This document shows positions 1 to 64,000 of a stretch of 64,000 nt of DNA, one piece after another; the first letter of the stretch is position 1, and the number at the start of each line of letters is the position of its first letter. A program made the position numbers and the translations under genes. The stretch lies in the NCBI GenBank assembly GCA_951406725.2, contig OX597814.1, forward strand, positions 199,392,001 through 199,456,000, given 5' to 3'. The stretch is from Octopus vulgaris (Eukaryota). A model generated the notes under the pieces. It had not been told where the DNA came from. It was given only the letters and a program-made list of their open reading frames with translations, and did not search any database.

Positions 1-166
1 TTAATCGGAGATTCATCGTAGACGCGCGCTAATACCCAGAAGGGCTCGATATGAATCACGACTATAAGATACCCGGTTTTGGTTAAACTGCACCGCAAAA
101 TGTGGGAGTAGTTAGGAATCTAAATCGTAGGAGACAGACACACAACCTTACTTTTATATATAAAGA
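1..166 (-). mobile_element. Non-autonomous Helitron, 5' part (runs off window edge)
   Basis: Near-identical to 14888-15053. On the minus strand it starts A|TCTTTATATATAAAA (Helitron 5' TC). Confidence 0.8.
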
Positions 167-321
167 TGAATGGGGATTTCATGGAATAACATAAAGCCAG
201 ATATTGTTTCTAATATCTTGTTTTCTTCAAACTCGTTTGAGTCTAGTTCGACATCTTCGACTGATGCACTAACTTTGAATTTTATGCTCCCAAGACAGGG
301 ACGATTGAGAATAGGAGAATA

Positions 322-485
322 GGCGCAGGGAGTGGCTGTGTGGTAAGTAGCTTGCTTACCAACCACATGGTTCCAGGTTCAGTCCCACTGCGTAGCACCT
401 TGGGCAAGTGTCTTCATGTATAGCCTCGGGCCGACCAAAGCCTTATGAGTGGATTTGGTAGACGGAAACTGAAAGAAGCCCATCA

Positions 486-530
<45 letters not shown>

Positions 531-568
531 CTGTGTGTGTGTATGTTTGTGTTTGTCTCCCCCCCATA
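322..568 (+). mobile_element. tRNA-headed SINE family A, 3'-truncated
   Basis: Head ggcgcagggagtggctgtgtggtaag...ggttcagtccc (A/B boxes), body ccttgggcaag, internal (TG)n(TA)n. Repeated about 12 times in the window. Confidence 0.85.
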
Positions 569-1140
569 TTTGTATCAAGATTATCAATACATTGGAAGAA
601 ACGTATGTGTTGAAGAGCCTCAGTATCTTTTAGAACGAAGAACGGAATCTTGGAAAATTGAAGCTAGAAAACCGGAAACTGGGAAATTGAAGTCAGAAAT
701 CAAACAGCGTCTGCTATTAATATTTTCGTCTGAAATGTACCTGACATTCGTCTAGCGGTAGAAGCTAAATTCTATTTAACTCACTACGTTCACAATTTAA
801 TATCATAAATGGATCGTGACCCACCTTTCGTGAAGCACAATAAAATAGTCAACGACTCTACTGCTATAATGGTAAATTTCACAATAACCATAAAATAGTT
901 AGAACAATACAAGTATTTCATTATATCTGTTTAACAAAACGAGTCATAATTTCTATTTAAAATTTTACCTGACGTTAAGAGCATGTGAAGCGATGGTTTG
1001 AATTTATGTATAATTGAAAATAACACAAAGGAAATCCTAACGTCGTGCGGCAAATGTTGAAGAGATGTTTAGAATTTATCTTAGTTTTATTGTAAGTTTT
1101 AGTTATATTATTTTCACGCCGTCTGAATTCGTCTCTCAGG

Positions 1141-1500
1141 CACGACTGGCACCCCGTCGGCTATGACGACGCGTGTTCCAGTTGATCCGATCAACGGAAC
1201 AGCCTGCTCGTGAAATTAACGTGCGAATGGCTGAGCACTCCACAGACACGTGTACCCTTAACGTAGTTCTCGTGGAGATTCAGCGTGACACAGTGTGACA
1301 AGGCTGGCCCTTTGAAATACAGGTACAAGTGAAACAGCGAGAAAGAGTAGAGCAGGGTTCACCACCACCTCCTGCCAGAGCCTTGTGAAGTTTTAGGTGT
1401 TTTCGTTCAATAAACACTCACAACGCTCGGTCTGGGAATCGAAACCGCGATCCTAAGACCGCGAGTCCGCTGCCCTAACCACTGGCCATTGCGCCTGCAC
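1141..1500 (-). mobile_element. tRNA-headed SINE family C, full length
   Basis: Head gcgcaatggccagtggttagggcagcggactcgcgg...ggtttcgattccc. 12-bp TSD tcgtctctcagg at 1129-1140 and 1501-1512. Homologous to 28419-28790. Confidence 0.9.
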
Positions 1501-1534
1501 TCGTCTCTCAGGTATCAACATAAAGAACAATGAA

Positions 1535-1940
1535 GGTGACGAGCTAGCAGAAACGTTAGCGCGCCGGGCGAAATGCTTTGCTGTATTTCGTTTGCCGTTA
1601 CGTTCTGAGTTCAAATTCTGCCGAGGTCCACTCTGCCTTTCATCCTTTCAGGGTCGATTAAATAAGTACCAGTTATGCATTGGGGTCGATCTAATCGACT
1701 TAATCCGTTTGTCTGTTTTTGTTTGTCCCCTCTGTGTGTAGCCCCTTGTGGGCAGTAAAGAAATAAGAGTCGTTGGCACGCCAGACAAAAATTCTCAACG
1801 GCATCTCGTTCGTCCTTAAGTCGACTTATCCTTTTGGGGTCGATAAAATAAGTAGCAGCCGGACACTGGAATCAATGTAAACGATTTACTCCACCCCTCT
1901 ACACCGAAATAGTTCGCTCTGCGCTAAAATTTGGACCCAA
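1535..1940 (+). mobile_element. SINE family B plus a degenerate second unit
   Basis: Head ggtgacgagctagcagaaacgttagc...gagttcaaattc, tail agccccttgtgggcagtaaagaaata at about 1765, then a decayed copy. Confidence 0.8.
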
Positions 1941-2019
1941 TATACAGAACAGCGAACTCGCAGAATGGTCGCAGTGGTAGACAAAATATCCCTGTGTATT
2001 TAGTAGCGTACATCTACAT

Positions 2020-2412
2020 TCTGTTTACTTGTTTTAGTCATTTTTACTGCGGCCATGCTAGAACACCGTCTTTAGTCGACCAAATCGACCCCAGGACTTA
2101 TTCTTTTTAAGCCTAGTACTTATTCTATCGGTCTCTTTTGCCGAACCGCTAAGTTACGATGACATAAACACACCAGCATCGGTTGTCAAGCGAAGTTGGG
2201 GACACACACAAACATACACACACAGATATATATATATATATATATACACGACGGGCTTCTTTCAGTTTCCGTCTACCAAATCCACTCACAAGGCTTTGGT
2301 CGGCCCGAGGCTATAGAAGAAGACACTTACCCAAGGTGCTACGCAGTGGGACTGAACCTGGAACCATGTGGTTGGTGAGCAAGCTACTTACCACACAGCC
2401 ACCCCCTGCGCC
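2020..2412 (-). mobile_element. SINE family A, full length
   Basis: Full head, body and the tail ggtg...agcatggccgcagt...actaaaacaagtaaa. Confidence 0.88.
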
Positions 2413-3414
2413 TATGTGTTCAAGTCCCGTTGGAAATCACTTTAAATTTTCATTCTCTCGAGATTGGTTTAATAAATAATAGTCAAGCACTTGTTGTGTT
2501 ATAATCGACTATTCTGTTTTCCGAAATATCAGACCTTTTGTCTGTGTAAGAAATCAATACAAGCATACTGTATAACGATGAAATAATTAAAGTTCATTTA
2601 ATGAACTTAGAATTATTTGATGTGTTAGTTTATTGTAAGAAAGATTCTACTTTAAGCAGTTGCAGAATAATTAAATCTTCACTTGGCATTAGTCGTTGAA
2701 TCATGGAAACGAATATTTGACAGAAGGATATTAGCGTAAGCAAAAACAAGATTGTTCACAAAAATTTGTAATGTATCATTGTAATTGAATTTCCTTAGTA
2801 AAATTTTGTGTTATATTTTGGTGTGTAGAATCTGAACATGCATTACTCTGTAAGTAATAATAGAAATAAAAAGGAGATTTACTTATCAGATAATCTATTA
2901 TTCTAGTCTCCAATAAATTCTACTTTGGGTATCCCAATTTAATATCCTTGTTTCATTTTCTAAATTCAGCTGATAATAAAGGAAGCTATCAAATATTCTA
3001 TTCTGTACTATTATACTCACTGTGTAGATGATCGCGACTGCTTGCAAAGTGGTGAATGAGAATTATAAAGCAGACAGTATAGTGTACAAGTGCAGTCATT
3101 GTACACATTAACTGTAAAACGATCTTTCAGGAGATAATTCTTTCAAAGCCGGAAAACTTAAGTTACGACTTTTCAAACTTATCTCTTCTACTCTTACGAA
3201 ATGCAATTACAAATGCGGATTTTCATTTTCTTCTAAAGCTAAAGAAATTTCAGATTTAACATTCCGTATATGAGGCTGGCACCCGTATCTTCTGATTTAT
3301 TATTTTTGTCGTCTACTTTTAAATATATTTATGGTAACAGTGTGCTGTTGTCTTCAATACTCTTTCTACCCCCTCTCTCTCTTTCCCTATATGTATGTAT
3401 GTATGTATGTCATT

Positions 3415-3530
3415 GTTCAGTTTTATTTCAAAATTTCTTGCTAATAGAGAAAGGGTAAGTTTATAACCAAGATCCAAGACTCCTTCATATGAATTTCAAC
3501 ATCAGCAACAGGGTATTTTCATTTGTATAT
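3415..3530 (-). mobile_element. 3' tail of an REL-type non-LTR element
   Basis: Reverse complement resembles the tail at about 18860-18955 (gcaagaaatcttgaaataaa). Confidence 0.55.
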
Positions 3531-3614
3531 CTCTTCTATTTTTTAATTATTATAAAGTTTACTATGCACGTATTTGAGTGCATGATTCTGTGTATGCATC
3601 TTTAATCTATTATT

Positions 3615-3765
3615 CTTTACATGTTTCAGTCATTGTATTATGGCAATACTGGAGCACTGTGTTGGAGAATTTCTAGTCGAATGAATCGACCACATTACTT
3701 AGTTTTTTTTGTTTTTCTTAAAGCCTGGTACTTACTCTATTCGTCTCTTTTGCCGAACCGCTGAA
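3615..3765 (-). mobile_element. SINE family A 3' fragment
   Basis: gtttcagtca...ctggagcac...tctttttgccgaaccgct-like blocks. Confidence 0.7.
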
Positions 3766-3873
3766 GAAAAAAGATACATACAAACCTGCAGACATAAATA
3801 CGCATTCACAGTTAGACTAGCACCTAATCACACGAATAAACAGACCACAAGTCGGAATTTCATATATTTCTAA

Positions 3874-4282
3874 TCTATCTATATGGATGATATATAAAAG
3901 AGAGGTTGTGTGCTGTCTGTCTCCTACGATTTAGATTCCTAACTACTCCCACATTTTGCGGTGCAGTTTATCCAAAACCGGGTATCTTATAGTCGTGATT
4001 CATATCGAGCCCTTCTGGGTATTAGCGCGCGTCTACGATGAGTCTACGATTTAAAAAAAAAATTACCATCAATTTTTCTCATTTTTTAATGCAATTTTGG
4101 CATATATAAGGGAAGTAACTCTCTAAAAATTTATTATTAAATCTCAGAACGTAAAAAGCTACAGTAACACTCCCCCCTTTGTGGTTAGCCATATTGAGAT
4201 GGCTATTATACTTTACATCTCTAAAAATGCTTATATAGTTATTTCCCTTACAAACCCGAGCAACGCCGGGCGATACTGCTAT
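3874..4282 (+). mobile_element. Non-autonomous Helitron
   Basis: Reverse complement of 14664-15053. 3' hairpin cccgagcaacgccggg followed by ctgCTAT (mutated CTAG). Confidence 0.85.
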
Positions 4283-5720
4283 TAGATGATAAAGCAGCTC
4301 CTTAAAGGTACGTTGAAGTGAAAACTAATTCGTTAACTGGTGACATTATACATATATACATATTTATACCTTTCTGTCTTTCTAGCTGGCTAGCTCTCTT
4401 GGGCCAAAGTGATCCACGGTACCTTGGCTCTAAGGGCACCTTGATCACCGGGAAAGATGCAGGATGCAGTACTTGTGACAGCTGAAAGACATCCAAGAGT
4501 CATGACTCGGAAGCTTTCCGGGCCCCTTTGAATGTAGAGAGTTAAAGACTGAAACATTTGCAGAAAGGAAGCTTCTGTGAAGCCCTTCTATTGCTCACTT
4601 CTCCCTAGATTTTCTTACTGCCGTTATATTTATTTCGAACTCATTGTTTTGTTATCAAGGATACACACATACATATATACATGTGTGTGTGTGTTTGCAG
4701 GAGGATTGTAAATATAGATATAAAATGTGCTTGTGACCAAAATACACTGTACAAGATTACAGTATGTATCTCATGTACATACTTGTATTGGATCAGATAT
4801 TCCTGCAACTAATGCAACCTATTTAATACGATTATAGTGAAATATATAATTTGCTGGCAATTTTTCAGGAGAAGGTATTTCAGGCACAACAATTCGAATT
4901 TATACGAATCGAGGAATGCTATTGTATGACAGTCTTGCCATTTTCAATGGCATTAACTAGGTACATAAGATACAATTTTTTTCTTGCTCGTAGTTTATTG
5001 ATAATAATATTAGAAACGATGCTTTTGTTAGAGTTAATATAAGTGATTTGGTTTCCAGTTGACTTCAAATTTGAACGAAGTTTTGATTCATAGTTATTAA
5101 TGTTAAATATTTCGTATAGGAAACATAATAATAAAGGTTAAAATAATAAGAAAATAAATCTTAGTACTATTATTTCGATGTTGAGCCACCAACAGTTTTA
5201 CAATTCAGTTGACTTTTGTACTCAAGAACTTGACTAAAGTTACTTTACTAAAGGTTAAATTCAAGGATGTCAAAAAAAATTGTAGTTAACGTCTATTGTT
5301 GTCTGAATAAAGCTAGAATAATTTCTAGTGAACCTATTCCACAAATTACATAGCCGCGAGATATATTTTTCGTGTTACTTCAGAAGCGACTATCTGAATG
5401 AAAAGCTAGTGTTGAGTGAAAAGTGAAAAGCTAGTATCGAATGAACATACGTCGAACAATATGTCGAAAGAATCCTTCGAAGTATGTCTGATTCCAGACA
5501 GAGTTTATTGCAAGAATTCTGGGTGATTGTTTGTCAATAACATGATCATGAATAATTTTGAGTACATTATGTTTATGAGGGATGTATAGTTTTAATGTTA
5601 AAATGCTTGCGACTGTTTCGTGATAAAAACAATTACTTATTATGCGTAAATTACTTTCTTCTGTGTCCGTAGAGGAGAGTGACTATTGAGTGACTAATGA
5701 GAATTAGTACCATGCATAAA

Positions 5721-6116
5721 GCGGCGAGCTGGCAGAATCGTTAGCACGCCGGGCGAAACGCTTAGCGGTATTTCGTCTGCCGCTACGTTCTGAGTTCAAA
5801 TTCCGCCAAGGTCGACTTTGCCTTTCATCCTTCGAAGTCGATAAATTAAGTACCAGTTCCGCACTGGGGTCGATGTAATCAACTTAATCCGTTTGTCTGT
5901 CCTTGTTTGTCCTCTCTGTGTTTAGCCCCCTGTAGGTAGTAAAGAAATATGTATTTCGTCTGCCTCTACGTTCTGTGTTCAAATTCCGCTGAGGTCGACT
6001 TTGCCTTTCATCCTTTCGGGGGTCGATAAATTTAGTACCAGTTGCGTACTGGAGTCGATCTAATCGACTAGTCCTCTCCCCGAAATTTCAGGCCTTGTGC
6101 CTGTAATAGAAAGGAT
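5721..6116 (+). mobile_element. SINE family B dimer
   Basis: Two tandem B units flanked by attagtaccat (5703-5713 and 6118-6128). Confidence 0.85.
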
Positions 6117-6739
6117 CATTAGTACCATAGATGTCACAGAATTAATACTGAACCTGGAAGAAACGTTATGATATTTAGTTATCTCCCTTCACATTCTGAG
6201 CTTAAACCTCTTTGGTATCTAATTTGTCTCTCATTCTTCTAAGGTTCATAACATAAGCACAGGTGAAGGCTGAAGCTGATTCAATCCCATCAAACGTAAA
6301 ATGTTATTCCTCAATATATATTTGCTTTTAATCGGCCTCTTTTAATGGTTACTGTAATAAATATAGTAATATAGTGACGTGAACATAATTACGACATTCT
6401 GTGTATATAGCCTTACAATATTTAGTTATGTTTCTTTATTAAGGTCGATGCAACCAGAATGTATGGACACATGCGTACGTTAGAAATGCCACTAAGCGTT
6501 TTGCGTGGAGTGCTAACGATTCTTCCAGCTCAAGAGTTAGTTGTATAAATGACAGCAGTAGTTGTATGTGAAGATGGTTGTGTTATTTTTTTTATAATAT
6601 CGTTATATTCCAGGGAAGCAAAGATTGTATGACTATCACATATCTTCAATCTACCATGATGTTTTTCCCTCTTAATAATTTGGTGTATATAAATTGATTT
6701 ATATAATATACCTGGCATAATAATAATAATCATAATCAT

Positions 6740-7055
6740 AGGCCCGCGCTGAATAACAACATGGATGTACTAAACCGGGCTCTCCATTCAAAAACATGGG
6801 AACTGCCCATATTGTACGCAAAATACTTTCTATGTAATCTCAAGTTTTAAAACAAACATACTTTTCTTATGGTTTCTTAAACATTCTCTAGGACAACACT
6901 CTGTACAAAACCAAAATATATGGCACCCTAGGCATAACACTAACATGAACTTCCAATTTGTTGTCTCTTGGGGTCTCTGGGTGTGACTTGGAGCCAACTT
7001 GTACAAATGCAAAGCAAAAGTCAAACATAAAATAATAATAATAATAATAATAATT
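6740..7055 (+). mobile_element. R4/Dong-like LINE 3' end with (AAT)n tail
   Basis: Translates to ...MGTAHIVRKILSM*, typical of the REL-clade C-terminus. 3' UTR ends in (aat)n. Confidence 0.7.
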
Positions 7056-7082
7056 TCAAATCTTGTGACAAGATTTTTACTC

Positions 7083-7318
7083 ACTGTTGACGGAGCCCTG
7101 GGAACAGTGAGTAAAAATCTTGAGAAGTACGTGTAACAAATAGGGGCTGCAATAAGGGTAGAGCACTTGCAGAAAACAGCACTGCTTGGAACCGCTCCAA
7201 TACTCTGGGTGATGCTCGAAAAGTAAGGGATGTTACCTTAGTTCACTGATTGTGAGCAGTTGACACTGTAGTACATCTCCAGCGTTACAAGCTGTGCAAA
7301 GGCAATAATAATAATAGT
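7083..7318 (+). mobile_element. Second R4/Dong-like LINE 3' end
   Basis: Translates to DGALGTVSKNLEKYV*QIGAAIRVEHLQKTALLGTAPIL...EK*, followed by an (aat)n tail. Confidence 0.75.
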
Positions 7319-8658
7319 TTCAAATTTTGCCACAAGGGCAACAAGCATGAGTCGAAATAATAATAATAATAATAAGAGAAAATATATACATAAGTAGTGC
7401 ATAAGGTATTATTTGATTTTCTCAATGGTGATATTGGAAAACCTTTATTTCAGCGTTTAGATTTATCTGGCTTCAATACATGATTTTTACGCTAAGTATC
7501 ACTTGCTTGCTTAAGGACACGGCTGACAACTACAACTGAATTGGAATCAAACAAAAGCCAGCAGTTTTCAGTATTGCTTTCTGTCGTGGAATATTGTGGA
7601 ACATCCAAGTTGTGAAATTAATTTCCAGTTTGGAGCAGCTGGCGATGTCAATCGAATAGCTTTTCCGTTCTTTCTTGCGTGTTTAATAGTTAATGATGCG
7701 ATAGAAGTAGAACCGAAGAGTTTATGGAAAGCACAATGATATTTCAAAACAACCGACAGCCATACAGATTATTTATATGAGAATGATGTTCCTTTCTATC
7801 ATCGGTTTTAATTGTGTTGTTCTTTGTTAATACAAGGGTTAATTTATGTTGCTGTATCTGACGCCAAAAAATTACATTCGTGTATCTTTTCCTGTATGAA
7901 ATACACACACAAATATAGAATTGATTATCATTAGAATATATTTTGTTTTACTCTGACAACTGCTAGTCGTTTCCAATTAACCTTGAAACCTTCTTAGAAT
8001 TACTATTTATTGGCGTTCTAACTATCTGATAGAACGTTTTTCTTCTTTCTTTCTTTGGCGAATGAATACGATGCAAGTGGCGCTTTAAGAGTCGGATTGG
8101 TTTTTAGAAAGCAATGAATTAATTTATCGTTATGTGCCTCAATTACTCCGTCCGTTTGTCCCGGCTTTAAAATGCTATATTTAAGTCGCATGAGAATACA
8201 AGTTAACTATTTTGAGAACACTTACTTTACGATCATTATGAAATGTGTTTTCGAATTCTATGAATAATGCTAAAATTAATTATTGAAATTAGTATTAAAT
8301 TAATTATATAAACGTAGTAGATTATTATTGTTGCTGTTTTTGTTGTTGTTAGTGGTGGTATTCAGTAGCTTTTTTTCTTCTTATTTTACTGCGCAGCCAT
8401 TGTATGTGGCTTGGATGTGTACCGTGTTTTGTTTTGGTTTCCTTATCGTTAATGTATTACGTTTCGTTTTTGGATTTGGTTTGCCAGATTCTTCATGTGA
8501 GTTCGTGTGTTGAAGCATATTCTGTTTTGTCTGGGGAGAGTCATTTTCTTTTTGTGCCTTATAATTTAACATACTCACCGGTAAAATTTCCACTTATTCC
8601 TTATTTTTATTTTCCTAAATTTTTCGTTGCGTCTTGCAACCTTTTCAATATTTTCAAG

Positions 8659-9117
8659 ACTGGGGTCTATGTAATCGACTTAATCCCTTTGTCTGTCCTT
8701 GTTTGTCCCCTCTATGTTTAGCCCCTTGTGGGCAATAAAGAAATAAGAAACGTTAGCACGCCGGGCGAAATACTTAGCGGTATTTCGTCTGTCTTTACGT
8801 TGTGAGTTCAAATTCCACCGAGGTCAACTTCGCCTTTCATCCTTTCAGGGTCGATTAAATAAGTACCAGTTCCTCACTGAGGTCGATATAATCGACTTAA
8901 TCCGTTTGTCTGTCCTTGTTTTTCCCCTCTGTGTGTAGTCCCTTGTGGGTAATAAAGAAATAGGTACTTCGTCTGAGTTCAAATTCTGCCGAGGTCGACT
9001 ATGCTTTTCATCCTTTACGGGTCGATAAATTAAGTACCAGTTGCGTACTAGGTCGATCTAATCGACTGGCCCCCATCCCCAGAAATTTCGGGCCTTCTTT
9101 CTAGAGTAGAAAAGGAT
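8659..9117 (+). mobile_element. SINE family B multimer
   Basis: Three partial or complete B units in tandem. Confidence 0.8.
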
Positions 9118-10064
9118 ATTCTCCTGGGACGAGGGATAAGAGAATGCCTGTGTTTTCGTGCCTACACAGGCTTCTAAAACAACTAGCAAAAGCGTGGTTA
9201 AAGCCACCAGGCACCAGGCCACAATCGCTTGCGATTGGCGGTTAAACAATATAATACTCCCATACCTCGATCAACGAAATTAACGCATTTTACCTTTTTG
9301 TTTTTTTCCTATTTCGCCATCAGCATTTTCGATGTTATAGGAAGTTAAAACAGTCTTTATAAGCGTATATATCATTCAATACTGGAAAACATGTACACGC
9401 ATTAAAAATACTCTAGGCATACAATGCCTCTTGCATACACAGAAAAAGCATCTACATCTAATCAGTCGAATAAATACATATACTTCTTATACCGAAGACA
9501 TCCTTTGAACAGAATTATATGTAATTCAATCGAAATAAATTTAACACGCTTCTTTTTTCGCATAAGCAACGAGTAAAAAAGTAAATTCAGAACGTCTGGT
9601 TCTGTTATTTTTATAAGAAAACATTAATGATTGATTACAATACCCTCTAACGAATCTCTAATTATTCCCTAGAGCAGTCCTGTGCTATCATTACAGATAT
9701 TTTTGAAACTGTCATTCTTCGTTCAACATTTGGATAATTTTCTGTAGGTCATTCTAGAGCACAAGATAATTCTGCAAATGCTTTTAGAAGAGATCTCTTT
9801 TGCAGAGGTGTCTTTTCTACGCTGAAGTAGACACTTGTTGTTCTGTGTACCCCTTAGGCATTTCATAATTAAGGGTTTCATTAAGAGCATACAATAAGGC
9901 CTGAATATCACCTTTTCATATTTGAATCAACTTCTCAACTGAAGCTAATTACACGTTCATTCAACTTTCCAGGCATATTTAATCCTTTTCATTGGTTGCA
10001 TAATGTTTTGATTTTTTTATCGGAACTCCTCCGAAAAACGCGATAACTAACTGACTTTCGTTCT

Positions 10065-10380
10065 TTTTCTTCTATTCTTTTTACAGTTTCAGTCGTAGGA
10101 CTGCGTCCATGCTAGATCACCGCCTTAATTTGCTTTCTATCGGTTTTGTTTTCGTTTTATGGCTGGAGGTTGGTCTATGATTGTGTTTGTGGCAGCTGAT
10201 TTTTCCAGTTTGTGTATCCTTAAATGGTTGGCTGGTCTTGTATCGTCGTTAGGAATCTATCCAATGTTTTTTTTTTTAATGTTACAGTAGAAGTTCCTTT
10301 TATATTTCTGACTTCTTTAGGTAGAGAGTTTAACAGTTGAGGACCTCTAAATGTCAGACTGTTACAACTGAGTGCTGGGG
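10065..10380 (-). mobile_element. CR1-like LINE 3' end (ORF2 C-terminus plus 3' UTR)
   Basis: NSLTFRGPQLLNSLPKEVRNI...LDRFLTTIQDQP*, then the tail aaggcggtgatctagcatggacgcagtcctacgactgaaac. Confidence 0.75.
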
Positions 10381-10782
10381 CGAGGGGCGAGAGGATATCT
10401 ATGCTCGTGAATTCGAAGATGGTATAGTTGGAAGCTAATAGTGGCCACCACTGGAAATGGATGTAACAGTCCGATCCTTTGATTGGAGTCATGACTTTGT
10501 GTTTGCTGGATTAAAAACAAACCTCAGCGCCTGTTCGCTTATTTTCAAGGAATCAGGATTTGGAAAATGATTCTTTAACCAGGCGTATCTTGGTTTAGGA
10601 ATTATTCTTTACGCAGTAACATTTGTCAATGTAACGGACGATTTAGTAAATATTTTCCATATAACCTAAATCTTATTTATAAGTTTTCTCATATAATCGT
10701 CCATATCAACGGCTCGATTTCGAAACGTTTATGTTCGACTAACAAATTAGCAATTTAAAGTTTAAGCTTCACAAGATATTCA

Positions 10783-11155
10783 TTACCACCGCCTTAGCTA
10801 AGGCGGAGGTATTGTTTTTCACTTGTGTTTGTTTCTTTGTCCGTGGACAAGATATCTCAAGAACCGCTGGGTAGATTCGGATGAAACGTTCAGGGATGTT
10901 TGGCCTCGTAACTGACAAGAACTCATTAGATTTTGGGGTCGATCCAATACCAGACAAGGTTTCTGAATTATTTTTCCGTTTTTCTGTGTTTTTTTTTAAC
11001 TTTTGAGACCAGTTGGGTTCGTTTTTAATATTCTCGTTTGTGAGAGCAGTCGAGTTTATCTCAGATATTCTCACCTTAAAAGCCACCTCTGGCTAATCGT
11101 TGAAAGGAGGATGGTGTTACCTTGGCGGAGGCTTGCCTCTCCGAGTGCTCTTCTT
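10783..11155 (+). mobile_element. HINE/DINE-like non-autonomous Helentron
   Basis: 5' ttaccaccgccttagctaaggcggaggta hairpin, 3' ccttggcggagg plus a terminal stem-loop. Homologous to 31501-31840. Confidence 0.7.
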
Positions 11156-11829
11156 CCTACTGTATTATGATACCTTTTTCTTTTCTTCAAATAATAAAAT
11201 AAACTTTACCGAAGAAACGTTACCAAAATAATCCACCTTCATCAAAGCAACAACAGTTTTTCACTTGAGCTGATATCTTGATATCTGTATGTTATGGTGA
11301 GTAGATCGTTTCTTGAACTTATCAAATAATCCACGAGATGCATTGAACGTGTGAATGACTTTCATAGATTCTAGTTGCATTTAACGCCTCTTAACAAGAT
11401 AATGGCTTCTAGGAGCGGTGGGTGACGACTGGAATATCTTCTCAAGCATTTAGTAGTTCCTCAGTCTTTTCTCATGGTGTTATAACGCATTTCTGTTAGT
11501 TTAGAAGCGTGTACACTCGCTTGCGTTTTGCATGGCAACTTTTACTTTCTCATATTAGTCTTTGTAATTTCTTTAAATTGACAATACAACTTTCCCTATC
11601 AATTTTTGTTGTTTTCTCCTACTTTTTATAGTAATCTTTAATTTATCTTACGATGTTGCTTTTCATTCACGATACGGGAAAGGATAACAAGAAATGATTT
11701 TTCTTTTCCTTTTGGTTATGGCACTTTGAGAATTTTTCTAAATTATTACGCAGCTGCTACGATGTAACACGACTCAACACTCCAAACCACAAAACCGAAT
11801 CAAGTATTCGCGCTAAGAGATTCCGATTT

Positions 11830-11978
11830 AAACAGGAAATTCTGGAGACGGTTAAGCAACGAAAATAGGTTATTTTCGTGATTTTTGTTGTTGATATAAG
11901 AATGGAAGTTGCAGCAACAATAAGATGCGCTAAAACTAATATTCGTTCACAGAGGAAAATATAAAACGTAGTAAAGGT

Positions 11979-11980
<2 letters not shown>
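11830..11980 (+). mobile_element. Degenerate RTE-like RT C-terminal fragment
   Basis: QEILETVKQRK..(fs)GYF, resembling ELL.TVK.RKL.YFGH. Heavily decayed. Confidence 0.35.
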
Positions 11981-12034
<54 letters not shown>

Positions 12035-12227
12035 ATAAAAAATATATATAAAAATACAAAATGGGACAAGAACGCAAAACATTCAAATACACGATACGAA
12101 AACGGACGGGTCATTCGAAGCGTCTAATCTTCAGTCAAGAACCGGATCATCCTCGCAATTTCGGCTGATATGCTTGCAGTGCCCGATGAAAATTCACGGC
12201 TATTTTGAAAATTATAATATGGATTTA

Positions 12228-12406
12228 CTCTTTTACTTGTTTCAATCATTTGACTATGGCCATGCTGGAGCGCCGCCTTTAGTCGAGCAAATCGACTCCA
12301 GGACTTATTCTTTGTAAGCCTAGTAGTTATTCTATCGGTCACTTTTGCCGAACCTCTAAGTTACGGGGACGTAAACACATCAGCATCGGTTGTCAGGCGG
12401 TGTTGG

Positions 12407-12441
<35 letters not shown>

Positions 12442-12598
12442 CGACGGCCTTCTTTCACTTTCGTCTACCAAATCCCCTGACAAGGCTTTGGTCGGCCCGA
12501 GGCTATAGTAGAAGACACTTGCCCAAGGTGCCACGCAGTGGGACGGAACCCAGAACCATGTGGTTGGTAAGCAAGCTACTTACCACACAGCCACTCCT
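12228..12598 (-). mobile_element. SINE family A
   Basis: Family A head, body and tail. Confidence 0.88.
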
Positions 12599-13461
12599 AT
12601 ATATTTTTCTGAAGTATTTGATTTTGGAGATGGTATAAAAGTCCACATAGGTAGTACTGAAGTTGCAATCTCAGTAAATACTCTCTCTCTTTCTCTCTCT
12701 CTCTCCGTCTCTACTCTCACTTAACCATGAGTCAGCGTCACACATTTGGTCTGAGCGTATTAATAAATGTACTGGATTTAGGCAGATTTTCATTTGTCTA
12801 CTGAGTAGAGAGTGTCTAAATGGATGAACTGACTACTATAGATGCGTTTCTGTGTGTGTGCGCGCGCACGTTGTATTCCGTAGTCCGTTGTACATGTAAA
12901 TACAAATTATATAAAAGCACTAAAGATGAGGTAAAATAATTTGTCTTTCGTTTGACTTTCCTTACTTTCGAAACACCAGTTTGCTTTAAAAGACACATTA
13001 GAACATAGCAGTCACTTTAAATTGAATTCTTCGGATATACAAACTAATTAATGTTATTGGAAATCTATATAAATTCTAAAAATGTGTTTTATATAATTGA
13101 TATTACATAATGTTAATTATTGTTTTCTTGGTGAATATGACTGTTCATATTTTCAGTTACGATATGAAAGCCATACCTTTAAAATGGCAACACAATATAT
13201 ATATCTGGAAAAAAGTTAAAATAGAAAATGCTAAAATAATCTTATGAAAAAAAAGTTCAGTACCTGTTTCAGTCATTGAGACTTTTTCAACTGTAAATAT
13301 GGAAAATAATTAAATTTTGGGAAAATTAAAAGAAAAATGTTTTTAAAAGAATATTTGCATTTTCCTTGTTTCTACCTGTTTCTGCCTCTCTTGTTTAATC
13401 TTGAGTAAACACAAGAGTAAACACATATATATATCAACTCGTGTGTTCCTTTTCAACCTTC

Positions 13462-13464
<3 letters not shown>

Positions 13465-13517
<53 letters not shown>

Positions 13518-13588
13518 GTATGACCACTAAGTGGACATCCAATATGCTAGATGTAGACCCCACATGGTCTCACAGCTAAGAAAAGATT

Positions 13589-13639
<51 letters not shown>

Positions 13640-13665
13640 TGTGTATGTATTTATATATATATATA
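13465..13665. repeat. (TA)n microsatellite arrays with a short ~78-bp insert
   Basis: Two long TA runs separated by the unique segment 13516-13592. Confidence 0.9.
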
Positions 13666-14047
13666 TCTCTCTATATAAACGGCAGTTTGTCTGTGCGTGT
13701 TTCTGTGTGTCTGTTTGCTTGTACCCTCACCCTGACCACATCTTTCAACCGATTCTGATGAAACTTGACACACACATAGCCCAATGTCATAATTCAAAAC
13801 TAACGCAGCCAAAATTTTGAAAAGTTCCCCCAGTTCTGAAAAAAATCGATAAATTCGACATGGGGTCGAGAATCAGAAACACGAACCACAAACTGTCTAG
13901 GGGACGCAACTCCACCTTTTTTAAATCTCAAAAAAAATTTACCATCATTTTTTTCCATTTTTTTGCTATTTTTTGGCTATAACTCTCTAAAAATGCTTTA
14001 TAGTTATTTCCCTTACAAACCTGAGCAACGCCGGGCGATACTGCTAG
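13666..14047 (+). mobile_element. Non-autonomous Helitron, second subfamily
   Basis: A|TC start, 3' cctgagcaacgccgggcgatactgCTAG|T. Shares the 3' ~130 bp with 3874-4282 but has a different 5' half. Confidence 0.85.
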
Positions 14048-14173
14048 TATATATATATATATATATATGCGTGTGTATGTATTTATATATATATATGCGT
14101 GTGTATGTATTTATATATATATATATATGCGTGTGTATGTATTTATATATATATATATACATATATGCGTGTG

Positions 14174-14223
<50 letters not shown>

Positions 14224-14250
14224 CACACACATACGTAAGTATATATACAA
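14048..14250. repeat. (TA)n-gcgtgtgtatgtattt minisatellite
   Basis: Unit repeated about 4 times here, with one more copy at 13630-13665. Confidence 0.85.
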
Positions 14251-14663
14251 ACTAGCAATGGTGAATTCTTTACTTATCATTATTACTAAATTACTAAAGC
14301 TCACTAAAAACACTAGATTTCATATTACTGTTTTATCTTGAAATGTTCAAATTGATGGAAAGGAAAATGCTTCATAACACATACGTGATATCAAAATTCT
14401 TTATTTTAGCAACGGCGAAGAAGAAACGTGAATACTTTCGCCGTTGAAGTTCTGCAGGATACGCCTTTAATTTTCTTTAACATTACTCTGATGTAAATGC
14501 TGCCGTGTGAAGATAACCATTAATCTATGTCATTCTTATGCAGGCGTGCCTCAGTGTATATTCTCTGGTGTGTTTTACAGAATTGAAAATGAACCTAAAA
14601 ATCAGTGTTTGACCATCATTTTCCCTTGTTGATTATTTAGAAATATACACGGTTGATCATTAA

Positions 14664-15053
14664 CTAGCAGTATCGCCCGGCGTTGCTCGGGTTTGTAAGG
14701 GAAATAACTATATAAACATTTTAGAGATGTAAAGTATAATAGCCATCTCAATATGGCTAACCACAAAGGGGGGGTTACTGTAGCTTTTTACGTTCTGAGA
14801 TTTAATAATAAATTTTTAGAGAGTTAGTTCCCTTTTATATGCTTAAATTGCATTAAAAATGGGAAAAATTGATGGTAATTTTTTTTTTAAATCGTAGACT
14901 CATCGTAGACGCGCGCTAATACCCAGAAGGGCTCGATATGAATCACGACTATAAGATACCCGGTTTTGGTTAAACTGCACCGCAAAATGTGGGAGTAGTT
15001 AGGAATCTAAATCGTAGGAGACAGACACACAACTTCACTTTTATATATAAAGA
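14664..15053 (-). mobile_element. Non-autonomous Helitron, full length
   Basis: Minus strand reads A|TCTTTATATATAAAA ... CCCGAGCAACGCCGGGCGATACTGCTAG|T: canonical TC/CTAG ends, AT target, no TSD. Confidence 0.9.
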
Positions 15054-16089
15054 TTATTGTTTTCGTTACAATCAATTAACTTTAAATATGTTACCTTGTT
15101 TTCTACGTCAATCATTTTTATCTGTAAAACCATGTTAAACTTTTACGAGAAACATGTAATATTTACAAAGAATTAGTAAATAGTTTTAAGTCTTACAAAT
15201 ACTTTAATCGAAATGAAGATTGATGTTATTCCATTTGGTTGAAGTTTTCACCTTACTGGGTTATGTAGAAAAATGTTTTCCGGATAATATGCGTAAGCAG
15301 AAATAGAATATTAATTTTCTCTCAGTAAGTTGAAAGCATATCAGTGTAAATTCTTTTATTTTGGGTGTAATTGATATAAGAATGAAATTAGTGCAAGAAT
15401 TTTTCGATGTAATTGGTGTAAGAATGAAATCACATGGCCTATGTTGTTTTGATTAAAAGTTAATGGAAATATATAAATATAAATTATCCTTACATTTTTT
15501 CTTTAGCTTCAATTGCTATAGACACAGAGCGTTTGACTGGATGGATGATGGCTCAGCCAGGCGAGAAGCAAATGTGTATTCAAATTCTATTATTGCTGCG
15601 AAAGCAAAATCAAAACATTTAATAGTTAATTGCGTATATAATAGAAAAATAAGCAAGAAGTTTAAGATAAATTTAGAATGATTATGATTATTATCATGGC
15701 AACAACAAAAATAATAACAACGACGAAGACAATGAATAATAGTAATAATACTGATGAGAAGAAGTAGAATTATAGGTTCCTATTTATATAGGATTTTTCA
15801 TCTGTCAATAATTTCAGTATAAACAGAAAGAAATCTGAAACGTCGCTGAAAGCAGTTTTAAAGTTTTGTCTACATCAAAAAAAGCAGTGTCTTCCACTGA
15901 TATTTCGCTTCTCATTTTACGAAGTAAAACCGGGAGATCTATGAAAGAAACATGCGTTCTCTTTTATACATAGGTACCTTACATACGCATACACACAAAT
16001 ACACCCGCACAGATGAATTCAATAGCGAGAGAAGGGAAGGGAGAGAGAGAGGGAGGCAGACAGGGAAAGGAAGACCAATGATATAATAC

Positions 16090-16950
16090 AAAACTTAGAT
16101 AACCTAGATAGGTTTCGGCCACTCTAAGCCCAGACTATGTCTATCTTAATAGCACCACAGGGTGAAGTCATTTTAGATCGTGATTCAGACCTTAGTCTTA
16201 TATGGGATACAATGGCCCACTCTAGCAAAAAGTTATTGTATCCGGGTGTAGGAGGTTGGTCCGAGATTTTTTAAAGAAATTTGTCCAGAGAACTTTTAAA
16301 TTTAATGGGATCTGTTTCCCTTTTTATGTATTTTGGTATAATATTAAAGAGAGCTGAACCAGTTGAGGTAAAGTAGTTGTGTCGTAATGCCAACATCATA
16401 TGTGCAATATTAAAGGAATGTTTTCCACATTACACAAATAATGTAGCGCTTCCGGTGGCGTAGAGATTGAGTTTTTTTCCAGTCGCGCCCCAATAGCCAA
16501 TGCCTGTCATGCTGTTTATCTTTCTTGTTATTGATCTCTGGAGGGCTTCTACTTTCATAATGCTTTGCTTCGTGTGGGGAGACTACAGTCGGCAACCGGG
16601 CAAAAGTAGAGAAGAGAAGGATGATGGTATGAACATCTCTAGACTAGAAAGTTCTCAGAATCCAGGAGCTCATGTTGCGAACCAAGTCAACCTTGCTGTT
16701 TATGTAGGAACTTCAGCTTAAATTATCTTCAAGGTCTCTGGGGATGTTGGATGACACTAGGGAGTCGTCTGAGGGAAGGGCATATGGTAGTTTCAGATTG
16801 TTCTCTTTTCCAAAGTGGATCAAATTATACTTATCTTCATTTAGAAGCATATTATTCTTTTCCAGCCAACAGCAAACAGATCCGACTGAAGGCATGTAAG
16901 GTGCGTGGAGAACCGCAAGAATTCGAAGAATAACGTAGCTGTCCATTCTT
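16090..16950 (-). mobile_element. CR1-like LINE relic (RT C-terminus plus 3' UTR)
   Basis: WLEKNNMLLNEDKYNLIHFG...RDL and YFTSTGSALFNIIPKYIK...FKSSLDKFL*KISDQPPTPGY, with stops and frameshifts. Confidence 0.75.
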
Positions 16951-17008
16951 GAACACTTCCGTTTAGACGATACGTGTTCATAAACACGCGATTCACTGAC
17001 TTAAGGGG

Positions 17009-17760
17009 AGCTTTTAGTCACCGCGGTGTTTCGAACTTATCTTGTTTCTCCTCAGTCAAAGCTACCTCATCATATGTTATTGCATATATAATTATATAGT
17101 ATAATATATTATATGCGTTTGTGTGTGTGTGTTCGATTACTAGCTGCATCATAATCATCCTCAGATATTTCCTTGTTATTATTTATAAAGTTAATATTTC
17201 TGTATGTTATATCACTTAATATTTTCTGTATGTTAGGTTTACTCGCTATTTATAAGTCTTTCTATAAATTAGTATAGTTTTCTATATGGCTTTTTATTGT
17301 GGTTTACTAATGGTAGAATTTTCCTGGTGTTGAATTGTTCTTAGAAACGTTGTCAGATTTAAGTTAAGTTTCGAAGACCTCGATGCCATTTCGACAAGTA
17401 GATCACTTGACACCTCCTTTAGCAGCCCGGTCTTTCAGATTCTTGATTTTGAAGCCATTTCATCCTTCTTGGTCACTTTGACTTACACATCTTCTATTAC
17501 TTTTAAGATGTGGATAAAGTGTCTGCCTTGGCATTCTACCGTTCTCTTTCAAAATATCTTGAACCGCTTAAGAACGTTAACATTTGACTGTATCTTGTCA
17601 GGTGATATCCAGAATCCTACTGAGGAATTTTTGTTAAGCTATGCAAGATTTATGGGTGCTTTAGATATTCATTCAGTGGCTCACCGTATAAAGAAGCTTC
17701 GAATCACAGCTTCTTACAGCTGATATTTGTGAAACATTTAAGATTTTTTAAGAGCTTAAC
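17009..17760 (-). mobile_element. Penelope-like element relic (GIY-YIG-like C-terminus, 3' region with degenerate hammerhead)
   Basis: Decayed coding-like sequence resembling the PLE endonuclease tail (..KGG..DLC....NLN..), and a CTGAGGA..GAAAC motif at 17009-17063. Confidence 0.5.
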
Positions 17761-17891
17761 TTTGCGAAGATGTGCTATATTTCAGAGAACTGTATACTTT
17801 TTTTTTTTATCATTTGCCTACATGGGAATAAAGTGATATACATAACAAAAGACTCTGACAACCTTCAGAGCAGAGCAAAGTTTAAAGTAAC

Positions 17892-18121
17892 CTATTTCTT
17901 TACTGCCCATAAGGGGCTAAACACAGGGTACAAACAAGGACAGACAAACGGATTGAGTCGATTACATCGACCCCAGTGCGTAACTGGTACTTAATTTATC
18001 GACCCCGAAAGGATGAAAGCAAAGTCGACCTCGGCGGAATTTGAACTCAGAACGTAACGGCAGCCGAAATACTGCTAAGCATTCCGGCCGGTGTGCTAAC
18101 GTCTCTGCCAGCTCGCCGCCT
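17892..18121 (-). mobile_element. SINE family B
   Basis: Full unit flanked by the direct repeat gtttaaagtaa. Confidence 0.9.
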
Positions 18122-18434
18122 TCAACGTTTAAAGTAATCATTGATGACGTGTGTATGTGCTGCGTAAATGATATAACTGGCTTCTAAAGATAGTATAACC
18201 GATTCCTTAAATGATGGTTATTGCTGAATATTATCTTCATGCTTTGTAGACCGATTTCTTCTTGACATGCAACTGGTGTAAGGGATCCTAACTTGTTACG
18301 CAAAATCTTATGATTGAACGGTCGGATTTGTAACAATAGTGAAGTTGCCACTTTCTTTCTGTCTTTATTAGTATTACACACGGACACAGGCATACATGCG
18401 TACATATATACATACATACATACATACGCACAAC

Positions 18435-18960
18435 AGACTTGATATAATGATTTAGGATAGAGAAGAGGAACTGTGCACAGTAGTGGAAATTAGCTGCCCA
18501 GCGGTTGTTAACATAAAGCTGAAGATCAGTGAAAAAGAGAACACCTATGCTGAACTATTGCAGTTACGCTATCCAGATTACAATTTCAGTTTTATACCTG
18601 TAATTATTGGGGACCAGGGATATGTAACACACTACCCAAATACCAATCTTGTGAAATTAGGCTTCTCAAAACCAGAAAGGAGAAAGCTAAATCTAAGACT
18701 AGAGGTCCAATCCATCACTGGAACTGTAAAAATCTGTAAAACTTTCCAGAAGTTTATCATTTAAATATATATGAGTATGTCTAGATATGCAACTCTGTGT
18801 GTGAGAATACATACATAAAACATACAAATCTATACATGCATACATACATACATACAACAAATACTCTGTTGATGTTAAAATTCCAATGAAAGAACCTTGC
18901 ATCTAGGTTAGAAACCGGTTCTTTATCTATTGGCAAGAAATCTTGAAATAAACTGAATAA
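18435..18960 (+). mobile_element. REL-endonuclease non-LTR element 3' end (R4/Dong/R2-like)
   Basis: CTVVEISCP...KISEKENTYAEL...YNFSFIPVIIG...TGTVKICKTF (REL motif pattern), followed by a 3' UTR. Confidence 0.75.
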
Positions 18961-19939
18961 TGACATACGTACATACATATACACACATATGTAGCCTGTA
19001 TGTTTTCCGTCTTCTTTATAAAAGTTTGTGTGTGTGACTGTGTGTGTATGCTTGTGTTTAAGCATTAAAAATCCGTGATAGGTAGCAGAAATAAAACCTA
19101 CCATTTTCGACTGGTACCCCTCTGGTTTTCCTGTAAGAAATAGAATATCAGGCAATGATTCCATGTTAAAAGACGTCACTTCTTTAGAAACTATATACCG
19201 AAATGCGCATTTTACTTCAATTACTTTCATTAATTTACTTATTTATTTTTTCAATTTCTAATTAGCAATATTGTACACATTTTATTATAGCGTGTCTTAT
19301 TATAAGATATTAAATTTAAATGTAAACACGAAGTCAATAACATTTAAATTAGTTCAAAATATGTTGTTCAAAATCCAAGTAGTTTCATATGAATGCAGAA
19401 AAATACTATGTCGTATAAAATGTGCACATGAAGCTAACGATCGCGACAGCATTCAATTTGATGCTGTGTTGCCAGAGACTCCAGCTTAGGAAACACAATG
19501 TTACTTTATGTTGTGCTATAGCACACAGATACAGCATTAATATACCAGTAAAGTTATTTATCACAAACTAAGGTGAAATTTCGGATAATAAGTATGTTTT
19601 TAGTATTGTATGCATTCCCTAACTGCATTTTATCGACAGTTCATTGCTGCATAAGTCAGTCAATTATAGGTTGTAAAATACTTTGAAGTCAAAAGTCATC
19701 TAAGAATATCTAAAGATCAAAACAGCAGCAACAATAACATCATTATAAAAGTAAAAAATTGCTAGAGCACAAAAGGGATTTTTTTCATACAAACCCAGAT
19801 CAAATATGATTTCAATTTCTGGATGAAGCATTTCAATTCATTTACATTTATTATGCTCTCAGAATGTGCAGAAACGGCAATGATGATTCTCAAATAGATG
19901 AAATACTTTATCAAACTAAATATTGAATAGATATATATA

Positions 19940-20176
19940 TTTCTATCTCTTTACTACCCACAAGGGGCTAAACACAGAGGGGACAAACAAGGACAGACAA
20001 ACGGATTAAGTCGATTATATCGACCCCCAGTGAGTAACTGGTACTTAATTTATCGACCCCGAAGGGGTGAAACGCAAAGTCGACCTCGGCGGAATTTGAA
20101 CTCAGAACGTAGCGGCAGACGAAATACTGCTAAGAATTTCGCCCGGCATGCTAACGTTTCTGCCAGCTTGCCGCCT
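19940..20176 (-). mobile_element. SINE family B
   Basis: Full unit. TSD-like tattgaataga at 19921 and 20177. Confidence 0.9.
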
Positions 20177-20532
20177 TATTGAATAGAAATACATCCAGGG
20201 ATTCAATATTAACAACCATATTCATATGTTTAATTCAGTTGGCTCGTCATCTATTTTTCAAATTTGGGGGCTTGTGCTTATGCAGATTTGCTTGTGCTTG
20301 CGAAGAACTAATTTTTCAAGAAATAATAACTTATTTTATAAATTCATTTTCGTACATACCGTAAATTATTAAGCATATTTGTATGTCACTGGAATCAGTG
20401 CAGTTAGTGATATTACAGCTACTGTTTTGTTCCTTTGATAAGTTAGCAGGAATTTTGACTTCAGCGTATTTCACAACACACAAATGACTCCGTAAATCAG
20501 CAATGAATTGGCGATAAAATGGTTGTCTGAAT

Positions 20533-20712
20533 TCTTTTACTCTTTTACTTGTTTCAGTAATTTGACTGGCGGCCATGCTGGAGCACCGTCTTTAGTCGAG
20601 CAAATCGACCCCAGGACTTATTCTATTGGCCTCTTTTGCTGAATCACTAAGTTACAGGAACGTAAACACAGACACACAAGCATATACACACGTACGTGTA
20701 TGTATGTATATA

Positions 20713-20751
<39 letters not shown>

Positions 20752-20908
20752 GACGGGCTTCTTTCAGTTTCCATCTACCAAATCCACTCACAAGGCTTTA
20801 GTCGGCCCGAGGCTATAGTAGACACTTGCCCAAGGTGCCACGCAGTGGGACTGAACACGGAACCATGTGGTTGGTAAGCAAGCTACTTACCACACAGCCA
20901 CTCCTACG
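20533..20908 (-). mobile_element. SINE family A (internal deletions)
   Basis: Family A sequence. Confidence 0.85.
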
Positions 20909-21777
20909 TCACTTCTATAATAAATATGTATGTATATCACTACTGTGTTTTTTGTTATATCACAGTACCAAGTGTTATCAGATTTCTAAGACAGAATCAG
21001 CGCAATGGTCTAAGTATCTTTAGTTTGTGGTGAAATACATAAGTGTTATTCATGCACGGCGTATTTTTTATATGGCAAGTTATTTATCCTGAAAACTTCT
21101 GAAATTATGGCAATTGATGCAAGATATTTTTAAACAATTTAGCTGTAAGTTGATTGCATGCTTAAATTAAATTTAAGATGTTGCTACTTAACACGCTATA
21201 ATAAAATGTGTATAAATATTGCTAATTAGAAACGTGGAAAATGAGAATGATTGAAACTCCAAGAAGTAAAACACACATATCAGAATTATGTTTCTAAATA
21301 GACTTTTCACGGCAAGAAGTTCTGTCTACAGCTTATATATGTTTATTGTTAATAGCTAGCATAATACTAATAACAAAACAATGCAGTTTCTTTCTGCCTT
21401 CTTTCAGTAAGTCTTATCTTCCCTCCATTTACACCCTCATTATAATCATTAACTCCTCACAAACATTGTATCTTCTTTTCATCGTTCCCCCTCTATATCA
21501 CTCTCTCTCATTCACACTCTCTATGCATGGATATATATATATATATTCTTTTATTCTATTTGTTTCAGTCATTTGACTGCGGCCATGCTGGAGCACCGCC
21601 TTTAGTCGAGCAAATCGACCAGAGGACTTATTCTTTGTAAGCCTAGTACTTATACTATCAGTCTCTCTTGCCGAACCGCTAAGTGACGGGGACGTAAACA
21701 CACCAGCATCGGTTGTCAAGCGATGTTGGGGGGAAAAACAGACACACAAACATATACAAACACACACACACACACGC

Positions 21778-21813
<36 letters not shown>

Positions 21814-22655
21814 ATATATATATATACACGACGGGACTCTTTCAGTTTCTAACTACCAAATCCACTCACAAGGCTTTGGTCGGCCCGAGGCTATAGTAGA
21901 AGACACTTGCCCATGGTGCCACGCAGTGGGACTGAACACGGAACCATGTGGTTGGTAAGCAAGCTACTTACCATACAGCCACTCCTACGCCTGTCCCTTC
22001 TATAATAAATATGTATGTATATCACTACTGTGTTTTTTGTTATACCACAGTACCAAGTGTTATCAGATTTCTAAGACAGAATCAGCGCAATGGTCTTAAG
22101 TATCTTTAGTTTGTGGTGAAATACATAAGTGTTATTCATGCACGGTGTATTTTTTATATGGCAAGTTATTTATCCTGAAAACTTCTGAAATTATGGCAAT
22201 TGATGCAAGATATTTTAAAACAATTTAGCTGTAAGTTGATTGCATGCTTAAATTAAATTTAAGATGTTACTACTTAACACGCTATAATAAAATGTGTATA
22301 AATATTGCTAATTAGAAACGTGGAAAATAAGAATGATTGAAACTCCAAGAAGTAAAACACACATATCAGAATTATGTTTCTAAATAGACTTTTCACGGCA
22401 AGAAGTTCTGTCTACAGCTTATATATGTTTATTGTTAATAGCTAGCATAATACTAATAACAAAACAATGCAGTTTCTTTCTGCCTTCTTTCAGTAAGTTT
22501 TATCTTCCCTCCATTTACACCCTCATTATAATCATTAACTCCTCACAAACATTGTATCTTCTTTTCATCGTTCCCCCTCTATATCACTCTCTCTCTCATT
22601 CACACTCTCTCATTCACACTCTCTATGCATGGATATATATATATATATATATATA
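20909..22655. repeat. Tandem duplication with ~1086-bp period
   Basis: 20909-21545 and 21995-22655 are near-identical. ORF-track entries at 21346 and 22432 differ by 1086. Confidence 0.95.
21546..21991 (-). mobile_element. SINE family A (probably a recombinant copy)
   Basis: Family A sequence lying between the two duplicated units. Confidence 0.88.
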
Positions 22656-22659
22656 TTAA

Positions 22660-22985
22660 TAAATAAAACATATACATGTATATATACATATGTGTACGTA
22701 CCTACCTCTACATGTATATATACACGCATATATGGGTACAGGACACCAAAAAAACATCGAACACAATGAGAAACGAAAACATAAACACAAAACCAAGGAA
22801 CTGGACATTTTTCTTAAACAACAACAAAAAATAGAGTACAGGACAAATAACACAAGGAAACTTCCCTTCTTCAGTCGCCATGGTTTCATCTACTCTGCGT
22901 TTCGAAGGTGAAGGTGTCCTGTACCCATATATATACATGTAGAGGTAGGTACGTACATATATGCATATATATATGCATATGTTTT
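22660..22985. repeat. Inverted-repeat-flanked insert (Penelope pLTR-like)
   Basis: Arms about 22665-22747 and 22913-22985 (gtacgtacctacctctacatgtatat...gggtacaggacacc / ggtgtcctgtaccc...gtagaggtaggtacgtac). Confidence 0.75.
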
Positions 22986-23070
22986 AATTATTAATATATT
23001 ATATGACGGAACGCACGCATCCATTTCTAAGTAAGATTGTTTTTGATATATATATATATATATATATATA

Positions 23071-23325
23071 TTCTTTTATTCTTCTATTTGTTTCAGTCAT
23101 TTGACTGCGGCCATGCTGGAGCACACCGCATTTAGTCAAGCAAATCGACCCCAGGACTTATTCTTTGTAAGCCTAGTACTTATTCTTTCGGTCTCTTTTG
23201 CCGAAACCGCTTGTGACGGGGACGTAAACACACCAGCATCAGTTGTCAAACGATGTTGGGGGGACAGAGACACACAGACATATAAACACACACACACGCA
23301 CACACACGCACACACACACACACAT

Positions 23326-23377
<52 letters not shown>

Positions 23378-23545
23378 GACGGGTTTCTCTCAGTTTCCGT
23401 CTACCAAATCCAGTCACAAGGCTTTGGTCGGCCCGAGGCTATCGTAGAAGACGCTTGCGCAAGGTGCCAGGTGCCACGCAGTGGGATTGAATCCGGAACC
23501 ATGCGGTTGGTAAGCAAGCTTCTTACTACACAGCCACTCCTGCGC
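23071..23545 (-). mobile_element. SINE family A
   Basis: Family A sequence with a long internal CA/TA tract. Confidence 0.88.
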
Positions 23546-23565
23546 CTATATATATATATATATAT

Positions 23566-23692
23566 ATAGGGGGGAGAGTTCACGAAAAAAATGTAAGACG
23601 AAGACAGGTGGCGTAGAAAACAAATAGATGTATTAGTATACCGCTCAGGAATTGAAAAAATCCTTTAACGTTTCGAACCTACGCTCTTCTAT
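23566..23692 (-). mobile_element. Short repeat in (TA)n, Penelope pLTR-like, with a truncated hammerhead-like core
   Basis: Homologous to 47833-47936. Minus strand gaagagcgtaggttcgaaacgtt. Confidence 0.5.
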
Positions 23693-25743
23693 ATACATAC
23701 ACACACAGGTGCGTGCGTATGTGTGTGTATAACTCCCTTCCTATCTGTATTATTTTCCCTATCATCCCCTCATGTGCTATATTTCTGTTATTTTCCCACA
23801 ATACATCCCTATTTACACTGTCTGCTCATCTGACCGTTGCGTGACTACTGAAATTCTCTCTCCTCTCTCGCTTTCTTTGTCTCCTCGTCATTCCAATATA
23901 TCAATTCTCTACTTAGCTGTTTATATATCTCACATAATTCTCTATATAACAATTGCTGTCTCTTTCATCTTCTTTTTATATCCCACTGTGGCTATGCGGA
24001 GGGAGAACGAACAAAACTCTTGATTAGTAATCTAGTCTTTTATATATTAATATCATTTGCTGAAGAAATGAATTGTAAAATGAATTGCCGAGTCATGAAC
24101 TCTTTATCGTTCTGTCTTCTCTTTCCTATATCTCCCGTAACACAATAGAAAAACATCTGTAGATGTTTCCACTAATAACATAATTATACAAAACGTTTCA
24201 TAGACCCTCATTAAAGAAAGACAATCCTTCAATAAAATATTAATAAGCAATTATTGACTGACGGCGCTACTTATATTCTTAGAAACATTATTATATCAGT
24301 TTATCATTTGGCATTAACCAGTTCTTCTGTAGAGCCTATCATCAAGTTCTTTGCCACTTTGCAATCATGAATAGCTTTACTAAAATCATTTAATCTTTCC
24401 TATCAATAAAAAAACACCCAGTTATACATTGTCAGCAATTGTAATTCAATGTATCACTGAATTAGTTTCATTGTGGTACTTAGAGCAAACGAATTGGATT
24501 CTTTTGTCTTTACTGGGAAATAAATTCTGTTCATAATTTGTAAACATATTTCTTCAAATTGCATTTTAACACCTGATAAACATTTGTATTTCTCTCCTAT
24601 TTTGGAATTGTTCAGGACCGTGTTGCATGAATATCCATTATAATATAATTGTTCACAATTTCATTTACAATAATGCACTTTAATACCTATGAATTTTACT
24701 TAGAATTAACGTATAGCTGGTGGAGCCCATGGAAATTCCCGGACTGTATTTGATACTGCGGGATTGTTGAAAGTTTATAGAGAAATATAAGATACATAAT
24801 CTCTATAGAAATTGTACATTTTTCTGATGAAATTAATAATAAAGATAGTTTTAAGTCCATTAGAAGTCAAGTCTTCGGACACAGCCTCTTTGAAAACTGT
24901 ATTTTGTTGTACATTTGTCACATATCCTCTCGTGAGTGTTGTTAGATATTATTCTTCACTTCATTCCAGTAATTAGATGAACAAAATCAGAGCTATAATC
25001 TAAATATAATACTGGTTTCAAATTCTGGCACAAGGCCAGCAGCTTCAGAGGATGGGTAAGTTGGTTACACTTACCACTGCTCAACTGGGACTTATTTTTT
25101 CTTCAGGTAAACATTAAATTAGTGTTCTGTCGGTATCGAATGCTTAGTTCGGGGATATTTACCAATTTCCGCCAATCAGAAAGATATGGAAGTAGGGGTT
25201 ATGGGCGGTTCCTGTAACTATTTTGACTTATCATATACGTGTGTATAGATGGATGTATGTGTGTGTGTGTGTGTGTATGTGCGTGCGTGTATAAAGAGTA
25301 CGTGAGAGTGAATATATGTAGTACTTCACTTTGTACTTAGACCTGTGAAAGTGGACGCGTGTGGATAGAAAGACAAAAAGAGAAAGAAGAAATCAATGAT
25401 ATAAGAGAAGCAAAAATAAAATGGTCATGAATTTCTTTGTTTTGAATTCGGTGTACATGCGCTGTGAGTGTGAAGGTGGGTGGGTGTTGGACCTTTGATT
25501 CAACCCCGATGCCAGCAGGGCACTACATTACAATTTATAAGGCGTGAGGAACAAATTTTTGTTTAGATGTTATCAGTTCGTGATTTTTGTTCGGTCGCCA
25601 GTGAAGGCAAAGAATAGGATTAGGTGGTACCAATAAGTATTGGGTCCCTGCTGTTCTGTCAATCCTGTTGTCTAGGTAGGTGGGCGTGTTATTTGCTAGT
25701 GATGCTACTATACATTCGTTGATGGTTTTTTCCATATAACCAG

Positions 25744-25806
<63 letters not shown>

Positions 25807-27384
25807 GAGTAACGTTTTCGTGTTTGGATTTGAAAGCTATGATAAGAATAACACTGGTCAACAAAGAATTTACCCCAAGAAAAGGAATACCTGTATCTTA
25901 TATGTTTTTGCATGCAAAATTCAAAAATATTGTCGAGTTATCTGTACTAAGTTCACGTATTCCTTTATAATGACAAGAAACTGTATTAACATCGCAAACA
26001 ACTTTTACTATATATGAAAAATATGTAATATATTAAGACAATTGACGAAAAATATAATAAAATTGTAATTGATAACTATAAACTGTTATTAAAACAAAAC
26101 ACGCGGGTGGAGTGAATCTCGTAGTGTGAAGAATCAACACAAGAGGCTGAAACACAACACAACGTGCAGTTGTCATGGTAACAAACTGTTGATTGGCTAA
26201 AATTACCCAAATTTTCCAACTTTATTTAATTCCAAATAACATAAGATTCTTTAATTTACGAGATACACTAATTGGTTGATCGTAATCAAAATTCAGAGTT
26301 GCATTGATACACCAAAATCGAAAGCAATCGGAGTAAAATTCAAGGGGACACATTTTGCGAAAGAGAAAAGTTAGACCCTGTGTCTTCTATACTGAGAATC
26401 TCTGCATTTCATCTGTTGACTATATATACATATATTATGTATATGAGTTCTTTTTTATTTACTGCTAAAAAACCAGTGTTTTCGCTTATGCTCCATGACC
26501 TACTGGTCGACTATGGGGATCGTAACATAAGGAACGGATTTGAAAATACGTACTGGTCCAATACGCTCGATTAAACATTCGAACACCACTGCACAATGAG
26601 TAAAAGCGAATAAAAACTAACAGACTAAACGACTATATATGTGTGTATATGCACCCGAGTGTCACACTTCATTTAAAATATTCATTAGTTAATTATCTTA
26701 TGAATAAATAAATAAATGTCATGTCTTTCGTTTCGTTCCATAGTTATATCGTTTTATACATAATATTGTTTAATGGTTAAGAATAATGATTTGGCTTAAT
26801 TTTCTGTTTCTTTGATATCAATGATTTTACGCTCTCTCTCTCTTTCTGCTTTTTTTTTTGCGTGTGTGTGTTCCATGATCATATCTAACCATTTGCTTCA
26901 ATTGTATGATCGGTCTTCAAGGAGAAATCCCTTAAAAATCCTTTAATTATTATTCAACATAATAGCCTCCGACTCGTGTTCATCCTATTTCTCCGTCACC
27001 CGAAACCCAGAAACGTGGCCAACATTTCGATGCTCCCTTTTTCTGACATTCTCATAGCTTACTGCACTCGCTTTGAAGCTTGTCAATACTCTCGTCCAGT
27101 TTCCCGCACATCCTACATTTTTGCTGTCTTGCTCAGTTTCGTTAATGTTTGTTTTAATCATATTCGTTCTAATGATCGCATTCAGAATTTTTATTAATAT
27201 TCAGTATCTTTTAGTTCTATAACGTGCTTTCAGTGCGCTACCGAGTGCAGCTCAGTGAACCTTGCGTATGTGCTGTGGCTTGCTGCATTATTGTTAATTT
27301 TACTGTATCGAAATTGCTTTACGTAGGATGTGCTCGGTGCTAAGCAGTGCTATTTTCTCTCTCTTTATATATTTTCCTAAGTCA

Positions 27385-27705
27385 TGACTTAGGAATTATG
27401 TATTTGTCTGTAAGTGTTTTAACTATGCCTAAAGCACTTATTATCAGGAATATTTCTGTTTTCAGACTCCACATTCAGTTATCTCCATTTCCAAATCCTT
27501 TATTTCGGGAGATTCTTCGTTTCTTCTAGAGATTCATTGTCATCTGATATGTTAATTAGAAGGTATACATTTCTTGTATACCTCAAAATATATTTGTATT
27601 AGCCTTGATCTTTCTGTCATTGTGTGTATTGGCGTACTCCAGAGTATCGTTGCTTTGTCATTTATTGAGACCTTTTCTAGGCTATACTATATTTTTCCTG
27701 CTGTC
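27385..27705 (-). mobile_element. R4/Dong-like REL domain relic
   Basis: PEKVSINDKATILW..DRKIKAN...DLEMEIT.MWSLKTEI..IISALGIVK, frameshifted. Confidence 0.7.
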
Positions 27706-27737
27706 ATTCCGTCATTATTATTATTATTATTATTATT

Positions 27738-27815
27738 GAGGGAGAGAGCAAATGCATGCCATCAAAGTAACACTGGGGTAAATATACGAAGCCCAGTATA
27801 CTCATCATGACTACC
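27738..27815 (-). mobile_element. 3' fragment of the (AAT)-tailed repeat seen at 44912-45450
   Basis: gagagagc..tgcatgccatcaaagt.acact.gggt..atatacgaagcccagtata is shared. Confidence 0.75.
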
Positions 27816-27845
27816 GACTTTCAACTCAAGATCACAAAGGAAAGA

Positions 27846-28150
27846 ATTAGGTCTCTGAGGAACTGCTTGGTGTTGACTTTGTCAGCCACGTTGCTGCAAT
27901 TGTTGTTTATACGTGCAATCTCGTTTCTCACGTATGCGGCTTTGGATCCGGTGGGTGAGGCTGATTGGTAGTGGACGAAAAGTTTTCTATCAGCAGCTTT
28001 TCTATAGAATTTGGTAAATATGGAACTTTCCTTTGTGATCTTGAGTTGAAAGTCGAGTGGAGAGAGGGTTTCGGATTCGTCTGAATGTTCAATCTCGAAT
28101 GATGTTTATGTCAGTAATACTGACATAAACATCAAATTCGAGATGAACAT
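27846..28150 (-). mobile_element. Penelope-like RT fragment with fold-back end
   Basis: FEIEHSDESETLSPLDFQLKITKESSIFTKFYRKAADRKLFVHYQSASPTGSKAAYVRNEIARI matches the PLE RT motif-7/thumb pattern (FT.E..L.FLD..T.FYRK..HY.S.HP). Confidence 0.8.
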
Positions 28151-28189
28151 TGAAACTTCACGGAATGAACATTTGAAACTTGCAAACAT

Positions 28190-28375
28190 ATATTTCGCTT
28201 GCCAGAACACCATTCTAAAACACCTTTCAAATGGATACCATCAAAGAAAAAAAAGAAAAGAGTGATAGACCAAAAATACATGGTGCAGATCATTCATAAC
28301 TGACGTGAGATAGGCCGAAATCACCTAGGTGGATATAGAGGAAACGACAGCCAATAGAAGCTTCTGTTCCCATTT
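28190..28375 (+). mobile_element. Degenerate RTE 3' fragment
   Basis: KWIPS..K.DRPKNTWCRS, resembling W.P..KR.RGRPK.TW.R. Confidence 0.5.
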
Positions 28376-28418
28376 TTTCCCCTAGATATTGATATCAACA
28401 TGCTTTTATCTTCGGTTA

Positions 28419-28790
28419 GCAGTGGTTAGGGCAGCGGACTCGCGGTCATAGGATCGCGGTTTCGATTCCCAGACCGGGCGCCGTGAGTGTTTATTGAGCG
28501 AAAACACCTAAAGCTCCACGAGGCTCCGGCAAGGGATGGTGGTGATCCCTGCTGTACTCTTTCACCACAACTTTCTCTCACTCTTACTTCCTGTTTCTGT
28601 TGTACCTGTATTTCAAAGGGCCGGCCTTGTCACTCTCTGTGTCACGCTGAATATCCGCGAGAACTACGTTAAGGGTACACGTGTCTGTGGAGTGCTCAGC
28701 CACTTACACGTTAATTTCACGAGCAGGCTGTTCCGTTGATTCGGATCAACCGGAACCCTCGTCGTCGTAACCGACGGAGTGCTTTCACCA
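28419..28790 (+). mobile_element. SINE family C
   Basis: Homologous to 1141-1500. Confidence 0.88.
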
Positions 28791-29460
28791 ATCTTATAAT
28801 AACTATTTTATCATAGCTTTATATTAAATTCCTATGTCATTGTAAATATATTTATTGGATGTCTTATTTTGTTTGATAAATTCTAAACGCTAACATTAAT
28901 TGTCATGTTTTATCTCCTCTATCTATTCTTGCTAATTTACTTAATTAGGATTTGAATATATTGTAACTGGTTAAATGCTTAACTAGCTAAGGGCTTCATA
29001 GTTATTATCTAACAAGTTTTAAATCCAGTTTCGGTTATTATATTTATATGAATATGATTCGTCTTTTTATTTTCTCATGTTTGAAAATTATACTGTTTTG
29101 AGTTGTTTTTTTTATTGATAATATTTGTAAATTATTCCCTTCGGTTAATTATTTTATTTCTAATTCCACATGAAGTTATTTTGCTCATTTTCTGAATATC
29201 TTTCTCTCAAAATTCGAAGTGCTTTCTTTTTTTTTATGCCAATTTCTCTGTTTAATTTGGGTAGCATTCATAATAATTTTCACGTGTTTATAGCCTCCAC
29301 CATCCAGCCTGATGACATGTCTGGCGGATACAGTTTGATCTTCACATAGATATTTGTTTAGTTTATTTTCGTATTCATGGGATTTGTGAATTTACTGTGT
29401 TCTTTTATTAATGGCAATCTCATTTTTGAGGGATAATAATAATAATTATTATTATTATTA

Positions 29461-29857
29461 AGGTGGCGACAGAATCGTTAGTACGTTGGACGAAATGCTA
29501 AGCGGTATTTCGTCTGCCGCTACGTTCTGAGTTCAAATTCCGTCGAGGTCGACTTTGCCTTTCATCCTTTCGGGGTCAATAAATTAAGTACCTGTTACGT
29601 ACTGGAGTCGATATAATCGACTTAATCCGTCTGTGTGTCCTTGTTTGTCTCCTCTGTGTTTAGCCCCTTGTGAGTAGCAAAGTAATAGGTATTTAGCCCG
29701 TTGTTACGTTCTGAGTTCAAATTCCGCCGCGGTCGATAATTTTGTCTTTTGTCCTTTCGGGGTCGATAACTTAAGTACCATTGAAACAATGGGGACGATG
29801 TCATCGACTAGTACCCTCCCCCCACAGATTTGAGGCCTCGTACCTCCAGTAGAAAGG

Positions 29858-29895
<38 letters not shown>

Positions 29896-30066
29896 AGCGG
29901 CGAGGCTGGCAGAATCATTAGCACGCTGGACGAAATGCTTAGCGGTATTTCGCCCATCGCAACGTTCTAAGTTCAAATTCCGCCGAGGTCGACTTTGCCT
30001 TTCATCGTTTCGAGGTCGATAAATTAAGTACCAGTTGAGTACTGGGGTCGATGTAATCGACTGGCT
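29461..30066 (+). mobile_element. SINE family B cluster in (ATT)n
   Basis: Dimer plus monomer separated by (att)n. Confidence 0.82.
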
Positions 30067-30086
30067 GTAATACTAATGTATATATA

Positions 30087-30455
30087 GGCGCAGGAGCAAC
30101 TGTGTGGTAAGTAGCTTGCTTACCAACCACATGGTTCCTGGTTCAGTCCCACAGCGTGGCAACTTGGGCAAGTGTCTTCTTCTATAGCCGCGGACCGACC
30201 AAAGACTTGCCAGGAGATTTGGTTGACGGAAACTGAAAGAAGCCTGTCGTATACATATATAAATATATGTTTGTGAGTCTGTGTTTTTCCCCGCACCATC
30301 GCTTGACGACCGCCGTGACATAGCGGTTCGGCAAAAGAGACCAATAAAAGAAATAGTAGGCTTGCAGAGAATAAGTCATGGGGTCGATTTGTTCGACTAA
30401 AAGTGGTGCTCCAGCATGGCCACAGTCAAATGCCTGAAACAAATACAAGAGTAAA
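30087..30455 (+). mobile_element. SINE family A
   Basis: Head to tail ggtgctccagcatggccacagtcaaatgcctgaaac. Confidence 0.85.
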
Positions 30456-31500
30456 ATAAAAAAAAATTTTATTTGATTTCAGTCTTTCTTTACCACATGA
30501 TATATGTACTTTAATAGTCATATCTATTGGTGGGTTTTCGTATTTAGTAAAACCGTTGTTTAATTTTTATTTGCAATTTCATTCTGTATTGATACATTTT
30601 TCACTGTCTGTGTTATTTGTTTCGATCTCCCTATTTATTTGCTTACGTTAGACTGTATGTCTCTATCTAAATTTTATTCAGATGTGGATAACTTATTCTC
30701 CAATGATTATGTGTATCATGCTTTGGTTGCAGTACGACTGGCTGTAAAATATTCATAAAGCGCAGAAAACATTTCCCTTTCGTGTCAATTTATGATTTAC
30801 GGTTTTATTAGAAGAATTTAAGCATCGATGGATGGACCTGTATTTATATTGTGATTATTTTTTTTCTTATTTGCTTAATGTTTTAATATATTTTAAGTAT
30901 TAACTTCTAAGTATGCATTTTGCATCTAATATGTCGATGAATATGGCTTTCATTTGGATTGTTTATCATGTTTTATTTATAACTAAAAATTATTGATTTT
31001 ACTTTTTGTTCAGTCAGCAAGTCTCTTGTAGTTGTTGTCGTTGTTGTTTCGTTACTTTAGATAATCTCTCACTGATCAGAAAAATGTTACGTTGTCAGAC
31101 GGCCGAATGACTTGGTAGGATCTCCGGAACTATAGCACAGGAAATAGCATCCGATTGCAAATTCTGACACTCAGAGGTTTTGCTGTGTTTTAGTATGGGG
31201 TAGTTGTACACTAGAAGCATCTGCACACTTCACTAATTTTCTAGAAATAGAAGCCAACCTACTCTGAAATATTAGGCTATAATCTGAAAAATTGTAGGAT
31301 ACCCTGAATAATTCTTTGCAGCAGTTATTATCGTTTTACTCCATTTTATACCAGATGGAGCCAAACTAAGGTCAAAGTATTTCATTCATTTCCATTCAGT
31401 CTTTTTGTATATCAGCTTCTGCACTGCTTAAGGTGTCTTTCCTTGCTTTCGCATAAACTTACTTCGATTTTCTTTATAAGCTTATACAAGGTAATACAGC

Positions 31501-31840
31501 TTATTACCTCTGCCTTAGCGAAGGCAGAGGTATTGTTTTCAGTCGTGTTTGTTTGTTTGTCCGTGGACAAGATATCTCAAGAACCGCTGGATGGATTCGG
31601 ATGAAACGTTTACAGATGCTTGACCTCATGACTGGCACGAACTGATTAGATTTGGGGATCGATCCGGTATCGGACAAGTATTTCGGATTATTGTTTCCTG
31701 TTCATTTTCAATATTCTCGTTTGTGAGAGCAGTCGAGTTTATTTCAGATATTCTCATTTTAAAAATCACCTCTGGCTAATCGTTAAGAGGACGTTGGTGT
31801 TGCCTTGGCGGAGGTTTGCGCTCTCTGAGTGCTCTCGTTA
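31501..31840 (+). mobile_element. HINE/DINE-like non-autonomous Helentron
   Basis: ttattacctctgccttagcgaaggcagaggta ... gccttggcggaggtttgcgctctctgagtgc. Confidence 0.75.
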
Positions 31841-33049
31841 GAGATTAAATTTAATAAAATTGAAAATGTTAATTCGTAGATTTTGATGAGCATTTCCCCT
31901 ATTATTGTTTTGCACGCGATGATGGGTCATTGGAGGCATTTGAAACTGCACTGTCGCTATTCATTATTACACCATTTATATTTTCCTTATGTCTATTTCT
32001 TGGGCTCTTACATAACAGAACAGTGCGTAGCGTTTCAGAGCGAATAATTATCAGTATCTAAGAATAATTCTTCTTTCCGTGTTTACCGTAGATGTCTAAT
32101 TTCCGTTTCATAATACCAGCTCTTATAAATCAAAGAAATGTTCTTAAGGTATTCTCTGTTAATATCTTTCACTTTTTATGACCATTGGTCTCATCTATAA
32201 GCGCCAATTCCTAATGATCCTGCTAGTATTTATATTACATGCGTACGCGTATAACATCAAGACTTTCATACATCTCAACAGTTAATGGAATATCAATGAT
32301 TGCACACAACCATATGTCTTGTCAACAGCAACTATAAGAAAGCTTTTCTTGGTATGGTCACAGTGTCTGTAGAAAGCATTATTAATTTCCTCATATCCAT
32401 AGCTGTGGAGGAAAGGAGAGAAGGATAGAGATAGGAGAGAGATGGAGAAGAGACACAGCTACAAAGGCGTAATTGATTACATGTAAAAGAGAAATGGGAA
32501 TAGATATTCATCTGTAATGCATTATGTCCTTGAATAATGAAGATATTACTATTTGTTTTGAAATAAAGGCAGTATTAATTATGTATTTACAGCAGTGGCT
32601 GCATGAAAACTGGGTTTATCAATTGAATACTCTTGCGCATTTTACTCTAAGACATTCAAAGTCTCTCTCCAAATGATATGCATCAATTTCACTGATAATC
32701 TTTCTTTACGATTTCACATCCATTACATAACAGAAACTGGCAGAGGATATGTCAGCTTCCAACAGTTCTACTCTACATTATACGGAGATCCAGCCCACAT
32801 TTAAAACTACTACGCGACTTACTGGAATGGGCGAATTCACCAACACCCGCCAGTCGCTGCAACACAGATTTAAAATACCCTCACGCTGCTTTTTTTGCTG
32901 TTATTACAGTTGCCGCTTCTGTTCAGAGATGGCTGGGGCCAACTCTAAACCAGGCGAACCTGACTCATTTGCCTTTCTTCTCGCCACCCGTATTATCATT
33001 ACGCCCTGCAGCTCTCTACTAATCACTGGTCTCAATCCTCCAGTCCTTG

Positions 33050-33116
33050 GAAGTTCTTCATTTCATTTCATCTAGTTTCAGCTCACGAGCTGTGGCCATG
33101 CTGGGGCACCGCCATT
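33050..33116 (-). mobile_element. CR1-like/SINE-A-type 3' tail fused to the 5S
   Basis: Minus strand tggcggtgccccagcatggccacagctcgtgagctgaaactagatgaaatgaaatgaag. Confidence 0.8.
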
Positions 33117-33121
33117 GAAAG

Positions 33122-33241
33122 ACATTTACAGCACCTAGGTTTCCCAAGTGGTCAACCATCTAAGTACTAACTAGGCTCGACTTTGCTTAACTTCGATGAT
33201 CGGACGAGAACCGGTGTTTTCAAAGTGATATGGCCGTAAAC
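33122..33241 (-). rRNA. 5S rRNA: 5S rRNA gene or recent pseudogene (full length)
   Basis: GTTTACGGCCATATCACTTTGAAAACACCGGTTCTCGTCCGATCATCGAAGTTAAGCAAAGTCGAGCCTAGTTAGTACTTAGATGGTTGACCACTTGGGAAACCTAGGTGCTGTAAAT. Helices I (GTTTACGGC/GCTGTAAAT), II (ACTTTG/CAAAGT) and V (CCTAG/CTAGG) pair. Confidence 0.93.
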
Positions 33242-33251
33242 AAAGAAAATT

Positions 33252-33321
33252 TGACCCCGACGTGATTCGAACACGCGGCCTTCTGATCTGGAGTCAGACG
33301 CTACCGTTGCTCCACAGCGTC
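33252..33321 (-). tRNA. trnW-CCA: tRNA-Trp(CCA), probably a pseudogene
   Basis: GACGCTGTGGAGCAACGGTAGCGTCTGACTCCAGATCAGAAGGCCGCGTGTTCGAATCACGTCGGGGTCA. Anticodon arm and T arm/B box are intact; there is a 2-nt D-stem deletion and a G:G acceptor mismatch. Confidence 0.88.
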
Positions 33322-33374
33322 AAACATGTCTATGATTTCCTAGTAATTGTTCTAAAGATGGGGTTCTCTACCAT

Positions 33375-33738
33375 TTATGTATTTACAGTGGCTGGATGAA
33401 AACTAGGTTTATCAATTGAATACTCTTGCGTATTTTACTCTAAAACATTCATATTTTCATATTTTTCCTGTTCATTTTTAGTATTCTCGTTTCTGAGTGC
33501 AATCGAGTTTATTTCAGATATTCTCATTTTAAAAATCATCCCTGTCTAATCGTTGAGAGGACGTTGGTGTTGCCATGGCGGAGGTTTGTGCTCTCTGAGT
33601 GCTCTTGTTAGAGATTAAATTTAATAAAATTGAAAATGTTAATTCGTAGATTTTAATGAGCATTTCCCCTATTATTGTTTTGCATACGATAATGGGTCAT
33701 TGGAGGCATTTGAAACTACACTGTCGCTATTCATTATT
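33375..33738. repeat. Local duplicated blocks in swapped order
   Basis: 33375-33451 resembles 32579-32658. 33464-33738 resembles 31694-31968, including the HINE 3' end and its flank. Confidence 0.9.
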
Positions 33739-33939
33739 TCGCCTTTTGATTACTGTTCCATTTTGCTGGACCCCACGAGCCATTCGATGTTTAAAAACTA
33801 GTGTTATAGAAACTCCTTCGGAATTCCTATTTTGTTTCTCGTACATTAATTTGTGTAGGTTGAATTATGTAAAACGTTACAGAAAGAAACTTAGCTGTTT
33901 CTTGCAATACATACCAATACATATCAACATATACACCTA

Positions 33940-34049
33940 AAGCAGAATTCTTTCAGGGGCCCTTAAAAAAACTATCGTGGATCCCCAATTTAGTACTTTG
34001 TTACGTGAATCCCCGAAAATTTGATATGGATCCCCATTGAGAACCACTG
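33940..34049. mobile_element. hAT/Charlie-like MITE end
   Basis: ttgagaaccactg terminus with ggatcccc subterminal repeats. Confidence 0.4.
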
Positions 34050-34610
34050 TTCTGGGGCATGATCCTACTGATATCGGAGGGCCTGAGAACCTCAAGGACA
34101 CAATCCCTTCTTTTATACCGAAGAATTATAAAAAACCCTAGTAACTAACTTGTGTGTCTTGATTTCATAAATGCTCCAAACCTCACTAATTGTGTCCAGA
34201 ACAGATAATTTCTGCTTCGTTAATCAGTTTACACGAGTCTAATCGACTCACCAGGGATGTAAGAATAGAAGCTAGAGGTGCTATAACTGATACATTGATT
34301 AAATGTACTAATTATATATTTTAAAATGCTGACCAAAATATGCACTGAAATTTTGAGTCTTAGCCAGTTTGGCGCAGTTAGAATTGAATATATGTTAACG
34401 CTTTTGGCAAACGCTACCTAAGACAAACTGTGTTACATGTTAAACCATAAAACAAATCACATCACCGATACTAGTGATGCTGGACTAGATTGATTTGTAT
34501 AAGTCCCCTTGCGTCAATGATCACACGTAGTGTAAAGGGAAGAGATGTTTCCCGAATTCGACGTACAGCAGCGATAAGCATATTGACATTCGGGTCTGCC
34601 ACAACACATT

Positions 34611-34821
34611 GGTTTCAAATTTTGGCACAAGGCCAGTAATTCCGAGTGAGTGGGTAAGTCGATTATATCGACTGCCGTGCTCAACTCATACTTCTTTTAT
34701 CCACCCCGAAATGATGAAAGTAAAGTAAATCTCGACGGAATTTGAGCGCAGAAGGTAAAGACGTCCGAAATGCCGCTAAGCATTTTGCCCGCGAGCAAAC
34801 GATTCTACCAGCTCACCGGCC
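34611..34821 (-). mobile_element. Diverged SINE family B
   Basis: B head and body with an alternative tail ccttgtgccaaaatttgaaac. Confidence 0.7.
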
Positions 34822-37546
34822 TATTCTGTCAGAACGTATTAAAAATGAATAGATATAATATTATTTAGATTCTCGTTGTTTTGCTTGCTCCCAATGAATC
34901 ATTACCGGTCTATTAGACATCACGTATCGACAAATAATTAGTTTGCAGTTTTCTATAAACAAGGGCCATTACTCTCGTTTACATTTATTGATCCAGGATA
35001 GCTTTGACTGGAGAGACACACAACGATGTTGAAACTCCATGGTTTTTCAAAAGCCCCTTAAGTAATGAATCGCTTGTATTATGAACACACACCGTCCAAA
35101 GTCGGGCGATGTTCTCAGAAGAGGAAGTCAACGTGGAACATATCCACGTTTGAATCAATCAGAATGTATTGAAAATGGATGCGCTTTTGTTAAAACATGT
35201 TCCTTCTCTGGAATATCAAAGTTAAGCATGTAATCAGCCACTGACTCGTCATATTCGTTATGTAATGGATTGTGAGAAACAACGGCATGTTAATAAAGCT
35301 ATTTACCATCATATGATAGATAGGCTCTTCCACCGCTTCTTATCATTTTGTTCTGTATCCTCAACAGGATATTATATCAGCGTAAAATCGACATACAGCG
35401 CACTATACAAGAGAAGCTTAATTATAGTCGTTGAATACCACAGAATTTCGAAGTTGTATCATCTTTCAACGTAGGATTCAACGTAGATGGTATATATTCA
35501 GTGCATTCAATCCTGTTTAGGTTGATAATGTGATTAAAACAAAGATTAATATTTATGATTGTATTTTCACTGATATCAATTCCAAATATCAAACACCGTA
35601 GGGATGCTTACGCAAATTCATTATTTTTATAATTGTTGTTCCATGAATAGAAATATTGCCAACGTATATTTCATGATTACAACTTAATTTAGGGTCATCA
35701 TTTATTTCATCTGGGAGTTTAGCAAACGATTTATTATTTTTTTTGTTTAGTTTTATATATTCTTCTTCGGCAGTTTCACGTGCTCCTTACAAAGATGAAA
35801 ATAACTGAATCGAACATTTCCTTCTTAAGACAATAACCTGGGGGTTATTTTAAGAAGAAAACTAATATCTGATAAATCTGGTTCTATCCATATAAAAGCT
35901 TTAAGGAATTGAAATTCTTGTGTGTATAAATTAAATTTATTTAAAGCACACGAACGTTTCAACTACTTAATTGAAATTCTAGGATGTACGCACATCTTTA
36001 TAAATCACCTAATCAAGGCAGTTTAATTAGCTATCGGAAAATTGGTGGCGTCATTTATCCTGTTTAAGAATTATTGTCAACCAATTAATATAATTAGATT
36101 AGGTTTTATTTTTGTAAATGAATGCATTTTGTACGAACTCATCTATCGTGCGTTTGTCTTGCATTGACATGCATAACGCACAGAAAAGAAATGCACCGAA
36201 TGAATTCTCTTTGGTTGGATGATTGATTACAGCTCTTCAAAATAGATTGAGATTAAAATTTACAATTAAAACAATTAAAACCAAATTCTTCAAAAGAATT
36301 ATTTTCTGTTTACACTCTTACTTAACATAGGAAAGTACTTGAGAAATAAAACCTGTTACTGAAATTAGATATTTTTCTTAGCTAATCAATATTTGAGATA
36401 TAAAAGTACTAATTTATTCTTTTCCCGATTAAGTCATTTGAAATATGAAACAATGAAGTATTTGAATGGTACTGTAGATCGCTATTTCACCCTTTATTCT
36501 TTCTAGTTTCGCATTATTCTTACCCGCCGTTAAATATTTTCTACCTCGACCTCGCAAGCGGGAACCTATAAACTCATATTGTAGAGCTTATTACGCTGCA
36601 AATATATTATTAAGTTATCTAAAGCCACTACGCAGTATGCATATCCAAAACGCTGGCTAATTTGAATATAACTGTATTGTATCTCCTTTTATTATCGCAA
36701 GGTCTTAAACGTGCATAAAAGTAATATTCTTTGTGATATTTTTCAGGAGAATATCGAGAGAGGTGCAATGCCGTTTTTGTTATTATATATAACGTCTATC
36801 TAAACTAAAATAAGGTATTCGCTTCATGAAATCGGTTTTTCGCAGCCTTCTGCCTCTCTGATTAAGAACTGTAACAGATAATTGAGGTATGCATCGAAAT
36901 CCACAATATCTAATCAGTCACTCCTCGCAAACATTTCGGTAAAATACTGTTGGAAAACTATAGACGTCTGCTTGAAATCGAATAGCATCTCTCACCCCAC
37001 GCCAGCTGGGGTGGGGGTGTCAGAGGCCGAATTCGCAATGTAATTAGATTATGTTACTTTCTCGCTTTCCGGGCCCATACCACGCTTTCGTGCCTTCCTT
37101 TCGTTAATTCTTTTGTTAATTCGAAGATTTTGAGACTAAGTTTGATCGCTAGCACGTTAACTGTGATACCTTTTCTAAACCAGTGAATGATCTTTGCTAT
37201 ACTGTTCTTTACAGCTTTTTCTTGGCTAAAGCTAACAAATGTTGACCTGATTTTCTCTTTTGACGTGACCCGTCACTTTGTTTTCTTTTGATAATGATCG
37301 CCGTCAATTCCCGCTTAACTAGTTCGCTAATCCGGTCCATGAAAGTCTTGGAAAAACATGCATAGCTCTAAATCCAAACAATTTCGAAACAGTATTCTCA
37401 CGTTCCTCCACACTGGTCGATCAATTGAAGAATTAGTTCAGCGACATCCCAAAAGGGAATGTGCGAATTCCTCTCGGAAATCCTGGTCACGTGAGGGTTC
37501 TTTCATCTAGTTTTAATAAACCGAGTTCTTTGAGATTACTTTACGT

Positions 37547-37776
37547 ATTTCTTTATTACCCACAAGGGGCTAAACACAGAGAGGACAAACAAGGACGGAC
37601 AAAGTGATTAAGTCGATTATATCGACCCCAGTGCGTAACTGGTACTTAATTTATCGACCCCGAAAGGATGAAAGGCAAAGTCGACCTCGGCGGAATTTGA
37701 ACTCAGAACGTAGCGGCAGACGAAATACGGCTACGCATTTCGCCCGGTGTGCTAACGTTTCTGCCAGCTCGCCGCC
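37547..37776 (-). mobile_element. SINE family B, young copy
   Basis: 17-bp TSD ttgagattactttacgt at 37530-37546 and 37777-37793. Confidence 0.93.
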
Positions 37777-38312
37777 TTGAGATTACTTTACGTCTAAGCC
37801 AATACCATGTATGTATCCTATTCTAAGTAGAATGGTGTGTCAGAAAATAGAAGAAGAAAAGGAGAGGTCACTTTCATTTTAGAGAAGTTGAGGTCTCCAA
37901 GGCTCTTTCGTTTGCCTTTTTCTATTAAAGTCCCATGTTCGTGTGTTGTCTATGTCTGACAGCATAATTAGTCTGTCCAGTTGCATTTTGGTCAGTAGCT
38001 CATCGAAATCCTCCCTTTCGGTAAAATATTTCAGTTACTTATTAACTCCTCCATTAAGTAATTGTACTTCTTTCGAAAGACAGCGAAGCAACTGAGATTG
38101 TACTTCTGTGTCTTGTTTTGATGTTGTTCTGGTTGGTATTCCACTGATCGCTGTTCTGTTCATTCTTTTGTGGTTGTGCTTGTGTTTGTAACTTTCTGCT
38201 GGTGTTGTTGTCGAGTGGCTGGTCGTTGTCCATTCTGCATTTACGTGGAATGTTTTGGTTTTTTCATCTTATGGCGAGTGATTATTTATTATTTTTTTTC
38301 TCTTTATTCCGC

Positions 38313-38627
38313 CTCGAAAATATTTCTTGCGACGAACTTGTTTTCAATTCTCACCTGAGAGTAACTGGAGCCCATGAGGTGTTTCTTATAGAGGAATGTT
38401 TTATTTGTGGGAATGTTTTATATTTTGGTGGGCTTGCGGTTGTGGATCTTTGTAGCAGTATTGAAAAAACTTTAGGGCTGTGGTTTTGGTCACTGCTGCT
38501 ATTACTGCCCACCAAAATATAAAACATTCCCACAAATAAAACATTCCTCTATAAGAAACACCTCATGGGCTCCAGTTGCTCTCAGGGGAGAATTGAAAAC
38601 AAGTTCGTCGCAAGAAATATTTTCGAG
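38313..38627. repeat. 121-bp near-perfect inverted repeat, 73-nt loop
   Basis: Arms 38313-38433 and 38507-38627, with 2 mismatches by eye. Confidence 0.92.
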
Positions 38628-39793
38628 AAGGAAAAAAAGAGGAAAATACAACTGTTGATGGTGCGTCATCTGTTAGTACTTTTGCTATTGTTGTAGTTGT
38701 TTCTGTTGGTATTTTTGTAGTTGTTTGCAGTGATAGCGGCAGTGGATGGCTCTTATCTTGCAGTAGGCAAAATTACGGTAGTTTATGGTACCACATACCA
38801 AGTAAATCGGTCTAACCCTCTAAGCTAAGTAACTTGTGGCAGGCTGATTGGCTCAAGGATGATTTCAAGTTTTTTCCTGGTCTGACTGGATCAAAAATTC
38901 TTTGCTGTCTCCTATGATTTTTCACACTTTCTGAATCTCTGAGATGGTTGTTTCATCAACATTGACTCACGTAGCCACATTCATTCATCAGGTGCTTCTG
39001 ACAACCGAATCATCACTCTCACGTTCATCACTGGCCAACCTGTACCTGAGATATGACTTAAATTATAATCATTTAAATTCGGTAATGGAGTGACTCCTTG
39101 CTCGAACCTCAGAAGTAAATATGACGTCTACGGTGCCGTATTACCTTATACGAGCAATGAACAAGTTTTTTTTCCCAGTTATCTTCCCATTTATTCAAGC
39201 GTCACTTTCATCACTTTTCGACCCTTTACGCTTAGATAGTGATAAATTTCTGTATACGTATTTGTCTGTCTTTCTTCCCTTTGTCGAGGAGTTTTCCAGC
39301 TTCTTTATTACTTCCAGCTGTATTGTTAGTTTCTTGATAACTCTCATCGATGAAGTAGCTGCTTTTTGTATACGTTGTTCTTGACATTTTCGTTGTGGCT
39401 TCTGCCTTCGCTGGTCACCGACGCAGTGACCGAAGCAGAAACGACAATGATTTAGCAGAAATGGCGGTTGGCGTACTGTTCACAGACGGTGGTGGTGGGT
39501 GATGGTGGTAGTAGTAATGGTGGTTGATTTCTTTTCGGTTGACTTGTTGCCCAAATGACATCGTGGGTGGTATTATAGTATTTTATTATTACGTGTCGCT
39601 ACTGATGCTGTTATCATCGTCATCATCCGTCATCATTGTTATTTTCCTTGAATCTGGTAGAGCCAGAAAATTCATTTGCTTCAATGTTACGACACGGACG
39701 TTCTATGTAATTGGTTGATATTATTGATTTTTTTGTTATTGCTGTTGTTTTTTCAGTTGTTGTTACTGACACTGTTGTGTGTGTGTGTGTATA

Positions 39794-41223
39794 CAGTGGG
39801 GGCAAATAAATATTCGTACATGTCAAAATTCTTTATTTAATTTCTAATGAACATAAATGTGATATACCAATACTATATTTGCATACACGTGCATAAACTA
39901 AGAATATACAAAAAAAACTAATAAATTATAGTAACTAATGAATTTATATACAATTATAAATATTTAGGGGTGAAAAAAGTATTCGTCCAGAATAAATTTA
40001 TGATTTTCTATGCCACAAAATACTGTTCAAATATTTTTTTTTATAAGAACTTTCTCGTTTGTTCCAATAATCTTAACAGTTGTTAAGTGTCAGAACGCTA
40101 GCTTCTTCATTCAGAACTGAGACAACATAAAGTAGTATCGTAATAATGGCGAAAAGTAAAGAACTCACGAATTCAGTGAAAAACTTAATTATTGAACAGT
40201 GGAAAGCAGGTAAGAGTTACAGGAAAATATCAGAGACCCTTTGTATTCCATTTTCTACCATATCTTCATTTATTCAAAGATATAAAAAAATCGGGAACTG
40301 TTGAAAATAGAATAAGATCCGGTGCACCATGCAAGATTTCCCCCCTGATCTTTAAGAAAAATGAAGCGAAGAATCGAAATAAAACGCAATGATCACCAGA
40401 AAGGAGTTGCAAGAAGATGTGTTAGCTTCAAGGACTAATGTTACACAACGAACAATCAGCAATGAACTTCATACGAATGAACTGAAGTGACGCTCTCCTA
40501 GAAAAACTACGCTGTTGACTAAAAGGCATAGAGATGCCTGTTTAAAATTTGTTTATGAACATAAAGATAAATCTGATACATTCTGGGAAAATGTTCTATG
40601 GACAGACGAGTCGAAAACTGAATTGTTTGGACGAAATTCGCTTAGCCATGTTTGGAGGAAAGATGGTACCACCTATTCGCCGAAAAACACAATTTCTACC
40701 GTAAAGTTTGGAGGTGGCAACATCATGGTGTGGGGGTGTTTCTCTGCAAAGGGTACTGGCAATTTACATGTGATAGATGGTAGAAGGAATGCAGAGATGT
40801 ACCAAAATATTTTGAACAACAATTTATGGGATTCTGCAGAAAAGCTTCAGCTTTGTGAAGGGTGGGTTTTACAAGATAACGACCCTAAGCACACGGCGAA
40901 GTCTACCAAAAGATGGACAGTCGATCACAATATAAAATTATTAGTATGGCCACGCCAGTCACCTGACTTAAACTCCATTGAAAATTTGTGGCGTTATTTG
41001 AAAATTACAATTCAGTCAAGAGTCCCAAAGTACATTGCAGATTTGAAGAAAATTTGTCAAGAAAAATGGGAAAAAATTCCTAAAGAAACATGCAAGTCAT
41101 TGATTAAGAACTACAAGAAGAGATTGGTTGAAGTGGAACTGAATAATGGTTATGCTACGAAGTATTAAATGAGAATTATCAGTTATTTATGTTCTGTACG
41201 AATACTTTTTTCACCCCTAAATA
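39794..41223 (+). mobile_element. Tc1 (DD34E) transposon, IR/DR type, right end truncated
   Basis: TA|CAGTGGGGGCAAATAAATATTCGTAC left end. Inner DR at 39961-39995 is mirrored at 41185-41223. Confidence 0.9.
40146..41168 (+). pseudogene. Tc1 transposase pseudogene
   Basis: MAKSKELT..GKSYRKISETL (HTH, frameshifted), WTDESK, LQDNDPKH, SPDLNSIENLW, with exactly 34 residues between D and E. Confidence 0.92.
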
Positions 41224-41414
41224 CCTTTTCCACCGCTGGGCAGCTAATTTTCACAACTGAGCAGATTCTCTTCTCTGACCCAATCGTTATATCAGGTCTG
41301 TTGTGCTTACATTTTATTGAGGTCTTCACTGAGACGTTCCATCAGTACTCCTTTTTATTATTGTTATTGGTTGAGTAGCAGAATCGGTTGGGCACTGGAA
41401 TGAAATTTATCGCA

Positions 41415-41868
41415 ACTTTTTGAAGCGTTTGAGGGAGAACATTGGGAGAAAGCGATTGGATCTACGGAGCGCCATGAATTGGATTCTTCACGACGACAAT
41501 GCGGCCTGTCATGGAGATCTCCTCATTCGTGGAGTTTCTAGCCCAAAACAACATGGTGTCGCTTCCGTACCCATTCTATTCACCAGATTTAGCATCTGTG
41601 GACTTCCATCTCTTCCCGAAGATGAAAGGACAGCTTAAAGGTGGCCGTTTTATCACGGTTGTCGAGATCAAGAGTGAATCACAGAAGGTCCTCGACTCGC
41701 TTACGGAAAACATCTTCCAGGCCGGATTCCAAAAGTGGCAGGAACACTGCGACTGGTGTATTGCTGTGCAAGGTGACTATTTCAAAGGAGATGATGTTAA
41801 AATTTAGGTAAATAAGTTGTTTTTTTAATCAATATAACACATCCGGGAACTTTTTCACACCACCTCAT
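41415..41868 (+). mobile_element. mariner (DD34D) 3' fragment with right TIR
   Basis: WILHDDNAACH..(fs)..YSPDLASVDFHLFPKMK...GDYFKGD; end gaactttttcacaccacctc. Confidence 0.88.
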
Positions 41869-42799
41869 TTATCTCTAACTATGAAAATAAAAACACAAAA
41901 TTATTTTTTTTTTACATAAAAAATGTTTTCCTATATAAATAAACTCTAAAATATTAGTTTTTTGCGAGCTCAGTTTTTAGTTTTACTCGAAGCGAGAGAT
42001 TTGGAAAGAGAGTGAGAGATAAAGAGAGAGGCAGACAAAAAATCGCAATTTACTGAAAAGTCTTTGCATAAATAAAAGTCTACGTATAAAATATTTTCTG
42101 CATAAAAAAATAATTTTACTGAATAAATTTTAGTGCGTGAGTTAGCCAAAGAGGTTTTGCTGAACGAAGATCATTTTCAACTGATCCCGTTTCACTGTCC
42201 TCTGTTTCCAAAATTTAAAACGTGTTTTCCAATGCCTTTTTAGCCCTTGTAATGGAAGAAACATATTGGATTAATCTTGTGTAGCCATATCATGTCATTT
42301 CGAAAATAAGGGACGTAACACTTAGCTCGTATGATGTCTTTTATGTACTTCTGCTTAGGGTATATGTTGATTAATATTTTCAATAATATTTTTACTTATA
42401 CAGAATATAAAGATTCTCTTTAGAGAAGCAAGGGTGTTTAATTAAATGTCGAATAAAAACATAACGTAACATTACTTCTTTTAAAAAAAGTTTACTCCCA
42501 AAAAGGTTTTTTATGCCATTGTTATTGTAAACCTTTCTGAAATTTATAATACTAATCATTTCAATCTACATACGTATTCAGATTTATCTAAGAGTTTCTA
42601 CATATTTGGCACTCAGTCAATATCGAGTAACTCAGTAAAACAATATTAAATATTTTCCCTAAAAAGTTTGCTCCCGGCAAACTAACCACTCAATAATCTA
42701 ATATATTCTGCAGCAGCTGTAATATTTCTGGTATTAGAAAGGCAATCTTATTTGTAATGAAGCGTTCGTTGAAAGAGCAGAAACCAAAACACTGCTTGT

Positions 42800-43250
42800 A
42801 TTTATTCTTCTTAATCCTTTTTGCCCCTTGTGGAGCATAGGGCCTCAACAATTGTTTTCCACTTTTTGCGGTCATTGGCGTGTTTATTTGCTGCTTCCCA
42901 TGTCAGGCCGGTGGTCCTGAGCTCGTCCAAAATACTCCGCTTCCATGTCTGCTTCGGGCATCCTCGCTTCCTTTTCTCCTGCGGGTTCCAGTCAAGTGCT
43001 TGTTGTGTCACATTTGAGGGTTCTTTCTGCAGTGTGTGTCCGATCCATCTCCATTTCCTTCGTCTAATCTGAGCATGTATGGGCTCCTGGTTGGCCCTTT
43101 CCCACAGGTCGGTGTTTGGCACTCTGTCGAACCACTTCAGATGGAGGATCTGACGGAGACATTTGTTGATGAAGGTCTGTATCTTCTTTTAGTTGCTGCA
43201 GGTGACACTCCATGTTTCAGAGCCATACAAAAGCACAGATTTTATGTTAA
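42800..43250 (-). mobile_element. RTE-clade LINE 3' end
   Basis: NTDLWERANQEPI..QIRRRKWRWIGHTL...ALDWNPQEKRKRGCPKQTWKRS...ALCS. Confidence 0.9.
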
Positions 43251-43878
43251 ACTGCTTATATTTAATGACGTCTAAATCATCTATTGTTGTCGTCATAACA
43301 GTTTGTGTCACCCTCGATCATATACATCACTGAATGAGCAGGTCTCCGGTACAACATGTGCGTTAGGAAATGCGTAGATTTTGCTCCGTGAATATCTTCG
43401 ACATCGTGTTTTTTTCCTTCGCGCATCATACTGTAATAATTTTGCTTTTACATAAGTATTCGTTAAGAAACTAAGCAGCGGAGTTGTTATATGGTAGACG
43501 AACATCGACACATATCAAATATAAATTCTTTCGTCGAGCTGCTATATTCTTTTGTGGCTTGGGTTATATGTGCATTTTCATCTTTGTTCATAGCTTTTGT
43601 TGTGTCCTCTTTTACTGCGATTTTTATTTATTGTTTCTGCGAGATCTTTCCCGATGTCCTCCCTGATTGCTTTGTTGTGATGCACGTATTTTATTCCAAT
43701 TCTAGAAAGATTCAGAATCGATAGCAGTATCTTTTACTTTAGAGGGCTGTCAATTTGGTTGAGATCGTATACCACTGACTTTTAAATGTTTTTCATCCTC
43801 TTATGGTTAAGTACAGGGTATCAACTAAACCCCATCTGTAAATTTTAGGCCTTGTCCCCATTGTTACTACTACTACTA

Positions 43879-44375
43879 AGGCGGCGAGCAGGCAGAATCG
43901 TTAGCACACTGGACGAAATGCTTAACAGTATTTCGCCCGTCACTACGTTCTGGTTTCAAATTCAATTGCTACTTATCTTATCGACCCTGAAAGGATCAAA
44001 GGCAAAGTCGACCTCGGAGGAATTTGAACTCAGAACTTTGCCTTTCATCCTTTCAGAGTCGATTAAATAAGTACCAGTTACGCACTGGGGTCGAAATAAT
44101 CGACTTAACCTTTTCCCCATGCTGCCCTTGTGGCAAAAATCTGAAATCATTATTATTATTATTAAGGTGGCAATTGTTATCGCGCGAGAAAAAGTGCTTC
44201 ACGGCATTTTTTCCTATTTTACGTTCTGAGTTCAAATGCTGCCGGGGTTGGCTTTACCTTTCATTCTTTCGGGATCGATAAAATAATTACCATTCGGACA
44301 TTGGTGTCCATGTAACCGCATATCCACATCACCCCAACCCCGAAATTACTGGCTTTGTGCTAAAATCTGAAACCA
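43879..44375 (+). mobile_element. SINE family B cluster with an internal inversion
   Basis: B head at 43879, inverted B segment at about 43975-44038, then a decayed copy. Confidence 0.75.
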
Positions 44376-44755
44376 TTATTATTGTTATTGCCACGTGGGG
44401 AAAAGGCTATTTGGACTTAGGGCTTGTGGCTAAAATCTCTGTAGCTTAATTTAACATCGCAGGAAAGTTATTGCCTTGATTGATCTGAGTGACGTAAAAT
44501 GTGTCATGATGTGTTTAAACGATTCGAGTTGAGGAAACAGAACAGTTAGGGTTAGAACAATAAAAGAATTATATCCTGCAATGAACAGGATATAAACAAT
44601 TCCGGGCAAAAATCAGAATCATCATTGTTCCAGTTGTGCTTCCATAGCAAAATCTATACCGCGACTGGGGTGACCTTTTTCTTCTTCGTCTTCTTCTTGT
44701 AAGTATTGTTATTGTTATTATTATTATTATTATTATTAGTAGTAGTAGTAGTAGT

Positions 44756-44890
44756 ATTCCGCCGAGGTAGACTTTGCCTTTCATCCTTTCGGAGTCGATA
44801 AATTAAGTACCTTTTAACACTGGGGTCGATGTAATCAACTAGTCCCCTCCCCACAATCCTGAGGCCATGTGCCTCTTGTAGAAAGGATTG
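44756..44890 (+). mobile_element. SINE family B 3' half
   Basis: ttccgccgaggtagactttgcctttcatcc...gtagaaaggatt. Confidence 0.75.
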
Positions 44891-44911
44891 TTATTATTAT
44901 TATGATTATTA

Positions 44912-45450
44912 TTGAGAGAGCAGTGCATGCCATCAAAGTGACACTAGGGTAAAATATACGAAGCCCAGTATACCCATCATGACTACCCGTCTGATAAGGG
45001 TACACTAGGCACATACATCACAACCATATGTGAACGACATGGTGATCTCATATCAAGATAAACAGCATATGACCTTGCAGGTGGGGCCCAGTTAGAATTT
45101 TCTTCAGGTCGAGTAACCCATCCCGCTCAAAAGGTCCCTGAATAAGGGTTGTTTAAGAATGTCGAACGAAATACCCATATTTCCAGAGGTGAATTATTCA
45201 AACCCCAAAGAATTCCTCTCAACACATGGCTATGATGCTCCTCCACTACTTCTGCTCGTGATCAGCCACTAAGGGACATGCTCAACTGGTTATGGTCAAA
45301 CAACTGACGAGCAAATCTGTGGTATTGAGCAGAATATTTGCTGTAGCCCATCTTTCATACTAAGACAAAACAATGTACATGATAACACTTCCAATCAGAT
45401 AAGATCAGAAGCCACGAGTGCCACTGCTTGGTACTACATCAGGGCATTTA
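44912..45450 (-). mobile_element. (AAT)-tailed interspersed repeat, class uncertain
   Basis: Partial second copy at 27738-27815. Both abut (att)n. Confidence 0.55.
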
Positions 45451-45867
45451 TTTCAAGGCCTCATCAACTTTTTCAGGTTCCACTTGAAAAGGAAGATGAG
45501 AGTAGAGAGGGAAGTGCTGTCTCGTGGCAAATTTATTGAAAGGTGAGTGAATGTCGGAAGAATGGCCAGTATGAACGGACCAATTCTGAGGATACACCTG
45601 TAAAAAAAGGGTAATATAAAAGGAGAAAGGGGCTCTCTACCTCCCTTTTGACTAGGCTCCCGTGGTTTTTATGGGTTTTTCCACAAGTAACCTTTCGAAG
45701 CGCCTCCCCCTATTGGGAGATTTTACTTGTTATATTTTCGTTGTTATCTTGCATTTTTACACGGACTTTTCAAACGGACAAAACCCTTTTTGTAACTTTC
45801 GTCCTGTATTTTGTCTTTACAGGTTTTATTTGATTTTTGTTAGCCCTTGTGGCCAATAAACGAATTA

Positions 45868-45868
<1 letters not shown>
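45451..45868 (+). mobile_element. Tx1/L1-like LINE 3' end
   Basis: FQGLINFFRFHLKRKMRVEREVLSRGKFIER*VNVGRM..IHL*, then a T-rich 3' UTR ending ttagcccttgtggccaataaacgaa. Confidence 0.6.
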
Positions 45869-45902
<34 letters not shown>

Positions 45903-46290
45903 GGTGGCGAGTTGGGCGGTTGGGCACTGGAATAAAATTCACTGCAATATCAAGTTATGTTATTTTACGTTCCGCATCCATAAATTATTTCCTTTCAATT
46001 TTCCACGGTTACTTAAGTAGCGTTACTAATTAAGTTTTTTATATTGATTTGATGGGATGATTTGACCTCCAATATGTAATTCCCTTCTGCCAATACTAAA
46101 TGTCATCAATATTATTTTTGCAGATGTGTCAGAAAGTTAGAACTCTCTAACAAATATGTTGTGATATTTACAACACTCTACATCCTTAGTCGAATTACTT
46201 GCTGTTGCATTTAATTATTCGTTCGTCGATAAAAAAGAATTTGCTCATCATGTTGAGTAGCATTATGCCTTGAGTATGTAGGTACGTCAA

Positions 46291-46715
46291 GGCGGCGAGC
46301 TGGCAGAAACGTTGGCACGCCGGGCAAAATGCTTAGCAGTATTTCTTCTGTCTTTACGTTCTGAGTTCAAATTCCATTGAGGTTGACTTAGCATTTCATC
46401 CTTTCGGGATCGATAAATTAAGTACTAGTTGCGTCATGGGGTCGATATAATCGACTGGCACCCTCCCCAAAAATTTCGCGCGTTGTACCTACAGTAACTC
46501 CATGGTGGCGAGCAGGCAGAAACGTTAGCAAACCGGGAGAAATGCTTAGCGGTATTTCGTCTGTCGTTGCGTTCTAAGTTCAAATTCCGCCGAGATCAAC
46601 TTAGCCTTTCATCCTTTCGGGGTCGATAAATTAAATACCAGTTGCGTCCTGGTGTCGATCTAATCAACTGACGCCCTCCCCGAAATTTCGCGCCGCGTGC
46701 CTAGAGTATAATAGA
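46291..46715 (+). mobile_element. Two tandem SINE family B copies
   Basis: Two heads at 46291 and about 46504. Confidence 0.85.
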
Positions 46716-46722
46716 ATATATT

Positions 46723-46917
46723 ACTCTTTAACTTGTTTCAGTCATTTGACTGTGACCATGCTGGAGCACCACCTTTAGTCGAGCTTACTCTTTGTAAACT
46801 TAGTACTTATTCTATCGGTCCCTTCTGCCGAACCGCTAGGTTACGGGGACGTAACACACCAACATCAATTGTCAAACGATGTTGGGAGGACAAACACAGA
46901 CACACAAACGTACCCAC

Positions 46918-46952
<35 letters not shown>

Positions 46953-47129
46953 CACACATATATACACGACGGGCTTCTTTCAGTTTCCGTCTACCAAATC
47001 CACTCACAATGCTTTGGTCGACCCGAGGCAATAGTAGAAGACACTTTCCCACGGTGCCACGCACTGGGACTGAACCCGGAACCATGTGTTTGGTAAGCAA
47101 GCTACTTACCACACAGCAACTCATACGCC
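46723..47129 (-). mobile_element. SINE family A
   Basis: Family A sequence. Confidence 0.87.
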
Positions 47130-47797
47130 TATAGTTACGTCCTTTGACTTTTCATGGTCAAATCTAACCGAAGTCACACAAAGTATCAATCCGTCGACAA
47201 CCGATGAAATAAATACCAGTCATACACCCTTTCCAGAGAAGCATGTTGCTTTTGTAAAAACATTAAAAAAAAATTCCTTGTAATTATAGAAGCATCATAG
47301 CCATAAATGAAGTTATGTCGCTCGCTGTGTTTGCTTGTATGTGTGCGCGGGAAATAAATAAAAGAGGAACATTTGAAACAGAGGAAAATAAAAAAAAAAA
47401 GAAAAATATTTATAAGAGACATATTCCTTCAATAATCTGCTGGAAGCTGTTTATTGACGTCCGCTTACGCAATTTTATTTATGGTTTTCAGTTGTACTGA
47501 TCAAAGGTTTCCAAGCTTCATCCAGCCTTTTATTTCCCCCAGATGATATGCAACAACATTGTAATTTAGAAAACTGTGTGTTTGGTTGACAAATAGAGGC
47601 GAATGTAATTATGGTAATTTGATATCACTTCATCAAATCATTACTGCCTCTCCTCAAGACATATTTTGTAATTTCGTAATTTGTGTAAATGCGTGTGAGA
47701 GACTCTCTAAATGTATACAGACAGATACAAAAAATTGTGGATTCACATATACATCTACACATATCTATACATAAACACACTACCCTACACACATATA

Positions 47798-47832
<35 letters not shown>

Positions 47833-47838
<6 letters not shown>

Positions 47839-47936
47839 AGAGTTTACGAAAAAAAACAAAAGACGAAGACAAGTGGTGTACAAAACAAACAGATTATTAG
47901 TATAACACTCAGGAATAGAAAAAGTCTTTTACGTTA
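47833..47936 (-). mobile_element. Short repeat in (TA)n, same family as 23566-23692
   Basis: gggagagtttacgaaaaaa...gacgaagac...ctcaggaa is shared. Confidence 0.6.
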
Positions 47937-47979
<43 letters not shown>

Positions 47980-48414
47980 CCAAGCATACATATAAATATA
48001 TACACACAAATGTGCTCGCCCTTATTTATGCACATACACACACAATCACACAATCACGCATACACACTCATGGCTATTTTCAGAGGATTTGAAGCTAATA
48101 GGAGCTCTTATTTCACTCCTGTGAATATTAAATGATATTTATCTCTCACTGGAAGGAATACCTTCATTATTTTTTGTTGGTCCGACTAATAATGGAACAG
48201 CATATTATGCACTCACACACACACACACATATACATAGACATAATTGTTAAAGAGGACAGCGATATATATCCGCTACATCGGAAATCTGCAACGGTTCCA
48301 TAACAACCGTCTCGGCTATAACCTTGGAGCCTTGGTAATCCATTACAGCACTCACTTAGCGTACCTAACTTTTTACATCTCTTGTGAACCAAATCCCACC
48401 ATACTATATCACCA

Positions 48415-48575
48415 TGTTCACCGTGACCGACCAGGCTATCAGATGTTGCTACACATCGTTGGTTTTAGCCTTCAATTCACGCCACCCCGCTGGCTAAGCG
48501 AGCAGGCCAACAGAAGAAAGAGTGAGAGTAAGTTGTGGCGAAAGAGTGCAGCAGGGATCGCCACCACCCCCTGTA
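48415..48575 (-). mobile_element. SINE family C variant fragment
   Basis: Combines the C body (cagcaggg..ccaccacc) with the tail of 53750-53800. Confidence 0.65.
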
Positions 48576-49366
48576 TACACACACACACACACACACACAC
48601 CCACATGCAGATACAAACACGCACGCACGTATCAAATGCGTGAGATTATGTGGGTACTAATCCACGCAGAATGTATTTTTAATTCCAAGAAACATTTTGA
48701 AATTTCTCCTGTGCATTTACACGCTTGGTGAAAGGATCGTCTGATCTCTGACACAGCTTACGCTTATTCTCCATACATGTCAAGCGCCTTCCATTGTCGA
48801 CAGTTTCCAACTTTACTTTTTGCTTCTAGCGATCCATATGCCAAGATCATTATCTTGTTTACTATATTTTCACACATCCTCCCCACTTCGAAGCTTCATC
48901 TATCTTACTAAATACTGAGTTACCTTGTTTTACTCATTCATTCATTCTTTACACTAAAGAAGAAGGGTTTTTCTTTCAGATGTCTTTTTAGTTATATGCA
49001 ATAATGCGGTGTTAGAGACGTTTAGAGACGATGTCTCACCCTTTTATATATACTGCATGTTTTATTATATCATTATTGGCTGTAGTAACTGTATTAGATT
49101 CTCTCTATTAATTTCTCCCTCTGGCTATGGAAACCATACACTTATGTACCACATTGTGGGGAATCCTTTCGTAGTTTTTATGTGCCTCTTTAGCCCGAGG
49201 TTCTTTAATCAAATCAGTTTAATGTTAGACAAGATTTTTCTCAGGTAAGTCTCTTCTCATGTATTCTTTTTACAGTCACATGTGAAGGAAGTTTTCAGGC
49301 CAATCACAACGGTTGAAATTGTTTGCAAGGTATTACTTACCTTATTGTTATATCTTTACTGTTTCA

Positions 49367-49722
49367 GTGGGGGCGCGTGGCTTAGTGGTTACGGTGTTGC
49401 ACACATGATCGTAAGTTTGTGGTTTCGATTCCTGAACCGAGCGATGCGTTGTGTTCTTGAGCAAAACACTTCATTTTCACGTTGCTCCAGTCCACTCAGC
49501 TGGCGAAAATGAATAATCCTGCGACGAACAGGCTTCCCGTCCAGGTGGAGAATTTCCACGCCACTGAAACCGGAAAACCGGCCCTTATGAGCCTGGCATG
49601 GCTCGAGAAGCAACATTTAAACGCTGCGATGGACTGGCGTCCAGCTGGTGGGGAGCACATACGCTATAGAAACCGGGCTCATGAGCCTGGTAAGGCTTGA
49701 AAAGGGCGCATAAATAAATAAA
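49367..49722 (+). mobile_element. tRNA-headed SINE with a duplicated Meta-like core
   Basis: 12-bp TSD tttactgtttca at 49355-49366 and 49723-49734. ctgcga.g.ac.ggc..cc.gtccag...gaaaccgg...atgagcctgg occurs twice; (taaa)n tail. Confidence 0.85.
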
Positions 49723-50455
49723 TTTACTGTTTCAACTTTGAGCGGAGTAATGCCATTTAATGTGCATTAATGGAATCATATGCTACTTTTAAGCTATACA
49801 TTTATAATTTTCTTCCTGTTTAATGGAATAAAGAAAAAAGCAAATGGTTCTATCAACAGCTTCGCTGTACATGTAACGCATCTTTCGGTTGTACATGAAA
49901 TATTAACGGTACCACATTATTGATGCATGAAATGATAATTGAAACATATTTGACAAAATCAAGACATTGTATTTTACAAGATGATTTGATTTTACTTGTC
50001 CATAGTTATAGGCAAATCTATAAAGGCAGCTTTGTTTCTAAAGAGTCATTTCTGTACTAAACCCTCTTAAATGTAATATACTTTTTATCTCAACCAGTAC
50101 GTTTTAAAACTTCATAATCTTTGTCCATTCTTCTCATAGTTAGGATGAGAAGCAGGAATGATCGCATAGTCGGAGGTTTGCTTCACAATCACATACACGA
50201 GTCCAAGTTCGTTTCACCTGCACCGCATTTTAGCTTGGTCAAGTTTTTTCAAGAGAACCCAAGCTTAGGCTGCCGAAAACTGTGAGAATGCCCATTTGCT
50301 TGTAGCCCTTCTTGAATAGTAGGCCTACGTCGGCGCCCAGTCTTATTATAATAACACATTTTAAATTTATATTTCTAACAAACACCAATTTATAGTATTA
50401 CTTAAAATTTTTAAAAAAACTACTATTTGATATGTTATACAAAATTCAAATTTTA

Positions 50456-50547
50456 TATCTCTGAAGAGCAGAAGAGTTGTCTATAAATGCTTATCAATAT
50501 AGGATTTCATTATAGGGACAGCACTTCTGTGAAACGATCGTAAGATG
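50456..50547 (+). ncRNA. Type I hammerhead ribozyme (Penelope-associated style)
   Basis: tatct-CTGAAGA-gcagaag...cttctgt-GAAAC-gatc-GTA-agatg. Stems I, II and a palindromic stem III all pair. Confidence 0.75.
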
Positions 50548-50754
50548 CTTTAAAAACTTAATTCAAAACTTTTAAACTGACATATACATTATATTTTTAT
50601 ACTTATATATATATTTACATATATTTATAAATATATTTATATTTTTAATACAACAATTATTTTACACACGTATATATCTTTCTGAAGAATTTTCTAATAT
50701 TGATTTCCTGATGATAATGATAATATATTGCACAATATATAATAACATTTAAAG

Positions 50755-50902
50755 CAAAGAGCTGTCAGAATCTTTACGCTCAGAATTCAAATACTGCCTG
50801 GATCGACTCCACCTAAAATAAGTACTGTTGAACACTGGGTTCGATGCAATTGACTTGCCTATTCCTCCAATCTTAAGGCCTTGAGCCCAAAGTAGAAAGA
50901 AT
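50755..50902 (+). mobile_element. Decayed SINE family B
   Basis: Deleted and diverged B head and tail. Confidence 0.6.
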
Positions 50903-51254
50903 TATTATAACTAATCCGCTCTATTGCAAGCTTTGGGGTCAATTCTCTAGTCAGGAGCAATTTGATCTTGATTTACGCTATTTTCTATTGCAGCAATCTT
51001 GAGCTGTAACTTTAACCTCTGTTATACTCAATACTGTCTGTCATCCTCTTTTTAAAGAAAAAAACTTTTCAAAAATAAAAAAAAGCAACGAAAATAATTT
51101 CAATTTTTAATTTCCTACATCATATAGATTTAAAATTGATTGTATTATATAGATTTTAGCCTAAAGAAATGTAGTTTTTCACTTTCATAAAATGTAGTAA
51201 AACTAGGTATGAGCAATATATCAAGAGTGTTAAATGGGACACTGAAGTAATAAT

Positions 51255-51306
51255 ACTCTTTTACTTGTTTCAGTCATTTGACTTATTCTTTGCAAGCCTA
51301 GTACAG

Positions 51307-51388
<82 letters not shown>

Positions 51389-51551
51389 ATACGACGGGCT
51401 TCTTTAAGTTTCCGTCTACCAAATCCACTCACAAGGCTTTGGTCAGCTCGAGGCTGTAGTAAAAGACACTTGCCCAAGGTACCATGCAGTAGGACTGAAC
51501 CCGGAACCATGTGGTTGGTAAGCAATCTACCTACCGCACAGCCACTCCTAC
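51255..51551 (-). mobile_element. SINE family A with internal deletions
   Basis: Family A sequence. Confidence 0.82.
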
Positions 51552-53055
51552 ATATGATAATATGTATTCGGAATAAAATTTACATATCTTCAAAATACAC
51601 TTGTCTTTTTAATAATTAAATAACAGTTTTTAATGAGATGTAATTTCTTCCCGTCATCTATTTTACAATTACATTTAATTTAGATATCACTCTGCTATCA
51701 CTAATTATTGATACCTTGTCAGCAATTTTTAAGTCATGCTTGATAACTTATCTGAAACAATAGCATTCGATTATGCAATTGAAGGGATTACGTGTAAACC
51801 GCATTCTTAAACCCAATCGAAGAAGAAAAAAATAAAAGCAGAGCCAATCCAACTGCTTTATTTTGATGGCTGTCAATGGATTTCGTAGGCAATGATTAGA
51901 TAACAAAACCTAGCGCTGATATTTCTTAATGGCTCTCGTATGTGTTCTTATTCTATTGAAGAATAATAAAGCTAGTTTTATTCTCAGTTACGTTCAGTAC
52001 ATAGACCGTTCGCTAAAGTGTTGAGAATGTATCATAGAATTAACAACAATAGTATGAATGGTCGTGCTTTACGCAGCTGCGGGGGTTAAGGAACTTCATG
52101 AATAGACTATTATTGTGCTTAACATTTATCTTGCTTCACAACTGCGAGCTGTACAAACTGAATAGTTTTGTACATTCCAATGAATCAATACGATACGATA
52201 GATTAAAATAAGTGTTCTGTTTTCTAACCTCTAGAGAGGCACATATATCGATCGGACATTAAGGTAGACACATAGTAACAAGAAAGAATTTGATGGTCAT
52301 TAAGAAAAACGATTTGAAATATGCACGTTTAAATAAGAATGATACAAGATATAGGCCACACTCAATAACCAGCTTTCATAAAGGATTTTTTATCAGATCG
52401 CTTTTGTTTATTTATACTTTAAAGGAAATATATTTTTAGTGAATGATGTCTGAATGGATGAGTTGAGAAATATATAAATGAATTTTTGTACAGTAATTTG
52501 AGAAATTACTTACCAATTAGCCATAAATTAGTTGATTTTAAAATCCATATACTGAAGAAGGAAAATTATTTTGACTTGAAAATAATTTATACTTATCGAA
52601 ATGCACGCACAGATAAATGATCAATCTAACTTAAACAGTGAGTGAAATTTTTGTAGCATATATTCTAAGAACAATCAAAATTTAAATAATTACTTGATCT
52701 ACAGTCATACTTACAGAATTTTTATTGTCAGAATCGCAATATTTCTAGTCTCAACACCACAACTTCTCACTTACAGCGAAACCACATTTTCGAAATGCGA
52801 AACCATATATTTCCTTTTTAAAGATCAGAGTATCGGGGAGGGTAACATTCCATCAAATTTACAACTCTTTATGAATTCTAATGGGTAATTTTACATATTA
52901 TCCTCATCACAAAATTCAATCCTGAAGTGACGTACCTCCGTCAAATACGTTGATAATTTGTTTATAGAATTAACAGCAATGAAAGGGATGTGACAGAGGG
53001 CTAAATGGGAATTTGTATTCCCACTGATACTCTGGACATGATCTCTACCGTATCA

Positions 53056-53253
53056 GGACAATTACCCCCACCCCCACCCAAGACAATTATAACTCCATAG
53101 GACAATTCCCCCGACAACAACTACCTCCTATGATAATTACACCACTTGGTTAATTACCCCCTCTCCAATATATTAAGAACTTTTAAATCATCATCTGTTG
53201 TCCTCAGGGGTAATTTGCCTGGGGGCGGTTATTGTTCATGGGGGTAAATGTCC
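53056..53253. mobile_element. MITE with TIRs and subterminal repeats
   Basis: ggacaattaccccca ... tgggggtaaatgtcc, with repeated (a)attacccc motifs. Confidence 0.65.
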
Positions 53254-53581
53254 TAGATATAAACTCTACGCCTCAACAGTAAATGATGACTATGGCTGCA
53301 GCATCCGCGCTATTTAATGCGCTTGATCTCCCAGTGAGGCACTTGTTAAATTTGCAAGCTGGATCTTTGGATCGCAGGCAAAAGCATTATTTTGCCTGCT
53401 GAAATGTTAGGGCTGACCAGCGGTTATGGTCAGCATTCGTGAGAGATGTGGTGAACTCGTTGGTCGGAGCCGGCTCAACTCACTCCGGTGAATGCCACTG
53501 TAAGTACAAGTGCAAAAGGGAATGTTATAGTACAAGCTAGGAAGTTTTCAGCATTAAATTTAGCAGTTTACATTCATTCAA

Positions 53582-53800
53582 TACAGTGGAGGCCCAGTGG
53601 TTAGGGCAGCGGACTCGCGGTTGTAGGATCGCGGTTTCGATTCCCAGACCGGGCGTTGTGAGTGTTTGAGCGAAAACACCCAAAGCTCCCCGAAGTTCCG
53701 GGGTGGCGTCATTTGAAGGCTAAAAAAAAAAGACAATGCGAAGCGCGCTGTGACCAGCCATGCGTAGCAACATCTGATAGCCTGGTCGGTGACGGTGTCA
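53582..53800 (+). mobile_element. SINE family C head with an alternative tail
   Basis: 12-bp TSD acattcattcaa at 53570-53581 and 53801-53812. Confidence 0.85.
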
Positions 53801-53859
53801 ACATTCATTCAAAACAACCTTAACACCATGTAAAAAAAACTCAACCATGACAGTTTAGT

Positions 53860-54560
53860 TGTTCCCTTCTTTCACGAATACGAAGCAGAAATTCCGCCCT
53901 GTCATGATCCTCTTGATACTATGGTAGCATATCCATGACTAGTTTCGGTTTCATGAATATATTTTGCCAAAATGAAAAATGGATTATAACTACACTCGAG
54001 GCAGCAACTCTTTTAAGATAGCTTTCTTTCAGAAATATTTGTAAATCGCCTAGAAACACTGTAATCTTGCCACCAAAAGGTAAAACATTTTACAAAAGAC
54101 TACAAAATACGCTATCAACAGCTTCTATATTCATACATCAGCAGCTGTAGCGCTTCTTTCCAACAAACGAAACCTCGGTTTCACGTGTTTCTAATTATTT
54201 ATGCTAGTTTGCTGTTGACGTCAATACAACAAACAGCATCCCTGTTAACAGAAACTGGAATATGGAAAGTTGAACAAGCTGTAGAACCACCTTTTTATAC
54301 CAATGCAGCTAACCCTACAGATGCAACAGTGAGAACCGATGAACTGGTTGATCTTGATCCAAATATGCTTTCAGAGAAGAAATATTCGGCATCTTCATTG
54401 CGATGATTGTTGCAAGGACCGTAAAATTTACTATTCGAAATAGTTTGCCACAGTTTTGTTTCGTTCCGTAGAAATTCTGCAGAAAGGAACATATTTATTA
54501 CATGCATATACCACAGTGACTTGTCTACAGTTATTTCGATCTCTTCCTGGTGGAGTAGCA
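53860..54560 (-). pseudogene. Helitron PIF1-like helicase relic
   Basis: LTVASVGLAALV*KGGSTACSTFHIP (resembling AVASSGIAATLLPGGRTAHSRFKIP), IEAVDS, LPFGGKITVFLGDLQI and AEFLLRI. Many stops and frameshifts; possibly continues at about 53290-53560. Confidence 0.8.
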
Positions 54561-55167
54561 ATTTCGGAAGTAGTAGTAGCAGCAGCAGCAACCGTTCAAG
54601 AATTTGGACCTAGAGATCTCCATTTCCAGCGACTTCGAGGGCCACCTCTCAGTGGTGTCGGGTGTCAACGAAGAGCCCTTGACTACAACAAGACGACCAA
54701 AGCTTTTTTTTTCAAGGTCTGGGGTCTCCCGCCCCTAAGTCCTAGACCATCACCTAATCACCCTTACCCGTATGGTTGATTAACAACAACAGCAGCAGCA
54801 GCAGCGGCAACAGCAATAGTGGGAAAAGAGGAGGAGAAAAGGAGTAACAGATGAGGGAGATTATTTTTCGTAGACGTGGACCAGTTAAAGTGATATATGG
54901 CATATCTTTGCAACAATTGCTGAAAGGATATGTGGTACGTTGGTCACTATACTCATAAAACAAGCTCTGCGGTATTACCAACGCCTGTCATTCAAATGTG
55001 ACATAAAGTGCATTTGATTGCCAATTTGAGAATTTATATCATTGATGTAAATATTTAGTAAAGGATGTTGTTTGATCAAGAGCTGGTGAACCATTAATAC
55101 TTTGAACTCACCATGTGTGTCCAATATATTTGCTTTAGATTCACTGGGGAGCATTATGTGGTCATAC

Positions 55168-55399
55168 CTATTTCTTTACTGCCCACACGGGGCTAAACGC
55201 AGAGGGGACAAACAAGGACAGCCAAACAGATTAAGTCGATTATATCGACCCCAGTGCGTAACTGGTACTTAATTTATCGACCCCGAAAGGATGAAAGGCA
55301 AAGTCGACCTCGGCGGAATTTGAACTCAGAACGTAGCGGCAGACGAAATACGGCTACGCATTTCGCCCGGCGTGCTAACGTTTCTGCCAGCTCGCCACC
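55168..55399 (-). mobile_element. SINE family B
   Basis: Full unit. Confidence 0.9.
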
Positions 55400-55614
55400 T
55401 TAAAGACACATACCATAAAACGCACTCCACCGTCTTTGAGAACGACACATTCAATTATATGGTCCTAAGTTCGTCGTTGGAAAAACTGAATGGTCACGGT
55501 AGGAAGGCTTTTGATCATGTCTGTTCGTCCAAGACTAACTGAGGAATAAAACAAGTTTGACAATAACGACCGCCTCTGTTTGAAATCACGCCTCGATCAT
55601 AGATTGTTTTACCT

Positions 55615-55988
55615 TTCACTTGTTTCAATCATTAGACTGCGGCCATGCTGGGGCACCGCCTTCAAAAGATTTTTAGTCGAATGAATCGACACCAGTACTC
55701 ATTTTCTTTCTTTAATCTACTAGTCTTATTTGCCGAACTGCTAATTTACAGGGACATACACAAACCAATACCGGCTGTCAAGCTGTGGGCAGGGGACGAA
55801 CACAGATACAAAAAGACCCCACCCCACACACACACACACACGACAGACGTCCTTTAGTTTCCGTCTACAAGATCCACTCATAAGGCTTTGGTTGGCCCGG
55901 GGCTAACTTGCCAAAGGTGTCTCGCAGTGGGACTGAACCCGGAACAATGTGGCTTGGAAGCAAACTCATTACCACTCCTTCACGCTTG
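55615..55988 (-). mobile_element. Diverged SINE family A
   Basis: Older family A variant. Confidence 0.78.
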
Positions 55989-56431
55989 CTCTAGATGCAC
56001 CAGTTCTGACCAGACTTAATGGTGTGTTGTAACAGCTTTCAGAGATGTTATTTCGTTTCATTTATATTTGTATAATTGTAATTCTATGAAAAACATTGAA
56101 GAACATAACTTTAAACTGATATTCACAAATATCATAGACACAATTGCCCCTGGGTTGATTTAATGATAATGACGATGGTGACGGTGAAGAGGATAACGTT
56201 GTGTGAGTTCATAGATTACGCAAAAAGACCAACGAAAACAAACTTTGCATATATACAAATAGAATAATTCTTTTAAGTGAATTCGAACAATCCTCTTCTG
56301 CTTTCCTTTAAAGGTAGAATAAACACCTCTATTCCCAGAAAACCTCTATGCTATCCAAACAACGGATGAAAAGCAAATGTTAACATAAAAATTATTTGAA
56401 GAACGAGTGATACAATATATCATTTGAGTAA

Positions 56432-57022
56432 GGCGGTGAGCTGGCAGAAATGTTAGCACGCCGGGCGAAATGCTTAGCGGTATTTCGTCTGCTGCTACGT
56501 TCTGAGTTCAAATTCCGCCAAGGTTGACTTTGCCTTTCATCCTTTTGGGGTCGATAAATTAAGTATCAGTTACGCACTGGGGTCGATGTAATCGATTTAA
56601 TACCTATGTCTGTTCTTGTTTGTCCCCTCTGTGTTTAGCCCCTTGTGGTTAATAAAGAAATAGGTATTTCGTCTGCCGCTACGTTCTGAGTTCAAATTCC
56701 ACCGAGGTCGACTTTGCTTTTCATCCTTTCGGGGTCGATAAATTAAGTACCAGTTACGCACTGGGGGTCAATGTAATCGACTTAATCTGTTTGGCTGTCC
56801 TTGTTTGTCTTCTCACTGTGTAGTCCCTTGTGGGCAGTAACGAAATAAGAAACGTTAGCACGCCGGGCGAAATGCTTAGCGCTAATTCGTCTGTCTTTAC
56901 GTTCTGAGTTCAAATTCCGCCGAGGTTGACTTTACCTTTCATCCTTTCGGGTTCGATAAATTAATTTCCAGTTGGCCCGTTTCCCCAAAATTTCGGGCCT
57001 TGTACCTAAAGTAGAAAAGAAT
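56432..57022 (+). mobile_element. SINE family B trimer
   Basis: Three units bounded by a single direct repeat tcatttgagt at 56420-56429 and 57026-57035. Confidence 0.87.
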
Positions 57023-57482
57023 ATGTCATTTGAGTTCTAGATATCTCTAAAACTACACCGTCGTTTCATTACCAAATTTCTAAGATGAAATTATTTTGGA
57101 AGGTCACGATCAGAGCATGATAGGCACAGCCGATGCTATCGTAATTGCAAGTCCAAATCTTTGGAAGTAACAGTCAGCAAAGCTACTGCTAAGTTCATAT
57201 GTTGTAAACATTTGTATGAGTGTGTGTATGTGTGTTCGGTACATGGTGCCTGCTGTCACCGGATATGCTACAATGCTGAAATTATTACACTGGCTAAAAT
57301 GTTTATAGATATGCAAACCTTGCGCTACTCTATGCATAAATATGATTTTAAACTGTCTTCATACGTTTCCGGTTTCGTATTATCAGTGTGTAAACTAGTT
57401 ACAAAATTATGTCACGATACTGAACCAACACAATTATTATAAAGAAAAGTTATTGATGAGTGTGAAGGGCTAACCTTCATCA

Positions 57483-57539
<57 letters not shown>

Positions 57540-57540
57540 C
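57483..57540. repeat. (TATC)n microsatellite
   Basis: About 14 perfect units. Confidence 0.95.
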
Positions 57541-57639
57541 TTTCTTGCTCTCTTTCTCTGTACGCATTTTTATACATAGATACATGTCATTCATATTAAG
57601 GAAGTCTGAAGGATAACTCACTGGTTCACAAGGAAACAG

Positions 57640-58400
57640 AAATAACAAAATTACATACTGTTTCTTTATGGTTGACTTGAAACTTTATGCAAAGCATATG
57701 CATGAGATGAAAAAGAGCCTTGACCCAGTTACAACGTTCTCAAAGGATGTAGGGTTGGAGTTTGCTTAGAATAAATGTTGTTATATGGTTGTGAAAAGGA
57801 GTTGAAAACTGTAAAGCAGACTAGCAACATAGCCATCAATGATTTAACTGTTTTCCCTGAATCTGATGAGGAATGTTGCAGATATCTAGGGGTGGATGAA
57901 AACTTATCTTACAATGGCACCTGTAACAAAACAGGTGACACTAAAGAATATCACAGTTGAATAAAGAAAATTGAGATTTCAGAACTCTCTGCATTCAATA
58001 AATCAGTGACCCACAATGTGTTTGCAGTGCCAGTACTCATACCAGCATTTGGACTGCTTGATTAGATGCTTGATGAGATCTGAGCCATTGATATGAAAAT
58101 GTGAAAAATACTAACAATCACACATAATTTGCACATAAACAGTGACGTGGACCGCCTTTACCTAAAAGGAAAACAAGGCGGCAGAGGCTTAACATCGATC
58201 CAAAATGCCTTTAAATGTCGTATCATACCCCTTCGGCAACATCTTTTAACCACCAAGTGTCCGAGTGTATCCCTTGACCAAGTTTGCATACATGAGGCTG
58301 ATAACTTCGTAAGACTTAGAAAGCAGCTCTTTGAGCGACATTGCTTGTCTGATAACCTTAAATTCATACCCAAAGAAGTCGCACAACTATACTGCAACGT
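57640..58400 (+). mobile_element. R4/Dong-like reverse transcriptase relic
   Basis: FFMVDLKLYAK...FSKDVGLEF..NKC, RYLGVDE, SELSAFNK..NVFAVPVL, SDVDRLYLKGKQGGRGL. Confidence 0.85.
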
Positions 58401-58435
58401 GTATATATATATATATAGATAGATAGATAGATAGA

Positions 58436-58878
58436 TAAAGACGAAACATTGTTTATAGAACAAACACTAAATTCGTGTCAACGACTTATATATAACACCA
58501 TACCTGAAACATTTAATCATATATAAATATCACCATGGTTGTCAAATATATAAAAAAAAATATACATGTACATAAAAATATAGAAGTTAAAAATATATAT
58601 ACGAATAAAAAACAAATAGAACGGCCTATCAAAAAGTAAATATATATACGACTAAACATTCATAAAAGTTCTAAAGTGTGCCATACTAACATAAAACTAA
58701 GAAACTAAGATAAAATATCAAACGACAAAAAATCTTTTATGAAACGATTAAGATATTTTAAAATTTTAAGGACGTTGGTGATGTTTATATATGATTAAAT
58801 ATTTGCCGTATGGAAATATATATAAAGTCGTTGACTCGAATTTGATGTTTGTTCTATAACCAATGTTTATTTATCTTT
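58436..58878. repeat. Inverted-repeat-flanked AT-rich insert
   Basis: Arms about 58445-58495 and 58818-58870 (aaacattgtttatagaacaaaca..aaattcg.gtcaacgactt). Confidence 0.75.
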
Positions 58879-58959
58879 GTCTTATTTACATTTGAGCACT
58901 TCTTTCTGCAGTCCTATATGAATGTTTGTTTACATAAAAAGAGACAAATATTATTTCCT

Positions 58960-59013
58960 GTATATGCATATATATATAAATATATATGTATATGCATATA
59001 TATATAAATATAT

Positions 59014-59047
<34 letters not shown>

Positions 59048-59458
59048 ATGTGCATATATATATGTATATGTATGTATATATGTATATATATATATACATG
59101 TGTATACACATATTTATATATATATGTATAAATACATATATATATATGTATAAATACATATTTATATATGTATAAATACATATTTATATATGTATAAATA
59201 CAAATTTATATATGGGTCTATACATATTTATGTATATGTATATGTATTTATGTATATATATGTATGTATGTATATATATGTATATGTGTGTATATGTATG
59301 TATGTGTGTATATGTATGTATATATGTGTGTGTATGTATGTATATATGTGTGTGTATGTATGTATATATGTGTGTATATGTATGTCTATATGTGTGTATA
59401 TGTATGTCTATATGTGTGTATATATATGTATATATATATGTGTGTATGTATATGTATG

Positions 59459-59489
<31 letters not shown>

Positions 59490-59545
59490 GTGTGTGTGTA
59501 TATATGTATATATGTATGTGTATATATATATATATATATACACAC
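58960..59545. repeat. Compound TA/TG/TATG microsatellite
   Basis: About 590 bp of low-complexity sequence. Confidence 0.95.
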
Positions 59546-59561
59546 ATTAAACTTCTATGAA

Positions 59562-59990
59562 GGCGGCGATCTGGCAGAAACTTTAGCACGGACAAAATGC
59601 TTTTACGTTCTGAGATCAAATTCCACCGTCGTCGAGTTTGCCTTACAACATTTCGGGATCGATAAATTAAGTACCAGTTGCGTACTGGAGTCGACCTGAT
59701 CGACTAGCCCCATCCCCGCCCCAAATTTCGGGCCTCGTTCCTAGAGTAGAAAAGCATATTGGATTTCTGTGAAGGTAGCCAGCTGGCAGAAATTTTAGCA
59801 CGCCAAGGCGAAACGCTTAGCAGTATTTCGTCTGTCTTTACATTTTGAGTTCAAATTTCGCCGAGATCGACTTTGCCTTTCATCCTTTTTAAGGACGATA
59901 AATTAAGTACGAGTTGCGTACTGGTTTCGATCTAATCGACTGGCCGCCTCCCTAAAAATTTCGGGCCTTGTGCCATGAGAAGAAAAGAAC
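59562..59990 (+). mobile_element. Two tandem SINE family B copies
   Basis: Each is followed by attggatttct. Confidence 0.82.
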
Positions 59991-60747
59991 ATTGGATTTC
60001 TATCAGTCTATTTTGTATGCTTTAAGGCTTGTCGCAAAGAAGTTTGTTATCTTGATGACTTATATTCCTGATGCATGATCCGGATGTTTGCATTTCTACT
60101 GTGTTCTGTCCTATTTCTATTTGAGTTTCTTGGCGGGTATCTTTGTACTGCATCGACATTTTTATGTGTGTCATGAGTACTGCGAAAAAAGATCCCATTA
60201 CTCACATTTTCTGAAAATTCTTCTTAGAAAAAACAGCTGGAGAGAGAATATCCGCTTCTTAAAAGCGCTTGATTTTATTTGATTGGTTTATAAAAGGAAC
60301 CAAGAAGAAAAAAAACACAACAGCCATTACTACACACATGTTACTTCTCGTAAAGCTTAGTAACAAGTAACAAGGTTGGACGAAGATGAATTTATCCTTG
60401 AGTGTTGTATAAGAGAAGAGGAGAAAATTCTGGCATATCATAATGAAATAAATAAAGGCATTAATTAAGTGATGTAATTTTTATATTCAGATAGAAGCTA
60501 GGATAGTTCCCAACGGATGAATAGGTTGGTAATGAAAAGACAGACTACAATGAAGATTTATTACGAATGTATTAGTTCTTCAGCATCGAATAAACGAAAG
60601 AATATCTTAAGATTAAGTTGGAGAAATGGAAAGGAAAGCTAATGGAATCAGCAGAATGATGACAGATACTTTATTGTTCACCGCTAAAGTTCTTTTAAGC
60701 AATGTGTTGGAAGGATGATAAACTAGTGTAAATTATCTTATAGTAGA

Positions 60748-61065
60748 AGCAAGCATGGTTGTGTGGTAAGAAGCTTGCTTCCCAACCACATGGTTCCGGG
60801 TTCAGCCCCAGTGCGTGGCACGTTGGACAAGTGTCTTCTACTATAGCCTCAGCCCAACCAAAGATTTGTTAGTAGATTTGGTCGACGAAAACTGAAAGAA
60901 GCCTGTCGTATGTATATATGTATGTATGTCATTGCGTATGTCTTTGTCCATCTTCCACCGCTCGAGAACACGTGCTTGTGCGATTGCGTCTCCGTAACCT
61001 AGCAGTTGGGTAAAAGAGACTGATAGAATAAGTACCAGGCTTTAAAAAATGAGTACTAGAGTCCA
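60748..61065 (+). mobile_element. Diverged SINE family A
   Basis: Head and body, tail truncated. Confidence 0.8.
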
Positions 61066-62499
61066 TTATATATATATTATAATGTTCACACATACACACA
61101 CTCACTCACGCACACGTATATATACAATTAATGTCGAATGTGCATGTCTGTAATCTTGCATGAGTATATGTCCTTATATAAACTCCTGCATGGTGTATGC
61201 TAAAGAAAATCTAAAGCCAAATGCAAAATCAACTGAAAGAATACAGAAAAACGAAAACCTCTTCGTCCAGTGAGGTCCCATAAAACTGTTCTCATTCCCC
61301 AACCCCTTAAAATTTGCTTGTAATTATTCAAGATATCATGTGAAATTTCATATGCCAGTTAATATTTTTTTTAATCATAATTCAATAATTTTTATTAGCC
61401 TTGTAGTTGCTCTTCTTACATGGAACACAGAATTTTCAGTTGAAGCTGAAATGTTTTACCTAGGGGTTCAAATAATTTTTTTTTTTTTTTGAAGTATCTG
61501 AAAATTTGTTACAGGGTTGAAAATCTTTTTATTTTTATATAAAGACAAATTTCAACGAAGATCAGAAATCTTTTAGGAGACATAAAAATATTTTATGAGG
61601 ATTAAAAAAAAATGTTTATAGGAACCGGAAGAATTTTAATTTAAATCTTAAATTTGTATAAAGAAATAATATATTGATGTTTATAGTGGGAATAAAATTA
61701 TTGACAGGTTTGAACGTAAAGTTTTTATACTAATTTTATGCAGAAGTTTTACTGTTTTTATAAAGTTAAGTATTCAGTTTAAATCATGTGAGACACTTTT
61801 GCATTATTTTTCTTGCGTAAATGTTTCTTTTATTTTTGTTGCATTATTTACATTATTCCTTTGTAAAAACTTATGTAATATATGTTAATTCGGTCTGAGT
61901 AAAGTTTGATTTAATTTTAAACCCACAAAATGACTGGTAATCAATCATGTTAAATAATTAAAAGATTTCAGATGCTGTCTTCTTCAATAATATAAAACAG
62001 TCACGTGTGTATATCTATAATCATACGCATGCGTCCGCTCAAAAACTCGACATTTGGTCACCACAACCCATAATTAGAATTTGAAAATCAGACAAAGCTT
62101 TTTAATTTTTTTATTCTGTTTTCAACCATAGCTCCAAGAGAGGAAAGCTTGTGGACTTGGAAACTTCCAATACACTTTCAAAGAAAAAAGTCAAAAAGAG
62201 CCAGTAAAGCAGAACAGAGCAGAGAGAGGCTTGATGCTAAAATTGAAAGTGACCGAAATCGTAGAGCAAGCCAATCTGAAGAACTGCGGAGAGACAGCGA
62301 GCATACCGCAAACAAAGCTGACTGAAATTGAAGAAGAAGCAAATATAGTTGGAATCTGTGAAACTAGTTATAAATGGCCTAAATGACACTGACAACGGAG
62401 TCAAAAGCAGCGTGAGTCTGAGAGCCGTATCCCTTAATACACGAAGGTTTATGGAGCTCGCTAAACATGGAAATAAAAGGGTAAATTTAACGAGTAATA

Positions 62500-62716
62500 T
62501 ATTGCCCACAAACATAGAGAAGACAAACAAGGACAGACAAAGGCATTAAGTCGATTATATCGACACCAGTGTGTAACGGGTTCTTATTTAATCGACCCCG
62601 AAAGGATGAAAGGCAAAGTCGACCTCGGCGGAATTTGAACTCAGAACGTAACGGCAGACGAAATACCGCTAAGCATTTCGCCCGACTTGCTAACAATTGT
62701 GCCAGTTCGTCGCCCT
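62500..62716 (-). mobile_element. SINE family B
   Basis: Full unit with a taacgag.aata direct repeat. Confidence 0.85.
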
Positions 62717-62869
62717 AACGAGGAATACTACTCGATTGAACTCGATCAAGGTAAGACTCAGAAGAAAGGCAGCTAAGGTTGGAAAAGAATATGAAGTGGG
62801 GTTAGACATACGCGGACAGTCTATCCTGAATCTCTATAAACACAACAATTTTGCCAAAACTCTAAATTA

Positions 62870-63080
62870 AATAATAATGAAATTATTGTATACAGTGCTC
62901 AGGTGCACCACAACTTGTCAAAAGTGCGTATAAAGCAGATGCAGTAATGTACAATGCCTGGGAAGTGAACAGTGTATGAGTCAGATACATGTTTGCGTGT
63001 GTATGGAGGGGAGAAGATCAGGTGTAGTGTTGGCGAATCTCAGGAAGCATGGAAGTTTTGAAGGATGCACTGCTCCGACC
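62870..63080 (-). mobile_element. LINE-like 3' UTR with (ATT)n tail
   Basis: Ends ...ggtgcacctgagcactgtatacaataatttcattattatt. No confident ORF. Confidence 0.45.
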
Positions 63081-63420
63081 ATGAAATGCCAGAATACATT
63101 TGCGATGCAAATACCAAAGTGTTGAACAGACGAAAACTGGGAGAATGGAGTGAACTCGAAATGACTTTGTGTTCAAGTGACCTGCAATTGGTTGTATCTA
63201 CACTATTAGTCCACAACAAGGCGGCACATTTGTATGACGTCAGTCGTAGAGTTCAGGTAGTAAGGTGGGGATTCTATAGTAAAAATATCCGGTTTAATTT
63301 ACTAATTAAACACATTTATTCACCATAGCTCAATTTTACTCTTAACTAACCGTATCTGAAAATCAATCAAGTTATTATGTGGGCAAATGACACACACATA
63401 CAAATTATATATATATATAG

Positions 63421-63467
<47 letters not shown>

Positions 63468-63509
63468 TATACATATATACACACATACATACACACACAC
63501 ACATATACA

Positions 63510-63551
<42 letters not shown>

Positions 63552-63552
<1 letters not shown>

Positions 63553-63812
63553 CAGCACTCTGTCGGTTACGACGACGAGGGTCCCAGCTGATACGATCAA
63601 CGGAACAGCTTGCTCGTGAAATTAACGTGCAAGTGGCTGAGCACTGCACAGACACGTGTACCCCTAAAGTAGTTCTCAGGGAGACTCAGCGTGACACACA
63701 GTGAGACAAGGCTGGTCCTTTGAAATACAAGTACTACTCATTTTGGCCAGTTGAGTGGACTGGATCAACGTGAAATAAAATGCCTTACTCAAGGACACAA
63801 CGCGTCGCTGGG
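63552..63812 (-). mobile_element. Hybrid SINE: 49367-type core plus family C 3' half
   Basis: ttcacgttgatccagtccactcaactgg core joined to the C body and tail. Confidence 0.78.
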
Positions 63813-64000
63813 GAAAACTCATCGCCAGTTTCTCCTTTTCTTTCTTTCTCAAACTTTTCCCTTAGCTGACCTGTCGCAAGTACTCTCTCTCCGTTCTCCA
63901 TCGTTCAAGACATTTTCTACGCGTTACCCACTATTCACGTCTTGTTGGCCCAAAGTCCCTATTTTGTTCGACTCTTTGTCTTCGTCCACCATCCTAAATC

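What the first reader, a model, noticed from the sequence alone, without database searches (positions are those of the whole stretch)
33050..33321. tRNA-Trp + 5S rRNA + LINE-type tail chimera: candidate new composite Pol III retroelement or dicistronic unit
Seen in sequence, all on the minus strand: a tRNA-Trp(CCA) sequence (33321-33252), a 10-nt spacer (AATTTTCTTT), a complete 120-nt 5S rRNA (33241-33122), then almost immediately GGCGGTGCCCCAGCATGGCCACAGCTCGTGAGCTGAAAC and (GAAAT)n. That tail is the stem-loop type found on the CR1-like LINE at 10065-10380 and on SINE family A. The 5S has only TTT after it, not a full terminator, so Pol III could read into the tail. Established: 5S-derived SINE3s with CR1-group tails, 5S/tRNA composite SINEs (AmnSINE1, megabat MEG-TR) and dicistronic tRNA-5S genes (Yarrowia lipolytica) all exist. 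I do not know of such a unit in cephalopods. Inference: this is either a tRNA+5S-headed SINE mobilised by the CR1-like LINE, or a retrocopy of a read-through tRNA-5S transcript captured by template switching.
Basis: partly seen in the sequence, partly recalled or inferred. Interest (0 to 1): 0.88.

Follow-up and report, generated by a model that had tools for sequence, protein, structure and literature searches.

The report
Triple chimera from template-jumping retrotransposon
A single-copy stretch joins copies of a tRNA precursor, a 5S rRNA precursor and the last 55 bases of a jumping gene, likely stitched by a reverse transcriptase hopping between RNAs; it is one of over a hundred such RNA-plus-tail fusions in this genome, which likely show how new SINEs begin.

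Summary
The three parts are real, but this is neither a SINE family nor a dicistronic gene. The tRNA/5S junction occurs once in 2.8 Gb. The 5S/tail junction recurs (49 exact-pattern matches), yet 51 of 53 linkers differ and are the 5S gene's own 3' trailer cut at varying length. The same tail also carries tRNAs of about 24 anticodons and U6. A test case keeps its source gene's leader, intron and trailer and nothing more. The tail is identical to the 3' end of an RT-encoding LINE, and 11 of 30 sampled copies stop at the foot of its first hairpin. The tRNA-Trp here shares a 7-nt leader and the trailer with a gene on another contig. Best reading: a three-part chimeric retrocopy (pre-tRNA, pre-5S, LINE tail) made by two template jumps (0.7). 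No target-site duplication was found and the empty site is untested. The kind is known (U6/L1 and tripartite chimeras). New here are a fixed junction, whole sense Pol III precursors and the scale.

The parts
33322..33328 (-). 7-nt 5' leader of the tRNA-Trp precursor (inferred)
   Evidence: Exact 7-nt match to the upstream DNA of gene L032/L125 (G000:C6:80710676); at most 2 nt with the other 27 of 28 Trp loci compared; no similarity further upstream
33252..33321 (-). decayed copy of tRNA-Trp(CCA)
   Evidence: Rfam RF00005 44.7 bits; no ARAGORN call; 4 substitutions and one 2-nt deletion against the intact genes, read by eye
33242..33251 (-). 3' trailer of the tRNA precursor, with a four-T run
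   Evidence: 9 of 10 nt match the trailer of gene L125, read by eye
33122..33241 (-). full-length 5S rRNA copy starting at its first base (my 'type A' variant)
   Evidence: Rfam RF00001 108.3 bits; 4 substitutions against other type-A copies, read by eye
33117..33121 (-). start of the 5S precursor's 3' trailer, cut before its T-run
   Evidence: The same trailer, longer, follows type-A 5S copies joined to five other partners (L128-L132)
33071..33116 (-). 3' end of a LINE: two predicted hairpins, 33114-33093 and 33092-33079
   Evidence: Exact 41-mer has 1755 copies; 22 of 64 sampled copies continue into a LINE body with an RT domain; fold z -2.06, 8 of 200 shuffles as stable
33057..33070 (-). 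LINE terminal repeat, about 2.8 units of TGAAA
   Evidence: Seen in sequence; the same repeat ends other copies

Best explanation
This single-copy unit consists of a tRNA-Trp copy with its leader and trailer, a full 5S rRNA copy with part of its trailer, and the last ~55 nt of a LINE, and it was likely made in one insertion by that LINE's reverse transcriptase jumping templates twice. Shown: the tail is the LINE's 3' end; LINE copies often stop at the 5' foot of the first 3' hairpin; at that point many different Pol III precursors are joined in sense orientation by their U-rich 3' ends, each with its own junction. Inferred: the RT primes at the target on the terminal repeat and copies the two hairpins. 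It runs off the end of a short, probably protein-protected RNA remnant, jumps onto the 3' end of a pre-5S RNA and copies it to base 1. It then jumps again onto a pre-tRNA-Trp and copies it to its start site. The product is most likely dead: the tRNA is decayed, a T-run separates tRNA from 5S, and it has made no further copies.
For: Junction unique: 1 match each. Independent joins: 51 distinct linkers among 53 5S chimeras, and 82 distinct strings among 84 T-arm loci. Each 5S variant and the common tRNAs occur with 2-4 tail subtypes (my typing is rough). The linker is the 5S gene's trailer, since it persists when the 3' partner differs (5 of 6 loci). Precursor capture is shown by L284: leader, intron and trailer of gene L285, with similarity ending at both ends; L286 is a second copy of that gene on another tail. 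Full U6 plus tail: L062, 106.9 bits. The tRNA part here matches the leader and trailer of a gene on C6 but not its wider flanks. No second tail or repeat follows the unit (downstream flank single-copy). Chance of a 5S-tail copy landing within 5 nt of a tRNA trailer end is about 0.0005-0.003, under assumed numbers and no targeting. Ligation by RtcB drops sharply with a 5' triphosphate (PMC6789731, passages), and 5S base 1 normally carries one (recalled).
Against: No target-site duplication brackets the unit; the best matches are 5 nt, so one event is not proven. No other three-part unit was found among 84 T-arm loci and 53 5S loci screened; with about 1 in 8 junction-ended tails carrying a head, several might be expected. 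The tRNA part looks more decayed (5 events in 72 nt against 4 in 170), though not significantly (Fisher P=0.13). A 7-nt leader match is short: 5 of 378 pairs among other Trp loci, many of them from one gene cluster, also share 7 nt or more. These elements often sit at the ends of other repeats (L010, L113, L197), so insertion is not random. The hot spot is broad: 10 of 30 copies stop inside the tail. No source 5S gene array was found.
Confidence: 0.7

Rival explanations
1. Two steps: a 5S+tail chimera inserted directly behind an older tRNA-Trp pseudogene or tailless retrocopy.
For: No bracketing duplication. The tRNA is nominally more diverged. Chimeras often land at the ends of other repeats.
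Against: The join falls at the trailer's T-run and at 5S base 1. The tRNA has another gene's leader and trailer but no tail of its own. Chance estimate at most 0.003 without targeting.
Confidence: 0.17
2. The RNAs were ligated (RtcB-like) into one molecule first and then reverse-transcribed once.
For: Shown for U6/L1 in human cells (PMC6789731, passages). A recurring 5' end on the tail would fit nuclease cleavage. U6+tail exists here.
Against: RtcB needs a cyclic phosphate and a 5'-OH. Nascent Pol III ends are normally 3'-OH and 5S base 1 is a triphosphate (recalled). Linkers carry variable extra purines, as expected of non-templated addition (inference).
Confidence: 0.09
3. A composite tRNA+5S-headed SINE family, or a member of one 5S-headed SINE3 family.
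For: The anatomy fits a SINE: Pol III head plus LINE tail. At least 62 5S+tail loci were seen. Two 5S linkers occur twice and one T-arm string three times.
Against: The tRNA/5S junction is single-copy. Linkers are nearly all different, and head and tail subtypes are freely mixed. LINE copies with the same 3' end are abundant, which is the situation Kojima names as expected for independent chimeras (PMC4494074, passage).
Confidence: 0.03
4. A dicistronic tRNA-5S gene, or a retrocopy of its read-through transcript.
For: Order and 10-nt spacing resemble such genes (recalled for Yarrowia; not checked).
Against: No second copy. 0 of 29 other Trp loci have 5S nearby. The tRNA is decayed and a T-run lies between the parts.
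Confidence: 0.01

Closest known systems
Tripartite chimeric retrogenes (Magnaporthe WEIRD/Mg-SINE/MGL; mouse B2/U6/L1; PMC2104539, abstract and results part 2 read)
   Same: Three transcript copies in one sense-oriented unit ending in a LINE 3' end; double template switch proposed; preferred switch sites.
   Different: There the LINE part is 230-5461 nt with 28 sites among 33 elements, and 14-16 bp direct repeats prove one event. Here the LINE part is about 55 nt, the site is one narrow zone, both passengers are Pol III precursors, and no direct repeat was found.
U6/L1, tRNA/L1 and 5S/L1 chimeras in mammals (PMC11838501, abstract, section 22 and first part of discussion; PMC6789731, passages)
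   Same: Small RNA fused 5' of a truncated LINE; U6 full-length and in sense.
   Different: Human tRNA/L1 chimeras number 21, are mostly halves and mostly antisense, as are the 5S ones. Here whole sense precursors with leader, intron and trailer are captured.
U6-L2 and U6-Mon-1 chimeras of platypus, U6 chimeras of Anolis (PMC4476161, passages)
   Same: A LINE with stringent 3' recognition, short LINE part, short or no target duplication; template switching proposed as the way SINEs gain tails.
   Different: Only U6 was surveyed in the passages seen. Here tRNAs of many kinds and three 5S variants, in an invertebrate.
SINE-like 5S retropseudogene of Dictyostelium made by template jumping (title seen only, in the reference list of PMC6740152)
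   Same: 5S copy fused to a LINE end by a template jump.
   Different: Not read; by its title one element, without an added tRNA.
SINE3, AmnSINE1, MEG-TR (PMC4758252, PMC10946416, passages)
   Same: 5S head with LINE tail, or 5S plus tRNA in one unit.
   Different: Those are amplified families from master copies. In AmnSINE1-type elements 5S lies 5' of the tRNA part. Here each copy is a separate join and the tRNA lies 5' of 5S.

Membership tests
Composite tRNA+5S SINE | many dispersed copies sharing both junctions | tested here: not met
   1 match (exact patterns; diverged copies could be missed); 0 of 39 other scored hits include the tRNA
SINE3 (5S-headed SINE) | 5S-derived head plus LINE-derived 3' tail | tested here: met
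SINE3 (5S-headed SINE) | copies descend from master elements with a shared head-tail junction | tested here: not met
   51 distinct linkers among 53 loci; head and tail subtypes mixed
SINE3 (5S-headed SINE) | Pol III transcription of head plus tail as one RNA | not tested
   no reads were laid on the locus
Dicistronic tRNA-5S gene | intact tRNA, no terminator before 5S, multiple linked copies | tested here: not met
   tRNA decayed; four-T run in spacer; single copy; 0 of 29 Trp loci with 5S
LINE-mediated chimeric retrocopy | cellular RNA copy fused in sense to a 5'-truncated LINE 3' end | tested here: met
   tail continues into an RT-encoding body in 22 of 64 sampled copies
LINE-mediated chimeric retrocopy | similarity to the source gene limited to the transcript | tested here: met
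   7-nt leader and 9 of 10 trailer nt only; clearer in test case L284/L285
Tripartite chimeric retrocopy | target-site duplication or empty site showing one insertion | tested here: inconclusive
   best flanking match 5 nt; both flanks single-copy, so no paralogous empty site; allelic empty site not examined
CR1-group LINE (partner) | RT phylogeny places it in CR1, L2 or Zenon | not testable with these tools
   RVT_1 domain confirmed; no LINE clade references on hand; the CR1-group label is recalled from protein motifs
Self-cleaving ribozyme at the junction | match to a known ribozyme family | tested here: not met
   none among 6 weak Rfam matches at E<=10 over the LINE 3' end

The most novel reading that the evidence does not exclude
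This genome's LINEs run a standing 'SINE factory'. The RT stops at the foot of its own 3' recognition hairpin and jumps end-to-end onto nascent Pol III transcripts, sometimes twice. This yields hundreds of independent head+tail proto-SINEs whose join lies where the genome's established SINE tails begin, and a fossil map of Pol III start and stop sites. This locus is the rare double jump, and its join at 5S base 1 separates jumping from RNA ligation.
Probability: 0.45. Interest if true: 0.75.

Novelty: new variant of a known kind. Interest (0 to 1): 0.55.

Why it matters
How a small-RNA head acquires a LINE tail to found a SINE is usually inferred from finished families. Here more than a hundred separate joins at one narrow site are preserved, with source genes still traceable. 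That makes template jumping versus RNA ligation testable, and lets one ask why a few joins amplify while most do not. In practice, these copies will be mis-annotated as tRNA and 5S genes or as a SINE3 family. The locus alone is a dead curiosity; the class it exposes is the finding.

Tried and rejected
Reads: one search listed 24 runs; no RNA holder was listed, and no run was laid (one search returned no data). Presence in other individuals, the empty allele and expression all remain open. Paralogous empty site: the upstream flank matches only a local 80-nt duplicate and the downstream flank only itself. True 5S array: an exact 68-nt type-A pattern gave 6 dispersed copies, all chimeric, and no array, so the trailer assignment rests on its recurrence with different partners. 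Ribozyme: nothing in Rfam; hammerhead, HDV-like and twister layouts were compared by eye from recall and did not fit. LINE at 10065-10380 as partner: rejected. Low-threshold ARAGORN calls were noise and were not used. Not all 85 T-arm matches are tRNAs: some are SINE ends or chance (for example L108, L111, L179). Part of the output was cut from view; those loci were screened by script only. Literature: 9 searches listed no paper on such chimeras in cephalopods; one search was noise. Ohshima and Okada 1994, Szafranski 2004, Repbase entries and all supplements were not seen and may bear on novelty. Earlier scan notes: none.

Full report
Observation. On the minus strand lie a tRNA-Trp(CCA) copy (33321-33252), a 10-nt spacer, a full 5S rRNA copy (33241-33122), five more bases, a 46-nt tail and about 2.8 TGAAA units. 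Rfam scores the 5S at 108.3 bits and the tRNA at 44.7. ARAGORN does not call the tRNA. The spacer contains four T in a row, a Pol III terminator by established knowledge.

The two junctions behave differently. A search of the own genome (2.8 Gb) with the whole unit scored 40 of 2214 candidates. The 39 hits other than this locus cover only 5S plus tail; one, not fetched, starts 8 nt into the T-rich spacer. None of the 29 fetched has a tRNA nearby. A search with the tRNA side scored 40 of 60 candidates; none of the 29 other loci fetched has a 5S within 1.5 kb. An exact pattern for this junction, and a general one for any tRNA T-arm followed by a 5S start, each match only this locus. So there is no tRNA+5S SINE and no linked gene set, within the limits of exact patterns.

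5S plus tail is not one family. The 5S end followed by the tail has 49 exact-pattern matches. Among 53 of the 61 fetched loci that carry the exact tail start, 51 linkers are distinct. The linkers fall into three groups tied to three 5S variants, each cut at a different length. Of six exact copies of this locus's variant, five carry the same trailer but are joined to other tails or a whole SINE. The linker is therefore the 5S precursor's own trailer (inference; no true array was found). 21 of 61 copies reach 5S base 1.

The tail takes many passengers. A T-arm motif followed by the tail has 85 matches, in 84 loci with 82 distinct strings. Relaxed ARAGORN made 55 calls there, over 24 named anticodons; Rfam confirmed 12 of the first 20 loci; some matches are not tRNAs. 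Among the first 64 of 1755 exact tails on contig C1, the script found 22 continuing into a LINE body, 38 bare, 3 tRNA-like and 1 U6. By eye two of the bare ones also carry tRNA sequence (L080, L220; L220 scores 32.2 bits), and L072 was not confirmed. One chimera was traced to its source: L284 repeats gene L285's short leader, intron and trailer and nothing beyond, and L286 is a second copy of that gene on a different tail. The captured molecules are thus primary transcripts.

The partner. Longer copies encode a reverse transcriptase (RVT_1, E 7e-24) whose frame ends about 24 nt before the tail. The CR1-group label is recalled, not tested. The LINE at 10065-10380 is only a relative. The tail folds into two hairpins (z -2.06; the SINE tail at 21606-21550 folds alike, z -3.35; the window LINE's tail did not, z 0.14). 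Among 30 of 3364 copies picked by the 3' 25-mer, 11 stop within a 4-nt zone at the foot of the first hairpin, 10 stop inside the tail, 2 within the next 80 nt and 7 beyond 200 nt. SINE tails in the window begin at about the same point. Rfam finds no ribozyme there.

This locus. The tRNA shares 7 nt of leader with one gene on contig C6, against at most 2 nt with 27 other Trp loci, and 9 of 10 trailer bases. Wider flanks score no better than shuffles. It therefore looks like a retrocopy of that gene's precursor. It has no tail of its own, and the DNA behind the unit is unique. Its trailer meets 5S at base 1.

Mechanism. Most likely (0.7) the LINE RT primed on the terminal repeat, copied the hairpins, ran off a short RNA remnant, jumped to a pre-5S 3' end, copied it to base 1, and jumped again to a pre-tRNA-Trp. 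The jumps and the remnant are inferred. Against this: no target duplication; no other three-part unit among 137 loci screened; a nominally older tRNA part (P=0.13, from counts read by eye); and a tendency of these elements to land at repeat ends. Two successive insertions remain possible (0.17). Ligation is less likely (0.09), because RtcB needs a 5'-OH (PMC6789731, passages). The empty allele was not examined.

Known relatives. Tripartite chimeras by double template switch are described in Magnaporthe and mouse (PMC2104539). U6 chimeras with L2, RTE and SINE ends occur in platypus and Anolis (PMC4476161). Human tRNA and 5S chimeras with L1 are few, partial and mostly antisense (PMC11838501). 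Template switching is a standing proposal for SINE birth (PMC5786205, PMC4758252, passages). Nine searches listed no account of this in cephalopods; older papers and Repbase were not seen.

Verdict. A real, probably inert, single-copy three-part retrocopy: a new variant of a known kind. Its value lies in the genome-wide class it exposes. Interest 0.55.

Noticed in passing
L128-L132 (1500-1700); L286: Pre-5S and pre-tRNA copies are also fused to at least five other element ends or whole SINEs, so precursor capture is shared by several retroelement families in this genome.
   Followed up: partly
L053:1497-1610: A tRNA-Trp copy with trailer joined directly to a variant of the tail, the variant used by the window's SINE family.
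   Followed up: no
G000:C6 about 58.38-58.46 Mb; G000:C29 about 8.82 Mb: Clusters of intact tRNA-Trp genes and of intron-bearing tRNA-Leu-like genes.
   Followed up: no
window 33451-33375 and 32658-32579; 33747-33460, 31977-31689 and 11155-11017: An 80-nt local duplicate (91%) lies on both sides of the unit, and a 289-nt one (93%) nearby; unexplained, and too far from the unit's ends to be a target duplication.
   Followed up: partly
L174, L175, L176, L183, L184: Five similar tRNA-like 3' fragments with tail on C27 and C29, three with identical junction strings; shared flanks suggest DNA duplication, but a nascent family is not excluded.
   Followed up: no
L123:8790-8940: A LINE copy whose tail is followed at once by an inverted copy of its own 3' end.
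   Followed up: no
L072, L118, L220, L163: Unusual tRNA-like heads on the tail, unlike the standard tRNA sets; L118 and L220 score 36 and 32 bits, the others nothing.
   Followed up: partly
window 16868-16247 (-): An older, broken LINE fragment, 28% identical in protein to the partner LINE.
   Followed up: no

What the first reader, a model, noticed from the sequence alone, without database searches (positions are those of the whole stretch)
33122..33321. Asymmetric decay: the 5S keeps its fold while the upstream tRNA keeps only its promoter boxes
Seen in sequence: the 5S helices pair (ACTTTG/CAAAGT, GTTTACGGC/GCTGTAAAT, CCTAG/CTAGG). The tRNA has a broken D-stem and an acceptor mismatch but retains an A-box-like TGGAGCAACGG and a perfect B box GTTCGAATC. 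Inference: the tRNA may act as a type-2 promoter or leader for TFIIIA-independent 5S transcription, as in Yarrowia dicistronic genes. Ten nt leaves no room for independent upstream 5S elements outside the tRNA. Caveat: the spacer contains T4, which can terminate metazoan Pol III.
Basis: partly seen in the sequence, partly recalled or inferred. Interest (0 to 1): 0.72.

Follow-up and report, generated by a model that had tools for sequence, protein, structure and literature searches.

The report
Octopus tRNA–5S retroposon copy
In an octopus genome, a damaged tRNA gene and a well-folded 5S ribosomal RNA copy sit head to tail and end in the tail of a jumping element, so this is most likely a copy of a composite mobile element rather than a working ribosomal gene.

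Summary
Both RNAs are there (Rfam: 5S 108 bits, tRNA-Trp-like 44.7 bits, 10 nt apart, minus strand). The 5S has no T4 terminator (126 of 128 invertebrate relatives have one within 10 nt). It runs straight into a two-hairpin retroposon 3' tail ending in three 5-nt repeats. Eight SINE copies and one LINE-like end in this window share that tail. The genus is Octopus, and O. vulgaris has four undescribed '5S' SINE families (9.8 Mb, about one copy per 64 kb). The 5S fold is real: 35 of 35 helix pairs, six two-sided G-C to A-T changes, P<1e-4. That shows a structurally selected source, not selection on this copy, which also has a broken loop-D/box-C base. 'Keeps only its promoter boxes' is wrong: the anticodon and T arms are intact, and the asymmetry is not significant (Fisher p 0.11-1.0). 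Best reading (about 0.5): a copy of a composite tRNA-5S-LINE-tail SINE with the tRNA as type-2 promoter. A live Yarrowia-type dicistronic 5S gene is unlikely here (about 0.07). Copy number and expression could not be measured.

The parts
33252..33321 (-). tRNA-Trp(CCA)-like head: anticodon and T arms intact, B box perfect, A box imperfect, acceptor pair 4 mismatched, D arm 2 nt short
33242..33251 (-). 10-nt T-rich spacer with a run of four T and then three T; looks like the tRNA gene's own trailer and terminator
33123..33241 (-). full-length 5S rRNA sequence starting at +1; all helices pair; A+T-shifted (GC 0.445, below all 82 relatives); U46 and U87 at near-invariant sites; no T4 terminator (next T4 248 nt downstream)
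33057..33122 (-). SINE/LINE-type 3' tail: hairpin 1 at 33114-33093, hairpin 2 at 33092-33079, then three 5-nt repeats at 33071-33057. Homology to the copy at 55614-55675 reaches the 5S 3' end (33066-33128, 80% over 64 nt)
32579..32658 (.). flanking direct repeat B (91% identical to B')
33375..33451 (.). flanking direct repeat B', 53 nt upstream of the tRNA
33460..33747 (.). block A', a 93% copy of 31689-31977; local duplication abutting B'
10073..10510 (-). context: LINE-like 3' end (broken reading frame, then the same tail), the likely kind of partner element
   Evidence: clade not established

Best explanation
33321->33057 is one genomic copy of a composite Pol III retroposon (SINE): tRNA-Trp head, T-rich trailer, full-length 5S, LINE-derived two-hairpin tail. 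SHOWN: the three parts, their order and strand, the missing T4 after the 5S, and the tail shared with nine other repeats in the window. INFERRED: in the master copy TFIIIC binds the tRNA's A and B boxes, so transcription needs neither TFIIIA nor upstream 5S signals. Pol III partly reads through the T-run and the weak T-C-T3 after the 5S. A partner LINE's reverse transcriptase recognises the tail hairpins and inserts the RNA by target-primed reverse transcription. The likely origin is a 5S-tail retroposon that landed just behind a tRNA-Trp gene, or a template switch; the tRNA then supplied the promoter that retroposed 5S copies lack. The 5S fold and its two-sided changes were inherited from a structurally selected source (the octopus 5S or the master); this copy has probably decayed neutrally since.
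For: The tail motif occurs 10 times in the window, 0 expected. 8 of the 10 lie 303-425 nt behind a shared SINE head, and 1 follows a LINE-like broken frame. The tail begins at the 5S 3' end. 126 of 128 relatives have T4 within 10 nt of the 5S; here the first T4 is at +248. The tail folds into the same two hairpins as SINE copy 21581, with two pairs of hairpin 2 changed on both sides, so it comes from a separately evolving tail lineage, not a decayed local SINE. The genus is Octopus: a SINE frame of this window matches O. bimaculoides and O. vulgaris proteins at 80-90%. O. vulgaris has SINE/5S = 4 families, 9,831,953 bp (PMC13282606 Suppl. Table 1), i.e. 0.8-1.2 copies per 64 kb at 190-270 bp each if the genome is 2.8 Gb; this is the only 5S-like sequence in the window. 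Chance landing within 20 nt of a tRNA end is expected 0.1-2 times per genome under assumed counts, which favours a family trait. Retroposed 5S promoters are thought to be weak without upstream signals (PMC3272025 passage citing Kapitonov and Jurka).
Against: No second copy of the tRNA-5S or 5S-tail junction was found by any route, so the family is inferred, not seen. The T4 run in the spacer should stop most Pol III before the 5S: T4 was very efficient in vitro, leaky in vivo (PMC3141230 passages, human Pol III). No target-site duplication: the longest shared stretch is 5 nt, at chance level, though none of the 8 sister SINEs shows a clear one either. Zero broken helix pairs is somewhat unlikely if this copy took 4-5 neutral hits (P 0.11-0.07).
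Confidence: 0.5

Rival explanations
1. Sequential insertion: a 5S-tail retroposon (SINE3-like family without tRNA head) landed at the terminator of a tRNA-Trp gene, which later decayed. The tRNA is a neighbour, not a head.
For: The spacer looks like an ordinary tRNA trailer with T4. The 5S starts exactly at +1. The tail ends in short repeats followed by a matching 3-nt stretch, as expected for priming by microhomology (read by eye).
Against: Expected only 0.1-2 times per genome by chance under assumed counts. The tRNA is about as damaged as the flanking duplications (7-9%), which fits one event of one age.
Confidence: 0.17
2. One-off chimera: a LINE reverse transcriptase switched from a tail-bearing RNA to a real tRNA-Trp-5S co-transcript (or the RNAs were ligated), leaving a fossil of a dicistronic precursor made elsewhere.
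For: Same-strand, full-length small RNA joined to a LINE 3' end is the U6/L1 pattern (bioRxiv 10.1101/2025.02.02.635956 passages). Short similarity between the 5S end and the tail lineage at the joint.
Against: In human L1 chimeras 5S and tRNA parts are mostly truncated and antisense (same paper). Such events are rare per genome. No precursor is known.
Confidence: 0.12
3. Orphon: a DNA-level piece of a 5S array whose unit carries a tRNA-Trp, copied here with the local duplications; a 5'-truncated tail inserted later at the 5S terminator.
For: The block lies between 80-bp direct repeats 793 nt apart and beside a 289-bp duplication. 5S-tRNA linkage in arrays is reported for mussels and a fish (PMC3464664 passage). 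The 'recently active' 5S family of O. vulgaris averages 6 kb per insertion, like arrays.
Against: It needs a second event exactly at the 5S end. Of 159 loci with relatives' 5S only 2 hold a tRNA, neither head-to-tail upstream. Block A' copies nearby DNA, so the repeats look local.
Confidence: 0.13
4. One reading: a live dicistronic gene in which a relaxed tRNA leader drives TFIIIA-independent synthesis of a functional 5S variant.
For: All helices pair, with six two-sided changes. The box C changes would be tolerated without TFIIIA (inference). T-C-T3 can act as a weak terminator (PMC3141230). Eight runs of three organism labels hold half or more of the 991-bp stretch.
Against: T4 between the genes, GNRA loop broken (intact in 79 of 82 relatives), damaged leader and A box, no canonical terminator, retroposon tail, asymmetry not significant.
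Confidence: 0.07

Closest known systems
SINE3 and other 5S-headed SINEs (zebrafish SINE3/AmnSINE1 with CR1 partner, Ped-1, HaSE3)
   Same: 5S-derived part joined to a 3' tail shared with a LINE and with tRNA SINEs of the same genome, ending in short repeats (PMC3747384 table; PMC3272025 passages).
   Different: Here a whole tRNA gene precedes the 5S, the 5S is full length with all helices kept, and there is no body between 5S and tail. A 2024 review lists 5S SINEs from reptiles, insects, fish and mammals only (PMC10946416 passage).
MEG-TR of fruit bats
   Same: Listed as a 5S-derived SINE. That it is a tRNA+5S composite is recalled, not seen in a call.
   Different: Recalled as a mammalian L1-mobilised, A-tailed element; this one has a structured LINE-type tail.
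Yarrowia lipolytica dicistronic tRNA-5S genes
   Same: tRNA directly 5' of a 5S at +1, same strand, with type-2 promoter boxes.
   Different: There: 48 copies, leaders processed correctly, 4-7 nt gaps, fused 5S like free 5S, expression shown. Here: damaged leader, 10-nt gap with T4, no T4 after the 5S, retroposon tail.
U6/L1-type chimeric retrogenes
   Same: Full-length Pol III RNA fused in sense to a LINE 3' end.
   Different: Those are L1 products with 7-19 bp duplications in most cases checked; their 5S and tRNA parts are mostly truncated and antisense.
Undescribed 'SINE/5S' families of Octopus vulgaris (PMC13282606)
   Same: Same genus; abundance fits about one copy per window.

Membership tests
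SINE (SINEBase definition, PMC3531059) | under 1 kb, at least 60% identity to a tRNA or 5S over 60 nt or more | tested here: met
   265 nt; Rfam full-length hits; 5S 87% identical to the closest relative
SINE (SINEBase definition, PMC3531059) | at least 100 interspersed copies per genome | not testable with these tools
   no genome held; no read depth obtained; protein-frame searches uninformative (control 78)
SINE (SINEBase definition, PMC3531059) | 3' region shared with a LINE and terminal simple repeats | tested here: met
   the LINE nature of the 10105 copy rests on a recalled motif, Pfam gave nothing
SINE (SINEBase definition, PMC3531059) | diagnostic changes shared among copies and absent from the cellular RNA gene (SINE versus RNA pseudogene) | not testable with these tools
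   no second copy and no octopus 5S or tRNA-Trp reference obtained
Retroposed insertion | target-site duplication | tested here: inconclusive
   longest match 5 nt, chance level; sister SINEs lack clear ones too
Yarrowia-type dicistronic tRNA-5S gene | functional leader tRNA | tested here: not met
   D arm 2 nt short, acceptor mismatch, ARAGORN negative
Yarrowia-type dicistronic tRNA-5S gene | no terminator between the genes, terminator after the 5S | tested here: not met
   T4 in the spacer; first downstream T4 at +248
Yarrowia-type dicistronic tRNA-5S gene | co-transcript detected and processed without TFIIIA | not testable with these tools
   no RNA data laid
Functional eukaryotic 5S rRNA gene | helices I-V pair | tested here: met
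   35 of 35 pairs
Functional eukaryotic 5S rRNA gene | conserved loop D and box C; T4+ terminator | tested here: not met
   U87 in 1 of 82, GNRA in 79 of 82; T4 within 10 nt in 126 of 128 relatives, not here
TRIM with Pol III head (Helenus, Ajax, Cassandra) | small-RNA sequence inside two LTRs, with primer site, purine tract and 4-5 bp duplication | tested here: not met
   tRNA and 5S lie between the 80-bp repeats, not in them; no matching 4-5 bp flanks seen by eye (PMC10886601 passages)

The most novel reading that the evidence does not exclude
Octopus carries a tRNA-Trp-5S transcription unit, mobile or ribosomal, that makes a full-length, A+U-shifted but correctly folding 5S from a tRNA promoter without TFIIIA. 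The leaky T-runs at both joints could release free 5S-like RNA or the whole tail-bearing RNA, so that a SINE would double as a dispersed 5S source: an animal counterpart of the Yarrowia genes.
Probability: 0.12. Interest if true: 0.75.

Novelty: new variant of a known kind. Interest (0 to 1): 0.4.

Why it matters
If it is a family, it is a mollusc SINE with a tRNA promoter, an intact-folding full-length 5S and a LINE tail. That would give a structure to the unexplained 9.8 Mb of '5S' SINEs in O. vulgaris and warn that such copies inflate 5S and tRNA-Trp gene counts. It would also show how a 5S retrocopy gains mobility by capturing an upstream tRNA gene. The strongly compensated G-C to A-T shift points to an unusual octopus 5S lineage, whichever model holds. 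If it is a single dead chimera, it is a curiosity.

Tried and rejected
Own genome: none held. Laying runs gave no data, so depth, variants, junction counts and expression stay open. Exact tRNA-5S junction pattern: 0 in metagenome contigs and 0 in viral contigs. 5S patterns in viral contigs: 0. The tail is absent from all 159 fetched loci, and none looks cephalopod (best 87%). Spurious-gene searches over the 5S-tail joint: none and 4 chance hits to repetitive proteins. The control with the abundant SINE gave only 6 hits among 8 candidates, so these blanks say nothing on copy number. LINE clade: Pfam 0 families; Atlas only unnamed clusters at 0.92-0.93. Single-strand folding was uninformative (z -1.0 for the 5S, -0.5 for the tRNA). 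TRIM/LTR reading of the 80-bp repeats was rejected. Earlier scan findings: none. Literature: nine searches found no description of an octopus tRNA-5S unit or octopus 5S sequence. The library lacks most subscription papers, such as Ohshima and Okada 1994 and Gogolevsky 2009 (seen only as references); SINEBase supplements were not available.

Full report
Observation. Rfam finds a full-length 5S at 33241->33123 (108.3 bits) and a tRNA at 33321->33252 (44.7 bits), both on the minus strand and 10 nt apart; ARAGORN calls no tRNA. The tRNA has a CCA anticodon, 5/5 anticodon-stem pairs, 5/5 T-stem pairs, 6/7 acceptor pairs and a D arm 2 nt too short. Its B box has no mismatch; its A box has two against the 12-nt consensus used, a recalled motif. 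So the damage described is real, but the tRNA keeps far more than its boxes.

The 5S against relatives. 141 of 159 gave a full 119-nt gene, 89 were distinct, and 82 were kept at 70% or more ungapped identity; 7 were dropped. Positions 26-45 are invariant by construction. The closest relative is 87% identical, and none carries the tail. The window's 5S differs from their consensus at 20 sites, 17 of them G/C to A/T; its GC of 0.445 is below all 82. It breaks none of 35 helix pairs and has six two-sided changes; a null keeping the same mutation spectrum gives 6.4 broken and 1.1 compensated (P 6e-5 and below 2e-5; against the closest relative 4 compensations, P 2.6e-4). The sequence therefore descends from a 5S under structural selection. 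This says nothing on when selection stopped, because the source gene is unknown. One-sided oddities exist: U46 (0 of 82), U87 (1 of 82; it breaks the GNRA loop of 79 of 82 and lies in box C), and changes at 93, 103 and 118. 22 of 82 relatives also have two or more departures at near-invariant sites, so these alone do not prove decay. With 2-5 events in the tRNA and 2-5 in the 5S, Fisher p is 0.11-1.0: asymmetric decay is not demonstrated. The upper tRNA count rests on my recall of animal tRNA-Trp; only the mismatch and the deletion follow from the sequence itself.

The part that was missed. 126 of 128 relatives with 40 nt of flank have T4 within 10 nt of the 5S end; here only T-C-T3 follows and the first T4 is 248 nt away. 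What follows is a repeat: a 20-nt motif at 33113->33094 has 10 matches in the window, none in 100 shuffles. Eight lie 303-425 nt behind a shared head, whose five copies examined carry A/B-box-like motifs; the name OR1 for this family is recalled. One, at 10105, follows a broken frame ending like a CR1/L2-type ORF2 (the likeness is recalled, Pfam and the Atlas did not name it). Homology with the copy at 55614-55675 runs up to the last bases of the 5S. The tail folds into the same two hairpins as SINE copy 21581, with two pairs of the second changed on both sides, and ends in three 5-nt repeats of a different unit. It is thus a sister tail from a separately evolving lineage. No target-site duplication exceeds chance, but the eight sister SINEs show none either: at most 6 nt in seven, a TA microsatellite in the eighth.

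Organism and context. A frame of the window's SINE matches O. bimaculoides and O. vulgaris proteins at 80-90%. PMC13282606 (passages and whole supplement read) lists four SINE/5S families covering 9.83 Mb in O. vulgaris, with no description in what I read. At 190-270 bp per copy that is 0.8-1.2 per 64 kb, and this is the only 5S-like sequence in the window. The label is automatic and may cover other things. The block lies between 80-bp repeats (91%) and beside a 289-bp local duplication (93%). Eight runs from five studies and three organism labels hold half or more of the words of 32470-33460; one may be the source of the assembly and none was laid, but an assembly artefact is unlikely.

Mechanism. 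Best reading, about 0.5: a copy of a composite SINE. The tRNA gives a self-contained type-2 promoter, which a retroposed 5S lacks (argument of Kapitonov and Jurka as cited in PMC3272025, passages). Pol III reads through to the tail, and a LINE reverse transcriptase recognises the hairpins and inserts the RNA. The anatomy is shown; promoter use, read-through, family status and partner are inferred. The main difficulty is the spacer T4, efficient in vitro but leaky in vivo for human Pol III (PMC3141230, passages); it may also be private to this copy. Rivals: a 5S-tail element that landed at a tRNA terminator (0.17; expected 0.1-2 times per genome under assumed counts; it may also be how the composite began), an orphon of a tRNA-bearing 5S array with a later tail (0.13), a one-off chimera from a real co-transcript (0.12), and a live dicistronic gene (0.07).

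Comparison. It works like SINE3-type elements (PMC3747384 table and PMC4824008, passages) and probably like bat MEG-TR (listed in PMC10946416; its tRNA+5S build is recalled). SINE membership fails no tested feature, but the copy-number criterion of SINEBase (PMC3531059, passages) is untested. It is not a member of the Yarrowia class (PMC2566860: abstract, section 13, passages): leader integrity and terminator placement both fail. L1 chimeras (bioRxiv 10.1101/2025.02.02.635956, passages) mostly hold truncated, antisense 5S and tRNA. Helenus and Ajax (PMC10886601, passages) carry the small RNA inside LTRs, which this does not. PMC4758252, PMC8967140 and PMC9115989 (passages) gave nothing on octopus 5S elements; PMC3464664 (passages) notes 5S-tRNA linkage in mussels and a fish. 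Nine searches found no description of this arrangement in cephalopods; the library lacks most subscription journals.

Limits and verdict. No genome was held and no reads or contigs were laid. No second copy was seen, so copy number, the expressed octopus 5S and transcription are all open; the protein-frame searches were too weak to matter. New variant of a known kind; interest 0.4.

Noticed in passing
window 33297-33321: The altered 5' end of the tRNA pairs with the shortened D-arm 3' side (8-pair hairpin in the lowest-energy fold; 6 Watson-Crick pairs of the first 8 nt against 4 in the next register). It could be one templated mutation event or a family-level refolding of the head.
   Followed up: partly
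window 33123-33241: GC 0.445, below all 82 relatives (mean 0.555); 17 of 20 differences are G/C to A/T, yet all helices pair. Octopus 5S, a second 5S type or a SINE-master trait: unresolved.
   Followed up: partly
window 31689-31977 / 33460-33747 and 32579-32658 / 33375-33451: Two local duplications (93% and 91%) meet just upstream of the tRNA, suggesting a templated complex insertion of one age.
   Followed up: partly
window 31503-31835 and 10782-11151: Two copies (77%) of a repeat with a terminal palindrome at 31505-31532; resembles Helentron-associated elements (recalled).
   Followed up: no
window 34610-34826 and about 20 other places: A second abundant short repeat family, 70-81% identical among copies; probably another octopus SINE.
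   Followed up: no
window 40491-41168 (+) and 42811-43188 (-): Open frames of 225 and 125 aa resembling a Tc1-type transposase and the end of an RTE-type reverse transcriptase (likeness recalled, not searched).
   Followed up: no
proteins P0006, P0008, P0010, P0011: Annotated O. bimaculoides proteins hold a 40-aa stretch translated from the window's SINE: exonised SINE or gene-model error.
   Followed up: no
   Followed up: no
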